Origin: Candidatus Poribacteria bacterium | GTDB lineage: Bacteria; Poribacteria; WGA-4E; WGA-3G | DNA: 64,000 bases | NCBI GenBank assembly: GCA_965214095.1 | Contig: OZ243938.1 | Coordinates: 256,001 to 320,000, forward strand | Direction: 5' to 3' | In this document: positions 1 to 64,000 of the stretch, one piece after another | How the letters are laid out: each line of letters opens with the position of its first letter | Position numbering within the stretch: the first letter of the stretch is position 1 | The notes under the pieces: generated by a model | Databases searched by the model: none | What the model was told of the DNA's origin: nothing | Seen by the model: the letters and a program-made list of their open reading frames with translations, nothing else | Made by a program: the position numbers and the translations under genes

Positions 1-942
1 AGCCATATAATCTTGGACAAATTCCTGCACATCTTCATCCTGAGTAGCAACAGAAAAATTGGTCGGATAATAACTACCATCCAAAACCATATTATCCTCT
101 AAAATACCGAGGAATCGTTCTCTGTCATCCCAAGCACTACCACCGAGAAATGTGGCGTTGAGTCCGAGTTGACTCGCCTCATTAATCAACTTTGGCACTT
201 CTGGTTGGGAACCTGGACAAAAGATGACATCTGGCATTTCACTTTGTATATCAGCAAGTAGTTCAGTAAACGAAGTTTCATCTGTTGCATAAGAACCGCT
301 GTGAACGATTTGTCCACCAATTTCCGCAAATGCTGCCTCGAAGGCTTGAACGAGATCAATAGAATAATTGTCACCTTCTTCATAGATTGTTGCTGCAGTT
401 TGTGCACCAATTTCTTCAGAATTTATAGCAAAACTTGCCATGACTTTCCCTTGAAATGGATTAGGTACAGTGATTAAAAAGACATAATCACCCGTTTCTG
501 GTACACTTGAACCACTGGATCCGGGCAACATGAGTCTTTGAGTTTGCTGTGCTATTGGACCTACTTCTACAGCCATCGTTGAGCGGACAGGTCCGAGAAG
601 TGCAAATACGTTCTCCATTTCAATCAGTTCTTTTGCGGCATTGATGCTTGATTCCGATGTTGGCTCTTCTCCTGCTACAGGTTGATTATTTCGTGATATG
701 AATTCGACCTGCATACCTAATACGCCGCCATTTTCATTAATCTGGATACGAGCAGTTTCCGCACCTTGACTAAATGTGGTATAACTATGAGCAGGCTGGA
801 TGACTCCAATTTTTACGGGGGTTTCCATCGTAGGAGTGGTATTGTCTGAGATTACTTTATTAACTCTTTCACATCCAAATAATGCTACACTTAGCACTGC
901 CAATAGTATGACCAAAATCAAGTTTTTCTTTATTGTATTCAT
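1..942 (-). CDS. Branched-chain amino acid ABC substrate-binding lipoprotein (LivJ/LivK-like), 3' end outside window
   Basis: Not in the ORF track because it is open to the window edge. Manual translation gives MNTIKKNLILVILLAVLSVALFGC (lipobox), then KIGVIQP, INENGGVLGMQVEF, ALLGPVRS and DYVFLITVPNPFQG. RBS AGAAAGGA upstream. Confidence 0.85.
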   Translation of the reverse strand, partial: MNTIKKNLILVILLAVLSVALFGCERVNKVISDNTTPTMETPVKIGVIQPAHSYTTFSQGAETARIQINENGGVLGMQVEFISRNNQPVAGEEPTSESSINAAKELIEMENVFALLGPVRSTMAVEVGPIAQQTQRLMLPGSSGSSVPETGDYVFLITVPNPFQGKVMASFAINSEEIGAQTAATIYEEGDNYSIDLVQAFEAAFAEIGGQIVHSGSYATDETSFTELLADIQSEMPDVIFCPGSQPEVPKLINEASQLGLNATFLGGSAWDDRERFLGILEDNMVLDGSYYPTNFSVATQDEDVQEFVQDYMA

Positions 943-1183
943 TTTGCAAAAATCCTTTCTGGGTAAAATGCTTGAAAAAAAGTGAGGTTAATGCTAACGT
1001 TTGAACAGAGTTATTTCTATCTGTAAACAATATCAGATTCCACTGAACTTGTCAAGAACTTGAAAGCACGTAAACATATTGTCATCACACTGTTAATTGT
1101 GTCAATAGACCTATTCTGCAATATATAACATTTTAAAAGCATATCACTACTCCACACATTTATGGCAATAAAGGAGTTTATCT

Positions 1184-2242
1184 ATGGAACTCGGTTTTTT
1201 CACAATGCCACTACATCCACCTGGAAGCAATACCACAAAGACATTGGACGATGACCTTGAACAGATGGTGACCTTAGATAGATTGGGTTATAGCGAGGCT
1301 TATGTAGGAGAACATTTTACGTTTACTTGGGAAAATATTCCATCGCCTGATCTCTTCATTGCAAAAGCACTTGCTATGACAGAGAATATTATATTTGGCA
1401 CGGGTATAACGTGTATGCCGATTCATAATCCTGCAGTTGTTGCACACCGAATTGCCCAGTTGGACCACATGGCACACGGACGTTTCCATTGGGGTGTTGG
1501 CTCAAGTTCAACGCCAAGCGATGCAGAAATGTTCATGGCATCTGCAGATAGACGGAAAGCGACACGCGAAGGTATTGATGCTGTTTTGAAACTATGGACA
1601 GATCCGGAACCGGGTCATTATAAAACCGATTCGTTTGAGTTTAAAATTCCTGGTGGACATCCAGATATTGTAAGTATTCACATGAAGCCGTATCAGAAAC
1701 CACATCCACCTATTGCATTGGCAGGTTCTTCAACCAAGTCGGACACGTTAATATTTGCTGGTGAACGTGGATGGATTCCTATGAGTATCAATCTTGCGCC
1801 AGTATCCGTGATTAAGACGCATTGGGATGCGGTAGAAGAAGGTGCTGCAAAGACTGGTCTGACTCCATCTCGGTCAACGTGGCGAATCGCACGTGAAGTT
1901 TATGTTGCTGATACGAATGAGCAAGCGAGAAAAGAGGCGATAGAAGGCACTCTCGGACGTGATTTTCGTGATTATTGGTTTCGACTTTGGGGTTGGGAGA
2001 AATTCAAAATGAAACCGGATATTCCCGACGTAGAATCATGTTTAGAAGGTCTGTTGGATACTTTGTGGATTGTTGGGAGTCCTGACCATGTTGCTAATCG
2101 TTTGCGTCAACTTTATGATGATGTCGGTGGATTTGGTGTATTGTTGGCGATGGGACACGAATGGGAACCAAGAGAGCAATGGGTGCATTCTATGGAACTG
2201 CTTAAGAATGAAGTCATGCCGCAACTTACTGATTTAGAATAA
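1184..2242 (+). CDS. LLM-class (luciferase-like) flavin-dependent monooxygenase
   Basis: MELGFFTMPLHPP, AYVGEHFT, LDHMAHGRFHWGVG, PYQKPHPPIA and IVGSPDHV motifs; RBS AAGGAG. Confidence 0.9.
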   Translation: MELGFFTMPLHPPGSNTTKTLDDDLEQMVTLDRLGYSEAYVGEHFTFTWENIPSPDLFIAKALAMTENIIFGTGITCMPIHNPAVVAHRIAQLDHMAHGRFHWGVGSSSTPSDAEMFMASADRRKATREGIDAVLKLWTDPEPGHYKTDSFEFKIPGGHPDIVSIHMKPYQKPHPPIALAGSSTKSDTLIFAGERGWIPMSINLAPVSVIKTHWDAVEEGAAKTGLTPSRSTWRIAREVYVADTNEQARKEAIEGTLGRDFRDYWFRLWGWEKFKMKPDIPDVESCLEGLLDTLWIVGSPDHVANRLRQLYDDVGGFGVLLAMGHEWEPREQWVHSMELLKNEVMPQLTDLE

Positions 2243-2280
2243 TACCAACTCTGAAAGTTAAAGTTGCATTAGGAATTTCA

Positions 2281-3045
2281 TTAATCGTCAAAAAACATTT
2301 CTAACTTAGCCCGTGCGTTTAAGACACCCTTTACAATCGGTTGGGGTGACTCCACCTTGAGTCCTAAATAAATCAACATAATCTCCCGCTCGTAACCTAT
2401 TCTTTGAATCTCCTTACAGATAGCATGAAAATCCATTTCTGGTGCCCAGAACGGCTCGCTTCCAGTCTCCGAATCGACACCGCAGTTGAAATAGACGTTA
2501 TTTAACCGTTCTGACAAAGTTCTTAGTGCAATCACAGGATCATCTCCTGCCAAATGAAAATGAAATGGACTGTAGTAAAATCCAAAATTATCTTCAGATA
2601 TTGCATCAAAGATTTGCTGTGTGCGTTCAAGGTTGAACGCGAGACTCCCTTCATGTGCATATAACGAGAGCATCAAATTACGAGATTTCGCTTCTATTGT
2701 GAGTGTTCTAAGCAGATCAATTATCTTATCAATCTCATTATCAGTGGCATCTTCCGTTCCACCACTTGCGACGCTAACTATTGGAACAGACAATCTTTTT
2801 GCAATGTCAAGAATAGAGATTTGAGATTCAAATCCATCGACCGCGTCAATCTTAACTGTACTCAGTAAAGATTTGAAATATAACCCAGTCTCTTCTTGGA
2901 GTGTACCGATTGTTTCTGCTTCAACATCTGAGAAATGGGTTTGTGAGAGTTCAATTGCAGATACACCGCCCTCGGATAATTCACCTACAAACTCTGTTAA
3001 TGGATATGGGGAGAATGGTAATGTGCTTGCACAGTAAGTTCTCAT
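2281..3045 (-). CDS. Sugar phosphate isomerase/epimerase family TIM-barrel protein (divergent)
   Basis: 254 aa with the xylose-isomerase-like/AP-endonuclease-2 layout (AIEL, FHFHLAGDDP, IGYEREI). The metal ligands look degenerate. Confidence 0.65.
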   Translation of the reverse strand: MRTYCASTLPFSPYPLTEFVGELSEGGVSAIELSQTHFSDVEAETIGTLQEETGLYFKSLLSTVKIDAVDGFESQISILDIAKRLSVPIVSVASGGTEDATDNEIDKIIDLLRTLTIEAKSRNLMLSLYAHEGSLAFNLERTQQIFDAISEDNFGFYYSPFHFHLAGDDPVIALRTLSERLNNVYFNCGVDSETGSEPFWAPEMDFHAICKEIQRIGYEREIMLIYLGLKVESPQPIVKGVLNARAKLEMFFDD

Positions 3046-3105
3046 AGTATATATCTGTTTTGATCTAACTTCAAATTGAGAATCATTAAAATTGAGTATT
3101 AGCGC

Positions 3106-3232
3106 GCTTAGATGAAGATTAAGAAATAAATTGGGTAATTTCCTTGAGGTGTCCGGTGCGGTTAGGAAACCGCACCTACCGGGTTTGGGAAAATGAGAAT
3201 TACCCGTTTAATAAATTAATCTTCATGAAAGC
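3106..3232. mobile_element. MITE-like element A: 17-bp TIRs enclosing one GTAG-type REP hairpin
   Basis: GCTTAGATGAAGATTAA (3106-3122) and TTAATCTTCATGAAAGC (3216-3232) match at 15/17. Inner GGGTAATT/AATTACCC arms. Central REP GGTGCGGTTAGGAAACCGCACCTAC (3155-3179) reads GTAGGTGCGGTTTCCTAACCGCACC on the minus strand. Confidence 0.75.
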
Positions 3233-3276
3233 AAGCCTGATTAATGTATCAAAGAATTTGTAAGGAGTATCTTAGT

Positions 3277-4053
3277 CTACTTACCCATTTCCTTGAGTGC
3301 TTTCAAACAACGTTCTACTGCTTCTAAAGGTGGAAATGCATCACTTTCATATTCCACAATATACCATTCTGTGCCACCGGTGGTTTCGCAGATATTAAAG
3401 ATTTCAGTCCAAGGAACACTGTCTTCTCCAATAATGGGACGAAAACCAGCGTGTCTCTCAGATTCATCATCTGAGATTGTATAAGGTTTGAGATGGACAG
3501 TGCCAGAACGTCCTGGATATCTTTCCAAAATGTCCACGAGATCAGCACCACCTGACATTGCATTTCCCATATCCAGCTGCATCACAACACCTTCATTTGT
3601 GTTTCCAAAGAAGGTATCCCATTGGACTTCACCATCCATCGGTGAAAATTCTACGTGATGGTTATGGTATCCAGTAACCATTCCGTGTGGTGCCAGCTTA
3701 TCTGCGAGGTCATTAAAAAAATCTGCTAATTTTAACCAATCCGCGCGGGATTGACGTAGTTCACCCGGTATTCCTGGAATAATGACATACCTATTCTCAA
3801 GTATTTTATTGAATTCAATCGTGTCTGCAAGTGAGTCTTCTTGTACAAGGTTGAATGGTGTATGCCATCCACAGCAGACTATTCCGAATTCGTCAAGGTA
3901 ACCTTTCAACTCCTCTGCAGGATGTTGTGGGGGACCAGCGAATTCTACACCTTCATATCCCATTTCTGCGACAGCTTTAATCGTGCCGCGTGCATCATCA
4001 GCTAACTCATTTCGGACTGAAAATAGTTCTAAACCAATTGGTACTCGTGCCAT
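3277..4053 (-). CDS. Sugar phosphate isomerase/epimerase (IolE-like TIM barrel)
   Basis: GLELFSVR, GYEGVEFAG, GYHNHHVEF, QLDMG, VHLK and YIVEYE motifs. Confidence 0.88.
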   Translation of the reverse strand: MARVPIGLELFSVRNELADDARGTIKAVAEMGYEGVEFAGPPQHPAEELKGYLDEFGIVCCGWHTPFNLVQEDSLADTIEFNKILENRYVIIPGIPGELRQSRADWLKLADFFNDLADKLAPHGMVTGYHNHHVEFSPMDGEVQWDTFFGNTNEGVVMQLDMGNAMSGGADLVDILERYPGRSGTVHLKPYTISDDESERHAGFRPIIGEDSVPWTEIFNICETTGGTEWYIVEYESDAFPPLEAVERCLKALKEMGK

Positions 4054-4148
4054 AATGTTCCTTTCTTGTTATTGTAGAGATGTATTATCTCTGCTTATTT
4101 TTTATTGACTACTATAGAAAATGTACAAACCTTCACTTATTTTGTCAA

Positions 4149-5573
4149 TCATCGGGCATTGTAATTCGGTTCAAGAGGACAGATCTTGTGGTGCTGAATG
4201 AGTGCAATCCTTGCTAAACCGTGAATTAAAAACGCCGGACACAACTGTGATTCATACCAGTCAATTCCCGATGCACCGAACGGTAGGTTCTCTTTAAAAT
4301 ATACTTCTAATGCAGTTTCAGCAAGTTTGATCCCACCTTCTAACCAGATTGACTCTTCTGTGATGTCATATAGATCAGCAAAGAGTTCAAGTGCTAACCC
4401 TATATCAGTCACTGGAATCTTAAAACCTTCACTGAGAACACGTTCAACAGGGAATTCCTCATCAAGATATGTATTACCAACTGCCTGCGCATAATCCATC
4501 AATCTGTGATCATGTGTCAACCGCCATGCACAGAGAGAAAGCACGCCACTTCCACATGAAGTTCCAGCACCATAGACGCTACCCCACGCCAACATTCTCT
4601 CAACAACCTGATTTGTTTCACATTGGCATAAACTCACAAACTCGCGAGTCTCAAGATTATGTGGAGCTGCAAGAAAACCTTCAATATAAACTCTCCCGTA
4701 TTGGCACATCTTGCTTGCTAAATTTGGAAGGTAAGATTCTAACAAGGCCGCAGATTCAATAAGACTAATTCCTAATGAAAGCGTTTGCGTTGGGGCATTT
4801 ATATTGAAAAACCTTTCATTTTCTAATGGTGAACGGCTTTCAATACACAATAAACCTTGTTCGTCTCGTTTCTCCCACCAGTATTCTGTATACTTCTGTA
4901 TCTGTTGTAGAGTTTCAGAACGTTGATTCTTGGTATACGCGAATGCTAAATCAAAGATGTAGAAGCCAGAATGTCGGGGAAAATCACATGAACGACCTCC
5001 GCGGATAAGATGTTCCTTCTTGTCAATGTTCGCATGACGTATGTATTCAAGCTCATCACCCTCTGTCCAATGATAATCCAGACCATCAGCAAAACTTTGG
5101 ACACATGAGGCGTTGAATGTGTTCAGTTTTTCCCACATCCACAATGGTACCTTGCGAAGATGATCGTGAATCGCTGAACCACCATCAGGATTGCGCGAAC
5201 ATCCTACACGTTCTTCAATCAAATGCCAAAACGAATGTTCTCCCCATGGGAATAGACCGGTCTCTGTCTGTGTGCAATTCAGTGCAAAGTACTCAAAATA
5301 TCGATCCACTGCATCCTTATATATTGATTTCGATTCAGTTTCTGAAAGGACATTCATCGTGGCAAGTAATGGTTCATCATGTATTAGATTGCATCCCAAA
5401 TGTGCACGATCACCATTTCGTTGACCTGGAATCTTTGAAGGCTTATCCAAAAGCATTCGACCTGATTTTGCATTCAGTATTGATGGGAATAGTCCATTGT
5501 ATTCAATACTGCATTCTATTATCAGATCAATTGCATTACATGTTTTAGTGATGATGACATCTGGAGTTATCAC
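4149..5573 (-). CDS. Hypothetical protein, probable (alpha/alpha) toroid glycoside hydrolase/lyase-like
   Basis: 474-aa helical ORF with GLFPWGEH and DFPRHSGFYI motifs. GTG start with GGAG RBS; lies among sugar-catabolic genes. Confidence 0.5.
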   Translation of the reverse strand: MITPDVIITKTCNAIDLIIECSIEYNGLFPSILNAKSGRMLLDKPSKIPGQRNGDRAHLGCNLIHDEPLLATMNVLSETESKSIYKDAVDRYFEYFALNCTQTETGLFPWGEHSFWHLIEERVGCSRNPDGGSAIHDHLRKVPLWMWEKLNTFNASCVQSFADGLDYHWTEGDELEYIRHANIDKKEHLIRGGRSCDFPRHSGFYIFDLAFAYTKNQRSETLQQIQKYTEYWWEKRDEQGLLCIESRSPLENERFFNINAPTQTLSLGISLIESAALLESYLPNLASKMCQYGRVYIEGFLAAPHNLETREFVSLCQCETNQVVERMLAWGSVYGAGTSCGSGVLSLCAWRLTHDHRLMDYAQAVGNTYLDEEFPVERVLSEGFKIPVTDIGLALELFADLYDITEESIWLEGGIKLAETALEVYFKENLPFGASGIDWYESQLCPAFLIHGLARIALIQHHKICPLEPNYNAR

Positions 5574-5701
5574 AAAATTCCTCCATCTATGATGATTGAA
5601 AATATGGTATCATGTATCTAATTTATGGTCAAGTTATGATTATTTTTCAATGACTTCACGCAAAACCATTTACACCCTGAATATTTGATATGGAGATAGT
5701 T

Positions 5702-6502
5702 ATGTACATTGGTCTTATGGAGGGAACGATTCGACGTGACACACTTGGAGAAACATTGGATGCTACGGTTGAATATGGAATTTACCATTTACAATACCAT
5801 ATTAACCCCGCGATATCTGTCAATGATGTACGTCAAGAAATGGATGAACGACAGTTACAGATTGTGGCACTCTCGGGGACATATAATATGATTGATCCTG
5901 ATATTCAAAAACGTGACGCTGGATTGCAAATGTTACGTTATGTCGCTTCCCAATGTGAATCCCTTGGAACATCTGTGATTACACTCTGCACTGGTTCTCG
6001 GGATCCGCATAGTATGTGGCGGGCACATCCTGATAATAACTCTGAGTCTGCTTGGCAAGACCTTGTGCAGTCCATGCAAAAGGCATTGAAAATTGCTGAA
6101 GAATTCAGTGTGACATTGGCATTTGAACCTGAGATATCTAATGTGATTGACTCCGCACAAAAGGCACGTCGTTTACTGGATGAGATGAGTTCTCCGTACC
6201 TAAAAGTTGTTATGGATGGTGCCAACATATTTCATAAAGGTGAGTTACCAAAGATGCGCGAAATTCTAGACGAAGCATTCGCATTACTTGGTGATGACAT
6301 TGCACTTGCCCATGCTAAGGACTTAGACCGAGATGGTCATGCAGGTAATCTTGCTGCAGGTACTGGTCTACTGGATTTCAATCAATATATCGGTTTGTTA
6401 AATGAAGTTGGTTATGACGGTGCTGTCGTGTTACACGGTTTGTCTGAAGAACAAGTCCCATTTTGTGTTAACTTCCTACAAGGGAAAATTGATGCGTTGT
6501 AA
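5702..6502 (+). CDS. Sugar phosphate isomerase/epimerase
   Basis: LAFEPE, VVMDGAN, LAHAKD and GYDGAVVLHG motifs. Start placed at the ATG after GGAG. Confidence 0.85.
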   Translation: MYIGLMEGTIRRDTLGETLDATVEYGIYHLQYHINPAISVNDVRQEMDERQLQIVALSGTYNMIDPDIQKRDAGLQMLRYVASQCESLGTSVITLCTGSRDPHSMWRAHPDNNSESAWQDLVQSMQKALKIAEEFSVTLAFEPEISNVIDSAQKARRLLDEMSSPYLKVVMDGANIFHKGELPKMREILDEAFALLGDDIALAHAKDLDRDGHAGNLAAGTGLLDFNQYIGLLNEVGYDGAVVLHGLSEEQVPFCVNFLQGKIDAL

Positions 6503-6516
6503 TAGGTGGACTATTA

Positions 6517-8157
6517 TTACACAGTTTCAGACATCCGTTCAGCTAACCGGGCGAGGGCAGGGGATCTGTCCAATTTCTCAAGTTCAATCTCTATTAGCGT
6601 GAAGTGTTGGGTTTCGTTTAGTGCAGTTTTCATAGCATCATCAAATTCACCCTCGGTATGAACATGAAACCCGCGGCCTGAACCAAAAAGTGATGTAATG
6701 CTGCTATAGTTCCAACATCCAATATCGTTGAATTCTCCTTCCAAGAGATGTCTTTCTGTTCCATAGCCGTGATTGTTTAGCAGAAGAACGATTGGGTTTA
6801 ATCCGTAGCGAACGACAGTTGAGAGTTCTGTGCCTGTCATTTGAAATGCACCATCTCCGACGATGACGAGTGGACGTGAATTCGGTGTGCCGAGTTGTGC
6901 GCCGACAGATGCGGGAACAGCAAATCCCATTGATGTGTAGTATGCGGGACTAAGGAAATTCGTATGTTGTTGTATTCGCAATTCAGCTGCACCGAATAGG
7001 CTATCCCCAACATCTGCTATCACAGTAATTTCATCAGTAATGAATTCGTTGAGATGTTGAAATAGACGTTCAACTGTCAATTGTGCTTTTGGATTAACTT
7101 CAAAAGGTGTTGTCTCAGTGGTTGCCCAATCTAAGTTCGGTTTTCTTCGCCGACGGAGTTTCGATGCATTGATACCATCTATAAAATCTACAAACAGGAC
7201 ATTTTCATAGGTATGGAATCCGACATTAATTTTTTCTGATGTAGCATAGATTGAACGTGAACGGTCAAGGTTTGCAGTGTATATTCCAAGGTTCACATCA
7301 GTCATGAACGCACCGAGAATGATGACACAATCTGAACTCTCAACAAACTCCCTTATCTCCTCTCTACCCATTGCTCCCTCATAAATTCCTAAGTAAAGAG
7401 GATGTGATTCTGGAATAACTGATTTACCAAGTAACGTGGCAACCACAGGTATTCGCTTTTCCTCAACGAGTTTGAGTAATTTGTCCTGAAAACCGAATCT
7501 ATGTAATTCTACGCCTGCAAGAATAACAGGATTCTTGCTCTGATTTATAAAGGTGATTGCATCTTCAATAGCAGCATTTAATGTATCAGGGTCACTTAAA
7601 TGGTTTCCGTCTGATGGACTTTTATAGTGGGTGCCACGAACATCTACCATATCTCGTGGGAGTTCAATGTATCCTGGACGTTTATAATGATAAACAGCAT
7701 CTAATACACGGTCAATCTCGTTGAATGCAGTGAAAGGATCATCAAGGAGTGCTGTTGCAACGGTAATCTCGTCAAATATTCGTTGCTGCGTATGGAAATC
7801 TCTGACTTTATGGTGAAGGAGTGCATCTTTGTCACGTTCTTTGATACCCGGTGCACCGCTAATCACAACAACAGGCGATTTTTCTGCATAAGCACCCGCG
7901 ATAGCGTTTACTGTTGATAATCCACCAACACAGTAAGTAATACAGACTGCTCCCATACCTTTTGTGCGTGCGTAGGCATCTGCTGCATAACCTGCGGCAT
8001 CTTCGCGGGTCATACCGATGTGTTGTATATCGCTTTCCTCAATGAGTTTGTAGAATCGGAGTACATAATCCCCGGGAATGCCGAAGATGTGTTTTATGTC
8101 GTAACTTTTGAGTTTCTTGAGTAGGTATTCACCAATGGATGTTGGGATGTTACGCAT
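6517..8157 (-). CDS. ThDP-dependent alpha-keto acid decarboxylase (indolepyruvate/pyruvate decarboxylase family)
   Basis: FGIPGDY, AGYAADAYAR, LLHH and the GDGAFQMTG...NNHGYGTER ThDP-binding motif. Confidence 0.92.
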   Translation of the reverse strand: MRNIPTSIGEYLLKKLKSYDIKHIFGIPGDYVLRFYKLIEESDIQHIGMTREDAAGYAADAYARTKGMGAVCITYCVGGLSTVNAIAGAYAEKSPVVVISGAPGIKERDKDALLHHKVRDFHTQQRIFDEITVATALLDDPFTAFNEIDRVLDAVYHYKRPGYIELPRDMVDVRGTHYKSPSDGNHLSDPDTLNAAIEDAITFINQSKNPVILAGVELHRFGFQDKLLKLVEEKRIPVVATLLGKSVIPESHPLYLGIYEGAMGREEIREFVESSDCVIILGAFMTDVNLGIYTANLDRSRSIYATSEKINVGFHTYENVLFVDFIDGINASKLRRRRKPNLDWATTETTPFEVNPKAQLTVERLFQHLNEFITDEITVIADVGDSLFGAAELRIQQHTNFLSPAYYTSMGFAVPASVGAQLGTPNSRPLVIVGDGAFQMTGTELSTVVRYGLNPIVLLLNNHGYGTERHLLEGEFNDIGCWNYSSITSLFGSGRGFHVHTEGEFDDAMKTALNETQHFTLIEIELEKLDRSPALARLAERMSETV

Positions 8158-8233
8158 GGTGGCACCTCGTTTTAACGAGGAAAAAGTTGATAGTTAAGCA
8201 CATCAATGTTCTCAAAGTTAGTTTCTGGTTACA

Positions 8234-8683
8234 TCAAAACTGTTTATCACTATCTAATAGAATAGTAACAGGTCCGTCATTTATGAGTTGAACATCCATC
8301 ATGGCTTGGAAAGTGCCACCTACTGTTGGAATGTTCAACTCTTTTAGTAGAGAGATAAACTGTTCATATAAAGCATTGGCAACTTCAGGTCGTGCAGCAC
8401 CAATAAAACTTGGCCGTCTCCCCTTCCGACAATCTCCATAGAGTGTGAATTGAGATACGACCAGTGCTGAACCACCTGTATCAAGCAAGGAAAGGTTCAT
8501 TTTGCCATCTGAATCTTCAAAAATACGCAAATTAGCAACTTTGTTGGCAATATATTGTAATTCAGTTTCAGTGTCGTTATGGGCAACGCCGAGGAATATC
8601 AGCAATCCTGTACCGATTTCCGACACAAGTTCGCCATCAACCTTCACACTTGCAGATTTGACGCGCTGGATAACTGCTCTCAT
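8234..8683 (-). CDS. dtd: D-aminoacyl-tRNA deacylase
   Basis: [13 protein letters not shown] and NDGPVT signature motifs. Confidence 0.97.
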
Positions 8684-8733
8684 ATTAGATTGTTGTTAGT
8701 AAAAGCAAAGAAAGCAATCATAGACTCTACGAT

Positions 8734-9675
8734 CTAAAATAACAACTGAGTGCCTTCCATTTCCTTAGATCTTTCGCCACCAAGTGTGAGATTAAACTGG
8801 AAACCGGGATTGTTGTTTATTCCAATCTGAAATGCTAATGTACTGGAAACTTCATAACGGAATGCCAGACCCATCACGTTTGACACACTCACCCCAGAAT
8901 ATAATAGTTCACGAGAGTAATCTGCTGCAAACCACATATTATCTGCGATAGAGATTTCACCACCGCCGAAATAACTAAAATTAAATGAGTCTGACGTGCG
9001 GACAGATTTTGATGAAAGGAGTACTCCCGCCCCACCGTGTAATTTAATAGCTGCACCAACTCTCTGCGTGCCTACAAAATAAGTGTTTATACCGGCAAAT
9101 GGATATCCGTCAATTGGATCAGGATCAAGAAATTCGTCATTAGAATTAAGGCGATCATCAGCAGTATAACCGGAAAAGAATTCTGCACCAATAGAGATAC
9201 TTGGTAAACCATCATTTTTTTCAGGTTTGAGATTATATTTGAGTCCAATTAATCCTTCATTTAAGGGTTGGTCATATACACGGGCTGGATTGACATCTGC
9301 ATCAGCCGTATCGTAAAAATCATCAACCACTTTGTGGACATTTCCTACAGAGAGCGTAGCACCAAGATGAAGGTCAACTTGATTACTCAATCCATAAGTG
9401 AACCGGACAGGAATGAAGAAAGTTTCTATTTCAAGTGAAGCGTGTGTCTGTCGTTCAAATCCACCGATAAAGACAGTCTGTGTCTCTTCAGGTTCTAATG
9501 TCTGTTTTGAATACTGAAACAACCCGAAAGTTGTCATTGAACCACCTTTACCTAACGGTTCAGCGGTTTGTATGCTTGTCAGTTGTGAAACGGGTGGGGT
9601 TTGGGCATAGATTACTGTATTTAATGCAGTGAATAGAAATAATGCTAAAGTTGCAATTCGTTTTATATAGAACAT
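8734..9675 (-). CDS. Secreted protein, probable outer-membrane beta-barrel
   Basis: Signal peptide, then alternating amphipathic beta-strands (FTYGLS, GLKYNL, AFRYEV, FQFNLTLG). Confidence 0.55.
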   Translation of the reverse strand: MFYIKRIATLALFLFTALNTVIYAQTPPVSQLTSIQTAEPLGKGGSMTTFGLFQYSKQTLEPEETQTVFIGGFERQTHASLEIETFFIPVRFTYGLSNQVDLHLGATLSVGNVHKVVDDFYDTADADVNPARVYDQPLNEGLIGLKYNLKPEKNDGLPSISIGAEFFSGYTADDRLNSNDEFLDPDPIDGYPFAGINTYFVGTQRVGAAIKLHGGAGVLLSSKSVRTSDSFNFSYFGGGEISIADNMWFAADYSRELLYSGVSVSNVMGLAFRYEVSSTLAFQIGINNNPGFQFNLTLGGERSKEMEGTQLLF

Positions 9676-9710
9676 AATAATTCCTTTAATCTTATCTCAA
9701 ATTTTGTTTA

Positions 9711-10868
9711 TCAATATATTGCTTGTGCTTCCACTAAAATACTTTCGTCTCGTTCACCTTCAAGTGTTGGCGTGTCATCGAATGCAGAGATGAAGTAGAC
9801 TCTTAAGAAGAATTCACCGCCGATAACAATTGGGTCTTCACCAGAAAGTGTAACACTTGTTTCACCCGGTTTCAACAGTCGCCGTGGCACGTAATTTTCA
9901 TCTTTATCTATGGAATATATCTGATATCCCACGAGGTCATTCTCTTTGTTGTTGTCATCCCATGTCATTAACACATCATATTTATTATTAAATAATGATC
10001 GACCAAAATAACTTGCTCGAAAATTTTCTGGAGGTGCAGGAGGCAGATTCGGTGAAGTAGCAGTAATTTCTGTAATTCCTTCAACACCAAATTCATCCAC
10101 TGCAGCTATACGGTAAACTTTGGTAATATTATCGTGACGAAAACTTCCATCAACATAGAAGCTTTGTTCTCGTGTGAGTTCAATTGCTTCTCTAAATTTT
10201 AATGGAACATCAACACCTTCATAAAATGCTATATATATTCGAAATGAATCAAAATCGTTAGGAAAAGGATAGTTTTCCCAAAATAGATTGACTCTGAGAT
10301 CAGCAGGTTCTCCGAGTGTTACAACTGGCTGTGGTGGGGCTATGCTTGGCGTTACAATTACTGTCGGCCATACACGAATTGGGTCTGCAGATACGTCTGG
10401 TGGATTTTCTGGATTTGGTGTTTCAACGTCATTTATATCAACATAGGAAATTCTATATTCATAAGCTACATTTGTTCCATCTGCAGCTTTACGATCATTT
10501 TCTATATTTTGGTTATCCACAAATTCACTTTCTGTTGCATCCACAGTACCGATTAACTCAAAAGGTTCATCTGATTTGTTATCTGTACGACGGTAGATTT
10601 TGTACGATTTTACACCTTCAGATTCTATCTTATTCCAAGTTATTCGCACCTCTCTGTCACCTGGAAATAACGTCAATCCATCAGGTGATCCAGAGGTCCG
10701 CAAGTTTTCTGAGTCCAGTGGATTGGCATAATCCTCAGTATTTGTGCATGCCCCTATCATCGTTATTATTAAGAACAAAGGTAATAGGAACAGGATTGTT
10801 TTTATTTGATATGAAAAATTAGATTGAGTTCTATTTAAACAACACAATGAAAACATTTTTTCCTCCAC
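9711..10868 (-). CDS. Lipoprotein with fibronectin type III-like domains
   Basis: Lipobox IGAC followed by NPLD. Three FN3-like units (VRITW...YKIYRR, LFWE...YRIAAVD, MTWD...GYQIY). Confidence 0.7.
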   Translation of the reverse strand: MEEKMFSLCCLNRTQSNFSYQIKTILFLLPLFLIITMIGACTNTEDYANPLDSENLRTSGSPDGLTLFPGDREVRITWNKIESEGVKSYKIYRRTDNKSDEPFELIGTVDATESEFVDNQNIENDRKAADGTNVAYEYRISYVDINDVETPNPENPPDVSADPIRVWPTVIVTPSIAPPQPVVTLGEPADLRVNLFWENYPFPNDFDSFRIYIAFYEGVDVPLKFREAIELTREQSFYVDGSFRHDNITKVYRIAAVDEFGVEGITEITATSPNLPPAPPENFRASYFGRSLFNNKYDVLMTWDDNNKENDLVGYQIYSIDKDENYVPRRLLKPGETSVTLSGEDPIVIGGEFFLRVYFISAFDDTPTLEGERDESILVEAQAIY

Positions 10869-10887
10869 AGATTATTTGTCTTGTGAA

Positions 10888-11424
10888 TCAGAAACGGTAC
10901 AAAAATTGTAGGCTTGCGCGTTGTGTTTGAAAATCGTAATTCGGTTGAACACTAAATAACTGTGACCTACCGTAAATCTGATTATTTGTTGTTCTGGGTG
11001 AAGATGATATGTTCAATGGATATTGATTATTCAGGAATGCATTTCCTGGATTGTCCGATGTTGAAGCAGTATCAACTGTAGCATTATGAAATTGGTTCAT
11101 AATGGAAAATAAAACAGCAAATCCAATACAACCATACCCAACACGAGACATGATTGTCGTTGCATTTTCTCTGAGAACTGTTTCATCTTTTAGGCTTTGT
11201 ATATCAGCTTGCGTTGTAGCAGAAAGATATTCTTCATATTTGTTTTCTGCAGAAGTGTTCAAAAATGTACTACCAACCTGAAAACCTATACCAGATATTA
11301 GGAGTGTTATCGCAAGTCCATTTGATCGTTTCTTTGCGTGAACTGGTGATATTGTTAAACAAAGTAAAACAATACACAATATTCCAATTATTAAACGGTT
11401 CGGTTTCAAACCCAAATGTATCAT
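10888..11424 (-). CDS. Hypothetical membrane protein
   Basis: Signal peptide, two hydrophobic helices and a C-terminal beta hairpin ending in YRF. Confidence 0.65.
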   Translation of the reverse strand: MIHLGLKPNRLIIGILCIVLLCLTISPVHAKKRSNGLAITLLISGIGFQVGSTFLNTSAENKYEEYLSATTQADIQSLKDETVLRENATTIMSRVGYGCIGFAVLFSIMNQFHNATVDTASTSDNPGNAFLNNQYPLNISSSPRTTNNQIYGRSQLFSVQPNYDFQTQRASLQFLYRF

Positions 11425-11470
11425 TATTCTGTATATTCCTTTCAGATGTGTTTGATATAATTAATAGTTA

Positions 11471-11499
11471 AGTGTATCTGATTATTTTTTGAAAGTCAA
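11471..11499 (-). promoter_or_regulatory. sigma70-type promoter for the 11424-8234 gene run
   Basis: TTGACT-17 bp-TACACT on the minus strand. Confidence 0.5.
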
Positions 11500-11608
11500 T
11501 GTAAAATGAAATGAAGGGAGAATTCTTCAATCGTTCAAATTCAATATTTCCTGTTTAGGTAAGAAGTTAGTGCCAAGAACTTTACACACCATCCAGAACA
11601 ACTTCAAT

Positions 11609-11637
11609 TTGACAAATTGACTATAAAGTGTTAAAAT
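11609..11637 (+). promoter_or_regulatory. sigma70-type promoter upstream of the GGGP synthase gene
   Basis: TTGACA-17 bp-TAAAAT with an extended -10 TG. Confidence 0.65.
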
Positions 11638-11748
11638 TGTTTAGTTTTGTTAGCAACATAGCGTGTTTGCAGACTAATGCCAATGATAGATGAAATTAAT
11701 ATATCGAACTCACGTTAATAAATATGTTAATATAAGGAATACAGACAT

Positions 11749-12495
11749 TTGACATCAGAAAGTGTTCTGCAATACCTCCACGGGGTAATACAAAAAAAGA
11801 AGGCTGGTTATCTGGTTCTCATTGATCCCGATGTATATGAGATTGAGAGATGTGCTAATCTTGCTTGTGAGATTGAACGAGCTGGTGCTGATGCGATCTT
11901 ACTTGGTGGTAGTCTTTTGACCAATGACCTTCGTCCGATTGCAGAACACTTGAAAGCATCCACAACTCTACCTATAATCCTGTTCCCTGGTGATTCTATG
12001 CATCTGACACCTTATGCAGATGCCATTCTTTATATGAGCTTAATTAGTGGTCGAAACCCAAATTATCTTATTGGTGAACAGGTCAAAGCTGCTCCGTGGA
12101 TACAACAGTATAATCTGGAGCCAATTCCAACAGGTTATATGTTGATTGATGGTGGTAATAGAACTACAGTTGAATTTATGAGTGGCACTGTACCAATCCC
12201 GCGTAATAAACCAGATATTGCTGGTACACACGCTTTGGCAGCACAATACCTTGGAATGAAAATGGTCTACTTAGAAGCGGGAAGTGGTGCTGAACTTCCT
12301 GTGCCTGACGACTTAATTGCAAAGGTTCATGCCCAAATTAATATACCACTGATAGTTGGTGGCGGTATCCGATCCCCCCAAATGGCTTCTCAGAAAGTTA
12401 ATGCTGGTGCAGATTTCATTGTCACTGGTAATATCCTTGAAGAAAATCACTCCTATCATTTTATGAAACAATTTGCCGATGCAATACACGGATGA
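11749..12495 (+). CDS. Geranylgeranylglyceryl/heptaprenylglyceryl phosphate synthase, group II type
   Basis: LIDPD, LLGGS, ILFPG, MSLISGRNPNYLIG, YLEAGSGA, IVGGGIR and IVTGN motifs. TTG start with AAGGAA RBS. Confidence 0.92.
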   Translation: MTSESVLQYLHGVIQKKKAGYLVLIDPDVYEIERCANLACEIERAGADAILLGGSLLTNDLRPIAEHLKASTTLPIILFPGDSMHLTPYADAILYMSLISGRNPNYLIGEQVKAAPWIQQYNLEPIPTGYMLIDGGNRTTVEFMSGTVPIPRNKPDIAGTHALAAQYLGMKMVYLEAGSGAELPVPDDLIAKVHAQINIPLIVGGGIRSPQMASQKVNAGADFIVTGNILEENHSYHFMKQFADAIHG

Positions 12496-12571
12496 ACTTG
12501 ACACGAGATATTCTCAAAATTCAGTACTCAGTATTATATTGATAATAATAACGAAAGAGAGGTAATTCATC

Positions 12572-13303
12572 ATGTCTGAAAATAATGAAAATGAGGTAGT
12601 TATAGAAATAGAAACGGAAGAAAACGATAAACCGGATTTTCTAATTGATGAATCAAAAGAAGAAACAGAAACATCTAATGAAACAGAAGAACGCACAATA
12701 GAAACTGTTGAAGCAGAACTTGAAGCACTTAAGGAAGATTTTAAAAATAAACTGGAAGCAGTCGCAGAAATAGAACGTGAGCAGTATCAAGCTGAACGGG
12801 AACGTTTACTTCGTACTGCCGCTGAAGCAGAAAATTCAAAAAAACGTATAGAAATAGATGCTCAGAAGCAGCTAAAATATGCCAATAAGACCCTTGTTGA
12901 AGGTTTGATTCCAGTATTAGATAGTATTGAAGCAGCGATAAAGAGCCTATCGGATAAAAAAGATGAAAGCGAGACATCTACAGATGTTACACACTTCAGT
13001 GATGGAGTCCAGTTAGTTCAGAAACAACTGTTAGATGTGTTGAAAACAAATGGACTCACTACAATAGAAGCAGTTGGTGGACCTTTTGATCCTAATCAAC
13101 ATGAAGCGGTATTTGCAACTGAATCAGATGATGTCCCGGAAGGAGAGGTAATTGAGGAATTTAGATGTGGCTACCAATTACACGATCAGATTCTTCGTGC
13201 TGCACAAGTAATTGTTTCAAAAGGTAGACCTAAAGAAGAAGCTGAAACTGAAGACACTGAAACACAACAAGAGGATAACACTACCAAGAATAGTGATGAG
13301 TAA
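12572..13303 (+). CDS. grpE: Nucleotide exchange factor GrpE
   Basis: Acidic N-terminus; LRTAAEAENSKKR, LIPVLDS, FDPNQHEAV and GYQLHDQILRAAQVIVS motifs. Confidence 0.95.
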   Translation: MSENNENEVVIEIETEENDKPDFLIDESKEETETSNETEERTIETVEAELEALKEDFKNKLEAVAEIEREQYQAERERLLRTAAEAENSKKRIEIDAQKQLKYANKTLVEGLIPVLDSIEAAIKSLSDKKDESETSTDVTHFSDGVQLVQKQLLDVLKTNGLTTIEAVGGPFDPNQHEAVFATESDDVPEGEVIEEFRCGYQLHDQILRAAQVIVSKGRPKEEAETEDTETQQEDNTTKNSDE

Positions 13304-13326
13304 TCTCAATTTAGGTAGAAAATGCT

Positions 13327-14433
13327 ATGATGCAAAAGCGGGATTATTACGATATACTAGATGTGAGCAGAGATGCTAACGAGGACGAAATAAAGAAAGC
13401 ATATCGAAAGTTAGCAATCAAGTATCATCCTGATAAAAATCCGGATGACAAAGAAGCAGAAGCAAAGTTTATTGAAGCAGCCGAAGCTTACGATGTCTTG
13501 TTGACTCCAGAAAAACGTCAACGTTATGATCAATATGGTCATGCTGGTTTAGAAGGTATGTCATCAGGACATGGTGTAGGGATAAATATAGACGAAATAA
13601 TTAATGATGTGTTTGGTGAGATGTTTGGTGGATTTCGTAGAAGTAGAACCAGACAAGGTCGAAGTCTGCAAACAAATCTTGAGATTACACTTGAAGATGC
13701 CTATAGTGGAAAAGAAGTGGCAATTGAAGTTCCACGAGTAGAATCATGTCCTGATTGTGATGGAAGTGGTGCGGAAAAAGGTTCAACTGTTGATACTTGT
13801 CCGCAGTGCTATGGACGTGGACAAGTGACGCAATCACAAGGATTCTTTACGCTGCAACGCACTTGCCATCGTTGTCATGGTAGTGGTGAAGTGATACAGA
13901 AACCGTGTAGAAATTGTAATGGACAAGGACGCGTTAGAGTTAAACGTGAGATTAAACTAAAAATTGACAAGGGTGTAGATACCGGTTTTGAGTATCGTCT
14001 ACAGGGACAAGGAGAAGTAGGAGCATCGGGAGGTGTTCCCGGAGACCTCCTTGTTGTCCTTCATGTTGCCCCACACGATAGATTTAAACGGAGTGGGAAT
14101 GATCTAATTACTTCAACAAAAGTTTCGTTTGTACAGGCAGCACTTGGATGTACTATTGAGGTTAATGGTATTGATGGATCACACCAATTGGTTATTCCGG
14201 CGGGAACACAATATGGAGACCAATTGCGTATACAAGGCAAAGGGATGCCAAAATATCGTAGTTCCAGTTTTGGTGACCTTGTGGTACATGTGGGTATTGA
14301 AACACCGAGGAATATTACTGATGAACAACGTAAACTATTAGAGAACTTTGATGAACTGCATGAAGGCACATCAGATTCTAGCAATGGTGGATTTTGGGAT
14401 AAACTGTTTAGCCTAATAGATGATAAAGATTGA
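13327..14433 (+). CDS. dnaJ: Chaperone DnaJ
   Basis: J-domain with HPD and four CxxCxGxG zinc-finger repeats. Confidence 0.97.
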
Positions 14434-14478
14434 GAATATTTCATTTCAAACTCAAGTTGTCACTCGTTTCTAATTTTT

Positions 14479-15366
14479 ATGAATTTGGCACAAATTACGA
14501 TTACTACCTCTGATGAGGCATCTGAAGCAGTGGGAAACTTTCTTTTTGAAATGGGTACTCACGGCGTTGAACTGAAAGATTCGTCTAATAACACAACATC
14601 TCTCACCGCATATTTCCCACTTGATGACCGTGTTGATAACAGAATAAAGCAAATAAAAGACTTTCTTACTGAACTACCAAAATGGGGAATTCAACCTAAT
14701 CCTGCCAAAATAGATTTAAAACGGATTGCGTCAGAAGAATGGGCAGAAGCATGGAAATCAGACTACCATCCACAGAAGATAGGAAACCGATTTCTGGTCG
14801 CACCGACTTGGTATGACATCCCGCCTGAGGACACAAATATACACATTCGTCTTGATCCGGGAATGGCATTTGGTACTGGTTATCACCCAACAACAAGATT
14901 GTCCCTGAGAATGTTGGAGCAAACTCTCAAACCAAATCAATATGTCGTTGATATCGGCACGGGTTCAGGGATTCTGGCTATCGCTGCTGTGAAGTTAGGT
15001 GCAAAACAGGTGGACGCCATAGAACTTGATGGCTCCGCAATTCCGATTGCAAATGCAAATTTCAGGATAAACCATATCAAAGAACAGATTACTTTGTTTC
15101 AGGGGGATGGACTAAGTTCAGTTGATAATAAATATGATCTTATTATTGGAAATATACTAACAAAAGCCATTCTACCAATTATTCCATACTGTCCAGCAAG
15201 GATGGAACCAAATGGACATGTCATCTTTTCTGGTATATTAGAATCTGAACAGGATGTGATTCAGGAAGTATTGACAGAAAACGGAATGGAATGTATCCAG
15301 GTCATGCATGAATCAGAGGATGATGTTAAGTGGGTAGCAATTAAGGCAAAATTGATTAACCGATAG
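14479..15366 (+). CDS. prmA: Ribosomal protein L11 methyltransferase
   Basis: LDPGMAFGTGYHPTT, DIGTGSGILAI and IFSGIL motifs; follows dnaJ. Confidence 0.95.
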   Translation: MNLAQITITTSDEASEAVGNFLFEMGTHGVELKDSSNNTTSLTAYFPLDDRVDNRIKQIKDFLTELPKWGIQPNPAKIDLKRIASEEWAEAWKSDYHPQKIGNRFLVAPTWYDIPPEDTNIHIRLDPGMAFGTGYHPTTRLSLRMLEQTLKPNQYVVDIGTGSGILAIAAVKLGAKQVDAIELDGSAIPIANANFRINHIKEQITLFQGDGLSSVDNKYDLIIGNILTKAILPIIPYCPARMEPNGHVIFSGILESEQDVIQEVLTENGMECIQVMHESEDDVKWVAIKAKLINR

Positions 15367-15368
15367 AA

Positions 15369-15629
15369 CTAATCAGGCTTTTCCTTTGCTAATCCGTGGC
15401 ACAAAGTACACCTACCAAGGTTAAGATGTGGCATCGTAGGCGTTTTTTCATCTCCTTTGAGATGGCATTTCAAACATGTAGGATTATCGGTTGGTTGAAT
15501 GTGTACATCTATATTTGAACGTGCGGGGGCAGCATTGAAAAAGAGAATAACCATCACAATTGCGAAAATTAAACCAATCACACTGACAATATAGAAAAGC
15601 ACCTTTGGGTTTGCTTGGTCTGTTGGCAT
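15369..15629 (-). CDS. Small membrane-anchored diheme c-type cytochrome
   Basis: One N-terminal TM helix. CLKCH and CTLCH heme-binding motifs, plus extra His residues (VH, PTMPH) as candidate axial ligands. Confidence 0.75.
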   Translation of the reverse strand: MPTDQANPKVLFYIVSVIGLIFAIVMVILFFNAAPARSNIDVHIQPTDNPTCLKCHLKGDEKTPTMPHLNLGRCTLCHGLAKEKPD

Positions 15630-15718
15630 TTAAAAGAGATGAACTCCTAATTTGTAATATACTCAAATCATATAATAGGATAACCAAAAATCAGCGATTC
15701 TGCAAATCAATTTGCATA

Positions 15719-16567
15719 TCAGTGAAAAAATGGAAATAAGATTGGTATATTTTCTTGTGTTAAAGATGCACCGTATTCACAGGATTCAAATGCTTCTGCA
15801 TATTGGATGCTGTTCCCTTTTTGTTCTCCATAAAGTTCAATTAGCATTTTGCGATACTTATTGGCAATTGAACTAAAACGATTTCTTAGTCGTTCAGCAA
15901 GCCATTTGCGACGTTCAACAGCATTATCTGGTACTGCATTGAGCGTTCCGCTGTTGTATGGTAACCATTCATAGAACTGTGATGTGTGGCAGTGTAACAT
16001 ATCAATCTTCTTTTCGACAACATCATCTATGTCAACTACGACATCAGGAGAAAATGGAGTTGGTTTTTGGAAGCTATCACTGAGGTAGACAATAACAGGA
16101 TTTTTCTCTAAGTGGGGTGTAAGCGCACATATATTGGGGACAGTCACCATATAAGCTGCATCTTGAACAAGCATGGATGTATATCTATGGTCCGGATGGT
16201 AATCATTTGGACGGTGTGTCATGATCAGGTCAGGCTTAAATTCGCGTATTTTACGTATGATTTGATAGCGATTTTCCAAAGATGGCATCAGTTCACCATC
16301 GTGATTGTCAAGAAGTTCGTAATCAATACCGATGATATCTGCTGCCGCTTGTGCTTCGGCATTACGACGTATTGCTAAAGGTCCTCCACCTATTTCATGA
16401 TGTCCTGCATCTCCGTTTGTAACGGAAACAAATTTTACGGAATGTCCACGTTGTGTGTATAATGCAGCAATACCTCCTGCTTTAATATCACAATCATCGG
16501 GATGTGCGCCAAATACTAATACACGAAGTTGTTTTTTTATCATATTTTTATCCACTATAGATTGCAT
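15719..16567 (-). CDS. PIG-L/LmbE family deacetylase
   Basis: GAHPDD, TNGDAG, DYHPDH and HTSQF motifs. Confidence 0.92.
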   Translation of the reverse strand: MQSIVDKNMIKKQLRVLVFGAHPDDCDIKAGGIAALYTQRGHSVKFVSVTNGDAGHHEIGGGPLAIRRNAEAQAAADIIGIDYELLDNHDGELMPSLENRYQIIRKIREFKPDLIMTHRPNDYHPDHRYTSMLVQDAAYMVTVPNICALTPHLEKNPVIVYLSDSFQKPTPFSPDVVVDIDDVVEKKIDMLHCHTSQFYEWLPYNSGTLNAVPDNAVERRKWLAERLRNRFSSIANKYRKMLIELYGEQKGNSIQYAEAFESCEYGASLTQENIPILFPFFH

Positions 16568-16608
16568 GTCAATCTATGCAATCATACCAAACTATTGGAA
16601 TTGACCTT

Positions 16609-17076
16609 ATGAAGAACTGGAAAGTTGAAGTTTTCTATAAACCTGAAGTGCCTGACACAATCGGAAATGGCATCGTTGAAGATATATCTGATCTTGGTCT
16701 TACTGGTGTCACTTCAGTTAAAACAGCTACAGTTTATTGGATTGAGGGTGATCTGAATACTCAATCAATTCAACGCATAGCAACTGAACTGCTTGCTGAT
16801 CCAATAACACAAGACTATACCTATAAAAGTGATAATCTACAAAGTCAAGATTGGACGATTGAAGTGAAATTCAAACCCGGTGTCACTGACGCAGTCGGAG
16901 ATAGTACTGTCAAAGGCATAAATGATATTGGTATAACAGACGTTGACACTGTCCGTACTGGTAACAAGTATTGGCTATCAGGAAATTTGGATCCAAAAAC
17001 TATAGAGATAATCTCAAAGCAACTGCTGATGAATGATGTCATACAGACATATTCTTACCAAAAACCTAATTCCTAA
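16609..17076 (+). CDS. purS: Tandem PurS-like protein (FGAM synthase small subunit, two fused copies)
   Basis: Two repeats: VEVFYKPEVPDTIG...LLADPITQDY and IEVKFKPGVTDAVG...LLMNDVIQTY. Confidence 0.75.
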   Translation: MKNWKVEVFYKPEVPDTIGNGIVEDISDLGLTGVTSVKTATVYWIEGDLNTQSIQRIATELLADPITQDYTYKSDNLQSQDWTIEVKFKPGVTDAVGDSTVKGINDIGITDVDTVRTGNKYWLSGNLDPKTIEIISKQLLMNDVIQTYSYQKPNS

Positions 17077-17900
17077 CTTGCATACAATCTGATGACTGTC
17101 CCTAAGTTAAACCTAACAAGTAACGCGGTTGATACCTTACGGATCGGAAATAACCCATTAGTTGTTGGACTTACTCGCTTAGGTTTTCCAATCTTGATGT
17201 CATTAAATCCGTGTTTATGTAGCAATTTTGATAATGAACGCACCGAGAAATAGTAGAGATGATCTTTTGGATGAACGTAATGCCAATCCGCTTTATGAAG
17301 TCTACTCTGCAATCCTTCCCCGTTTGGCACTTCAATGACTAATGTGCCTGCATTTCCATTATTGGTTTTAGGTTTCAGAATGCGCCGCAACTCACTGAGA
17401 AACGGGTTCAGTTCAGAGATATGTTCCAAGACATGGAAAAGAGTGATTACATTGAAATGTGCAGTAGGATAATCTGCATCAAAAATGTCCCCACAATGCA
17501 CATCCAGATTATGTACATTCTGAGCAAAATCACAACCACTTTTTGATGGATCAATACCTTGTGTCTCCCATCCTTGTTCACTCGCGAGGTGAAGGAACGT
17601 TCCAATCCCACACCCTACATCAAGGAGTCTCGCTTTACTACCGTGAAGTTTCTCTAATTCTGAAAGACGTTCCGACATCTGCAACCATTCCATACTATCC
17701 GTATGAATACGTTCTACTTTCTCTTGTGGATAATAAGTCTCAACATAACCTTTTTCAAGTGATTGATGATCAATCCGAGGATTCACATATCGCAGCCGAC
17801 ACTTTTGGCAGATTAGTATAGATAATGAATCTTTGGTAAAGAGCAACTCCGTCTCATTCTGTTCACAAATAGGGCAGTCAATATGTTCTAAAGTACTCAT
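17073..17900 (-). CDS. Class I SAM-dependent methyltransferase with N-terminal Zn-binding motif
   Basis: CPIC...CQKC, LLDVGCGIG, FHVLEH and IEVPN motifs. Confidence 0.9.
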   Translation of the reverse strand: MSTLEHIDCPICEQNETELLFTKDSLSILICQKCRLRYVNPRIDHQSLEKGYVETYYPQEKVERIHTDSMEWLQMSERLSELEKLHGSKARLLDVGCGIGTFLHLASEQGWETQGIDPSKSGCDFAQNVHNLDVHCGDIFDADYPTAHFNVITLFHVLEHISELNPFLSELRRILKPKTNNGNAGTLVIEVPNGEGLQSRLHKADWHYVHPKDHLYYFSVRSLSKLLHKHGFNDIKIGKPKRVSPTTNGLFPIRKVSTALLVRFNLGTVIRLYAS

Positions 17901-17924
17901 AAATCTTACCGGTAATGCTGCAGA

Positions 17925-18896
17925 CTAAAAGAGCGGGAGTCCTAAGGCTTCTACATATACAGAATATAAAGATTGACTCCCCGTCATAAAGAGTCTATTT
18001 CGCTTTACACCACCGAAACACAGATTAGAACAGATTTCTGGTAGGTGTATTTTCCCAATCAGTGTGCCATCAGGGGAAAATATGTGAACACCGTCATAGC
18101 CGTCACCTACCCAACCTGCACTTGCCCATAAATTTCCATCAATATCGCATCGTATCCCATCAGCAATGCCTGGAGACATATCGCAGAATGTGCGTTTGTT
18201 GACTAAAGTATCTCCATTTTCTATATCAAAGACATATATGTTTCTGGGTGTACCCTCTTTGTGCGTAACTCCTGTGTCAACTATATACAGTTTATCGTAA
18301 TTTGGAGAGAAACAGATACCGTTTGGTTTTTCCAGTTCGTCTGTAACTACGGTTGCTTCACCTGTATCTGGGTCAAGACGATATACAGACGTTGGCAGAT
18401 CAAACTCCGCAATATGGCCTTCGTAATTGAGCATAATACCATATCCTGGGTCTGTGAACCATATATTACCATCAGGATGAACAGCGACATCATTCGGTGC
18501 GTTTAGTCTTTTACCGTTGAAGATGTCAATTAGTACGGTTACCGTTCCATCATATTCAGTCCGGGTGACACGACGCGTGCCATGTTCACAACTAATGAGT
18601 CTTCCTTGCCGATCTCTGGTATGACCGTTACTATAATTTGATGGTTTGCGATAGACACTGACTTTCCCGTTTGCTTCTTCCCATTTCAAAATACGGTTAT
18701 TTGGTATATCACTCCATAAGAGATAGCCTCCATCCCCAAACCAGACAGGTCCTTCTGACCATCTTGCCCCTGTCCACAAGCGTTCAACAACGGAATTACC
18801 TATTTTGTATTTAGCAAACCGACTGTCAATAACTTCAATTGCTGGATCAGGGTAACGTGTTATTGTTCCATCCCATTTTCTAACTGATTCCTTCAT
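17925..18896 (-). CDS. SMP-30/gluconolactonase family protein
   Basis: WSEGPVW, WSDIPNNR, NAPND, FTDPGYG, PNGICFS and DGIRCD motifs. Start placed after GGAGG. Confidence 0.93.
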   Translation of the reverse strand: MKESVRKWDGTITRYPDPAIEVIDSRFAKYKIGNSVVERLWTGARWSEGPVWFGDGGYLLWSDIPNNRILKWEEANGKVSVYRKPSNYSNGHTRDRQGRLISCEHGTRRVTRTEYDGTVTVLIDIFNGKRLNAPNDVAVHPDGNIWFTDPGYGIMLNYEGHIAEFDLPTSVYRLDPDTGEATVVTDELEKPNGICFSPNYDKLYIVDTGVTHKEGTPRNIYVFDIENGDTLVNKRTFCDMSPGIADGIRCDIDGNLWASAGWVGDGYDGVHIFSPDGTLIGKIHLPEICSNLCFGGVKRNRLFMTGSQSLYSVYVEALGLPLF

Positions 18897-18978
18897 TATT
18901 GTTCCTCCAGAATTCGCATGTCTTACTATATAGTATAGCATGGATTGTTTGTGTGATGAATAGAATTTATCGGAGACG

Positions 18979-19223
18979 CAGGGTTATTTGGTTTTCGGTT
19001 TATCTTATGTTTTTTTCACAAATGCTAAATGTCCCAAGCCGGTAGGTGCGGTTCCTAACCAATGCAGAATACCATACGCGTATTCTGCCGAATTTGTGAT
19101 AAAACCTTTCATAGTCAGTTTTATTGTGGGTTCCGGTGCGGTTAGGAAACCGCACCTACCTTCTTGGGTATTAACTTTTAGCAAATCTCTATTTTGGAAA
19201 ATACTTAAAACTAAATAACCCTG
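18979..19223. mobile_element. MITE-like element B: 17-bp TIRs enclosing an inverted REP pair
   Basis: CAGGGTTATTTGGTTTT and AAAACTAAATAACCCTG match at 16/17. Inner TGCTAAA/TTTAGCA and CCCAAG/CTTGGG arms. Truncated REP at 19042-19060 and full REP at 19135-19159. Confidence 0.78.
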
Positions 19224-19304
19224 GATTATCTTACCAATTTAGGTATTATAAGTGGTATAATATTAGAGTACGAAATTATTCGTGAAATAATAATGGAGGA
19301 AACA
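19224..19304 (+). pseudogene. Remnant of a long Rpn-family (PD-(D/E)XK nuclease/putative transposase) gene
   Basis: Stop-free frame DYLTNLGIISGIILEYEIIREIIMEET continues into the downstream ORF and begins exactly at the right TIR of element B. Confidence 0.55.
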
Positions 19305-19541
19305 ATGCAAGAATCAACTGTCATTCAACACTTCATACAACAAGGAATCTCACAAGGAGTTCGTGAAGCAACAATTGAAGCGATACTTGAAGTTCTTGAG
19401 GTGCATTTTGAGTCTGATTCTGTCCAAACCTTGAAACCAATTCTTGGTACCATTGAAGACATTCAACAACTTAAGTATCTACTTCGTGAGGCAGCACGAG
19501 CTAAAAGCCTTGATGAATTTAAATTGATACTGCCTGAGTAG
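19305..19541 (+). CDS. Small Rpn C-terminal (RpnS/DUF4351-like) protein
   Basis: MQESTVIQHFIQQGISQG...ILEVLEVHF...IEDIQQLKYLLREAARAKSLDEF resembles Rpn C-termini. GGAGG lies 5 nt before the ATG, and TGnTATAAT is at 19253-19261. Confidence 0.7.
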   Translation: MQESTVIQHFIQQGISQGVREATIEAILEVLEVHFESDSVQTLKPILGTIEDIQQLKYLLREAARAKSLDEFKLILPE

Positions 19542-19551
19542 GAGGATTGAT

Positions 19552-20265
19552 ATGTTGAACCAGAACCGAAATGTTCTTATCACTGGTGGAACGGGGATAT
19601 TAGGTAGTGCAGTTACTAAAGCCTACCTTGCAAAAGATGACAATGTTGCGGTTACTTATCTTTTTGATGATGAAGTAGAACGATTCAAGCAGTATAATCC
19701 AGAAATCTATGAAGAAGTGACCTTTCTTTTTGCAAATGTAACTGAGGAGGAAGCGGTACAACAAACTATAGAAACGTTCATCAATCAATTCGGACATCTT
19801 GATATATTAGTAAATATTGTTGGTGGATTTGTCGGTGGAATTCCAGCTGCTGAACTTGAACAAGACAGATGGGATTTTATGATGAACCTAAATCTGAAAT
19901 CTGTTTTTCTATGTTGCAAAGCGGTTCTTCCACACATGGTAGAACGGAGTTTTGGTAAGATTGTAAATGTATCAGCGCGTGCGGGTTTGAAAGGTGAGGC
20001 TGGTTTGAGTGCATACTGTGTATCAAAAGGTGGAGTGCGTACCCTTACAGAATCGTTAGCTGCCGAGGTAATGGATTCTGGTATCAATGTCAACTGCATC
20101 ATGCCGAGTATAATGGATACACCCATGAATCGAGAAGCAATGCCTGATGAAGATCATAGTCGTTGGGTGAAAACTGATGATGTTGCGAGAGTAATCTCCT
20201 TCCTGACATCAGATGATGCTTCCATTATCAACGGTGCTGCTATTCCTGTATATGGGCGGGCATAG
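19552..20265 (+). CDS. SDR family oxidoreductase
   Basis: TGGTGILG, YCVSK catalytic motif and NCIMPSIMDT. Confidence 0.93.
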   Translation: MLNQNRNVLITGGTGILGSAVTKAYLAKDDNVAVTYLFDDEVERFKQYNPEIYEEVTFLFANVTEEEAVQQTIETFINQFGHLDILVNIVGGFVGGIPAAELEQDRWDFMMNLNLKSVFLCCKAVLPHMVERSFGKIVNVSARAGLKGEAGLSAYCVSKGGVRTLTESLAAEVMDSGINVNCIMPSIMDTPMNREAMPDEDHSRWVKTDDVARVISFLTSDDASIINGAAIPVYGRA

Positions 20266-20374
20266 ATAAGTAATACTACATCGTATTTCATAAATACCTA
20301 TCGAGTTGTTTTTCATTTTAAACGTAAATCATCTCTGTTGAACTATTCTATTCTGCTATGAGTAAGGAGATGTT

Positions 20375-21988
20375 TTGAATAGTGTGTTCTTTAAATTCAT
20401 AAGTATACTCTTCTTCTGCATTTTTCTTGTCTGTAATGGATATACTGCTGAAATTCAGTTCATAGATGTTACAGAAGCAGCAGGTATCCACTTTCAGCAT
20501 GCAGGTGGAATTGACCATCACGTGGTGCCAGCATTGGTTGGTTCTGGTGCAGCATGGCGAGATTATGATAATAATGGAACGCTTGATCTTTATATCGGAA
20601 ACAGCACCGCAGTCAGACCTGAACCGGATACTGTCCTACCAAGTAACATTTTGTACCGAAACAACGGAGATGGCACATTTACAGATGTGACAGATATCGC
20701 AGGGGTCGGTGATACTGGTTGGGGAATGGGATGTGCTTTTGCTGATTATGACAACGACGGTGATGCAGATCTTTACGTCACAAACTATAAGGAGAACGTC
20801 TTCTATTTAAACATGGGAGATGCAACTTTCAAAAAGTTCACATCAGGGGCAGGAGGTATTGGACATAAAGGGTTTGGATCTGGGGTTGCATGGGGAGATT
20901 TTGATACAGATGGATTCCTTGAACTTTATGTTGGCAATTATATTGAATATACCAAAGTTCCTCAAGGAGATGAGGTGTTTTTCCCTTACGATTTTTTTGG
21001 GCAAAACAATGTCCTTTATCTGAATAAAGGTGACGGTAGTTTTATTGATATTACCGATTCTGCTAAAGCAAATGGTGGGTTTCACTTGACACTCGGTGTC
21101 GCCGCAGCAGACTATGACAATGACAATGACTTAGACATATATATCGCTAACGACTCGGATCAAAACATCCTATATCGCAACGATAGTGAAATGACGTTTA
21201 TGAATACAAATCAACCGAATGCAAGAAGTCGCACAGGAGATATTCGTGGCGGGATGGGTATTGCTTGGGGAGATTATGACAATGATGGTGCTTTAGACCT
21301 ATTCGTTACAAACTGGCTTGATGAAAACAACGTCCTCTACAGAAATAACGGAGATGGTACATTCACTGATGTATCCACAAAAAGCGGTGTTTTTGAATCT
21401 GGACTTGGTAAGACATGCTGGGGAACGGTATTTTTTGATATGGACAACGACACAGATTTAGATCTGTTTTTCTCCGCAGGTCATATTGACCCTGCAACTT
21501 GGGAAAATCACGGTCAACAGGACGTTCTCATGCAGAATAATGGAGATGGCACATTCACCAACATATCCGAACAAGCTGGACTCCGACAGTTTGAATCACC
21601 GGGGGTTGGCAGAGGAGTCGCTGCTACAGACTATGATGCTGATGGAGATGTAGACCTATTTATCGTAAATAGTGGTGAGAAACCGCGGTTACTTCAAAAT
21701 AACGGTGGAAACAAACTGAATTGGTTGCATATACGCACTGTCGGTGTAGAGAGTAACCGCGATGGGATTGGTACTCGCATCAAAGTTATCACTGGTGATA
21801 CATATCAAATCCGTGAAGTCGCTTCTGGAAGCAGCTACCTATCACAACACAGTCCTGAAGTAGAATTTGGACTTGGAAACCATAAAATCGTTGATAAGAT
21901 TATTCTAAAATGGCCGAGTGGTACTGAACAAACTCTAACAAATATTGCTGTGAATCAAATGCTTATAATAACAGAAAAAGTAGATTGA
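20375..21988 (+). CDS. CRTAC1/ASPIC-UnbV family protein with FG-GAP repeats
   Basis: Signal peptide, repeated DYDNDGxxDLYV and LYRNNGDGTFTDV units, and a C-terminal UnbV domain (SYLSQHS...FGLG...KWPSG). Confidence 0.92.
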   Translation: MNSVFFKFISILFFCIFLVCNGYTAEIQFIDVTEAAGIHFQHAGGIDHHVVPALVGSGAAWRDYDNNGTLDLYIGNSTAVRPEPDTVLPSNILYRNNGDGTFTDVTDIAGVGDTGWGMGCAFADYDNDGDADLYVTNYKENVFYLNMGDATFKKFTSGAGGIGHKGFGSGVAWGDFDTDGFLELYVGNYIEYTKVPQGDEVFFPYDFFGQNNVLYLNKGDGSFIDITDSAKANGGFHLTLGVAAADYDNDNDLDIYIANDSDQNILYRNDSEMTFMNTNQPNARSRTGDIRGGMGIAWGDYDNDGALDLFVTNWLDENNVLYRNNGDGTFTDVSTKSGVFESGLGKTCWGTVFFDMDNDTDLDLFFSAGHIDPATWENHGQQDVLMQNNGDGTFTNISEQAGLRQFESPGVGRGVAATDYDADGDVDLFIVNSGEKPRLLQNNGGNKLNWLHIRTVGVESNRDGIGTRIKVITGDTYQIREVASGSSYLSQHSPEVEFGLGNHKIVDKIILKWPSGTEQTLTNIAVNQMLIITEKVD

Positions 21989-22041
21989 GATAACGAATTG
22001 CAAAGGAAATAACATAGTTTGAAGTAGATAAAACAAAATTA

Positions 22042-22070
22042 TTGACATTTTTTAAGTAATTTTGTATGAT
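22042..22070 (+). promoter_or_regulatory. sigma70-type promoter for the malectin-like gene pair
   Basis: TTGACA-17 bp-TATGAT. Confidence 0.65.
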
Positions 22071-22094
22071 TCCTTTCAATATTTATGCTAATGA

Positions 22095-22119
22095 AATAAT
22101 CAGAGTAACTCTGATTATT
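22095..22119. promoter_or_regulatory. Perfect 11-bp inverted repeat in the 5' leader (operator or RNA hairpin)
   Basis: AATAATCAGAG-TAA-CTCTGATTATT. Confidence 0.5.
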
Positions 22120-22162
22120 CTGTAAATGAATATAAACAGAATTTCCAATAAAGGAGAATATA

Positions 22163-22810
22163 ATGCACAGAAAGTTAATAATCTGCCTATGTATATTACT
22201 TATTACAGTGCTAATTCACGATGCGATGCCTGCAGAAGAGATTCGTGTGATTGGCGGTGTAAATAATGATTATAAAGATGCGGATGGACGTTTATGGTAC
22301 TCTGGACAGAAAGAGAAACAAGACTGGGGTGGTTGGATTACGTTACTACCACGGACAGCAGCGGAGGCAGTACTTACTGCAGACGCAAAAAAGTTAGCTA
22401 AAGAGGAAGGTTATGATGAGGTCATCTTCCATGCTGTAAGTTGGGCACAATTTCCAGCAATCGTTGAAGTTGATTTGAACACTGGAAAAGGATTTTTTGA
22501 CGTGACCTATCTCGTCGGTGAGCATTGGTCCCCGAAAAACCGAGGATTTGATATAATCATTGAAGACGAAGTGGTAGAAGCACTCTATGTCACGCCAGGT
22601 GATAATGAGATTGACATTAAACGTTACGAAGGCATTGAAGTTAAGGACAAAGTAATGAGTCTCGTTTTCGCTGGTAATAAAGAGACTGGGGCAGGTGACC
22701 TTAACGCAATGTTCAGTGGAATTGAAGTTGTTCCATCCAAATTAGATGTTGACCCAAAACAGAAACTAACTACAACTTGGGGTGCTCTTAAAGGGCAACA
22801 CCAAGACTAA
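22163..22810 (+). CDS. Secreted malectin-like carbohydrate-binding protein with C-terminal KLTTTWG motif
   Basis: Signal peptide; GG...YKDADGRLW, RGFDIIIE and AMFSGIEV resemble the malectin fold; ends VDPKQKLTTTWGALK. Confidence 0.7.
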   Translation: MHRKLIICLCILLITVLIHDAMPAEEIRVIGGVNNDYKDADGRLWYSGQKEKQDWGGWITLLPRTAAEAVLTADAKKLAKEEGYDEVIFHAVSWAQFPAIVEVDLNTGKGFFDVTYLVGEHWSPKNRGFDIIIEDEVVEALYVTPGDNEIDIKRYEGIEVKDKVMSLVFAGNKETGAGDLNAMFSGIEVVPSKLDVDPKQKLTTTWGALKGQHQD

Positions 22811-22826
22811 CCTAATGGAGATAAAA

Positions 22827-23471
22827 ATGAGATTTTTGAGTATTTTGACTTTAACGCTGTTTATTGCGGCTGCATTGTTACCGTGCTTACTCTCTGCTGA
22901 GGAATATCGTGCCCGTGGTGGTACTGCGGATGACTATACTGACTCACAAGGACGTGTGTGGTATGGTGCACAAAAAACTGACCAAGACTGGGGTGGATGG
23001 ATTGAAACCGAACCACGCACTGCCGCATCCGCTAATCTAACAGATGACGCGAAGGCACAAGCACAAGAAGCAGGTTACGATGAAGTCCTCTTCCATGCAG
23101 TCAGTTGGGCGCAATCCCCTGCCACCGTCAAGTATCAATTCAAAACTGGCAATGGCTTTTTTGACGTGACCTATCTCGTCGGTGAGCATTGGTCCCCAAA
23201 CAACCGAGGTTTTGATATTTTCATTGAAGACGAAGTCGTTGAAGCACTATATGTCACACCCGGTAGGGATGAAATTGACATCAAGACCTACAATGGTATT
23301 GAAGTTACTGATGAAACACTTGATTTCAACTTTGTAGGAAATGAAGAAACTGGTGCAGGCGACCTTAACCCAATGTTCAGTGCGCTTGAAGCTGTAGAAA
23401 GTGCTGCTACTGCTGTTGACCCCAAGGCAAAGTTAACAACCACATGGGGTGCGTTGAAAAGTAATCGATAA
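22827..23471 (+). CDS. Paralogous secreted malectin-like protein with C-terminal KLTTTWG motif
   Basis: Colinear with the upstream paralog; start MRFLSIL after GGAG; ends VDPKAKLTTTWGALKSNR. Confidence 0.7.
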   Translation: MRFLSILTLTLFIAAALLPCLLSAEEYRARGGTADDYTDSQGRVWYGAQKTDQDWGGWIETEPRTAASANLTDDAKAQAQEAGYDEVLFHAVSWAQSPATVKYQFKTGNGFFDVTYLVGEHWSPNNRGFDIFIEDEVVEALYVTPGRDEIDIKTYNGIEVTDETLDFNFVGNEETGAGDLNPMFSALEAVESAATAVDPKAKLTTTWGALKSNR

Positions 23472-23495
23472 TAAACGAGAATATAATATTCAAGA

Positions 23496-23529
23496 AAATA
23501 CCCACGGTGTTTTTCAGCCGTGGGTATTT
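23496..23529 (+). terminator. Hairpin terminator, possibly bidirectional
   Basis: AAATACCCACGG / CCGTGGGTATTT 12-bp stem between convergent genes. Confidence 0.7.
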
Positions 23530-23570
23530 CACGTACGGATTTGTGCTATTATACCAGCAAAGATGACACT

Positions 23571-23980
23571 TTATTCTGGTTCAGGTATCGTCAGGTCACC
23601 GTTCAATATCGTAGGACACCAGAACTTCTCAATATATTCAATGTTCGACCGCGTCCCTCTTCATGACTAACATAAAGCGGTTTGAAGTATACATCGTATC
23701 TGTCAAATCATGCACTAAAACAGCGTTGAAACCCCACTTTACCATTTTTCTAATGGCAAGGAACAACCCAGCATACACATATTTGATGAATTCCCATAAA
23801 TATCAGGTTCTGAATGTTTTTATGAGCAAGCTATACACTTCCTGTCCATTGTCACTGATTACATTACCTGCATCAATTTCTATGACTGGGTGTTGTTGGT
23901 GCCATACCCCATATATTTTTGTCTCACCCGTGCCTGAACCACCATATATATCATTTCACATGAGTGCTTCCCATTTATTG
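23571..23980 (-). pseudogene. Frameshifted remnant of an isochorismatase/cysteine hydrolase family gene
   Basis: Fragments lie in different frames: VWHQQHPVIEIDAGNVISDNGQEVYSLL, FMGIH/NMCMLG, AIRKMVKWGFNAVLVHDLTDTMY, YVSHEEG and VEHIEYIEKFWCPTI. Several frameshifts; the 5' part is missing. Confidence 0.7.
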
Positions 23981-24017
23981 CCAAAAAAATAAGATTATTC
24001 TGCTTAAAAAATAGGCA
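23979..24017 (+). promoter_or_regulatory. Putative tandem enhancer sites for a sigma54 activator (NtrC-like)
   Basis: TGCCAAAAAAATAAGAT and TGCTTAAAAAATAGGCA (the second is TGC-N11-GCA). They are 22 bp apart and about 75-110 bp upstream of the -24 element. Confidence 0.45.
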
Positions 24018-24026
24018 ACAAGATTG

Positions 24027-24067
24027 AGCAGTTAGTATATTGTACATTGAACAATATACTAACTGCT
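24027..24067. repeat. Perfect 17-bp inverted repeat
   Basis: AGCAGTTAGTATATTGT-acattga-ACAATATACTAACTGCT. Confidence 0.85.
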
Positions 24068-24091
24068 TATATTTTCTCTTTTCACAGAACT

Positions 24092-24107
24092 TGGCATTGA
24101 TATTGCA
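24092..24107 (+). promoter_or_regulatory. sigma54 (-24/-12) promoter of the nitrate assimilation operon
   Basis: TGGCATTGATATTGCA matches TGGCAC-N5-TTGCW with exact GG/GC spacing. Confidence 0.75.
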
Positions 24108-24182
24108 ATACCTGCTATGTCTACCTAATTGCAAATCATTATTCCCGTAATATGCGGATTTGGAAAGGTTCAATTCAATAGC

Positions 24183-24788
24183 ATGGAAGCAATCGCTGAG
24201 ACGCAACGTGTTTTAGTCGTTGATAACAAATTGGATAGAATAGAACTGCTAAAGAATGTTGTGGTTAAATCCAATAGGTACAATGTAATCGCACAAGTGT
24301 CTCTAGAACACGGTCTTATAGAACATGTCAAACAGACGAATCCAGATATCATCCTAATATGTGTTGATGTTCCTTGTGATGAGACTTTACACAAAGTTGC
24401 ATCTATTAACAATGAACACCCATGTCCGATTGTAATGTTTGCACAGGATGAACGTTCAGAGACGATTCAAAATGCAACATTGGCGGGAGTATCCGCGTAT
24501 GCTGTTGGAGAACTAAGTAAAGAACGGGTGGAAACGATTATTGAGGCAGCGATTGCTCGGTTTAAAAGGTTTAGAGAGTTGTTACAAGAACTTGAAAAGA
24601 CTAAAACGAGTCTTGCAGAACGCAAAATCATTGAACGTGCCAAGGAATTCGTTGCTCAACAACGCGGTATTACGGAGGCAGAAGCTTATCAGGCATTAAG
24701 AAAGATGGCAATGGATCGCAGAAAACGTCTTGCAGAAATCGCACAAGATGTTCTATCTGTTGCGGAAGTATTGACAAAGAAAATGTAA
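24183..24788 (+). CDS. nasT: ANTAR-domain antiterminator with pseudo-receiver domain (NasT-like)
   Basis: PIVMF and AGVSAY motifs; ANTAR motif LAERKIIERAK...EAEAYQALRKMAMD. The phospho-acceptor Asp position appears to be Cys (ILICVD). Start placed after GGAAAGG. Confidence 0.88.
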   Translation: MEAIAETQRVLVVDNKLDRIELLKNVVVKSNRYNVIAQVSLEHGLIEHVKQTNPDIILICVDVPCDETLHKVASINNEHPCPIVMFAQDERSETIQNATLAGVSAYAVGELSKERVETIIEAAIARFKRFRELLQELEKTKTSLAERKIIERAKEFVAQQRGITEAEAYQALRKMAMDRRKRLAEIAQDVLSVAEVLTKKM

Positions 24789-24924
24789 GTCGGCGTTCAA
24801 CGTTGAACAGCACGACTGATTTTATAGATAAATTTAAAGCAGTCCAACCCATGTAGGTTTGGAAACGGACATAGGTGTCCATTTGGCAAAAGCACAGCTT
24901 TACCGATGGACGCTTTTTTGTTTT
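24788..24924 (+). promoter_or_regulatory. ANTAR-binding RNA leader with overlapping intrinsic terminator (attenuator)
   Basis: Hexaloop hairpins GTTC-AACGTT-GAAC (24795-24808), AACC-CATGTA-GGTT (24846-24859) and GGAC-ATAGGT-GTCC (24867-24880), all with G at loop position 4. The last overlaps the terminator stem GTGTCCAT...ATGGACGC followed by TTTTTTGTTTT. Confidence 0.85.
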
Positions 24925-25000
24925 AACAATTAAATGGTAACAAGAACAATTCTGGATACAACATTAATTGAAACTATAAATCTGGAATAGGAGAATCAAG

Positions 25001-26554
25001 ATGGATCAACTTGAGACGAAGAAAACAAGGTTGAAGAGTGATAATAGTAGAAAAAAGAGAAAACCGAAAATTCATCCTGCTGAAGCACTCAAAAGACAGA
25101 AAAACGGTCTTGATGTGGTAGACGACATACCATACTACGTGAGGAATGGATGGGAATCTATACCGGACACAGAACGTGATAGACTCAAGTATGTCGGTGT
25201 CTTTTACCGTAGGCAGACGCCCGGAGCTTTTATGATGCGTCTTCGGATGACAAGCGGTATTTCCAATTCAGATCAGTTTCGTGCCATCGCATCCATAAGT
25301 GATGAACACGGTCCAGGATTTGTTGATCTTACAACACGTCAACAAATTCAACTACGTGGTTTTACAATTGAGAACGTACAGAACATCTGGAATCAACTTG
25401 ATGAGGTAGGATTAAACTCGTTACAAACAGGGTTTGACAATATCCGAGGCGTAACTGGGTGTCCTGTCGCTGGATTTACTCCGAATGAACTATTTGATGC
25501 TTCACCTGTAGCAAAGAAGTATACAAATATTATTGCGGGTAATAAGGAATTCACAGACCTTCCACGAAAATTCAATGTAGGAATTACAGGTTGCTTGGAC
25601 AACTGCACTCATGCCGCTTCACAAGATATTGCCTTGATACCAGCAATAAAAGAAGTAGATAACGGGGAATTGCAGGGTTTTAATGTATTGGTCGGAGGCA
25701 AAATGGGTTCTGGAGGTTATACTCCTGCACAGGAGCTTGATGTGTTTGTCTTACCTGAAGATGCAGCAGCGTTATGTGCAGAAATTACGTTGATTTTCAG
25801 AGATCACGGTCCACGTACAGTTCGGAACAAATCACGGATGACTTTTCTCATAGCAGATTGGGGTGTGGAGAAGTTCAGGAAAGAATTAGAATCTCGTTTT
25901 CCCAAACCACTCATACCAGCAGGAAAGGATATGCGTGGCAAGACAAAAACAGACCATACAGGTATTTTCTCACAGAAAGAAAAAAACCTTAACTATGTTG
26001 GACTTGTGGTGCCAGTAGGTAGAATTAGCACTGCACAACTATCTGAAGTCGCACGTATTTCTGATGAATATGGCACCGGCGATATACGTTTAACTCAAGG
26101 ACAAAATCTGATAATTCCTAATGTTGCTGATGGGAAAATCGGAGATTTAACTGCTGAACCATTACTTCAACAATTACGATATGATCCATCAGAAGTCATG
26201 CGTGGTATGGTAAGTTGCACAGGTATTGATTACTGTCACTTTTCCCTCATAGAAACTAAAGAACGTGCAATGGAAGCAATTAGACATTTAGAGGCTAAAC
26301 TTGGAAACACACAACCACTGACAGTCCATTGGTCAGGATGTCCAAACGGGTGTGGTAACCATGCCGCTGCTGATATTGGATTGCTTGGGAAGAAAACCAA
26401 AATAGATGGTGTGGTTACCGATGCGGTTGATGTATTTGTGAAAGGAGATTCTGGTCCAAATTCGAAAGTTGCACCGAAATTACTGGAAAATGTTCCATGT
26501 GATGACTTACCGCAAGTTCTTGAAGGTCTCGTGCCTTATCTATCAAGAAAATAA
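25001..26554 (+). CDS. nirA: Ferredoxin-nitrite reductase
   Basis: FMMRLR, LTTRQQIQLR and LPRKFN motifs; siroheme/[4Fe-4S] ligands SCTGIDYC and SGCPNGCG. Confidence 0.92.
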   Translation: MDQLETKKTRLKSDNSRKKRKPKIHPAEALKRQKNGLDVVDDIPYYVRNGWESIPDTERDRLKYVGVFYRRQTPGAFMMRLRMTSGISNSDQFRAIASISDEHGPGFVDLTTRQQIQLRGFTIENVQNIWNQLDEVGLNSLQTGFDNIRGVTGCPVAGFTPNELFDASPVAKKYTNIIAGNKEFTDLPRKFNVGITGCLDNCTHAASQDIALIPAIKEVDNGELQGFNVLVGGKMGSGGYTPAQELDVFVLPEDAAALCAEITLIFRDHGPRTVRNKSRMTFLIADWGVEKFRKELESRFPKPLIPAGKDMRGKTKTDHTGIFSQKEKNLNYVGLVVPVGRISTAQLSEVARISDEYGTGDIRLTQGQNLIIPNVADGKIGDLTAEPLLQQLRYDPSEVMRGMVSCTGIDYCHFSLIETKERAMEAIRHLEAKLGNTQPLTVHWSGCPNGCGNHAAADIGLLGKKTKIDGVVTDAVDVFVKGDSGPNSKVAPKLLENVPCDDLPQVLEGLVPYLSRK

Positions 26555-26646
26555 TCAATAGGTCGGTTACCTGTTTCAACAATCAATGTATATATTCTGA
26601 AATGTCTTTGATTGATCATTAGAAAGGATAATAAATTAGAAAAACA

Positions 26647-27993
26647 ATGGATATAAAAAATAAATCAACACAGATCAATTTGTTTAGTCTGAAATCGGTT
26701 CAGATGCGTACTTTTCATACGACATGGTTCGCATTTTTCTTAGCGTTTTTTGGATGGTTTGGGATCGCACCCCTTATGGCAATTGTGCGCGAAGACTTGA
26801 TGCTAACACAAGTTCAGATCGGAAACACAATCATTGCATCCGTTGCAATAACGGTTTTGGTTCGTATCTTAATCGGTCCTTTATGTGATCGTATTGGCGC
26901 ACGAAAAGCATACACTTGGCTTCTTATTCTGGGGTCAATACCAGTAATGGGTATTGGACTTGCACAGGATTACCATACCTTTCTGCTCTTCCGCTTAGCA
27001 ATCGGTGCGATAGGAGCAGGATTTGTCATTACACAGTATCACACATCTGTGATGTTCGCGCCAAATTGTGTTGGCACAGCAAACGCGACAACTGCGGGAT
27101 GGGGTAATTTAGGTGGTGGTGTAACACAGATGGTCATGCCGCTCATTTTCACAGCAGTTCTGAGTTTTGGTGTGAATGAATTTCTCGGATGGCGATTGGC
27201 AATGATTATTCCAGGAATTGCTTTATTTATGATGGGGTTCGTATATTACTTCTGCACCCAAGATGCCCCAGATGGAGATTATAGAGAACTTCGTAAACAA
27301 GGTAAGATTGAACCGGCAGAAGGAAAAGGAATGGAATCATTCATACTTGCTATTAAAGATTATCGTGTATGGGCACTGTTTTTTATTTATGCAGCCTGTT
27401 TTGGTGTGGAACTAACAATTAATAATGTGGCAGCACTCTACTATCATGACCGTTTCCACTTAGATGTAAAAACTGCAGGTCTGATTGCTGGTTTGTTCGG
27501 ACTGATGAATATCTTTGCGCGTACCGTCGGTGGTTTTTTCTCGGATTTTTTTGCTAAAAAGATGGGATTGAAGGGGCGTGTTGTGTTCCTCTTTGTTGTT
27601 CTTTTGGGTGAAGGTATCATGCTTATGTTATTCTCACAAATGTCAGTTCTGATTGTGGCAGTTGGAACGATGATTGTGTTCAGTCTCTTTGTTCAGATGT
27701 CAGAAGGTGCAACCTTTGGCATTGTCCCATTTATCAATAGAAAAGCATTGGGGGCGGTTGCTGGAATTGTTGGAGCAGGGGGAAACGCGGGGGCTGTCGC
27801 TGCAGGTTTCCTTTTCCGTGCGGAAAGTATATCTACACAACAAGCATTGTTTTTCCTTGGTATTATGGCAGTTATTGCTTCATTTTCTACTTTATTGGTA
27901 AGGTTCTCACCTGAGGTACAGGATGCGGAGAAAAAAGCGTTTGCTGCGGCACTTGCAGAAAAACAACGTCTCAATGCAGATGCGGGAATATAA
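26647..27993 (+). CDS. narK: Nitrate/nitrite MFS transporter (NarK/NRT2 family)
   Basis: Nitrate signature ANATTAGWGNLGGG, plus FGVELT and GIVGAGGN. Confidence 0.93.
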   Translation: MDIKNKSTQINLFSLKSVQMRTFHTTWFAFFLAFFGWFGIAPLMAIVREDLMLTQVQIGNTIIASVAITVLVRILIGPLCDRIGARKAYTWLLILGSIPVMGIGLAQDYHTFLLFRLAIGAIGAGFVITQYHTSVMFAPNCVGTANATTAGWGNLGGGVTQMVMPLIFTAVLSFGVNEFLGWRLAMIIPGIALFMMGFVYYFCTQDAPDGDYRELRKQGKIEPAEGKGMESFILAIKDYRVWALFFIYAACFGVELTINNVAALYYHDRFHLDVKTAGLIAGLFGLMNIFARTVGGFFSDFFAKKMGLKGRVVFLFVVLLGEGIMLMLFSQMSVLIVAVGTMIVFSLFVQMSEGATFGIVPFINRKALGAVAGIVGAGGNAGAVAAGFLFRAESISTQQALFFLGIMAVIASFSTLLVRFSPEVQDAEKKAFAAALAEKQRLNADAGI

Positions 27994-28070
27994 CAGCCTA
28001 ACAATCTAATGTTATCTCTATTATTGTAGCAACACAACATTAAACAGAGTCTTACTCTATTTTTCAAACT

Positions 28071-30188
28071 ATGGAGAATTCAGTGAAAAGTTCAACAGGA
28101 AAAGCCGTTTGTCCTTATTGTGGTGTCGGCTGTGTTATCCGTGCAACGGTAGAGGAAAACAAAATTACGAGAATCTCAGCCGACGATAGTGATGCACCGA
28201 ATTACGGAATGCTTTGTCCGAAAGGTGCACATCTCAAACAGGTGTTTCAGAATCATGACGGTAGACTGGCATACCCGATGATTCGAGAAAATAAAGATGA
28301 AGACCTACGTCAAGTTTCTTGGGAACAAGCTATTGCATTTACAGCAAACCGGCTACAAGCAATTAGGTTGGAACATGGTAAAGATGCGCTTGCACTCTAC
28401 GGTTCCGGTCAATTGGACACAGAAACTTCTTACGTTTTTAATAAATTGTTCAAGGGTTTTCTACGGACAAATAATATAGATACAAATAGTAGACTCTGCA
28501 TGTCATCTGCCGTAGTTGGATATATGCAGGCTTTCGGTTCAGATGGTCCACCGACATGTTATGACGATATTCAACATGCGGATGTATTTCTGATTATCGG
28601 TGCGAATATGGCAGTTAACCATCCTGTTCTGTTTCAGATGATACGAAAACGGCGTGCATCAGAACCTAACACCCGTATTATTGCAGTAGACCCGCGACGG
28701 ACTAAAACTGCAGAGTTTTCTGATGTTCATGTGCCACTTGCACCTGGAAGTGATGTTGCTTTCTTACAACTGATAGCGAAACGTCTTATTGATAATGGAC
28801 GTGTTGACAAACGTTTTATTCAAAGAAACACAGAAAACTATAGTGCATATAAGCATCAACTTGAATGCCTTGACGAGGGGACATTGCTTTCTATCTGTGA
28901 TATCCATCCCGGTCGTATTGATGAAATAGTTGAATTTCTTTCAAAACCAAGCAGTCGGTTACTCAGTTTTTACTGTCAAGGCACAAATCAGAGCACAAGC
29001 GGCGTAGAAAAGAATAACGCACTTATCAATTTACATCTTCAGTTAGGTGAGGTAGGAAAAAGTGGTTCAGGTCCATTTTCCCTAACAGGTCAACCGAATG
29101 CGATGGGTGGTAGAGAGGTAGGCTATCTATCTCACCAGTTGCCCGGTTATCGAGTTGTGACAAACGATATGCATCGCGCCTATCTTGAAGGTGCGTGGCG
29201 AATTCCGCCGGGAAGCATTGATCCAGAACCGGGGTTGACTGCAGTTCCGATGTTTGAAGCCGCCGCTGCAGGTGATGTACATGCCTTGTGGATTGTATGT
29301 ACTAATCCTGCCGTGAGTATGCCCGATACAAAGGTTTCTCAAGCGGGACTAAAACGTGCGGACTTAGTGGTTGTTCAAGATTGTTATTATCCGACTGAAA
29401 CAGCAGAATATGCAGATGTTCTATTCCCCGCGGCACAGTGGGGAGAAAAACGCGGGACTATGACGAATAGTGAACGATTGGTTGTGCGAAGTGAGAAATT
29501 CCTTGAACCACCGGGTGAAGCAAAACCTGATTGGTGGATATTCTCTCAAATTGCGAAGGTGATGGGATACAAACGTGACTTTGATTTTCATTCTCACGAA
29601 GAAATATGGGACGAATATCGATTGTTGACTGCAGGAACACCTTGTGATCAGATGGGGATGACGAATGAACGACTTAAGACAACATCACTCCGTTGGCCTT
29701 GTCCGAATCCACGACATCCTGGAACACTTCGTAGGTATACACGTAGGAAGTTCTACACACCATCTGGTAGAGCGCAATTTAAAACACCTGTCTACAAACC
29801 ACCTAATGAGACTACTGATGAAGAATATCCATTTGGATTGACGACAGGTCGCGTTGCGAGTCAATGGCATACACGAACACGGACGGGTAAAGTTCCACAA
29901 CTCACGAAAAAGGATCCAGAACCTTTTGTTGAAATACATCCAGATGATGCTGTTGACAATAATATAACAGATGGAGAGTGGATATATATTGTAGGACGAA
30001 GGGGAAGATGTTATGCGCGTGCGCGTGTTACTGATACTATTCGCCGTGGATTATTGTTCACTCCGTTCCATTGGGGTGATCTGTTTCACGCGGAGACGAA
30101 TGCAAATTATGTGACAAATTCAGCGTTTGATCCTGTTTCTAAACAACCAGAGTTGAAGTTCTGTGCTGTACGGATTGAGGTTGAGTAA
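28071..30188 (+). CDS. narB: Assimilatory nitrate reductase, Mo-bis-MGD, NarB-type (no C-terminal BFD domain)
   Basis: CPYCGVGC...LCPKG, NSRLCMSSA, LTGQPNAMGGRE, QWHTRTRTG and SKQPELK motifs. Confidence 0.92.
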   Translation: MENSVKSSTGKAVCPYCGVGCVIRATVEENKITRISADDSDAPNYGMLCPKGAHLKQVFQNHDGRLAYPMIRENKDEDLRQVSWEQAIAFTANRLQAIRLEHGKDALALYGSGQLDTETSYVFNKLFKGFLRTNNIDTNSRLCMSSAVVGYMQAFGSDGPPTCYDDIQHADVFLIIGANMAVNHPVLFQMIRKRRASEPNTRIIAVDPRRTKTAEFSDVHVPLAPGSDVAFLQLIAKRLIDNGRVDKRFIQRNTENYSAYKHQLECLDEGTLLSICDIHPGRIDEIVEFLSKPSSRLLSFYCQGTNQSTSGVEKNNALINLHLQLGEVGKSGSGPFSLTGQPNAMGGREVGYLSHQLPGYRVVTNDMHRAYLEGAWRIPPGSIDPEPGLTAVPMFEAAAAGDVHALWIVCTNPAVSMPDTKVSQAGLKRADLVVVQDCYYPTETAEYADVLFPAAQWGEKRGTMTNSERLVVRSEKFLEPPGEAKPDWWIFSQIAKVMGYKRDFDFHSHEEIWDEYRLLTAGTPCDQMGMTNERLKTTSLRWPCPNPRHPGTLRRYTRRKFYTPSGRAQFKTPVYKPPNETTDEEYPFGLTTGRVASQWHTRTRTGKVPQLTKKDPEPFVEIHPDDAVDNNITDGEWIYIVGRRGRCYARARVTDTIRRGLLFTPFHWGDLFHAETNANYVTNSAFDPVSKQPELKFCAVRIEVE

Positions 30189-30194
30189 CAGTAT

Positions 30195-31793
30195 CTAACC
30201 AAGATTACCACTTGTAGGACGTTCTTGCACCACGGGAATAACGTAACTCCGAATCATCAATTCATTTATCATTTCTGTCTCTGTGCGCGGTTCTGGTGTC
30301 TCGCGATGATCGAATACCACGTAGTAGCCATCCGCTACACCTTCCGTTGATAGATACTCGGCGAGTTGCTGCTTCCCTTTGATATAGTACCTGTCACTTC
30401 GCCATATCTTTGTTTCAATGACATATTTTCTCTGATTTTGAAAAATAATCAGATCCATCCTACCGCGCCCGGTTGGAACTTCCATATACATTACCCCGTT
30501 CACGCTGGTAACAAATTGGTCAAGATATGCAAAAAGCAAGTGCTGTCCGATAAATTCTTGCGGGGTATCGGGGACTTGTAGGATCCTGAATCCTACGCGA
30601 GCAATGAAGTCTCGGAAGTTATCAAGGAGCCGTTCCATCTGAATCTGTCCGGTGTCGGTGAGGTACTGAAACCTATCAGTATCTTCTGGGAAGTAATCGC
30701 GTTCCAATCCGTTGACTAATGGTTTGAAGGCTTGTAGAATGCAATGTAGGTAAATTGGATTGGCAATTTTACACATTCTGTCAGTGCCTCTCGTGAGTAC
30801 TCCGTACGTTGCAAGTTCATTAATAAGTTCATTACGTAGGGTGAAAGACACCCCTTCCTCGTACAATACGATTCGCATCAAAAAGCTTTCAAAGCGAGGG
30901 TTTCGACGGATATTGGTTATCAAATGTGTTAGGTTGGTGTTCCGTTCATCCAAAAGTTGTCCATGTGCTTGTGAAAAATGTGTCATTGTGAATGCTTCAG
31001 TTATTGGAATGTCCATCTCTTCCGTGAGTATCTGTGCGAATCGGTTGACGAGAAAGGGTTGCCCTCCCGTTTGTTTGTGAATGGATTCAATTACTTCATG
31101 TTCGAAAGTCTGTCCCGTCTCGTCTGTATATTGCCCGAACAGTTCTTGCACATGCGAAAGTGTAAAATTGGACAAAGCAAAATCGTCCTGAATATTGAAT
31201 GGGGAGACAGATCGATCATAGTTGAGTTGCGCGATGCTCTTGACACCGACAATGCCAAGGCTGTGCGGACATCGGTGAGAAGTCCTGGAGATATAGATGC
31301 GGCGGAGGGCATACAAGAAATCATTCACGATTGCTGGAGGAATGCCATCAAACTCATCAATGAGGATGACAACTTGTTGATTTTCTAACACCCTCGCCAA
31401 TGTCCTGAAACCTCTGAGCATTGAAACATTGTCGGTTAAGGTTGTGTTTTCTAAAAAATCTCTTAACGCCTCAGAGGGAACTTCTCCACGTTTATGGTAA
31501 ATATCCTCTATTTCCTCGCGAATGTCTTCGGTGAGGTTACTATAAAAATCTGATGGAGTGAGGTTTTTATACGCTTCAAAATCCAAGTGAATAGGGAGGA
31601 AATTTGTTTCCTCAGTGGCGAGGATATCCATAGCAGCATAAAAAAAAGTTGTCTTGCCTGTTTGCCGGGGTGCAAAGATAACGATATAACGTCCCTCTTT
31701 GACGCGTTGAATGAACTCGGTGAGTTCCTCAGTCCGAGTGACAATATAATGCTGTTCAGGGTTCACGGGGCCTAGTGTTCCAAACCTTCGCAC
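30195..31793 (-). CDS. AAA-like ATPase fused to a C-terminal PD-(D/E)XK nuclease-like domain
   Basis: Walker A APRQTGKTT, Walker B ILIDEFD, SPFNI, TGGQPFLV, and C-terminal GRMDLII...VIETK. Confidence 0.85.
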   Translation of the reverse strand: MRRFGTLGPVNPEQHYIVTRTEELTEFIQRVKEGRYIVIFAPRQTGKTTFFYAAMDILATEETNFLPIHLDFEAYKNLTPSDFYSNLTEDIREEIEDIYHKRGEVPSEALRDFLENTTLTDNVSMLRGFRTLARVLENQQVVILIDEFDGIPPAIVNDFLYALRRIYISRTSHRCPHSLGIVGVKSIAQLNYDRSVSPFNIQDDFALSNFTLSHVQELFGQYTDETGQTFEHEVIESIHKQTGGQPFLVNRFAQILTEEMDIPITEAFTMTHFSQAHGQLLDERNTNLTHLITNIRRNPRFESFLMRIVLYEEGVSFTLRNELINELATYGVLTRGTDRMCKIANPIYLHCILQAFKPLVNGLERDYFPEDTDRFQYLTDTGQIQMERLLDNFRDFIARVGFRILQVPDTPQEFIGQHLLFAYLDQFVTSVNGVMYMEVPTGRGRMDLIIFQNQRKYVIETKIWRSDRYYIKGKQQLAEYLSTEGVADGYYVVFDHRETPEPRTETEMINELMIRSYVIPVVQERPTSGNLG

Positions 31794-31850
31794 TCTATTT
31801 TCCTCTCAGACATTATTGGCGATGCCGATATAACCGTTATACAATTATTG

Positions 31851-32798
31851 CTAAAACCCAAGCTCCTTATCCACGACATTCTTCAAGTCTTCACCATTTA
31901 GATATCGCTCAAGGTTATCCAAGAAAAATTCTGTGATACGTGTCATGCGGTGTTGCGAACCACCAGCCGCGTGTGGTGTAATGATAACATTATCCATATC
32001 CCACAAAGGACTCTCTGATGGTAAGGGTTCGACCTCTGTAACATCTAATCCGGCTCCAGCAATTTTACCTTCTTGCAAGACTTCAATTAAATCATCCTCT
32101 TTGACAATTGGACCGCGGGCAACGTTAATCAAATATGCTGTCGGCTGCATCGCTGACAAGTTTTCAGCATTTATCAACCCACGCGTCTCTTCAGTCAATG
32201 GACATGCAATCATTACAACATCTACCCGTCCCATTGTTTCAGTGAGTTTACTCATCGGCACAAGCTCGTCAACACTATCAGGTTTTTCGGTACGATATGC
32301 ATCCACACCGATGATATACATATCAAACCCATTCGCACGTTTTGCCATCTGCATGCCGATTCCACCTAAACCGACAATCCCCATCTTGAAACCTTCTATC
32401 TCAATCATCGGGGATTTGCTACCACCCCATTTACGGTTATCTTGGTTCCGAGTGAAATGATGTATGCCACGTGTTAATCCGAGTAAGAGCGCAAAGGCTT
32501 GGTCAGCAACGTGTGTTCCATATAGTCCAGCAGCGTTTGTCAAGATTACATTGCTTTCACGCATTGCAGGATACATATGTTTGTCCATACCTGCACTGGA
32601 TGCCTGGATCCACTTGATATTTGGCACGATCGGGAAAATATCCTCACTACAAAATCCGAAGAAAATGTCCGTATCTTTACCTTCTTCTGCTATTTCCTCG
32701 CGTGAACTCGACATGACATAAGTATGGTCAGATCCAATAATACTTTCTAATCGTTCTAACTGTTCACCTTCAACTCTATGTTGTAATAATATCTTCAT
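31851..32798 (-). CDS. D-2-hydroxyacid dehydrogenase
   Basis: GIVGLGGIG, LINVARG, GAGLDV, EPLP and ITPH motifs. Start MKILLQ after GAAAGGA. Confidence 0.92.
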   Translation of the reverse strand: MKILLQHRVEGEQLERLESIIGSDHTYVMSSSREEIAEEGKDTDIFFGFCSEDIFPIVPNIKWIQASSAGMDKHMYPAMRESNVILTNAAGLYGTHVADQAFALLLGLTRGIHHFTRNQDNRKWGGSKSPMIEIEGFKMGIVGLGGIGMQMAKRANGFDMYIIGVDAYRTEKPDSVDELVPMSKLTETMGRVDVVMIACPLTEETRGLINAENLSAMQPTAYLINVARGPIVKEDDLIEVLQEGKIAGAGLDVTEVEPLPSESPLWDMDNVIITPHAAGGSQHRMTRITEFFLDNLERYLNGEDLKNVVDKELGF

Positions 32799-32827
32799 AT
32801 ATGTCCTTTCTATCGTAAACCTTAGTT

Positions 32828-32966
32828 TTATAGTGAAATGTAAAAATACGTGCACGCTCCCGGTAGATGCGGTTTCCTAACCGCATCTATGAGACTGAAC
32901 AGACACCGGTTCGGTTAGGAAACCGAACCTACCGTAGTGTGTAAATAATTACGATTTTTACTATAA
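32828..32966. mobile_element. MITE/REPIN-like element C: imperfect TIRs enclosing an inverted REP pair
   Basis: Ends TTATAGTGAAATGTAA and TTACGATTTTTACTATAA. REPs GTAGATGCGGTTTCCTAACCGCATC (32863-32887) and, inverted, GGTTCGGTTAGGAAACCGAACCTAC (32908-32932). Confidence 0.75.
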
Positions 32967-32982
32967 TCAGCCACATTATATA

Positions 32983-33009
32983 GGAGAGGTTAGGAGACCC
33001 CGCCTACCG
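32983..33009 (-). repeat. Degenerate GTAG REP copy
   Basis: Minus strand reads GTAGGCGGGGTCTCCTAACCTCTCC, keeping the family's TCCTAACC core. Confidence 0.6.
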
Positions 33010-33064
33010 TAGAAGAATTCTCCTGATTCTTAGGTCTCATCATCAATACATGTGTGTTTGTTGT

Positions 33065-33958
33065 CTACCAAGGAGGTGTGTCGGGTAGCAATTCTTGATA
33101 CTGACTTAGCAAAGTGTCCTCATACTTACCTGCATATTGTCCGTTAAAGAATCTGTCTATTCCTTCTTCAAGGAAATGTGCCCATGATGTGTCTTCAGCT
33201 CCTGGATTGACAGGAAAAAACAGTGCATCTACGCTGCGACCGGCTTTCAAGTCACCCGGTGAATCACCGATCATCAAAACGTGGTTTTCAGCATATTTGT
33301 CTTTTGTTGTGATGGTGAGATGTTCCGTTTTTGTTCCCATCTCTTGTCCTGCGATAAGCGCGACATATTGGTCTATATTATGTTCATCCCATTCACGTTT
33401 AAGTGCTTCATCAGGTGTAGCAGATACAACTAACACATCTGCTTTGCCTTGAAGTCTTTGTAATGCTTCTCGGACACCAGGAAATGGAGGCAGGTTATAG
33501 ACAATTTCTGCAACGCTTTCGTTAACCGCAAGACTCCATTCCATGACATGACTGAACTCATCCTTTCTTACACCTGTAGCAGTATCAATTGCGTCCTGTA
33601 GTGCTGGATTGCCAAGTTTTGTTTCAGTTTCAGTCCATTCTCGCAAGTGTGGTAGTTGTGGTATGTCTAATCCCATTTTTTTAACAAGAGACATCTCTCT
33701 CAAATAATCAAAGACGAGAATGACGGCTTTAAAGCGGTTTGTGCCACGCATTGTGGAATATAGATTGACAAAATCCCATGCTTGATGTACTTGACGTGAA
33801 ATGGATGCTAAACCGAAGTATTTCACAACGTTTACGCTGAAGCAATCGTTGTGTTTTACTTCCATACTATTGAAAACACACCCATCTGAATCAATTCCAA
33901 CAAAAAAGTCGTGTTTGGGTTCAAAATCGTATAATTCTTGTTGTGGTTTTTGAGCCAT
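33065..33958 (-). CDS. HAD family hydrolase
   Basis: GIDSDGCVF, VVSAT and MIGDSPGD motifs. Start MAQKP after AGGAG. Confidence 0.88.
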   Translation of the reverse strand: MAQKPQQELYDFEPKHDFFVGIDSDGCVFNSMEVKHNDCFSVNVVKYFGLASISRQVHQAWDFVNLYSTMRGTNRFKAVILVFDYLREMSLVKKMGLDIPQLPHLREWTETETKLGNPALQDAIDTATGVRKDEFSHVMEWSLAVNESVAEIVYNLPPFPGVREALQRLQGKADVLVVSATPDEALKREWDEHNIDQYVALIAGQEMGTKTEHLTITTKDKYAENHVLMIGDSPGDLKAGRSVDALFFPVNPGAEDTSWAHFLEEGIDRFFNGQYAGKYEDTLLSQYQELLPDTPPW

Positions 33959-33985
33959 ATATTCTCCTAAAAAGTGTCTTAGTCT

Positions 33986-34010
33986 ACGGCACACGCAGTG
34001 TGCCTAATAC
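33986..34010 (-). repeat. REP hairpin, family 2
   Basis: Minus strand GTATTAGGCACACTGCGTGTGCCGT matches GTAGTAGGCACGCTCCGCGTGCCGT at 57061-57085, with a compensatory stem change. Confidence 0.7.
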
Positions 34011-34011
34011 T

Positions 34012-35475
34012 TTATTCAACAACAACTTCAGGTCGGTTTTCCAGCATCCATTCTGTATGAAAAACTGTTGGGTCTCCATCTTCTCCGACTATTGTGTTTC
34101 CATCAGGATCCAATTTATGATATGTATGTGCTCCGAAATAATCGCGCATTGCTTGGATAAGGTTTGCAGAAAGTCTGTTACTGCGGTAACTATCAAAATA
34201 TGCCAATGCGGAACTGAACGCAGGTATTGGAACACCGAGTTGCGTTGCTGTGCTAATCACATTCCGCCAATGGGGTTGTGCATCCTCAATGACCTCGCGG
34301 AAATAGGAGTCAAGCAGTAGGTTAGACAGATCTGGATTGCGTTCATACGCCTCTGCAATACGATGTAGGAATTTTGCACGGATGATACATCCGCCACGCC
34401 ACCCTAAAGCAATTTTACCGAGGTCCAAATTCCAATCATATTCAGTACTTGCTTCACGCATGAGTGCGAAACCTTGTGCGTAAGAGCATATTTTTGCAGC
34501 ATAGAGTGCATCGTGGATAGCTTGAAGTGCTGCTTCTCTGTCGCCGTCGTAAGTCCCTGATGGACCGTCAATAACATCAGATGCATTCACGCGTTCATCT
34601 TTGATTGCAGAGATACAACGTGCGAAAACAGCTTCAGCGATAGTTGGTGCAGAAATTCCAAGGTCTAATGCAGAAATGCTTGTCCATTTACCTGTGCCTT
34701 TTTGTCCTGCTTTGTCCAGAACAACATCTACAAATGGCGTGCCGTTGGTATCGCGTTGTGTAAATATGTCAGCAGTGATCTCAATGAGATAGGAATTAAG
34801 TTCTCCTTGATTCCATTTGTCAAATACCTCATGCATTTCATCTGCATTCATTCCCAATATGTTTTTCATTAAGGAGTATGCTTCACAAATCAACTGCATA
34901 TCACCATATTCAATCCCGTTATGCACCATTTTGACATAATGGCCAGCACCGTTCGGTCCTATATATGAACAACATGGTGTTCCTTCAACCTGTGCGGCGA
35001 TCTTTGTAAAGATAGGTTCTACAAGCGTATATGCCTTGGATGAACCACCTGGCATCATTGCTGGTCCTTTTAAAGCACCTTCTTCACCACCAGAAATGCC
35101 TGTTCCGATAAACAGTATATCTTGTTCATCCAATTCTGTGTGTCGTCGGATAGTGTCGTTGAAATTGGAGTTACCTCCATCAATTATTAGGTCACCTTTT
35201 GAAAGGTGAGGAACAAGTAACTCAATGAATGCATCAACCGGTTCCCCTGCTTTCACCATCAATATAATTTTACGCGGTGTTTCTAACTGTTTTATAAATT
35301 CAGGTATTGAGTGGGTGCCTACAATATTTTTTCCATTTGCTGAACCTGCAATAAAATCATCAACTCGTGAAACGGTTCTGTTAAAAACCGCCACATTAAA
35401 GCCTTTGCTTTCCATATTTAATGCAAGGTTTTCACCCATCACCGCTAATCCGATGAGTCCTATGTCTGCCGCCAA
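34012..35475 (-). CDS. gnd: 6-phosphogluconate dehydrogenase, decarboxylating (NADP)
   Basis: GLIGLAVMGENL, IDGGNS, KMVHNGIEYGDMQ, QKGTGKWT and RDYFGAHTY motifs. TTG start with AGGAGG. Confidence 0.97.
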   Translation of the reverse strand: MAADIGLIGLAVMGENLALNMESKGFNVAVFNRTVSRVDDFIAGSANGKNIVGTHSIPEFIKQLETPRKIILMVKAGEPVDAFIELLVPHLSKGDLIIDGGNSNFNDTIRRHTELDEQDILFIGTGISGGEEGALKGPAMMPGGSSKAYTLVEPIFTKIAAQVEGTPCCSYIGPNGAGHYVKMVHNGIEYGDMQLICEAYSLMKNILGMNADEMHEVFDKWNQGELNSYLIEITADIFTQRDTNGTPFVDVVLDKAGQKGTGKWTSISALDLGISAPTIAEAVFARCISAIKDERVNASDVIDGPSGTYDGDREAALQAIHDALYAAKICSYAQGFALMREASTEYDWNLDLGKIALGWRGGCIIRAKFLHRIAEAYERNPDLSNLLLDSYFREVIEDAQPHWRNVISTATQLGVPIPAFSSALAYFDSYRSNRLSANLIQAMRDYFGAHTYHKLDPDGNTIVGEDGDPTVFHTEWMLENRPEVVVE

Positions 35476-35511
35476 ATCTGTTTCCTCCTATAATATGTAT
35501 GAAATATGTAT

Positions 35512-35541
35512 ATCATACACTGAAATAGACGATAAAGTCAA
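35512..35541 (-). promoter_or_regulatory. sigma70-type promoter of gnd
   Basis: TTGACT-18 bp-TATGAT on the minus strand. Confidence 0.5.
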
Positions 35542-35616
35542 CAGCAAAATGGAAGATGTTGGTGCTTGAAAATGTTTAATTACATATACACTCTCATGAT
35601 TTATTGAAATTCGGTT

Positions 35617-35657
35617 AAAAAAAATCGGTTTCAAGCCTATTGGAATGAAACCGATTT
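35617..35657 (-). terminator. Intrinsic terminator downstream of the DUF1501 gene
   Basis: AAATCGGTTTCA/TGAAACCGATTT stem followed by a T-run on the minus strand. Confidence 0.75.
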
Positions 35658-35719
35658 AATAGAAATTAAGACGATATACAATGTGTGTTTCAAATTGAAA
35701 TATTAGATTGCAGTTTCTT

Positions 35720-35833
35720 ATACCATTTCTAATAGAAAACTTCGCATTCTTGTAGCACAAACTGCCAGTTTGTGTACTCCTTCAAGACATTCTTAACAAA
35801 TATTAATGGGATAAACATTCATAGAAATGGTAT
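35720..35833. mobile_element. MITE-like element D: 12-bp perfect TIRs with a GTAG hairpin
   Basis: ATACCATTTCTA ... TAGAAATGGTAT. Internal GTAGCACAAACTGCCAGTTTGTGTAC at 35752-35777. Confidence 0.7.
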
Positions 35834-35864
35834 TACTTTCAAATAACATCTCAAATTGGTTTGT

Positions 35865-37358
35865 CTAACTCATTACCTGCCAAATCGGTTCTGCCCCTTC
35901 AACTCCTACGAGTTTTTGATCTAATCCACTATGGAAATAAGTGAGATGATTCGGATCTATTCCGAGTTGATGTAGGATTGTTGCGTGCAGATGTCTGACA
36001 TGAAACGGGTTTTTGACTGCAACACTACCGAGTTCATCAGTTTCGCCAATACTGATTCCACCCTTGATACCTCCGCCTGCCATCCACATCGTGAAGCCAT
36101 ACGAGTTGTGGTCACGACCTGTGCCTTTAGCATATTCTGCAGTTGGTTGACGTCCGAACTCACCACCCCACACAACAAGCGTTTCGTCCAGTAAACCGCG
36201 TTGTTTAAGATCTCTTAGAAGTCCCGCTATCGGTTTATCTGTAGCCTTAGCATGCTTGTTATGATTTCGTTCAATGTCACCGTGTGCGTCCCAATTGGCA
36301 TCATTATGGGCACCGCCAGAGTAAAGTTGAATGAATCGTACACCGCGCTCAACCAATCGTCTTGCTAAAAGACATTTTGTGCCATATTCCTCTGTTTCTT
36401 TTTCATTGATTCCATAAAGTGCTTTGATGTGTTCAGGTTCGCTGTCTAATTCAACAGCTTCGGGTGCTGCAGATTGCATCTTAAATGCTAACTCATAACT
36501 TGCAATTCGAGCCGCGAGATCGGTGTTATCAGTCCGTTTTGATAAATGTGCGGTGTTAAATTTGTGCAGATAATCAAGTAACCGTCGTTGTTCACTTTGG
36601 CTAACGTCGTTAGGACGTTCCAAATTAAGGATCGGTGCTCCTTCTGAACGAAAAACTGTTCCTTGGAAGACTGCAGGCATATACCCGCTACTCCAATTTT
36701 TCGCACCGCTGATTGGACCGCCTGTCCGGTCAAGCATTACAACATAACCGGGAAGGTTCTCGTTCTCACTACCAAGTCCATAATTTACCCAAGATCCCAA
36801 CGATGGATGTCCGCTTAACACTCGCCCTGCGTTCATCATTAGCATTGCTGAACCATGCAGAGGTGAGTCAGCAGTCATAGATTTGATGAATGCAATATCA
36901 TCAACACAAGTTGCAATATTTGGAAAGAGTCCAGAAACCCACTGTCCCGATTCCCCGTACTGTTTGAAACTCCATTTGGGACCGACTATGCGTCCTTGCG
37001 ATCTTTCACCACCACGTCCTTTTGTCTTGACTTGGACGGTTTTATCGTTTAGTTCAAATAATTTCGGTTTATAGTCAAATGTATCTACATGGCTTGGACC
37101 GCCATACATGAATAGGAAAATCACATGTTTTGCCTTTGGTGTGAAGTGTGATGGTTTTGGCGCAAGCGGGTTTTCATAGGGGGTAGCACCGTCTTCAGCG
37201 AACACCTGTGAGTTGAGAAAACCGTCAGAAGATAAGATGCTTGTCAGGGCAAGCGATGCGAAACCACCCGCAATATTCCCAATAAATTCTCTACGGGTTT
37301 CACCACAAAAATTCGATGTTGACTTTGTTTCTCTATTAATCTTAGAACGATTGTCCAT
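35865..37358 (-). CDS. DUF1501 family protein (Tat-exported, PVC type)
   Basis: TRREF Tat motif, FLFMYGGPSHVDTFD, LARRLVERGVRFIQL, WDAHG, GEFGR and GRDHN. Confidence 0.92.
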   Translation of the reverse strand: MDNRSKINRETKSTSNFCGETRREFIGNIAGGFASLALTSILSSDGFLNSQVFAEDGATPYENPLAPKPSHFTPKAKHVIFLFMYGGPSHVDTFDYKPKLFELNDKTVQVKTKGRGGERSQGRIVGPKWSFKQYGESGQWVSGLFPNIATCVDDIAFIKSMTADSPLHGSAMLMMNAGRVLSGHPSLGSWVNYGLGSENENLPGYVVMLDRTGGPISGAKNWSSGYMPAVFQGTVFRSEGAPILNLERPNDVSQSEQRRLLDYLHKFNTAHLSKRTDNTDLAARIASYELAFKMQSAAPEAVELDSEPEHIKALYGINEKETEEYGTKCLLARRLVERGVRFIQLYSGGAHNDANWDAHGDIERNHNKHAKATDKPIAGLLRDLKQRGLLDETLVVWGGEFGRQPTAEYAKGTGRDHNSYGFTMWMAGGGIKGGISIGETDELGSVAVKNPFHVRHLHATILHQLGIDPNHLTYFHSGLDQKLVGVEGAEPIWQVMS

Positions 37359-37393
37359 ATATTCTCGTCTCCAATCTTAGATTCTATATATTA

Positions 37394-37519
37394 TACCATT
37401 TCTAAATGATAATTTACCATTATAGAGACACGCGTTCGTAGTCGCGCAATTCATTGCGCCTCTTACATTCACAAAACCTCGTAACTCTTCTAATGCGACT
37501 TTATTTTTTAGAATTGGTA
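37394..37519. mobile_element. MITE-like element E: same TIR family as D, different GTAG hairpin
   Basis: TACCATTTCTAAA ... TTTAGAATTGGTA match at 12/13. Internal GTAGTCGCGCAATTCATTGCGCC at 37438-37460. Confidence 0.7.
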
Positions 37520-37542
37520 CTATAAATGTGAAACAGATCATA

Positions 37543-40440
37543 TTAATCAATATAGATTAACTCGTTAAAATTCAATGCGAGTAACGCAAATCGAGTAAGT
37601 GCAATTTCTTGGCTCACGTTCTCATGCTGCTGGAGTTCCTGTATGAATTTCAAAGAACGTTCAATCTCAGCTGGTTTGGGTTCACGACATAATACAAGTT
37701 GAAGTCCGAATTGCACACGGTCTTGTTCCGTCATTCCTCCTTCCCAACGCATTCTGTTTGCAAATGCAAGTGCTTGGTCATTGATAAACTTTCCATTGAG
37801 CATCGTAAGCGATTGCGTTGGTACAGTTGTCGAAAAACGAACAGGACATGTCGAATCGGTGTTCGCTTGGTCAAATTGGTTCAGAATTGGTACAAGCAAC
37901 GAACGCTTAACCTTCACATAAACACTACGCCTGTTCGCCTCATCAGGGAGTGACTTTCCCCAAACAGCCCCAGGTCTTGAGGACGTTTCCAACACTTCTT
38001 TCGGTACTTCAGGAAAGACACTCGGTCCTCCCATCTTCAAGTTCAATTTCCCTGTAATCCAAAGCACTGTATCCCGTATTTCCTCCGCAGCCAAGCGGCG
38101 CATATTAAATCGCCAAAAAAGTTCATTGTTTGCATCCTGCTGAATATATTTTGTGTTGCTCTGCGAGGACATACGATATGTGTTGGAAGTCATTATCAAC
38201 TTGTGCATCTTTTTCAATCGCCATCCAGACTCGATAAATTCTGACGCAAGCCAGTCGAGGAGTTCAGGATGTGTCGGTGGTGTTCCTAACTTTCCAAAGT
38301 CGTTTGTTGACCGAATAATCCCGCGTCCGAAGTGGTATTGCCAGATACGATTGACAATTACACGGGCAGTCAATGGGTTCTCTGCACTTGCTATCCATTC
38401 AGCAAAGATGCGACGTTTTCCAGAAGATTTTGCAGCCTGTGGCGTGGATGATATGTCAACTATAGGCGGATTTAGCACTGTAGGAAATGCAGGTTGAACC
38501 TCGCGTCCAACAAGGTGTGGATTACCACGTCGAAGAATGTGTGTTGGTGTCTGCTCACTCTCTGAAATTGTCAAAGCATAATGTTCGTAGGGTATACGCT
38601 GACGACGTTTATCGTCTCGTTGTTTTTTTATCTCGTTATAATTATCCACCAAGGTCTTTAGATGCGCGTTGTTGTTTATACTTTCGGTGTGTGTTTTTAG
38701 TAAATTGTCAAAATTGATTGCCGTGTTTGTTGAAAGGGGTTGTTTCTCAAGGTTTGGTCCTGACCAAAAAACTGCAAGTTGTGGATTATCTAATTCTTTG
38801 TTGAAATACTCAAGACGAAACGACGATTCACCTTGTGGGAGAGTAATTTCTACATCTCGTTCACCAATAAGATCAGCGATTTTAAAACCGTTTAGAATTA
38901 GTCTACACTCACCCTGAAGAATTATGTGAAAAGTATATGTTGCATCTTCTTGAACTTGTAATTTTCCCTCAAAAACTAAGCCAATGTTCTTTTTTCGACT
39001 CGCTGGTGCAAGTGAGATAAGATTGTTGAATAGTTTGCCTTCAGCGGATGGTACAATGACATCAAAATCATTTGGAAACTGATCGTACGTATCACGATAG
39101 AAGCGATATGATAAATCACGAATTGGGGATGTTCCTATGTCTGGTGCTATGGGGTCTGGATGGATTTTTGCGAGTTCAATTTTGATGTTTTCTTTAATCG
39201 GAAAAAGTTTATCTTGAAATCTTTGTTCTGCAAGTCGTTTGTCAGCGAGTTTTCTATTACGGTCAGCCTGTTGTTCTGGTGAACCAATATCGGTAAACGG
39301 TCCACGGTTATGAGGGACAATGTCATGAAAAAACGAGAGAAAACTGTAATAATCTTGCGTTGAAATCGGATCAATTTTATGGTCATGGCAACGCGCACAT
39401 CCAATTGTCATACCAAGCATCACCTGGCCCGTTGTTGAGACAATATCATCAAGATAATCGTACCGAGCGAGTTTACGATCTGCAGGTTCATCATCCCAAA
39501 CGCCAAGTCGATGATAGCCAGTTGCAATGATTGTCTCTGTTGATACGGTATCAAGTTCATCACCTGCCAATTGTTCTTTGATAAATTCATCATAAGGCTT
39601 ATCATTATTAAATGCATTTATGACATAATCTCTGTATCGCCAGACGTATGGTTTGTCTGAATCACGCTCATAACCATTTGTTTCTGCGTACCGAACAAGA
39701 TCCAGCCAATGTCGTCCCCATTTTTCACCATATCGTGGTGACTTCAGCAGTTTATCGATGAGTTTTTCATAAGCGTCAGGTGATGTATTATTTAGAAAAG
39801 CATCTACTGATTCTGGTGAGGGTGGTAATCCAGTGAGATCGTAGTAAAGTCTCCGAATAAGTGTCAGTTTGCTTGCGGGTGGGGCAGGTTTAAAACCTTG
39901 TTCCTCCAATTTTTCCAAAATGAAGGCATCAATTGGATTTCTGATCCAATCCTTAGAATGTACCGATGGTACTTCAGGTCGTTTTACAGGACGATATGCC
40001 CAATAATCAGATTCGGTCTGAAGCTTTAGCTCAGTAACACTTACATTCGCAGGATAGGGAAGTCCAATGTTGATCCATTTTGTTAAAATCTCAAGCGAGG
40101 ATTCGTCTAATTTACCTTCCGGAGGCATTAGGGCAGTATCTTGACCTACACCTATCATCTCTAGCAAGAAACTATCTGTAGGATTTTCTAACGATACAGC
40201 AGGTCCATAATGCCCGCCTTCAAGGATCTTTTCCCGACTCGTTAATTCAAGTCCGCCCTGTACTTCAACATCACCACCATGGCATTGGAAACAGTTTTTC
40301 GTCAGAATTGGCTTTACTTGAGTGTTATAAAATTCAATCTTTTCTTCATCACTCAGTTTATTTGCATAGCCGATATTTATAAAGCTTAACAATACCAAAA
40401 TTACGAGAACACGAAAACAGAAAGAATAGAAAGGTTGCAT
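37543..40440 (-). CDS. Planctomycete cytochrome c / DUF1549 / PA14-like / DUF1553 protein
   Basis: CFQCH, NPIDAFI, GRHWLDLVRYAET, CARCHDHK, NPLTARVIVNRIWQYHFGRG and PTHPELLDWLA motifs. Confidence 0.92.
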   Translation of the reverse strand: MQPFYSFCFRVLVILVLLSFINIGYANKLSDEEKIEFYNTQVKPILTKNCFQCHGGDVEVQGGLELTSREKILEGGHYGPAVSLENPTDSFLLEMIGVGQDTALMPPEGKLDESSLEILTKWINIGLPYPANVSVTELKLQTESDYWAYRPVKRPEVPSVHSKDWIRNPIDAFILEKLEEQGFKPAPPASKLTLIRRLYYDLTGLPPSPESVDAFLNNTSPDAYEKLIDKLLKSPRYGEKWGRHWLDLVRYAETNGYERDSDKPYVWRYRDYVINAFNNDKPYDEFIKEQLAGDELDTVSTETIIATGYHRLGVWDDEPADRKLARYDYLDDIVSTTGQVMLGMTIGCARCHDHKIDPISTQDYYSFLSFFHDIVPHNRGPFTDIGSPEQQADRNRKLADKRLAEQRFQDKLFPIKENIKIELAKIHPDPIAPDIGTSPIRDLSYRFYRDTYDQFPNDFDVIVPSAEGKLFNNLISLAPASRKKNIGLVFEGKLQVQEDATYTFHIILQGECRLILNGFKIADLIGERDVEITLPQGESSFRLEYFNKELDNPQLAVFWSGPNLEKQPLSTNTAINFDNLLKTHTESINNNAHLKTLVDNYNEIKKQRDDKRRQRIPYEHYALTISESEQTPTHILRRGNPHLVGREVQPAFPTVLNPPIVDISSTPQAAKSSGKRRIFAEWIASAENPLTARVIVNRIWQYHFGRGIIRSTNDFGKLGTPPTHPELLDWLASEFIESGWRLKKMHKLIMTSNTYRMSSQSNTKYIQQDANNELFWRFNMRRLAAEEIRDTVLWITGKLNLKMGGPSVFPEVPKEVLETSSRPGAVWGKSLPDEANRRSVYVKVKRSLLVPILNQFDQANTDSTCPVRFSTTVPTQSLTMLNGKFINDQALAFANRMRWEGGMTEQDRVQFGLQLVLCREPKPAEIERSLKFIQELQQHENVSQEIALTRFALLALNFNELIYID

Positions 40441-40590
40441 AGTTGCTCCTTTCGCACTGTGAAATTTACATCAAACACCAATGCTTGAGTATGGCAATAC
40501 CTTATGAATGGCAAAAATTTCATAATCAATTTTACAATAATAACATATTTCAGGAATAGATATCTACAAAAAAATCTGTTTTTAAGTGTC

Positions 40591-41055
40591 TCACTTCTCA
40601 CTTTCTACTTTATTCATTATATATCCGAGATTGATAAAGACTAATTTTGAACAAGTGACTTCATATTTTGCGTTTTCACATAAGAAATAAAAATCCCAAA
40701 AGATATCTTGCTCATACGGTTCGGGAGCAGACATTGTAAGTGCATTGCTAATACCCCAATCTGGTCCTCCCAATCCACTTTCATCTCGTTCATGAATGAT
40801 TTCAAAAGATTTAACATCTATGAATTCAACTTGTACCAATTGGTTATGATCTTTTCCATAAGGGTATGCATTGACAGTGAGAATAATTGTCATATCAGCT
40901 TTACGAATCCCACTTGCTTCACCATTTTCATTGAATCCTTTGTAGTTTTCAAACTTAATGTCGATTCCCTCAACATACCCATCGTGAAAACTATTGAAAT
41001 ATTTTAATGCCTTTTCAACTTCCTCATGAGTCTGTGGTTCAAATCTTTCGTTCAT
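40591..41055 (-). CDS. Hypothetical protein, Imm50-like immunity fold suspected
   Basis: YFNSFHDGYVEGIDI N-terminal motif and C-terminal YEVTC; RBS GGAGG. Confidence 0.55.
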   Translation of the reverse strand: MNERFEPQTHEEVEKALKYFNSFHDGYVEGIDIKFENYKGFNENGEASGIRKADMTIILTVNAYPYGKDHNQLVQVEFIDVKSFEIIHERDESGLGGPDWGISNALTMSAPEPYEQDIFWDFYFLCENAKYEVTCSKLVFINLGYIMNKVESEK

Positions 41056-41267
41056 AATTCACCTCCAAAGTATATCTTATTTTTTAATATTTACATATAT
41101 ACGTTGCGTCGGATGCACTTTTTGATATATGACATCATGATTTATGAATAAATACATAATGTGGGTTTGTAATCTGGATTAAACACCGAACATAAATACA
41201 CGTCATAATATAGTATCAAATCTAACAACTCTCCGCATGAAATTTAATCGCGGAAAGGATTCTTACC

Positions 41268-43034
41268 ATTCGTAGTCTACTTGGTCTGAAAAAATACGTC
41301 AAACGCTATCGTTATCAGATTCTGTTCAGCTTCATTCTTGTGCTGATAACGAATGGACTCTTGTTGATTAGTCCTAAGATATTGCAAGTCTTTATTGATG
41401 AGATGAACGAAGCGATGAATGACACCAACTTGTCAGTCATTGAAGGTCGTACTCTGTTTTTTGCAGTGCTTATATTCGGTGTTGCACTTGTTGGTGGTGT
41501 TTTGCGATTTGCACAACGACGTATCATACAGGGTGTGGCACGACAGACAGAATTCCATCTACGCGCAGACTTTTTCCTCCATCTCCAGAAACTCTCCGCA
41601 ACCTATTACGATAATGTGAGAACAGGTGATTTGATGACTCGGGCAACGAGCGATCTGAATGCTATCCGGATGGTTCTGAGCAGTGCGATTATGTATACTG
41701 CTGATGCAATCGTATTTTTTGGCTTAGCACTGTTCATCATGTTACGGATTGATCCAACGCTGACACTTATTGCTTTGATACCTTATCCTATTCTCGCAAT
41801 AATTATACGTTTACTTGGAAAGCATATTTACACACTATATGAAAAAATTCAAGAAGGTTTTTCAACGATGAATACCAAAGTACAAGAGAATTTGTCCGGT
41901 GTTCGTGTTGTTAAAGCATATACACTTGAAGCAAGTGAGATAGAACATTTCAATGAACTAAATCAAGATTTTGTCAATCGCAATCATAACCAAATTCGAT
42001 TTATGTCCTTCTTCTTTCCACTGTTCAATTTTTTGCCTGGTATCAGTGGTGTAGTGCTTTTATGGTTGGGTGGCATACACGTAATTGAAGGTGTAATCAG
42101 TCTGGGTGAATTTGTAGCATTCTTGGCATATCTAATGATGCTTAGACGACCAATAATCACACTCGGTTTTATAGTTAACACATTTGAACGTGGTGCAGCA
42201 TCTATGGATCGTATGAACGAAATCCTTAATGAAGAACCTGAAATCTATGATGATGACGATAATGTCAAATGGAATGTGAAAAGTATCAATGGAGAAATAA
42301 AAATAAAAGACCTAAATTTTGCTTATTCAGATGGAGTCGATGTGTTAAGAAACGTTAATTTGACGATAGAACAAGGTAAAACACTTGCTATTGTTGGCGG
42401 TACAGGTTCAGGAAAGTCAACACTTGTTAGTCTTATTCCGCGAATTCGTCAAGCTGAACGTGGCTCGATCTTTATTGATGGCATTGATATTCAAGATATA
42501 CCATTAAACGTTCTCCGATCAAATATTGGCTTCGTAGAACAGGAACCTTTTTTGTTTTCAGATTACTTACGGAATAATATCGCCTATGGTGTTGAAGACC
42601 CGAATGATGAAGATATCAGACAAGCAGCACACAATGCTGATCTACTGTCTCAAATTGAGGAATTTCCTGATGGTTTGCGGACGTTTCTCGGTGAACGCGG
42701 GATTACCATTTCAGGTGGACAACGCCAAAGAAGCGCGCTTGCTCGTGCTATTATCATAAAACCTAAGATATTAATTCTTGATGATGCATTTGCAAATGTA
42801 GATACACAAACTGAAGATACAATACTTGAAAGACTTGATGAAATTATGAAAGACAGGACGACCATTATTATTTCTCACCGAATATCCACGGTTAAAGCAG
42901 CAGATCATATCATCGTGTTGAACGATGGGAGTATTGTCGAATCGGGTACACATGACCAGTTGCTTGATCAGAATGGTATTTACGCGGGGATCTATGAAAC
43001 ACAACTCCTACAAGATGAACTTGAAGAACTTTAA
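41268..43034 (+). CDS. ABC exporter, fused TMD-NBD subunit 1
   Basis: TGDLMTR, Walker A GGTGSGKST, ISGGQRQR and degenerate Walker B ILDD. Start inferred at ATT 41268 (the ORF track uses 41340). Confidence 0.9.
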   Translation: MRSLLGLKKYVKRYRYQILFSFILVLITNGLLLISPKILQVFIDEMNEAMNDTNLSVIEGRTLFFAVLIFGVALVGGVLRFAQRRIIQGVARQTEFHLRADFFLHLQKLSATYYDNVRTGDLMTRATSDLNAIRMVLSSAIMYTADAIVFFGLALFIMLRIDPTLTLIALIPYPILAIIIRLLGKHIYTLYEKIQEGFSTMNTKVQENLSGVRVVKAYTLEASEIEHFNELNQDFVNRNHNQIRFMSFFFPLFNFLPGISGVVLLWLGGIHVIEGVISLGEFVAFLAYLMMLRRPIITLGFIVNTFERGAASMDRMNEILNEEPEIYDDDDNVKWNVKSINGEIKIKDLNFAYSDGVDVLRNVNLTIEQGKTLAIVGGTGSGKSTLVSLIPRIRQAERGSIFIDGIDIQDIPLNVLRSNIGFVEQEPFLFSDYLRNNIAYGVEDPNDEDIRQAAHNADLLSQIEEFPDGLRTFLGERGITISGGQRQRSALARAIIIKPKILILDDAFANVDTQTEDTILERLDEIMKDRTTIIISHRISTVKAADHIIVLNDGSIVESGTHDQLLDQNGIYAGIYETQLLQDELEEL

Positions 43035-43048
43035 AGAGGGACACAGAT

Positions 43049-44860
43049 ATGTTTGGTATGGGTAGTAACCTATATGAATATAGCGATGAAGAGGATGATC
43101 TTGGTAAGGTTTATGACCGAGTATTGATGAAACGTCTCATCTCTTACCTCAAACCTTACAAGTTTCAGTTGATCATTATCGCCTTTCTTATGATAGGTAC
43201 GACCCTATCGCGTCTTGTTGGACCTATTCTCCTGCAGATAGGAATTGATGAGTATATTACCCCGGGTGAATTGGATGGTTTGGGTCTAATTGCTGGTTTG
43301 CTTATATTAAGCTTGTTTGGCGAGTTTGTATTTTCATATTTTGAAGAATATCGTATGCAGATGATCGGACAAAACGTGATGCACGATCTTAGGAAGAATC
43401 TCTTTTCACACTTACAACGTTTAGATGTGCAGTATTTTGACAAGAATCCAGTGGGAAGACTGATGACACGTGTGATGGGGGATGTGCAGGTTCTGAATGA
43501 ACTCTTTACTGCGGGGGTCATCACAGTCTTTGGTAATCTGTTGAGTATACTGGGTATAATGGTAGTCATGTTGCTTTATAGCTGGAAAGTTGCACTTGTA
43601 ACGTTCACAGTGATTCCGATTATCTTTTTTGCAACACTTGTCTACCAAATTTATTCGCGTCGAGCTTTTCGTGAACAGCGCAAACAACTTGCACGTATCA
43701 ATGCGTTTTTACAGGAAAATATTGTTGGCATGACAACGATGAAGTTGTTCGCACAAGAAATGCGAAGTTACCATCGGTTTAATGAACGGAATCGAAGATA
43801 TCTCGCAGCAAACCTAAAAAGTATCTTCTATTTTTCTATTTTCCATCCGTTGATTGAAGTGACGGCATCCCTTGCCATCGCAGTGATAATCTGGTATGGT
43901 GGTGGACAGCTTGTTCAGGAGACATTATCCTTTGGTGTGTTAGTTCTATTTATACGTTTGGCGGAACGTTTATTCTGGCCTATTCGTGAGCTGAGTGAAA
44001 AATATACTATCTTTCAAAATGCAATGGCATCATCAGAACGAATATTCCATTTGCTTGACACCGAACCTTCTATTGAATCCACTGTTGACAAAAGTGGTAT
44101 AGAGACATTGAAAGGTGAGATTGAATTTCGGAATGTATGGTTTGCTTACAATGATGAGGATTATGTTCTGAAAGATGTGTCGTTCAAGGTTGCACCGGGA
44201 GAAAAGGTTGCACTTGTGGGACATACTGGGGCAGGAAAAACATCTATCATCAATCTTCTCTGTAGATTCTATGATATCAACAAAGGAGAGATACTTATTG
44301 ATGGTGTGGACATTAGAAAAATGGATCTTGAGGAATTGCGTAAGGCAATCAGCATTGTACAACAAAATATCTTTCTTTTTTCCGATTCAATTGAACATAA
44401 TATTAGTCTCAGAAACGAATCTATCTCATCTCAACAGATTAAGCAATCATCTAAAGATGTACATTTAGACCGATTTGTCCAAAAAATGCCGGACAACTAT
44501 GATACAGAACTTAAAGAGGATGGTGTAGGTTTATCAGTTGGACAAAAGCAGTTAGTTGCTTTTGCACGTGCATTGGCATCTGATCCGAGTGTCCTCATCC
44601 TTGACGAAGCGACCTCAAGTGTTGATACGGAAACTGAAATCTTGATTGAAGATGCACTCGGTCGGTTGATGAAAGATAGGACTTCTGTGGTAATTGCACA
44701 TCGTCTTTCTACGATCCAAAATGCGGATAAAATAATTGTGTTGCATCGAGGTGAAATACGAGAATCTGGATCACACAACGAGTTGTTGCAGAAGAATGGC
44801 ATCTATTATCGTTTATATCAACTGCAATATAAGGGGCAGGAAGGAAAAAAGAAACTGTGA
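43049..44860 (+). CDS. ABC exporter, fused TMD-NBD subunit 2
   Basis: GHTGAGKTS, LSVGQKQ, ILDEATSSVD and IAHRLSTI motifs. Confidence 0.93.
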   Translation: MFGMGSNLYEYSDEEDDLGKVYDRVLMKRLISYLKPYKFQLIIIAFLMIGTTLSRLVGPILLQIGIDEYITPGELDGLGLIAGLLILSLFGEFVFSYFEEYRMQMIGQNVMHDLRKNLFSHLQRLDVQYFDKNPVGRLMTRVMGDVQVLNELFTAGVITVFGNLLSILGIMVVMLLYSWKVALVTFTVIPIIFFATLVYQIYSRRAFREQRKQLARINAFLQENIVGMTTMKLFAQEMRSYHRFNERNRRYLAANLKSIFYFSIFHPLIEVTASLAIAVIIWYGGGQLVQETLSFGVLVLFIRLAERLFWPIRELSEKYTIFQNAMASSERIFHLLDTEPSIESTVDKSGIETLKGEIEFRNVWFAYNDEDYVLKDVSFKVAPGEKVALVGHTGAGKTSIINLLCRFYDINKGEILIDGVDIRKMDLEELRKAISIVQQNIFLFSDSIEHNISLRNESISSQQIKQSSKDVHLDRFVQKMPDNYDTELKEDGVGLSVGQKQLVAFARALASDPSVLILDEATSSVDTETEILIEDALGRLMKDRTSVVIAHRLSTIQNADKIIVLHRGEIRESGSHNELLQKNGIYYRLYQLQYKGQEGKKKL

Positions 44861-44907
44861 AACCAAGAGAAATGGTATAATATTCCAAAGAATTTATACA
44901 TTAACAG

Positions 44908-46131
44908 ATGAAATTGAAACACTTTTTACATACACTTCCAGAAAACATCAAAGACCTCTGTCAGACTGTCTTTCGTCAGTTCAAACGACATAAGTGTCTT
45001 CATCAAGCTTCATCGCTTACATTTACGACATTGCTTAGTCTTGTTCCGCTATCGGCTGTAGCACTTTTTCTATTAAACACCTTTGGTGTAGTAAATAACG
45101 AGAATTCACCATTAATTGCATCATTAAACAATTTTCTCCCCCGGTATGGAGCAGACGAAATTGTCTCAGGGATTACTGACTTTGCCAACAGGAATCTTGC
45201 TGGACTTGGCGTAGGGGGTTTTCTGTTTTTTCTATTAACTTCTACAATGCTATTTATGGCTATTGAAGATCATTTTAATCATATTTGGGGAAGTCGTCGT
45301 TTACCTTTTGTCCGTTCAATTCAGAAATATTTAGTATTCTGTATGCTATTATTGATAGGACCTCTCGTAATCTGGCTTCTTTTTTCTGCTGGAGCCAATG
45401 GTGTCTTTGCAAACATATTTCCATGGATTTCAGTCTACTGTTTGTTTGTACTTATGTATGTCGCATTGCCGAATACAACTGTATATTGGAAAGCTGCTTT
45501 AATTGGTGGATTGGTGGCTGGCAGCCTATTCCAAGTAGCACGTATCGTCTTCGCGAATTATTTTAGAATTGTATGGAGCAATTATAGTGAAATTTACGGA
45601 ACATTTGCATTGCTACTAATATTTGGTATATGGATTTATGCATCCTGGATTGTTGTGCTGTTAGGTGTTGAAGTGACAAACGCAATTCAGCAATTCTTGA
45701 AGTCTAGGGAACCATTCATAAAGATGAGCAATGACAGTAAAGAGTTAATCAATGTTCCAGGTATTATAACGTTATATCTGATTACCGCGGAACATTATTA
45801 TAATGGCAAAGGAGCTTGTTCGACTTCAGAAATAGCTGCAACAGCAAAAGTAACTGAAACTCTTGTACAAAACATCTATGATAGATTCAAAGCTGCAAAT
45901 CTTGTGTATGAAGTAGAAGGAGATACAAAAGGGTTTCTGCCAGCACGCGCATTAGACACTATAACTCTTGATGCTCTGATTGCATGTGTTGATGAAGATC
46001 TGACACAGCATTTTTCTGACGTAATTGATTCCTCACCGGAATTGGTTCAAATGTTTCAAGATATTCAGAACAATCAAGTTGAAACTTTGAAAAATACAAC
46101 TGTCGGTTCTCTATTATCTGATATCGACTAA
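44908..46131 (+). CDS. YihY/BrkB family membrane protein with C-terminal HTH-like domain
   Basis: ASSLTFTTLLSLVP, FNHIW and IYGTFA...WIYASWIVVLLGVE motifs; C-terminal LPARALDTITL. Confidence 0.88.
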   Translation: MKLKHFLHTLPENIKDLCQTVFRQFKRHKCLHQASSLTFTTLLSLVPLSAVALFLLNTFGVVNNENSPLIASLNNFLPRYGADEIVSGITDFANRNLAGLGVGGFLFFLLTSTMLFMAIEDHFNHIWGSRRLPFVRSIQKYLVFCMLLLIGPLVIWLLFSAGANGVFANIFPWISVYCLFVLMYVALPNTTVYWKAALIGGLVAGSLFQVARIVFANYFRIVWSNYSEIYGTFALLLIFGIWIYASWIVVLLGVEVTNAIQQFLKSREPFIKMSNDSKELINVPGIITLYLITAEHYYNGKGACSTSEIAATAKVTETLVQNIYDRFKAANLVYEVEGDTKGFLPARALDTITLDALIACVDEDLTQHFSDVIDSSPELVQMFQDIQNNQVETLKNTTVGSLLSDID

Positions 46132-46151
46132 ATTCGTGTTAGCCAATGGCA

Positions 46152-48077
46152 TCAATGCCAGACTATATAAGTTGGCATTTTCATCACCAACCCAATGAGA
46201 CTCCAAACGCACCCAAGCGTATAATCACCTAAAATCAACCCCAAAAAGAATGGGACTGCTTGCCGATATAGTTTAACCCCGCCTATCTTCAAGACCGTTG
46301 CTTTTGCTAACCAACTAAGAAAGATTGGAAACCACAATCGTCCCATCCCTGTGCCACTGACTAACACATAACCACCGGGATGAAGAGGCCACCACAAGAA
46401 CTTAATCTTCATCACCATTAGGAAAATCGTAAATATGAAGCTGCTACCGATAACACTAAGTTCGGGTACTGCTGTCTCACGTGGACTGACAAGCCAAGTC
46501 TGTAACCGATTGAATGTCTCCCAACCCATATAAACGATCCATCCGCGTGCCTTGCTTCCTGCTCCCATATCGTATAATACATGGAGATATGCCCAGAACG
46601 TTATCAAAATGCCGAAGACAATCGCAAGTATCATGCCGATGAGTAGTTGACGGTATCCGATTTGACTGCGTTCAGCCAGTCGAAATGCTTCTAATTCACT
46701 TGGTGTTGGATGTGCGCGAAAACATCGCACAAAAGGATACAGAAATGTTAATCCGGTTAGATTTCCCAAACCTAAACGACGTGTTCCTAACCCCAAAACC
46801 ATCGTCCTTGCCGGATCTACAAGGATAAGTTGATGCAGTGGTGGACCAATTTCAGCACGGATTCGAGTAATACCCAATATCATTGGGAAGTATAGTATGA
46901 AAAACAGCCCAATTGCCCAGAGTGCCATCCCCATTTGAAAACAGAAGAAGAACAGAAACAGTATCCCAACGCCAAAGAGTATTGCTGCAGTTCTGTAACG
47001 CATCGGTTCTCCAGAATCATCTGGTGGGGATAGTCCTTGACGTTGGGTTATACCAAATATCTTACGAATAATTCGTCCATAATGTCGTCTACCCATCCAT
47101 AGAGGGATACATCCAAATGCAATCCATGCACCTGTTTGCTGTTCCAAATTATAGATGTTTCGCGCACCGAACATATCCGTTACTATTAGTTGGATACGGG
47201 TGAGAACCCAAAAGAACCAACAAGAAAACGAAAGATCGAGTGGGGTAAAGAACATCAAACCTATGCTGAATGGATAGAATGAAATGTTAATAGGTCCCAT
47301 TGCACTCCACGGTTTTGATGTGAATTGCCCGAGGTGTTTGTTCCTTATTGGAAGAGAGGGTATTTCTGGAAAGAGAAAACTCAATCCGTTCAATAATTCC
47401 ACACTGCCTGCAATTGCGAATCCCAACCACATCCAAGGTGACTTAAAGAATCTTTTTGGGTTGCTGGTTAGTGCCAATGGGAGCTGTACAATGGGATAGT
47501 TCAAACGTTCATTTTCTGTCCACTGCTTTCGAAGAAAGATGGTTACTGCTAACAGTGTCAACCATAATGCTATAACAAAGCTTGACCACGCGAGTACTGG
47601 CGTTATCCAAGCATTAAAGACCGCGGGGTTATATAGGGAAGAATCTCCATTGTAGAATCCATCCAGGACTTTTGGACTTTTAACTGCAATCCAATCAGGT
47701 ATGTTATTTCCAAAAAGGGATAACCATTCATTTTCAGGTGTCGCAAACTGAAAAGTGTGGGCAAGGACAGGAATGAGATATCCCATCATCGTATGTCCAC
47801 TAAGCGTTGTCACCATCACCACCATTACATATATCGTTTGTAAATCAGCTTGTGACATTGCGAGACGTGGTAAGAAACGTTGAAATAACAAGTTTAGAAG
47901 GACAAAAACAAGGAGGGTGAAAACAGCATTGAAGAACAGTGATGCGATAGTCAACTGTGTGGAATGCCACACCTCTGTTCCCATCAGACACCAGTAACTA
48001 TTGAAGGCGACAAGGATTAAACCAATTAGTAAGATATGTGGCTTAACACGGTTCTGCTTTCCATTAGTCATTAGCAC
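46152..48077 (-). CDS. Polytopic membrane protein (DUF6785/DUF6784, OPT-like transporter family)
   Basis: Many TM helices; LRKQWTENERLNYPI, WWPLHPGGY and PFFLGLILGD motifs. Confidence 0.7.
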   Translation of the reverse strand: MLMTNGKQNRVKPHILLIGLILVAFNSYWCLMGTEVWHSTQLTIASLFFNAVFTLLVFVLLNLLFQRFLPRLAMSQADLQTIYVMVVMVTTLSGHTMMGYLIPVLAHTFQFATPENEWLSLFGNNIPDWIAVKSPKVLDGFYNGDSSLYNPAVFNAWITPVLAWSSFVIALWLTLLAVTIFLRKQWTENERLNYPIVQLPLALTSNPKRFFKSPWMWLGFAIAGSVELLNGLSFLFPEIPSLPIRNKHLGQFTSKPWSAMGPINISFYPFSIGLMFFTPLDLSFSCWFFWVLTRIQLIVTDMFGARNIYNLEQQTGAWIAFGCIPLWMGRRHYGRIIRKIFGITQRQGLSPPDDSGEPMRYRTAAILFGVGILFLFFFCFQMGMALWAIGLFFILYFPMILGITRIRAEIGPPLHQLILVDPARTMVLGLGTRRLGLGNLTGLTFLYPFVRCFRAHPTPSELEAFRLAERSQIGYRQLLIGMILAIVFGILITFWAYLHVLYDMGAGSKARGWIVYMGWETFNRLQTWLVSPRETAVPELSVIGSSFIFTIFLMVMKIKFLWWPLHPGGYVLVSGTGMGRLWFPIFLSWLAKATVLKIGGVKLYRQAVPFFLGLILGDYTLGCVWSLIGLVMKMPTYIVWH

Positions 48078-48801
48078 CTCTACGGATGTGTTGTAATGCT
48101 TCAGACAGAATTGTGTCGTTTTGATATTGGTTTAGGACAGATTGCATTTCAGACTTTGATGGTGTTTTCTTAATTTCTCCACATAGCAGTGGTAATGCTC
48201 GGATTACATTATCTACTATTGTTATACTTGCCATCTGTGCAGTTCTTGACATTGGGTTCAGGTCGATTGTTACTACATCTTTTCCCATTTTTCGTAGTGC
48301 TTCGCATCGATCCCCGTCTTCAAGTGGCACGAAGACAACATCTGCGACGAATATACCATCAGGATGCACATATTTTCGATTGGAGTCGATATATGAGAGT
48401 TGTGCTTCAGTGGTAGGCATAAGCACTTGTTCTGCACCATGTTTTAGTAGATGTTGCCTGATTTTCTCCTCGCGACCAGATTCAGTATGAAATATGTTGA
48501 CCTCTAATGGTGTATTCAGAAGGTTTGATAATTCAACAAGATCATCAGGAACTAATGCAGCAACATTCCCATTTACGGAGATCATTGGGTGTCTTGCAAA
48601 TGATAACATCGCGGCTGCAGCGCGTATAGCGTTTATTGCAAAAGGTTGCGTTTGTTCAGATAATAGATAGTCATAAGCCTCTCCGCGTCCGTGAGCAATA
48701 AGACCATGGATAGAGGTAATTCCTAATTCTACACCTTCTACTATTTTATCTCGTAATGCAAGAGAAATATATCGTGGATGGGATTTTGGCACATCGCTCA
48801 T
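48064..48801 (-). CDS. 4-phosphopantoate--beta-alanine ligase (archaeal-type phosphopantothenate synthetase)
   Basis: SHPRYISL, GLIAHGRGEAYDYL, ISVNGNVAAL, VPLEDGDR and IDLNPMSRT motifs. Confidence 0.92.
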   Translation of the reverse strand: MSDVPKSHPRYISLALRDKIVEGVELGITSIHGLIAHGRGEAYDYLLSEQTQPFAINAIRAAAAMLSFARHPMISVNGNVAALVPDDLVELSNLLNTPLEVNIFHTESGREEKIRQHLLKHGAEQVLMPTTEAQLSYIDSNRKYVHPDGIFVADVVFVPLEDGDRCEALRKMGKDVVTIDLNPMSRTAQMASITIVDNVIRALPLLCGEIKKTPSKSEMQSVLNQYQNDTILSEALQHIRRGAND

Positions 48802-48831
48802 AGTATAATACCAATGCTATTCTTTGAGTTC

Positions 48832-48860
48832 ATTATACAGAAGAATAGAATTGTATTCAA
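48832..48860 (-). promoter_or_regulatory. sigma70-type promoter for the phosphopantothenate synthetase gene
   Basis: TTGAAT-17 bp-TATAAT on the minus strand. Confidence 0.55.
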
Positions 48861-48966
48861 GATGCATTTTGAGAAAAGAACCCCGTATATCAGATATCAA
48901 ATTTGACTAAATTTCAGTTCATGTGGTATATTAGACAAATCAGATAACTATAATAGAGGAAAAATA

Positions 48967-50421
48967 ATGTATACACCGCAATATCCCGGCCCCAACGAAG
49001 AACTACTTGAAGCACAAGCAAGGGTTTGCACAGGACCACACCAAACCCGTCCGTTAGGGAAAAAGGTAAATGACGGACCACAACCTGATACAATTCTTGA
49101 AACGATATTAGAATCGTTAAATGGAAATTTGCAGGAAAAAGATGCAGTTTCAGAAGCACAAATGGGTGCATTTTTCGTGGCGATGACAATACGCAAATAT
49201 TTTCCTGAAGCAACGCAATGGTCTCCTGCTGAGAAAGCAGCATTTCAGAAATATCAACTAACATTGTTACCAATTCTTCCCAAAGAGATTCAATTTCTAA
49301 TTAATCCTGATAATGGATATATCCCAAGGAATCAGAACGAAGCCATAGTTGTAACTGCATTGGAGAAAATATTAAGAGCCAAACACCTAAGTTATGCCGA
49401 AACTCGTCAGATGTGTGAGGCAATTCTTTCTGATAATGTGAAACCTGCACTCAAAGCTGCTGCACTTATTGGTCAACGCATGAATAGAGAAACTTATGAA
49501 GAAGTCCATGGATATCTTGATGCATTCTATGCCCCAGAAAATGTCTGTCCGATTGATGTAGAGAACCTTACACACTTTGGACAACCGTATGACGGAGCAA
49601 CCCGCTATTTTCGTCCAACACTATTTGTAGCAGCAGTACGTGCGGCGTTAGGGGAACCTTCTCTCTTACATAGTGTGGACTTAATGCCACCAAAGAATGG
49701 AATTACTGAGGAGACGTTATTGAAAGCACTTGGAGCAAAAACGGATTTATCATTAGAACAGACTGCATCGTTGATTACAGACAAATCAATAGGATTCGGT
49801 TATGTCAGTCAACGTGAATATTCACCAGGTGCTTATAGTTTGCGGGAGTTACGCGTGCATATAATGAAACGTCCACCGTGGGCTGCAACTGAAAAGGCAC
49901 AACAATTCTTTTCAGCACGTCAGAAGAATTATATGGTTCTTGGATATTATCATATCGGTTATGAAAAACCGTTGCTACAAATGGCAGCAGAAAGGGGATT
50001 TCATGCCGCAGTAGCAATAAAAGGTGAAGAAGGCACCAGTCATTACGCACTGAGGCTTGGAAAACCTTCTACACCAGAGAGGATGGCAGTCAACTATTCA
50101 CAAGGATTTCGACACATGAATCGTGAACGTGAAGACTTTGCTTTGGACATTGATCCAAAAGCTTATGGATTTGAATATACTTTAAATCCAAGACCGCAGG
50201 AGGTCTCTGCGAAAGCTTATGCAAACGCGGGTATAGCAGCATTGTCTGGTGAAAAGGGACAAATCTACGATAGAATCCTTCTCAACACCGCAATGATAGA
50301 TTACCTATTAGGTATCTGTCATGATCCACATGAAGCACTCAAACGGACAAAAGCAGTTATGGATGATGGAACTGCATTGAAGCATTTAAAGGCATACATT
50401 GAAATAAGCATGGATGTATAG
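48967..50421 (+). CDS. Anthranilate phosphoribosyltransferase-like protein (TrpD2/YbiB-like)
   Basis: EAQMGAFF, GQPYDG, MPPKNG, KRPPWAATEK and KGEEG motifs. Lacks the canonical TrpD GTGGD. Confidence 0.75.
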   Translation: MYTPQYPGPNEELLEAQARVCTGPHQTRPLGKKVNDGPQPDTILETILESLNGNLQEKDAVSEAQMGAFFVAMTIRKYFPEATQWSPAEKAAFQKYQLTLLPILPKEIQFLINPDNGYIPRNQNEAIVVTALEKILRAKHLSYAETRQMCEAILSDNVKPALKAAALIGQRMNRETYEEVHGYLDAFYAPENVCPIDVENLTHFGQPYDGATRYFRPTLFVAAVRAALGEPSLLHSVDLMPPKNGITEETLLKALGAKTDLSLEQTASLITDKSIGFGYVSQREYSPGAYSLRELRVHIMKRPPWAATEKAQQFFSARQKNYMVLGYYHIGYEKPLLQMAAERGFHAAVAIKGEEGTSHYALRLGKPSTPERMAVNYSQGFRHMNREREDFALDIDPKAYGFEYTLNPRPQEVSAKAYANAGIAALSGEKGQIYDRILLNTAMIDYLLGICHDPHEALKRTKAVMDDGTALKHLKAYIEISMDV

Positions 50422-50441
50422 AACATCCATGCTATTAAACT

Positions 50442-52271
50442 TCAATCTTCCAACTCAAGCTTACGTTTTTCATCTCTCAGACCAACATATACACAAGCAC
50501 CCATACCTAACAGTACAATTGCAAATGGGAAACCTGTCGCAAGTGATGCAGCTTGTAAAGACTTTAATCCTCCTCCAAGGAGTAACGCGATTGCCACTAA
50601 CCCCTCAACAGTGCACCAGAACACACGTTGTGGTACTGGTGCGTCAACCTTACCCCCGGCAGCTATGATGTCAATGATTAGAGAGCCAGAGTCTGACGAG
50701 GTAACGAAAAAGATAATAGTCAATAACATAGCTACGGATCCAAGCAGTATTGTTAACGGTAGTTCATCCAACATTTTGAAGAGTGCAATTGGATATTCAT
50801 ATAAAGCGACCTCATCTGCGACCTCTGTATATCCGTCAACCATGTTTTGATGAAGTGCAGTGCCTCCAAAAGCACTGAACCACAATAAACATAAGAGAGT
50901 CGGTATAACAAGCACAAATATCATGAACTCGCGCACCGTACGTCCCTTTGAAATGCGAGCGATAAATGTCCCTATGAAGGGAGCCCAAGCGATCCACCAT
51001 GCCCAGTAGAATGTCGTCCATCCATGGTAGAACCCTGTGTCCTCGCGTCCGATCCAGTTGCTGAGTGGCACAATCTTCATGATATAGGTGCCAAGACCAG
51101 TGAAAATACTACGGAATATGTAGAGTGTTGGACCGAGAACAAAAATAGCCAAGAGCAAAATGAACGCAAGGATTACATTAAACTGACTGAGACGTTTAAT
51201 ACCGACGTTAATGCCTGTTATCACTGAAATCAGGGCAATGGTCGTAATCACTACAATCAGTATTATCATGGTCAAGTTGTTTGACGGAATTCCATACAGA
51301 TAGTTCATCCCAGCTGTTACCTGCTTCACCCCCAATCCAAGAGAGGTTGCCAATCCAAAGATACCTGCGAATATCGCAAATGTATCAATGATGTGTCCAG
51401 GCCAACCCCATATACGGTCACCGAATATAGGATAAAACGCAGAACGAATGAGGAGTGGCAAGCCACGGTTGTATGCAAAAAATGCGAGAGCGAGTCCAAC
51501 AATCCCGTAGATCGCCCACCCTTGTAGTCCCCAGTGGAAGACAGTGGTTGCTATACCCATATTAGCAGCTTCCGCAGTACCAGCTGTCATACCGAGGGGA
51601 GGTCTTTGCAGATACTCCATTGGCTCTGACACACCGAAAAACAGAAGTCCAATTCCGATTCCGGCAGCAAATAGCATCGCAAGCCAAGTTATGTAGGAGT
51701 ATTCGGGTTTTGCATCTACACCACCGAGACGTATTTTACCAAATGGTGAGAGGGCAACAAACAGACAAAAGAGAAATATCAAGTTAGTGGAAATCATAAA
51801 CAACCAGTCAAGGTTTGTAGTGAGCCACTTTCGGGCACCATTAAAGAGTATTGGTACCTTTGCCTTAATTTTCTCCTCTAAAAGTGTAAATTTACCATCC
51901 TGAAGTATTTCTTGACTGATTTTCTTAAGATCCTTTTCCTCAAGTATCCCCTGAAAATCATCATTAGGACGTATTTTCAGTATTTTCAGCAGATCATCAT
52001 CTTGAAGTACTTCCTGGAGTCTTACCTGAAGTTCGCTTTCCTGAAGTTCACCTTCTTTGAGTATCTCCTGACGTATTTCCTGAAGTTTATCCTGAAGCTT
52101 ACCTTCCTGAAGATGGATATAGAATAGAGTGCCAACGATAAAAGCAATAATAGTTATACTGGAAATCACGAATACGGGTGTAAGGTATATCTCTAAACCA
52201 AACAGTTTTTTGTACTTACCTTCATCTACTTGATGTGGCATCTGTTGGGGTTGTTTTCCTTCTTCGTTCAT
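50442..52271 (-). CDS. BCCT family (betaine/carnitine/choline) transporter with a repetitive insertion
   Basis: MLFAAGIGIGL, FHWGL, WTTFYWAWWIAWAPF, ARISKGRT and FFVTSSDSGS motifs. Start MNEEG after AAAGGAG. Confidence 0.93.
   Translation of the reverse strand: MNEEGKQPQQMPHQVDEGKYKKLFGLEIYLTPVFVISSITIIAFIVGTLFYIHLQEGKLQDKLQEIRQEILKEGELQESELQVRLQEVLQDDDLLKILKIRPNDDFQGILEEKDLKKISQEILQDGKFTLLEEKIKAKVPILFNGARKWLTTNLDWLFMISTNLIFLFCLFVALSPFGKIRLGGVDAKPEYSYITWLAMLFAAGIGIGLLFFGVSEPMEYLQRPPLGMTAGTAEAANMGIATTVFHWGLQGWAIYGIVGLALAFFAYNRGLPLLIRSAFYPIFGDRIWGWPGHIIDTFAIFAGIFGLATSLGLGVKQVTAGMNYLYGIPSNNLTMIILIVVITTIALISVITGINVGIKRLSQFNVILAFILLLAIFVLGPTLYIFRSIFTGLGTYIMKIVPLSNWIGREDTGFYHGWTTFYWAWWIAWAPFIGTFIARISKGRTVREFMIFVLVIPTLLCLLWFSAFGGTALHQNMVDGYTEVADEVALYEYPIALFKMLDELPLTILLGSVAMLLTIIFFVTSSDSGSLIIDIIAAGGKVDAPVPQRVFWCTVEGLVAIALLLGGGLKSLQAASLATGFPFAIVLLGMGACVYVGLRDEKRKLELED
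51895..52112 (-). repeat. Intragenic degenerate minisatellite (CTTCAGGA core, 12/15-bp units)
   Basis: Five exact CTTCAGGA copies plus variants, encoding LQE/LQD repeats. Confidence 0.75.
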
Positions 52272-52307
52272 TTCAAGATTCTCCTTTATGATTGGTATGT
52301 TTGCCAA

Positions 52308-53621
52308 TTAGAAATAATAACCGAAGTTAAAATTCAACCGCCAATGCCACACATTATTCCCGTTTGCACCGACATGGTTGACACCTGTCAAGATGTTACT
52401 ATAGTTATCGTCAGTGTTTCCAACAAAGAAGTTACCATCGGATAGACCAAAATCACTATAAACATAGAGAGCCCCTAAGAATGTCCAACTTGCGCCGATT
52501 GTCACCAGGGTACTATTGTTATAGTTATCTGCCGATTTGAGAATTGTGCTCAACTCAACATAAGGAGTTACACTGTCTATCCATGAAATATCGTCAGTGC
52601 TAATTCCATCATAACGCAGAGATACTGCAGGAATCATTCCTGTTGAAGCAACTGGCCATGCAAAGTCATAAGCACCCATCGGAATCAAGTCACCTGTTTT
52701 CCATTGGGTATCATCTGAAATATTATGCGTGTAGTAGGTAAATTGTGAATAGAGCGTGAAGTTAGCGAGGGAGTTTTTCATGTGAGCAGAAAGTGCATAG
52801 TGATTGCCAGTATCTTCATCACCAACTGCTGTGCCTTTTAACAACCCAAATTGAACTGATGCTCCAATATCTGCGCTATCTGCAAGCGAGTAAATCGCAC
52901 GGAGGTTAATTTGATGTTGTTCATCGTAGCCGTTTTCACTATCACCCCATGTCACATTTCCATCAGCATCGGTTATTTCTTCCCACTTTACGACATCATA
53001 ACTATATCGTGAACTGTTCAGACTATCACCAAATCCTTGTGGTTCAGCCATAAGTGAATAACCAACAGACAATCCTAAGTCGTTAAACTTTGTATCCCAT
53101 CTTATACCTAAATCTGGATCATCAGAGAGTCCAACGTAAAAATGCTGGTCAAAGTACCAACTTGTTGAAACTCCGTATGCTGTCGGTCCGAATGGAACAC
53201 GAACTATTCCTGCTTTTACAGTACCTAGATCACCTAAATTATAGCCTAACCATCCTGTGTGAATCATACTGTAATTATCATACCAACGGAATTCAGCTCT
53301 TCCGATGATGTTTTGATACTCTATATCAGCATTTAATCTAAATATCTCAAGGTCTACATCTCCAATCTTTTCACCTCGTGGGTGCGGATTCTCATCATCA
53401 CCGTAAGTGCCGTATGCATAGTTAACCCGCATTGCCCCGCCAATTTTGATAGGACTTTTCTTCTGAACTTCCTCCTCAGCTATTACCTCAGTGTTTTCGG
53501 TTGTATCGGCAGTCAAGTAATTGGATGTTGATATGAAAATCAAAATTACGATACATAAGAGATTTCCATACCTATTCTTACTCAAGCAATAATAGTTCCT
53601 TAACTTATTATGAATGTGCAT
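52308..53621 (-). CDS. Outer-membrane porin-like beta-barrel upstream of the BCCT transporter
   Basis: Signal peptide; IKIGGAMRVNY and GIVRVPFG motifs; terminal RLNFNFGYYF (BAM-type aromatic end). Confidence 0.8.
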   Translation of the reverse strand: MHIHNKLRNYYCLSKNRYGNLLCIVILIFISTSNYLTADTTENTEVIAEEEVQKKSPIKIGGAMRVNYAYGTYGDDENPHPRGEKIGDVDLEIFRLNADIEYQNIIGRAEFRWYDNYSMIHTGWLGYNLGDLGTVKAGIVRVPFGPTAYGVSTSWYFDQHFYVGLSDDPDLGIRWDTKFNDLGLSVGYSLMAEPQGFGDSLNSSRYSYDVVKWEEITDADGNVTWGDSENGYDEQHQINLRAIYSLADSADIGASVQFGLLKGTAVGDEDTGNHYALSAHMKNSLANFTLYSQFTYYTHNISDDTQWKTGDLIPMGAYDFAWPVASTGMIPAVSLRYDGISTDDISWIDSVTPYVELSTILKSADNYNNSTLVTIGASWTFLGALYVYSDFGLSDGNFFVGNTDDNYSNILTGVNHVGANGNNVWHWRLNFNFGYYF

Positions 53622-53748
53622 TTTTTCCCCTTTAATAGTAATTAATATCCATACGGATATATTTTGCACAGCTTAATAAACATAAAAATTGAATTAGTGT
53701 TTCGTTCATGTATCTCAATAGATAAAAATTTCCAGTTGATATAACTCA

Positions 53749-55758
53749 TTATTGCATATCCATACCAGAAAACATTAAAATTGTATTAATCAGTTGTCTG
53801 AAGTCACCAAGTGTTATAACTAACTTTGCACCAATACCACCATCTTGAACTCTTGCAGAAAAACCAATACTATAGTTCTCATCAACACCTGCTAAAAGAC
53901 CAGTGAACATCTGCATCCCTGCAGCTATATCTGGATCCATTTCTGACATCAGAGACATAATACTGTTTGCCACTGTAATCGGTGAGAATCCATAAAGGAT
54001 ATTATTGTCAGTACCTAACTTCTCAATTAGATGCTGAAAGCTTATGTTTTCAGCTAAACTCTCACCAATTTTTGCCTTACTGTCAAGGGCAGCCTGTATC
54101 TGTTGTGCTCCACCAATGCCAAAATAAAAGCGTTTATCGGAAAATGCATAAGACCATTGCCACTCTTGTGGCAAAATCATTGCAGCATTTGGGTCAACAT
54201 CAATGAAAGCATCTCCGAAATTTGGGAAGACAATGCTCTTAATCTCAACGTCATTATGAACTATGGAATTGCCATAATGAATGTCATTGAACATACTCAG
54301 TTGTGGAACATCTTCAATATTCTCTTGAATCAAGTTAACAATTTTCTCTATCTGCGTCAAAAAACTTTCATTCATATACGTTTTGAGTCTCTGTTCATCT
54401 TTAAGCGCAATAACATATAAATATTCTGGAAGTAAACTCTCATTGTAGTTGGTTAAGAAACTCATTTCGTTTGTAAAGGTTTCTTTAAACTCTAAAATAT
54501 CCTGAAATATCGTTTCGAGATGCTCAATTATCTCAGTGAAGTCTTCATCACTATCATCCAATCCACTTGTTGAAATGGCATTAAGCAAGTGTTTATTCAT
54601 TTCAAATAGAATTCCAAGATCTATATTAAATCCACCACAAGCAAATGCCTCATTTGGCAAATCATTGATGAGAGATAAATCATCTGGTTCAAGTTTATTC
54701 AAAGCTTGTTCGATTTTTCCATCTTTTTTGAAATGCAGATTCTGTGAGAGCATCACATCGGTATCTTCAATCTGGAGTGAAACACTAACTGAATTTAACT
54801 CCGTTAAGAATCCCGCAATCCATTCAGACATACCCTCAACGAGTGGCACAACCGCAGCAGAATCAGGATCACTCTGTATACTATCTATTATATCTTGGGA
54901 TTCTACTCTAAACCCCTCAATAAATGGTTCCATGACAGTTTGTAGGTTGAAATAAGCTGCTACTTGTTCAGTTCCTTTCATGATAGTAGCTAAGAATGAA
55001 GTGTAATTCATATTCTGGGTAATTGACATTAATTTCCCATTTATTATATCAATTACATTCTCACATACCTCAGGAAATTGCGCATATATAAGGATATCAT
55101 CTAAGATTACATAACTGCCTTCACCTGAACTCCAATAGGTAGTACCATTATATTCAACAGGTTCACTATCCTCAGCCTCAGTGTCTATTACCTCTTTAAT
55201 TATGTCTGGATCCCTTAAATGGACTATCGCACCAATACTTGCTGGTTCAAAACTTGTAAGGAAAATAGCAAAATCACTATCTAAATCCAAACCGATATCT
55301 TCTAATTCCACTAAAGTCTCAAAACCTGGATCAATAGTACTTGCTAAGAATTGGGCAAGAAATTCTGAATTTTGACCAGCTGGTGGCACAAGTTCGGCAA
55401 CAACATTATTAATCCTGTCATCTAATTCCAATAGACTCGGACAATAGATTACTCCCATTGCTGAATCGGGAATTAGATGTAAGACGCTTTCTTTTGGTAT
55501 TACTGCCGTTAATTTTTCAGTTTCTTTTTGCAAATCAGGTGAAGGTGAAACATCATTTTGATTTGCTACTTGAGCATGTTCTGATTCATTAAGTTCTGCA
55601 TTAAGAGCAATATATGTGTATGTTCCGCTTGAGTATTGCTCATTCAGAAATTCAAAATTTGTTTGTGGTTCTGATATTGCTTCGGTTACGCATCCGACAT
55701 AAACAAAAAATGTCATAAACATTAATATGACACTGAGTAATTGTAAATTCTTTTTCAT
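53749..55758 (-). CDS. Hypothetical acidic lipoprotein (DUF3352-like)
   Basis: Lipobox YVGC; VLHLIP and VEYNGTTYW motifs. Confidence 0.55.
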   Translation of the reverse strand: MKKNLQLLSVILMFMTFFVYVGCVTEAISEPQTNFEFLNEQYSSGTYTYIALNAELNESEHAQVANQNDVSPSPDLQKETEKLTAVIPKESVLHLIPDSAMGVIYCPSLLELDDRINNVVAELVPPAGQNSEFLAQFLASTIDPGFETLVELEDIGLDLDSDFAIFLTSFEPASIGAIVHLRDPDIIKEVIDTEAEDSEPVEYNGTTYWSSGEGSYVILDDILIYAQFPEVCENVIDIINGKLMSITQNMNYTSFLATIMKGTEQVAAYFNLQTVMEPFIEGFRVESQDIIDSIQSDPDSAAVVPLVEGMSEWIAGFLTELNSVSVSLQIEDTDVMLSQNLHFKKDGKIEQALNKLEPDDLSLINDLPNEAFACGGFNIDLGILFEMNKHLLNAISTSGLDDSDEDFTEIIEHLETIFQDILEFKETFTNEMSFLTNYNESLLPEYLYVIALKDEQRLKTYMNESFLTQIEKIVNLIQENIEDVPQLSMFNDIHYGNSIVHNDVEIKSIVFPNFGDAFIDVDPNAAMILPQEWQWSYAFSDKRFYFGIGGAQQIQAALDSKAKIGESLAENISFQHLIEKLGTDNNILYGFSPITVANSIMSLMSEMDPDIAAGMQMFTGLLAGVDENYSIGFSARVQDGGIGAKLVITLGDFRQLINTILMFSGMDMQ

Positions 55759-55795
55759 GGATTCTCCTATCCTTGCTGATCAATAATCAACAACA

Positions 55796-56884
55796 TTAAT
55801 TCGTTGAATTTGAGATTTTTTCTTGAACTCTGTTGATCTCGTCTTTGGAAGTCAATACACTTATTTCCACTTCATAATGACGACGTCCACCTGGTTCTAT
55901 ATGATGGAGTGAACCACGTTCACGTTCAGATGCTCTACCTTCAACTCTACAGTTTGATGGTTCTAATCCCATCACATAAGCACCTTGTCCACACATTTTC
56001 CACTGCACAAAGTGAGGAAATTGTGTTTTGTGGTAACGGACAGCTATCCCTATTCCTTGATCCTCGTTAAACGCACGGTTTACAAGAGCAACACGAATAT
56101 GATTATCAACATCCGGTTCCATTTCATGATAGTAAACCTGTTCTTGAAAGTCTACAGTCGGTGGTTCCCCGAAGTTATAATTTGTAAGGTTTTTTTTGGC
56201 GTGTTCATCTCGTGGTGTTACCTGCGAGGTCGGGGCAATAAGTTCGCATCTATCTGCAAGAATTGGAAAACCGGCATTAATATGAAAGAGATACATTAGA
56301 GGACATTCTTTGTAACCAAGATTTTCAACAATGTCCTCAATGTGAATCTTTTTTGAACCTAATTCTGTCCATATTCGACGCGTGCGACACAAATGTTCTC
56401 CTAAGGCAGTTGTTTCTGTTACTTTCCCTTGTGCCCACAATATATAACGATTGCCTTCCCATCGTGTATCTACCCAAACATTTTTGGCTGGAATATGTGA
56501 TACTCTTCCGTGCAATCCGAGTTCATCTTCTCCATCTTTGTTAGGGGCACCTGCTTGTGTCATCCCACATGTTGTTAATAAACCGCCATAAAATCCGCGT
56601 AACCATCCCACTCCCTGGGATTCATAATGTGTTGCTGCTACATCTCCTGTTCCTGAACGCCAACATAATGGAATTCCATTAAAATCTGCAAAAGATATGT
56701 CCATACCTCTATTCGGTAGAACAGTGAAGTTCAATCCAGAACCGGTTCTAAAACCGATAGCGTCTGTGCCTTTTTCATTCCCATCATTTAGTTGATAAAC
56801 CTTTGCCTCTGCCACTTGTGAAATGTCTCCTAAGTGGTGAAGCAGCTGCATTCTATCATAATCTTCTCCAAAAAGATGTATCAA
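55796..56884 (-). CDS. Aldose 1-epimerase family protein (DUF4432)
   Basis: VLPNRGMDI, GGLLTTCG, LHGR, LFHINAGFP and YVMGLEP motifs. Confidence 0.88.
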   Translation of the reverse strand: MIHLFGEDYDRMQLLHHLGDISQVAEAKVYQLNDGNEKGTDAIGFRTGSGLNFTVLPNRGMDISFADFNGIPLCWRSGTGDVAATHYESQGVGWLRGFYGGLLTTCGMTQAGAPNKDGEDELGLHGRVSHIPAKNVWVDTRWEGNRYILWAQGKVTETTALGEHLCRTRRIWTELGSKKIHIEDIVENLGYKECPLMYLFHINAGFPILADRCELIAPTSQVTPRDEHAKKNLTNYNFGEPPTVDFQEQVYYHEMEPDVDNHIRVALVNRAFNEDQGIGIAVRYHKTQFPHFVQWKMCGQGAYVMGLEPSNCRVEGRASERERGSLHHIEPGGRRHYEVEISVLTSKDEINRVQEKISNSTN

Positions 56885-57006
56885 GTTCTCAGTCTCCTTT
56901 ACTATGCTTGTTTGCTATTTTTTACTTCTATTGTTTTCAAGTCATGGCATTATAACAGAAATACAAGCGAAATACAAGCAAGGATATTTTGTGGTTTCAA
57001 TTCCTA

Positions 57007-57213
57007 TAGATATGTGAGGAGTGTGCATAAAGAAAATCAATCTCAAATATGCTCTTAAAAGTAGTAGGCACGCTCCGCGTGCCGTCCACAAGATCAAATC
57101 GTCTCAATAGATTATGCTGCCACAAAGGGAACAATTACATATAAAGAAATACTTGATGAGAGACGCTGCCAATGTTGGCACATAATATATTTATGCACCC
57201 CCTCAGATATGTA
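57007..57213. mobile_element. MITE-like element F: ~24-bp imperfect TIRs with a family-2 REP
   Basis: TAGATATGTGAGGAGTGTGCATAAA ... TTTATGCACCCCCTCAGATATGTA. Internal GTAGTAGGCACGCTCCGCGTGCCGT at 57061-57085. Confidence 0.7.
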
Positions 57214-57250
57214 ACTCACTGATTAAAATAGAGATAATTTATGATAATGC

Positions 57251-58417
57251 TTATATTTCTGTCCTTAAAATCTCTGCTGCATTTTGTATCACTTGAAGTT
57301 TCTGAGTCGCGATGTCCGTAGTATTTACTGGGCGATCTGCAAATGTGCCAAATCCACAATCTGGATTCAGATAAACCTGTTCTGGTTTCCGATGTTTTAA
57401 GAGTGCTCTTACTTTGTTCAACACAAAATCTACAGATTCCACCTCTATGGTACGCGGATCAACGACTCCCAGTCCAATCTCTTTGTCTTCAGGAAGTTCA
57501 CTCAGAACATCTATACTACCTGCTCGTTCTGTAGCATATTCTAACACAAACTGATTAATGTTCATCTTGCTAAAATATGGAATTAGTAGATCATAAGAAC
57601 CACGGAGTAAGACATCTTCCTGTTGACTCCAGTTTCCTCTACAAACGTGTAGGGCAGTTTTCATTTGTCCATCTATACCTTCAACGACACGATTGATTAG
57701 TTCTACAGCAAAGTTCAGTTCTTCTTCTGGACTGCTTTTCTCTGATAAGGCAGCACACATGAACGAATGTGTTTCATGTGGACCAGTAAATGCAACTTCG
57801 GTAAGGACTGGTTCATCAAATTGCACAAATTCACAACCTGCATTCTGTAAATCTTGTAATTCTTGTTGAAGTACATCAACAACATCGTTACCAAGGGACT
57901 CTTTGTCAGGATAGAATTCGTAGGAGAGTTTCTTCACCCACATTGATCTGGTTAATAGGTAGGGACCTGGGAGGGTGACCTTGATCGGTTTATTGGTATG
58001 TTCCTTAAGGAAAAGGAAATCGCTTAGGACAAGTGGTGATGTCCGTTTTAGTTTTCCATCAACCACTGGGTTTTTTAAGGCAAAGGCAGGAACATCTAAT
58101 GCATTCAGCAATTGTTCAAAAGCAGCTTTGTCTTCAACATAGTCAAGCATTTCAGCAAGTGTCATCAATCGAATGCCGTCAATGCATTCAGTGATGAAAG
58201 AATAGAAGTTATCGCGGCGTTGTTCTCCATCGCTGACGATATCTACACCGTTGTCTTCTTGCAGTTTTAGGCTTTCAATCACTGCATTGTCTGCAATTTC
58301 AGTGAATTCGTTGTCTGTGATGTTCCCTTTATTTCTGTTCCGTATCGCCCGTGATACCGTCCTTGAACGAGGCATGCTGCCAACGACGGTTACCGGAAAC
58401 TGTGGTAAATTGTCCAT
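57251..58417 (-). CDS. Cobalamin-independent methionine synthase II family (single-barrel core MetE-like) Zn enzyme
   Basis: VVGSMPR, SDGEQRR and QFDEP motifs; Zn ligands HVCRGNW, LEY and NPDCGF; extra HSFMCAALS loop. Start MDNLP after AAGGAG. Confidence 0.9.
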   Translation of the reverse strand: MDNLPQFPVTVVGSMPRSRTVSRAIRNRNKGNITDNEFTEIADNAVIESLKLQEDNGVDIVSDGEQRRDNFYSFITECIDGIRLMTLAEMLDYVEDKAAFEQLLNALDVPAFALKNPVVDGKLKRTSPLVLSDFLFLKEHTNKPIKVTLPGPYLLTRSMWVKKLSYEFYPDKESLGNDVVDVLQQELQDLQNAGCEFVQFDEPVLTEVAFTGPHETHSFMCAALSEKSSPEEELNFAVELINRVVEGIDGQMKTALHVCRGNWSQQEDVLLRGSYDLLIPYFSKMNINQFVLEYATERAGSIDVLSELPEDKEIGLGVVDPRTIEVESVDFVLNKVRALLKHRKPEQVYLNPDCGFGTFADRPVNTTDIATQKLQVIQNAAEILRTEI

Positions 58418-58491
58418 TGTTCGTATCTCCTTCACTTTCATTTAATGTGTTATGTTTGCAAACGCCAAAGCTTCTGCAATTGCTTATCTGG

Positions 58492-58704
58492 TTATTCTAC
58501 TAACTCTCTTTCAAATATAACGATCACTTGATCTGACCGACCACTAAATGTCGGAAGGATGATTTCACAAAGTCTCCATCCTTCTTTTCCTTCAGTATTA
58601 AGTGTACTCTCCAAGTCTGGTACATCTCGGTCCGGAGTTCCGAGCAATCCTTTTGCGTTAATCGAAACATCAAGCTTTACCGTTTTATACTCGTATTTCT
58701 TCAT
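58492..58704 (-). CDS. DUF4177 family small protein
   Basis: KYEYKTV...LNTEGKEGWRL...IFER. Confidence 0.85.
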   Translation of the reverse strand: MKKYEYKTVKLDVSINAKGLLGTPDRDVPDLESTLNTEGKEGWRLCEIILPTFSGRSDQVIVIFERELVE

Positions 58705-58726
58705 TACTATGCCTCACTATGCCTCG

Positions 58727-59206
58727 TTAAGACACTGTTACATAAGGACGCGTGTCAATGTAATAGACCAGATGTCCTTCGTTTTCTCTGAAACCAATTG
58801 AGCGAAAAAAGGACTCTTCACAATTTTCAACGATGTAGCCCGTGATGAAGGTTGCGCCCATTTTTTCAAGTTCATGACATAAACGTTCACCTAACAGAAG
58901 TCCTAATCTACTATTATCTGATTCAATCAACGATCCGTTGTTGTATTTCAGATTATCTCCTTGATAGTGGACATCAACTGAAAATTCCATGATGTGTGCG
59001 GAAAGACCGTCAAAAGTAGCGCGTGCAAGTCCGACAAGTTGATTTTCTATGTATGCAGCTACGATTAGGTGTGGGTGTTCCAGAATCCGTGCTGCGACTT
59101 CTTTGCCGAACCCGACCTCGCAAATATTGTTTCGTTCATAGAAGTTGAATAACGCATCAGCAGTGATGATAGGGTTGACTTGGATGTTTATGGGTTGTGG
59201 TGTCAT
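58727..59206 (-). CDS. GNAT-like protein
   Basis: LVGLARATFDGLSAHIMEFSVDVHYQG and FFRSIGF motifs. Confidence 0.7.
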   Translation of the reverse strand: MTPQPINIQVNPIITADALFNFYERNNICEVGFGKEVAARILEHPHLIVAAYIENQLVGLARATFDGLSAHIMEFSVDVHYQGDNLKYNNGSLIESDNSRLGLLLGERLCHELEKMGATFITGYIVENCEESFFRSIGFRENEGHLVYYIDTRPYVTVS

Positions 59207-59256
59207 GGTTTACTTCGCTCACTGATGGTATGAGGTCTTTGTATCACAATTCTTGG

Positions 59257-60237
59257 TTAGACATCATCTTCCTGTTCGCTGGAATTGAGTGAAAGCAATA
59301 CACTCTCAATTTCTGGTTGGAATACCTCTATTAGTTTTAAAAGGTTCGTGATATGCCATTCTCTAATTTCCTTTAATTCATCTTCAGTGGCTTCAATTGA
59401 TTCATCACGAGAAACGATTATGAATGTCTCTTGCTTGTCAGCATTACGTTGCCATTCAAGGTTGCTTCCAAACCTCCTAATAATTTCTTCCTCACGATCC
59501 TTTAGTACATCAAAAAGTGGGATTCGCTTCTCACATTGTCCTTGATAGATTCTTAAATCTACCCTTGCTTTGTCACCTTGGGCAAATGAAACTCTGTATG
59601 CAATGCCCGAAGTTCCTGAGGCAACAGTACGTCGGTTTTCTCCTGTATTACTTCTAAAATTCTTGGTAAAATTATACTTATCTCTTAATTCATCAATAAG
59701 TTCTTGAAAGAAGATCCTATACTTTTCTTGCTTAGGTGATACATCTGTTAGACGTTTCTGTTTCTGATACTTTTGCCATTCATTCGGAAAAACAACTAAC
59801 TTAAAAACAGGGGTAAGTTTTGACTTGTCAATTTGTAGAAGTTCCACCACGACAGCAAAGAACTGAGTCTCAGTATCCGTTCTCTGATTTAACCATTCTA
59901 AAGCTTGGCGATGTTCATCCCTAATTTTTTCTGAAACCCATACCACTACTGACGCATCATTGCCACCTGCGTATGTAAGCAGTTTTCCCAGATGTTCATG
60001 GTTGGATCGCTTAAACTGGTTTTCAATCACAACAGTTCTTGGAGTCCCTTCAACTTGAGCTAACAGATCCAGAAAGAAATCCCCAACTGGTGCTTCTCTG
60101 TCTACGACCTCAAGATCCATTCCAAGTGCATCACCTAATTTATCAATATGTTCTGCAAGCCACGGTGTAAAATCATTTTCTTCGTGTTTAAATACTTTGT
60201 GTAACGGAATTGTCTTTAATTCTCCAAAGTCATACAT
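59257..60237 (-). CDS. DUF4268-domain protein with N-terminal PD-(D/E)XK-like nuclease domain
   Basis: HEENDFTPWLAE, LDLLA...VVIENQ, HLGKLLTY and EHRQALEWLN motifs; C-terminal FGSNLEW. Confidence 0.8.
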   Translation of the reverse strand: MYDFGELKTIPLHKVFKHEENDFTPWLAEHIDKLGDALGMDLEVVDREAPVGDFFLDLLAQVEGTPRTVVIENQFKRSNHEHLGKLLTYAGGNDASVVVWVSEKIRDEHRQALEWLNQRTDTETQFFAVVVELLQIDKSKLTPVFKLVVFPNEWQKYQKQKRLTDVSPKQEKYRIFFQELIDELRDKYNFTKNFRSNTGENRRTVASGTSGIAYRVSFAQGDKARVDLRIYQGQCEKRIPLFDVLKDREEEIIRRFGSNLEWQRNADKQETFIIVSRDESIEATEDELKEIREWHITNLLKLIEVFQPEIESVLLSLNSSEQEDDV

Positions 60238-60454
60238 TTTTCAGGACTCCTTCCATTTTTTTCACACGACCAGCCTTAATATCAGTACGCACTTTTTCAG
60301 CAAGTTGAGCGAGTTGGTCTTGCGATTCTGCAAAAGACTTTTCCCACCGCCGTTCATCTTCAAGCTCTTCAAAAATGATGGTTGCAATGGCATCTTGCTG
60401 TTCGGGAGGCAATTTATATACCTCAGTAAGCACTTTTTCAAGTAGCTGTGTCAT
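60230..60454 (-). CDS. Small putative antitoxin-like protein
   Basis: MTQLLEK...LPPEQQDAIA...ELEDERRWEKSFAESQDQL...AGR. RBS AAGGAGG; overlaps the next gene (ATGTATGA). Confidence 0.65.
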   Translation of the reverse strand: MTQLLEKVLTEVYKLPPEQQDAIATIIFEELEDERRWEKSFAESQDQLAQLAEKVRTDIKAGRVKKMEGVLKNV

Positions 60455-60480
60455 AATTGTTCCTCCTTAGTTTTACTAAC

Positions 60481-61221
60481 TTATATCACTCGCAAGTCCA
60501 CATTTATATCAACATCACGCGTCAAAGTATTCGTCACAGGAGAAGCAGTGATGGTTTCCTGCCAAAGTTTTTCTAACACTTCATCATCAGCATCCGATGC
60601 TACGTATATCGTTCCGCTGACCTCTTTAAACCCGCTATGTCCGTCCTGCTCTGTTCCAAGAAAAACAAAGATGTTATCTATCTGACCACTTAGTGATATT
60701 TCTAGCTCATCTATCTGAATTTTCTGTTGTGAAGCACGAATTTGAAAACCCATCGCTAAACAAGCACCGAGTGCACCAAGAACATATTCTACTGCACTGG
60801 GTGCCTCATCACGTACATCAAAACTTGCAGGCTGTCCAACCGACCATGAGTGATTTCTACAGAATACCTTTGCCTGAAGACCACCATCCCAATGGATACG
60901 CGTCTTCCACTGATAATCTCGTGCTTGTTCGTAGGCAATATCTGCATCCTGTTCGGCTTCACCGCGTTGTACGAAATATTTGTTATGCTCAGGATCAGAT
61001 CGCCAACCGAGATATGGGTTTTCTGTCATCCGACACCAGGCTGGCAGATCCTCTTTGACACTGATTTCTGTACTACGTATTTCCAAGACTTCTCCATCAG
61101 GAACTTTTTCCATAGATTTACGAATGAGCAAGAGTAAACCAGAACCACAGTCAAGGTTTCCACCTTCACATATATGTGATGTTTGTAAAGAATCAGGGGC
61201 ATTTAAATCTTCTTCTCGCAT
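60481..61221 (-). CDS. TusA/SirA-like sulfur carrier fused to an OsmC-like domain
   Basis: N-terminal GGNLDCGSGLL...DLPAWCR. C-terminal PSAVEYVLGALGACL...SGF...ASPVTNTL, where the second OsmC Cys is replaced by Ser. Confidence 0.85.
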   Translation of the reverse strand: MREEDLNAPDSLQTSHICEGGNLDCGSGLLLLIRKSMEKVPDGEVLEIRSTEISVKEDLPAWCRMTENPYLGWRSDPEHNKYFVQRGEAEQDADIAYEQARDYQWKTRIHWDGGLQAKVFCRNHSWSVGQPASFDVRDEAPSAVEYVLGALGACLAMGFQIRASQQKIQIDELEISLSGQIDNIFVFLGTEQDGHSGFKEVSGTIYVASDADDEVLEKLWQETITASPVTNTLTRDVDINVDLRVI

Positions 61222-61547
61222 ATATTTCCTTTGTGAAAGATAGATTCTGTCTTAACTTTATCTATAGAAAGTATTTGCAAATCTGTTTTATCGTTTGTCT
61301 GTTTTGTATTATATGTTTTATTTTGAAGGTGGGCAAGGGTGTTGTGGGTTTATTGAGAAGAATATTAGTGGTCTTAATAATGAAACCCTCCCTATGTATT
61401 CGTTTACTCTAAGTGAGAAATATCAAATGATCTTTTGGTAAACAACCATATTTACATTGGGAGGGAGACATGTTTGTCAGAATTGGGATTCAACCGAACC
61501 CAATAGGCTATTACTGCAACAGACTGCAGGAACACCTTAACCCAATG

Positions 61548-61907
61548 TCAATAGGTAATGCAAGATGCACCAGTAGTTAAGAACTCAACAGCCTTTGCAC
61601 CACCAACTATCAATGCACTTTCAACAAGGTTATTTTCATCCAGACTTCGTTTCTTGAAGCATGGAGAACATACCCAAATTGTTCCACCCACCTCAACAAA
61701 ATCAGACATTAATTGTTTTAGTGGTGCAAAACTTTCTTCATGAATATCATCAGCGTAACCACTCTGTGATAGATGTACACCTTCAGTGCTAAGAAATATG
61801 ACTGTTTCAACACCGGATGCAACCGAAGCATTCGCAACAACAAAACCGACAGTGGCTTTGTCGGTATTATCTTTTGCATGCGTAATGCTTATCATTAACT
61901 TCGCCAT
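61548..61907 (-). CDS. DsrE family protein
   Basis: IFLSTEGV, IWVCSPCFKKR and IVGGAKAVEF motifs. Confidence 0.88.
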   Translation of the reverse strand: MAKLMISITHAKDNTDKATVGFVVANASVASGVETVIFLSTEGVHLSQSGYADDIHEESFAPLKQLMSDFVEVGGTIWVCSPCFKKRSLDENNLVESALIVGGAKAVEFLTTGASCITY

Positions 61908-61912
61908 TATGT

Positions 61913-62206
61913 TTATACTCCTTTTTTAATATAAAAATAGGCATTGTCTTCTCCGCAGCAATCTGCAAGAAGTTCATTGCCTATCATGTTACACCATGCC
62001 GCGATGTCTACAGGGGCACCTGGATCCAAAGCGCGGACTTGTGCTATCTGCCCTTGCTCAAGAGTTCTCATGGATTTTAATAGTGCTATAATAAGGTCAC
62101 CACATCCGAGTTCTCCTAAATCAAAAACAGCATCTGGTTTTATGTCTGGTAAAACTACTTTTTCTCCCATATAAAATAAAATACCATATAATTTTTCAGA
62201 TGTCAA
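61913..62206 (-). CDS. TusA/SirA-like sulfur carrier protein
   Basis: FDLGELGCGDL...VRALDPGAPVDIAAWC...YFYIKK. The true start may be ATG 62170. Confidence 0.85.
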   Translation of the reverse strand: MTSEKLYGILFYMGEKVVLPDIKPDAVFDLGELGCGDLIIALLKSMRTLEQGQIAQVRALDPGAPVDIAAWCNMIGNELLADCCGEDNAYFYIKKGV

Positions 62207-62236
62207 TCTAATTAAACCGACAATTGAGAGTTATAC

Positions 62237-63106
62237 TTAACGTTCAAGCCATCCCGGTAATTTTATGTTTTCCGACATTTTCCATGCAGTTAGATAGAGA
62301 GATGCTGTCCAACGCACACCCTCTCGTGAGCGGTCATTCGTAAACTCAATTAATTCTGTGGAAGGTTTTTTGAGTGCCTCATATTGTTCAACAAGTTCAT
62401 ATACATTATCTACCAAGTTAAAGCCTTCTTTTAACTGCTTGACAATTGCTGGAAATAAGTCACCAACCATCTCTACTTTTTGATCCTTGGCAAGTTCAGA
62501 TGGATCAAGTTTTAATACCTCAATTGATGAATCTACTTTCTCATGGATTCCACTATGCAGTTTTGAACCGTCCTTTTGAACAATACCATCAAAATGTACA
62601 GTCAAGTGTAGAGGTTGGCACATGTCTTGTGCATAGTGACCGAGAAATCCCGCATATACATAACATTTGTATTGTATTATCGGATTATCAGGCCATTTGC
62701 GATATTCTGCAAAAGCGATAGCCAGTCGTTCTGTCCATTCCGCTACTGCATAGGGTAGGTAACCAACTTTGCCTGGATCCTGATTCAACTCTGCACACAA
62801 TTTGATGAATGCATCACGATTAACTGGTACAGGATTATCTTTGATGAGTTCCAGATCAAAGTAATGTTCACCGTGTTCTGCTATCCGAGCATGTGCCATA
62901 TCACGATTCTTAGACACATCAGGATCATAAGCACAATGTGTGATCATACTTTCACCTGATGCTGACCTGAAAAATTCAGGTAATTCGTCAGGTAACGCTT
63001 TAATAGAGGCTTGTGTGAGGATGTCATGTCCACCACCCCACCATGCAAAAGTGGGAGAAGAAAGCACGAACACCGATAGAACCAATACTTGTAATATACG
63101 TTTCAT
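62237..63106 (-). CDS. Secreted Zn-dependent phospholipase C / S1-P1 nuclease family protein
   Basis: Signal peptide then WWGGGH; DPD, HYFD, HYAQDMCQPLH and IHEKVD motifs. Confidence 0.82.
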   Translation of the reverse strand: MKRILQVLVLSVFVLSSPTFAWWGGGHDILTQASIKALPDELPEFFRSASGESMITHCAYDPDVSKNRDMAHARIAEHGEHYFDLELIKDNPVPVNRDAFIKLCAELNQDPGKVGYLPYAVAEWTERLAIAFAEYRKWPDNPIIQYKCYVYAGFLGHYAQDMCQPLHLTVHFDGIVQKDGSKLHSGIHEKVDSSIEVLKLDPSELAKDQKVEMVGDLFPAIVKQLKEGFNLVDNVYELVEQYEALKKPSTELIEFTNDRSREGVRWTASLYLTAWKMSENIKLPGWLER

Positions 63107-63123
63107 AATACTCCTTTATACTA

Positions 63124-63999
63124 TTAGTCAGCTGCGAGATATTCTGAAGATTCATCTTCGTGCCATTGGAATTGAAGGTCTGTAGTTTCATGCGGTTTAA
63201 ACGGTATAGCAACGGTATCAACATCAGCACCGATGATGTCTATATTCTTTAGATCCGCAGTGCCGTAACCTAATTCATTGGCATAGTTGAACAATCCAAT
63301 CTCCATAGGTTCAAATCCCATTGCTTTTGATGTGACAGCATCTGCAGCGAACACATCACCACTTGCTATAGCAATTCCGAGAGGAACTGAATTGGTGCCA
63401 CCTGGACCGTTCCCTTGTAATCCAACAGTTCCATCAACAATAGCAATGTCTGGCTTAAGATAACGTGATAACCGAAGTAGGTTGATATTTAGGCTTTGTG
63501 CTTCACGCGGAAGCTCACGATCTGCATGACTATGATAACCGTGCATTTTAATGCGGTCCTCTTTGTGCAATGTTCCCATAATCATGTTTTTCATTGCAAG
63601 GGTAACAACACCAGCATCATGCGTCTTTGCAATAGCAACAGATATGGTGCAGGGACAATCAAGAACGATCTTCGGCATCCGGACAGTATCTGACTTCCGA
63701 TCTGCAAGAAACGCTGTGGTTTCCACCCATTCAGTTTCTTGATGTAAATCAACCAGTCTGATAGGAACATCATACTCCGCTTGTAGCGCATCATATCCAA
63801 AGATTTGAAATGCTTCACCAGAAAACGATTCATTAGCACCCTCAGCGATGATAATCTCGTTTGGTCGTTGTGGAGTGCTCAATAGAAAGTCAATAGCACC
63901 ACGTATCACATCAACATGTGAGGATGCAAGTTGATTTGTGCTGGAGAGGAAATTCGGCTTTAACAACACTTGTTCACGCACTTTCGGTGTGATGTCATC
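63124..63999 (-). CDS. DUF362 family protein, 5' end outside window
   Basis: VLLKPN, IIIAEG, KTHD...TLAMKN, IVDG...GNGP and ASGDVFAADA motifs. The frame stays open to the window edge. Confidence 0.85.
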   Translation of the reverse strand, partial: DDITPKVREQVLLKPNFLSSTNQLASSHVDVIRGAIDFLLSTPQRPNEIIIAEGANESFSGEAFQIFGYDALQAEYDVPIRLVDLHQETEWVETTAFLADRKSDTVRMPKIVLDCPCTISVAIAKTHDAGVVTLAMKNMIMGTLHKEDRIKMHGYHSHADRELPREAQSLNINLLRLSRYLKPDIAIVDGTVGLQGNGPGGTNSVPLGIAIASGDVFAADAVTSKAMGFEPMEIGLFNYANELGYGTADLKNIDIIGADVDTVAIPFKPHETTDLQFQWHEDESSEYLAAD

Positions 64000-64000
64000 A

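Follow-up and report, generated by a model that had tools for sequence, protein, structure and literature searches.

Why would a bacterium encode a methionine synthase (MetE)-like zinc enzyme alongside cysteine carriers of the TusA and DsrE types? The question is raised by four minus-strand genes in a 64,000-nucleotide stretch of Candidatus Poribacteria DNA (hereafter the window; contig OZ243938.1, positions 256,001 to 320,000), which a preliminary description had singled out as a candidate sulfur-relay system. All four open reading frames (ORFs) were found where they had been placed, and the motifs read from them (LGCGDL, VCSPC, LDCGSG, HSFMCAALS, AWC twice, and HVC, LEY and DCG) were all present in the translations. 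Read along the minus strand, the genes encode a TusA-like carrier of about 85 residues (61913..62170, open to 62206; TusA (PF01206), 28.1 bits against a gathering cut-off of 28.6), a 119-residue DsrE-family protein (61548..61907; DsrE/TusD (PF02635), 48.5 bits against 22.7), a TusA–OsmC fusion (60481..61221; OsmC/Ohr (PF02566), 56.3 bits against 27.5; TusA, 26.8 bits against 28.6) and the MetE-like enzyme (57251..58417, open to 58441; Pfam Meth_synt_2, E = 1e-34). The carrier probably starts at M13 (61913-62170) and the enzyme at M9, giving 388 residues (57251-58417), because relatives have stop codons upstream and the MetE-like homologues are 388 residues long; residue numbers of the enzyme follow the 396-residue ORF. 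The four genes do not form the contiguous run first described: about 2 kb with four unrelated minus-strand ORFs separates TusA–OsmC from the enzyme gene (DUF4177, 58492-58704; a 159-residue ORF, 58727-59206; DUF4268, 59257-60237; and a 74-residue ORF, 60230-60454). This insert (58492..60454) is lineage-specific and splits the module in this genome; its content differs among Poribacteria, it is missing from other phyla, and it lies outside the conserved module.

Profile matches and an AlphaFold2 model (pLDDT 86.5) indicate that the enzyme is a single barrel without the folate-binding half of MetE. Two-barrel MetE joins an N-terminal folate/polyglutamate-binding barrel to a C-terminal catalytic one in about 750 residues; here the protein has 388, its Meth_synt_1 match covers only residues 169-215, and the two-barrel model TIGR01371 gave 105 bits against a cut-off of 930. 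Every NCBIfam methionine-synthase equivalog scored below cut-off, the best being PRK04326 (218.8 against 406). The AlphaFold2 model matches MetE C-terminal barrels with a TM-score of about 0.72-0.76 at ~20% identity, and the closest solved chains, 3rpd and 1ypx, share about 21-22% identity. The zinc ligands (HxC, E and C) are retained, as had been claimed: 25 sequences all carry H265, C267, E301 and C362, which align with the ligands of other family members. Equally invariant are S22, E73 and D209, with GS22, DGE73 and D209EP aligning with IGS, HGE and IDEP of 1t7l; we take these Ser, Glu and Asp residues of MetE to bind homocysteine by its amino and carboxylate groups, as in the T. maritima structures. 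The extra Cys loop noted earlier turned out to define the subfamily. Its Cys, C229 (FMCAAL), is invariant in the 25 sequences, the FMC loop occurs, among family representatives, only in this subfamily, and in one clade the Cys codon has become TGA. Residues 220-236 have low pLDDT, and in the predicted structure C229 lies on this mobile loop, next to the active site.

The partner proteins are also marked by conserved cysteines. The TusA-like domains keep the active-site Cys, but C-G-[DES] replaces CPxP in all copies; both domains in the window have this CG together with a second Cys in AWC, in agreement with the preliminary description. In the TusA half of the fusion, the residues are C25 in LDCGSG and C63 in AWC, plus C18. 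Although the two window copies score just under the gathering threshold, orthologues elsewhere pass it (for example 46.9, 42.9 and 41.2 bits). The DsrE protein has an invariant C80-S-P-C83 (CxxC) and is 49-80% identical across phyla. The OsmC domain, said to contain one Cys, contains two (C120 and C154), of which only C154 is invariant. Using what we take to be the peroxidatic and resolving positions of OsmC/Ohr peroxidases, the resolving position is occupied by Ser (S227-P228 in 22/22 sequences), and the peroxidatic–resolving Cys pair is absent from TusA–OsmC. The nearest solved relative of the OsmC half, 2opl, likewise has SPV, and the best NCBIfam match of this half is OsmC_like_Se.

Whether these genes belong together was examined in other genomes, on whose conservation of the neighbourhood the original proposal had been staked. 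The linkage was upheld, with the order kept in at least ten named lineages, and it goes far beyond chance. Among 78 genome loci, 69 have a full TusA–OsmC gene and 67 of these could be assessed; the MetE-like gene lies downstream on the same strand in 51 of the 67. Outside Poribacteria the order is TusA, DsrE, TusA–OsmC, MetE-like, with the MetE-like gene downstream in 19/20 loci and directly adjacent in 16/20, in Brocadia, Nitrospinales, Chthonomonadales, Abditibacteriales, Alpha- and Gammaproteobacteria, Nitrosomonadales, Thermoleophilaceae, Methylomirabilota and a delta-proteobacterial clade. Within Poribacteria, exactly these four genes are inverted in place at five loci (L021, L023, L033, L043 and L046), and the module therefore moves as a unit.

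Metagenomes revealed further architectures. In a sample of 80 loci found with DsrE, 73 had room downstream of that gene: 34 were of type I (TusA–OsmC followed by the MetE-like gene, which was present in all 28 assessable type I loci), 32 were of type II (TusA fused directly to the MetE-like enzyme), one had a TusA–DUF455 fusion and six were of other kinds. TusA lay upstream in 67 of 70. Among the best 120 longer proteins with this TusA domain, 107 were TusA–MetE-like and 13 TusA–DUF455 fusions. Pfam confirmed the TusA–MetE-like architecture at L076, L077 and L079, and the fused form also occurs in a cultured Telmatospirillum strain. A PhnD-like ABC transporter recurs at 11 type II loci, inside the module in L053 and downstream of it in L070; a Prx5-type redoxin adjoins type II loci L136 and L138, and some loci have TlpA-like and TauE genes nearby.

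The TGA form came from one class, in which the MetE-like gene was found in 16 of 201 genomes (the clade of L080, 16 species). All 16 copies carry exactly one in-frame TGA, which aligned with C229 in each of the ten loci fetched and probably encodes selenocysteine (Sec), as judged from the alignment. SelD is present in a genome of this clade (G057). A conserved hairpin, CACCCGC-N6-G(C/T)GGGTG, begins ~14 nt after the TGA, with a folding energy no better than that of shuffled sequences (z = -0.41). We did not find a TGA-form MetE-like selenoprotein family in a 2026 catalogue, and the clade may represent a new one.

The module is accessory. All 37 genomes of its own genus have it, against 4/57 in the sister genus and 52/151 genomes sampled from the phylum, and the MetE-like query matched in 9/47 Brocadiaceae genomes. 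MetH is present in its own genome, and MetH or MetE coexists with the module in G000, G002, G004 and G005. PF01053 enzymes, found in 1/7 module genomes and 16/40 other genomes of Brocadiaceae, are not complementary to it. Neither a corrinoid partner nor MesX (DUF1852) was found beside the module, either in the window or at the roughly 40 loci annotated; a MesX search of the own genome gave no match, and its control matched nowhere either.

Because gene order is conserved, TusA is fused to the enzyme and the subfamily has its own loop Cys or TGA, a Cys-based relay into or out of the Zn enzyme is a well-supported inference. Organosulfur assimilation and a non-folate methionine route, the roles suggested in the preliminary description, are candidate functions. 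Starting from the observed linkage, fusion, residue pattern and accessory distribution, we tentatively favour, at somewhat less than an even chance, carrier-dependent exchange of sulfur (or selenium), by way of the loop Cys, with a homocysteine-type substrate bound to Zn, the four genes working together as an accessory module that has spread horizontally. The single-barrel Zn enzyme would be served by two small Cys carriers (TusA-like and the CxxC-containing DsrE-like protein) and by a TusA-like domain, in this genome fused to the OsmC-like domain. Sulfane sulfur, or selenium, would pass as a persulfide along the carriers to Cys229 and there be exchanged with the Zn-bound substrate. The transferred atom, substrate and direction are our proposals; C–S bond formation would be the preferred direction, with a Zn-activated persulfide attacking an activated four-carbon amino acid and the thiol product being released by thiol–disulfide exchange with the carriers. 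Zn-thiolate alkylation in protein farnesyltransferase and epoxyalkane:CoM transferase (EaCoMT) offers an analogy, although we know of no precedent in the MetE fold for C–S bond formation on activated homoserine without pyridoxal phosphate (PLP). It is somewhat doubtful that a persulfide or perselenide passes from the fused TusA to the Zn site and loop Cys/Sec, which would build or dismantle a homocysteine-type thiol or selenol without PLP, folate or B12. Persulfide exchange does not account for the frequent PhnD-like transporter, nor for the OsmC-like domain, the Prx5-type redoxin beside type II loci and the di-iron-like DUF455, which hint at an oxidant co-substrate. The lack of complementarity between module and PF01053 enzymes in Brocadiaceae also counts against it.

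The intact homocysteine-type pocket would suit plain methionine synthesis just as well as persulfide exchange. The enzyme would then represent a fifth folate- and B12-independent methionine synthase family, its Cys proteins acting as MesX does for MesD, either to supply or regenerate a methyl donor or to keep the Zn-thiolate site and C229 reduced. We consider this unlikely. The Zn ligands and substrate binders are intact and the best NCBIfam matches are methionine-synthase models, although these equivalogs are all missed by a wide margin. A cystathionine gamma-synthase-like gene directly follows the module in L064, L067, L069 and L118, and L058 has an O-acetylhomoserine sulfhydrylase 3 kb downstream of a module that sits within a T-box ilvB-ilvN ... 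ilvC array; against this, no SAM or B12 riboswitch was found by the module in the window or at nine loci. In the complete Brocadia pituitae genome, which lacks a full MetH, the module enzyme is the sole Meth_synt_2 protein, but the argument for methionine synthesis from this genome fails because its module-less relatives lack such genes as well: full MetH was found in 0/47 Brocadiaceae genomes, and 39/47 have no Meth_synt_2 protein at all. The coexistence of MetH or MetE with the module elsewhere also weighs against this function, Cys thiols and persulfides are not among known methyl donors, and neither a catalytic Cys/Sec nor replacement by DUF455 would be expected of a methyl transferase. 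A dedicated partner is nonetheless also required by MesD, together with oxygen, according to the available text of Price 2021 (PMC7857596).

The selenium connections could instead reflect trafficking of the element, a possibility that we rate as distinctly unlikely. Selenium from selenite, selenate or organoselenium amino acids would be carried as Cys-S-Se by the CxxC and CG proteins, as in a split YedF, before being passed to SelD or detoxified; the MetE-like enzyme would act on a selenol amino acid. At L070, the module is directly followed by SelD (336 bits, cut-off 125) and by a substrate-binding protein that passes TIGR04553, 'putative selenate ABC transporter' (326 bits, cut-off 250); yet SelD is adjacent in 0/80 metagenome loci. 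The recurrent PhnD-family transporters and the OsmC_like_Se match fit selenium handling, as does the TusA-like plus DsrE-like make-up, with a CGXC motif, of selenium-linked YedF in the accessible part of Lin 2015 (PMC5322559), although no TIGR03527 (YedF) match was obtained at E <= 0.01. Catalogued selenoproteins include DsrE-like UxxC and OsmC-like proteins, as far as the available text of PMC13188914 goes. SelD is encoded in the own genome and 11/15 other module genomes, against a background of 57/151 Bdellovibrionales and 2/14 control genomes, but does not discriminate: it occurs in 143/151 genomes of the phylum, in 55/57 of the sister genus, most of which lack the module, and in 37/47 Brocadiaceae, and was not seen in module genomes G002, G003, G052 and G053 (metagenome-assembled and possibly incomplete). 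Sec in the enzyme indicates that the host uses Sec and says nothing of the enzyme handling selenium. Very unlikely, in our estimate, is a stress module for thiol peroxides or reactive sulfur species, in which the OsmC-like, Prx-like or di-iron partner would react with an oxidant, and the carriers and loop Cys would resolve sulfenic acids, persulfides and mixed disulfides of homocysteine-type thiols. All three architectures do include a partner of an oxidant-reactive type (OsmC in type I, the Prx5-type redoxin of L136 and L138 in type II, and DUF455/R2lox-like in the third), with TlpA-like and TauE genes near some loci. Redoxin neighbours, however, appear in just 2/12 annotated loci, the TlpA-like and transglutaminase-like neighbours, which carry export signals, may have nothing to do with the module, OsmC lacks its resolving Cys, and a Zn alkyl-transfer fold would be left without a role.

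Partner-dependent single-barrel relatives of MetE are a recent and poorly understood class, and to our knowledge it has yet to be established where MesD/MesX obtains its methyl group. In the available text of Price 2021 (PMC7857596), MesA–MesD are four core methionine synthase families that work with a corrinoid protein, from methanogenesis or the Wood–Ljungdahl pathway, or with MesX (DUF1852). By that account, the module resembles MesD/MesX in its single MetE-type barrel without the folate half, its Zn and homocysteine residues, and co-encoded non-corrinoid partners of an enzyme accessory to MetH, a partner dependence suggested here by linkage; it differs in that the partners are TusA, DsrE and OsmC Cys carriers rather than DUF1852. 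The enzyme also belongs to a different sequence family from MesD, as judged by equivalog models (all under cut-off) and not by labelled MesA–D sequences, has an extra Cys/Sec loop with a proposed catalytic role, and occurs in anaerobes such as Brocadia. With the MetE C-terminal barrel (T. maritima 1t7l/1xpg, E. coli type) it shares the fold (TM-score 0.73-0.76), the H-x-C, E and C ligands and the Ser/Glu/Asp of the homocysteine site, but identity is ~20%, there is no N-terminal barrel and the DEP strand is followed by an insertion, the FMC loop. EaCoMT, another Zn enzyme of the MetE family, uses a non-methyl electrophile to alkylate a thiol; set apart here on its description, it acts on CoM rather than an amino acid, whereas the module enzyme keeps amino-acid binders. 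A mobile-loop Cys (catalytic in IscS) paired with TusA, and the presence of a DsrE-family protein in the chain, recall IscS–TusA and the Tus/DsrEFH relay, but the module enzyme is a Zn TIM barrel and not a PLP enzyme, its TusA has CG and not CPxP, and its DsrE is a single gene with CxxC, unlike the DsrEFH/TusBCD hetero-oligomer. YedF (TIGR03527) combines the same two domain types, with CxxC in its DsrE part, in one chain instead of two genes and with a different TusA motif.

We found no description of this four-gene module in the literature, and it appears to be an undescribed system of many bacterial phyla. It would add a widespread member, with Cys-carrier partners and an extra active-site Cys/Sec, to the partner-dependent single-barrel class, and extend the clients of TusA- and DsrE-type carriers to a new kind of enzyme. 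If the Zn and loop Cys/Sec chemistry is as proposed, it would be undescribed for the MetE fold and a new route of sulfur or selenium assimilation across many phyla, which we put at more than ten; selenium trafficking, if true, would bear on how cells deliver selenium safely. Cultured carriers, such as the Telmatospirillum strain with the fused form, make genetics and biochemistry feasible. Finally, the minus-strand spacer between DsrE and TusA–OsmC (61222..61547) holds a three-helix element, conserved in sequence in Poribacteria, and a promoter-like site at 61336-61308.

The four genes of the module lie on the minus strand of the window and encode a small TusA-like protein (61913–62206; 28.1 bits), a DsrE-family protein (61548–61907; 48.5 bits), a TusA-like domain fused to an OsmC-like domain (60481–61221; 56.3 bits for OsmC and 26.8 bits for TusA, for which the cut-off is 28.6) and a MetE-family single barrel (57251–58441; Meth_synt_2, E 1e-34). 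Every motif quoted in the preliminary description was found in the window ORFs, as were the four minus-strand ORFs, but these are not contiguous: DUF4177, a 159-aa ORF, DUF4268 and a 74-aa ORF intervene between TusA-OsmC and the MetE-like gene (58492–60454). The OsmC domain had been described as having one cysteine; C154 is indeed its sole invariant cysteine, but the window protein carries C120 as well, and Ser-Pro stands where the second Cys is normally found. Because relatives have stop codons 5′ of M9 in the MetE-like gene and of M13 in TusA, and MetE-like homologues are 388 aa long, the real genes probably extend over 57251–58417 and 61913–62170, respectively. Names attached to near-identical proteins and loci place the organism in Candidatus Poribacteria.

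Using the TusA-OsmC protein as query and one genome per species, we collected 78 loci and mapped the window proteins onto them. A full TusA-OsmC gene is present in 69, of which 67 were assessable, and in 51 of the 67 a MetE-like gene follows on that strand within the flank retrieved. Outside Poribacteria the MetE-like gene is downstream in 19 of 20 loci and directly adjacent in 16. The order TusA, DsrE, TusA-OsmC, MetE-like recurs in Brocadia, Nitrospinales, Chthonomonadales, Abditibacteriales, Gamma- and Alphaproteobacteria, Nitrosomonadales, Thermoleophilaceae, Methylomirabilota and one delta-proteobacterial clade, with identities to the window copies in such non-poribacterial loci of 50–76% for the MetE-like protein and 50–80% for DsrE. 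In Poribacteria, variable small genes are inserted between TusA-OsmC and the MetE-like enzyme. In some Poribacteria species (L021, L023, L033, L043 and L046) the four-gene block has been turned around in situ with its flanking genes unchanged, which shows it to act as a unit. Metagenome contigs, scanned independently with a DsrE alignment, returned 484 relatives, the best 80 of which were examined. Among these 80, TusA lies upstream of DsrE in 67 of 70 assessable loci, and the 73 loci with room downstream comprise 34 of type I (TusA-OsmC followed by a MetE-like gene), 32 of type II (TusA fused to the MetE-like enzyme), one TusA-DUF455 and six others; the MetE-like gene is present in all 28 assessable type I loci. 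The association with TusA, DsrE and OsmC, for which the preliminary description had proposed a test by gene neighbourhood, is thus conserved in genomes and metagenomes alike, and the linkage of the four genes is real.

The fused architecture is also found in genomes: in Bdellovibrio and one Planctomycetota genome, Pfam assigns the third gene to a TusA domain joined to a MetE-like barrel without OsmC, at about 500–526 aa. Longer proteins containing the TusA part of the window fusion gave 598 matches; among the best 120 of these, TusA is joined to a MetE-like barrel in 107 and to DUF455 in 13, with no other partner. A Telmatospirillum strain is a named culture with the fused TusA–MetE-like form. 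An AlphaFold2 model of this form (pTM 0.75) has low confidence in both Cys loops and in the linker, and carries no docking information. DUF455 is a ferritin-like domain that weakly matches the R2-like ligand-binding oxidase, and TusA–DUF455 gives the carrier set a third architecture: in Chloroflexia, TusA and DsrE are followed by TusA–DUF455, and the MetE-like gene is absent from the flank. In loci L072–L075 and L097, which show this architecture, the fusion is 435 aa long and joins a TusA domain of the same type to the R2lox-like ferritin fold. Nothing relevant on DUF455 was found among the literature matches listed.

The AlphaFold2 model of the MetE-like enzyme (pLDDT 86.5, pTM 0.89) superposes on the C-terminal barrels of MetE and on two single-barrel relatives (3rpd, 1ypx), with identities of about 20%. 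The Zn ligands H265, C267, E301 and C362 are invariant in 25 sequences of many phyla, as are S22, E73 and D209, which align with the homocysteine-holding residues of Thermotoga maritima MetE. All NCBIfam methionine-synthase equivalog models score the protein far below their cut-offs, which by that measure places it outside every curated methionine-synthase family. What sets the enzyme apart is an insertion after the DEP strand with an invariant F-M-C229 motif; this loop (residues 220–236) is modelled with low confidence. Among superfamily representatives (4,346 clusters at E ≤ 1e-3, 184 at E ≤ 1e-30), this FMC loop is confined to the module-linked subfamily, fused forms included; neither the nearest relatives outside it, at 50% and 36% identity, nor any of the remoter single-barrel sequences aligned have it. 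A predicted complex of the MetE-like enzyme, TusA-OsmC and Zn scored 0.01, which speaks neither for nor against binding, and a search of the ESM Atlas returned only generic 'B12-independent methionine synthase' clusters.

At locus L080 a TGA codon stands at the C229 position, and the reading frame runs on past it, 50% identical to the window protein. In a 201-genome sample of the class to which L080 belongs, the gene occurs in 16 genomes and has exactly one in-frame TGA in all 16; the codon aligns with C229 in 10 of 10 fetched loci, each with TusA, DsrE and TusA-OsmC upstream. A hairpin is conserved 3′ of the TGA, with an energy no better than that of shuffled sequences, and SelD is present in the L080 genome. 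Where Cys and Sec alternate at a single site, the residue is usually a catalytic one with a redox or nucleophilic role. On this sequence evidence C229 is probably selenocysteine in the clade of L080, and the TGA-bearing enzyme is a candidate new selenoprotein family, the genes of which gene callers would be expected to truncate. Methionine synthase, MetE and homocysteine go unmentioned in the main text of a 2026 review of prokaryotic selenoproteins (PMC13188914). The TGA at the loop Cys is shared by a 16-species clade (L080 and L170–L179, in G057, G264, G275 and other genomes).

The module is accessory. The window's genome encodes a full MetH (1,719 bits). All 37 genomes of its genus carry the MetE-like gene, against 4 of 57 in the sister genus; across a sample of the phylum the count is 52 of 151. 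The MetE-like query matched 9 of 47 Brocadiaceae genomes, seven at full length, and the module occurs in 1 of 151 Bdellovibrionales, too few for a comparison with SelD. The window's genome also contains a second, distant single-barrel Meth_synt_2 paralogue (G000:C1:3856630-3857139; L002, L087), a 364-aa frame with 29% identity over residues 212–367.

What the module does can be approached from three features: it is a conserved unit in which, in fused forms, the TusA domain is physically joined to the enzyme; the Zn and amino-acid-thiol site is intact, with an additional putative catalytic Cys or Sec on a mobile loop; and the enzyme lacks the folate half, with neither a corrinoid nor a MesX partner in the module. 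The carrier cysteines and C229 could, at a Zn-bound substrate of the homocysteine type, exchange either a chalcogen atom or a disulfide, and we tentatively favour persulfide delivery with C–S bond formation. By analogy with MesD and its partner MesX, the module could instead be a partner-dependent methionine synthase, and this alternative stands; MesD is reported to require an uncharacterised partner and oxygen (Price 2021, PMC7857596), and that paper has no passage tying core synthases to sulfur carriers. One argument for a methionine synthase came from the complete Brocadia pituitae genome, which lacks a full MetH and encodes no Meth_synt_2 protein besides that of the module, but it collapsed on comparison across Brocadiaceae, since none of the 47 genomes has a full MetH and 39 lack any Meth_synt_2 protein; with module-less relatives also devoid of MetH, MetE and Meth_synt_2, we rejected the module as sole methionine synthase in Brocadia.

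Selenium trafficking by the module likewise stands as an explanation. The carriers resemble a split YedF (Lin 2015, PMC5322559), and of 15 other genomes with the module, 11 encode SelD; against this, nearly all Poribacteria have SelD, those of the sister genus that mostly lacks the module included, and it is adjacent in 0 of 80 metagenome loci. SelD co-occurrence was set aside, being non-discriminating in both Poribacteria and Brocadiaceae. Besides persulfide delivery and its two rivals, the recurrence of OsmC-like, Prx-like or di-iron-like partners in the three architectures suggests that an oxidant may take part, and none of the models explains these partners well. No description of the module was found in the full texts searched, a set of main texts with few subscription journals, which was queried for TusA, DsrE or OsmC with methionine synthase or Meth_synt_2 (PF01717), for TusA with OsmC and for selenoprotein with cobalamin-independent methionine synthase.

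In Brocadiaceae (G001, G006–G051), the module shows no complementarity with PF01053 Cys/Met PLP enzymes, a candidate pattern that we discarded. No Cys_Met_Meta_PP enzyme is found at E ≤ 1e-30 in 30 of the 47 genomes, and most encode a B12-binding-domain protein of roughly 242 aa and a pterin-binding protein of roughly 270 aa; the MetH, Meth_synt_2 and Cys_Met_Meta_PP families do not account for anammox methionine synthesis in this family.

The flanks of module loci are mostly unrelated, although some genes recur. In 11 type II loci a PhnD-family substrate-binding gene precedes TusA by 1.6–1.8 kb, and in the three of these that were annotated (L135, L136 and L138) the intervening gap is filled by an ATPase, joined in L136 by a permease; a PhnD-family ABC transporter also occurs within the module in L053 and on its downstream side in L070, where SelD and a substrate-binding protein passing the 'putative selenate ABC transporter' model come after the module. 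Cystathionine gamma-synthase-like genes are directly downstream in L064, L067, L069 and L118, and EgtB-like sulfoxide-synthase genes adjoin the type I loci L053, L094, L101, L106, L107 and L111. Other recurring neighbours are transglutaminase-like genes (L059, L060, L092, L094, L107 and L147) and Prx5-type or TlpA-like redoxins (L094, L107, L136 and L138). In L136 (2917–3570) and L138 (3569–4105) the PhnD-like ABC transporter is immediately preceded by a gene of the O6-methylguanine-DNA methyltransferase type, an enzyme that uses a Cys as alkyl acceptor.

Rfam detected no SAM, B12 or other family next to the module, either in the window or in nine loci. In a Chthonomonadaceae locus (L058, 4071–14181), the module sits within a T-box-led array in the order ilvB, ilvN, module, HAD hydrolase, methyltransferase, ilvC, O-acetylhomoserine sulfhydrylase; this T-box leads ilvB rather than the module. 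The 326 bp that separate DsrE from TusA-OsmC (61222–61547, minus strand), like the corresponding spacer in L003, L005, L007, L016, L024, L028, L033 and L065, contain a three-helix element conserved in Poribacteria. The element consists of two hairpins directly 3′ of the DsrE stop and a long-range helix pairing CTCCCTCCC with GGGAGGG, with changes on both sides in 5 of 26 predicted pairs; the spacer had no Rfam match at E ≤ 5, and a promoter-like site lies within it at 61336–61308. The 58492–60454 gap and the matching place in L003–L046 are an insertion hot spot in Poribacteria, its content varying by species among copies and fragments of the 74-aa ORF (two copies in some loci), DUF4268, the 159-aa ORF and DUF4177. 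Upstream of TusA, a 289-aa ORF (62237–63106) with a signal-peptide-like start and no Pfam match keeps its place beside DUF362 and the module in both module orientations in Poribacteria, a constancy that fits plain synteny around an inverted block.
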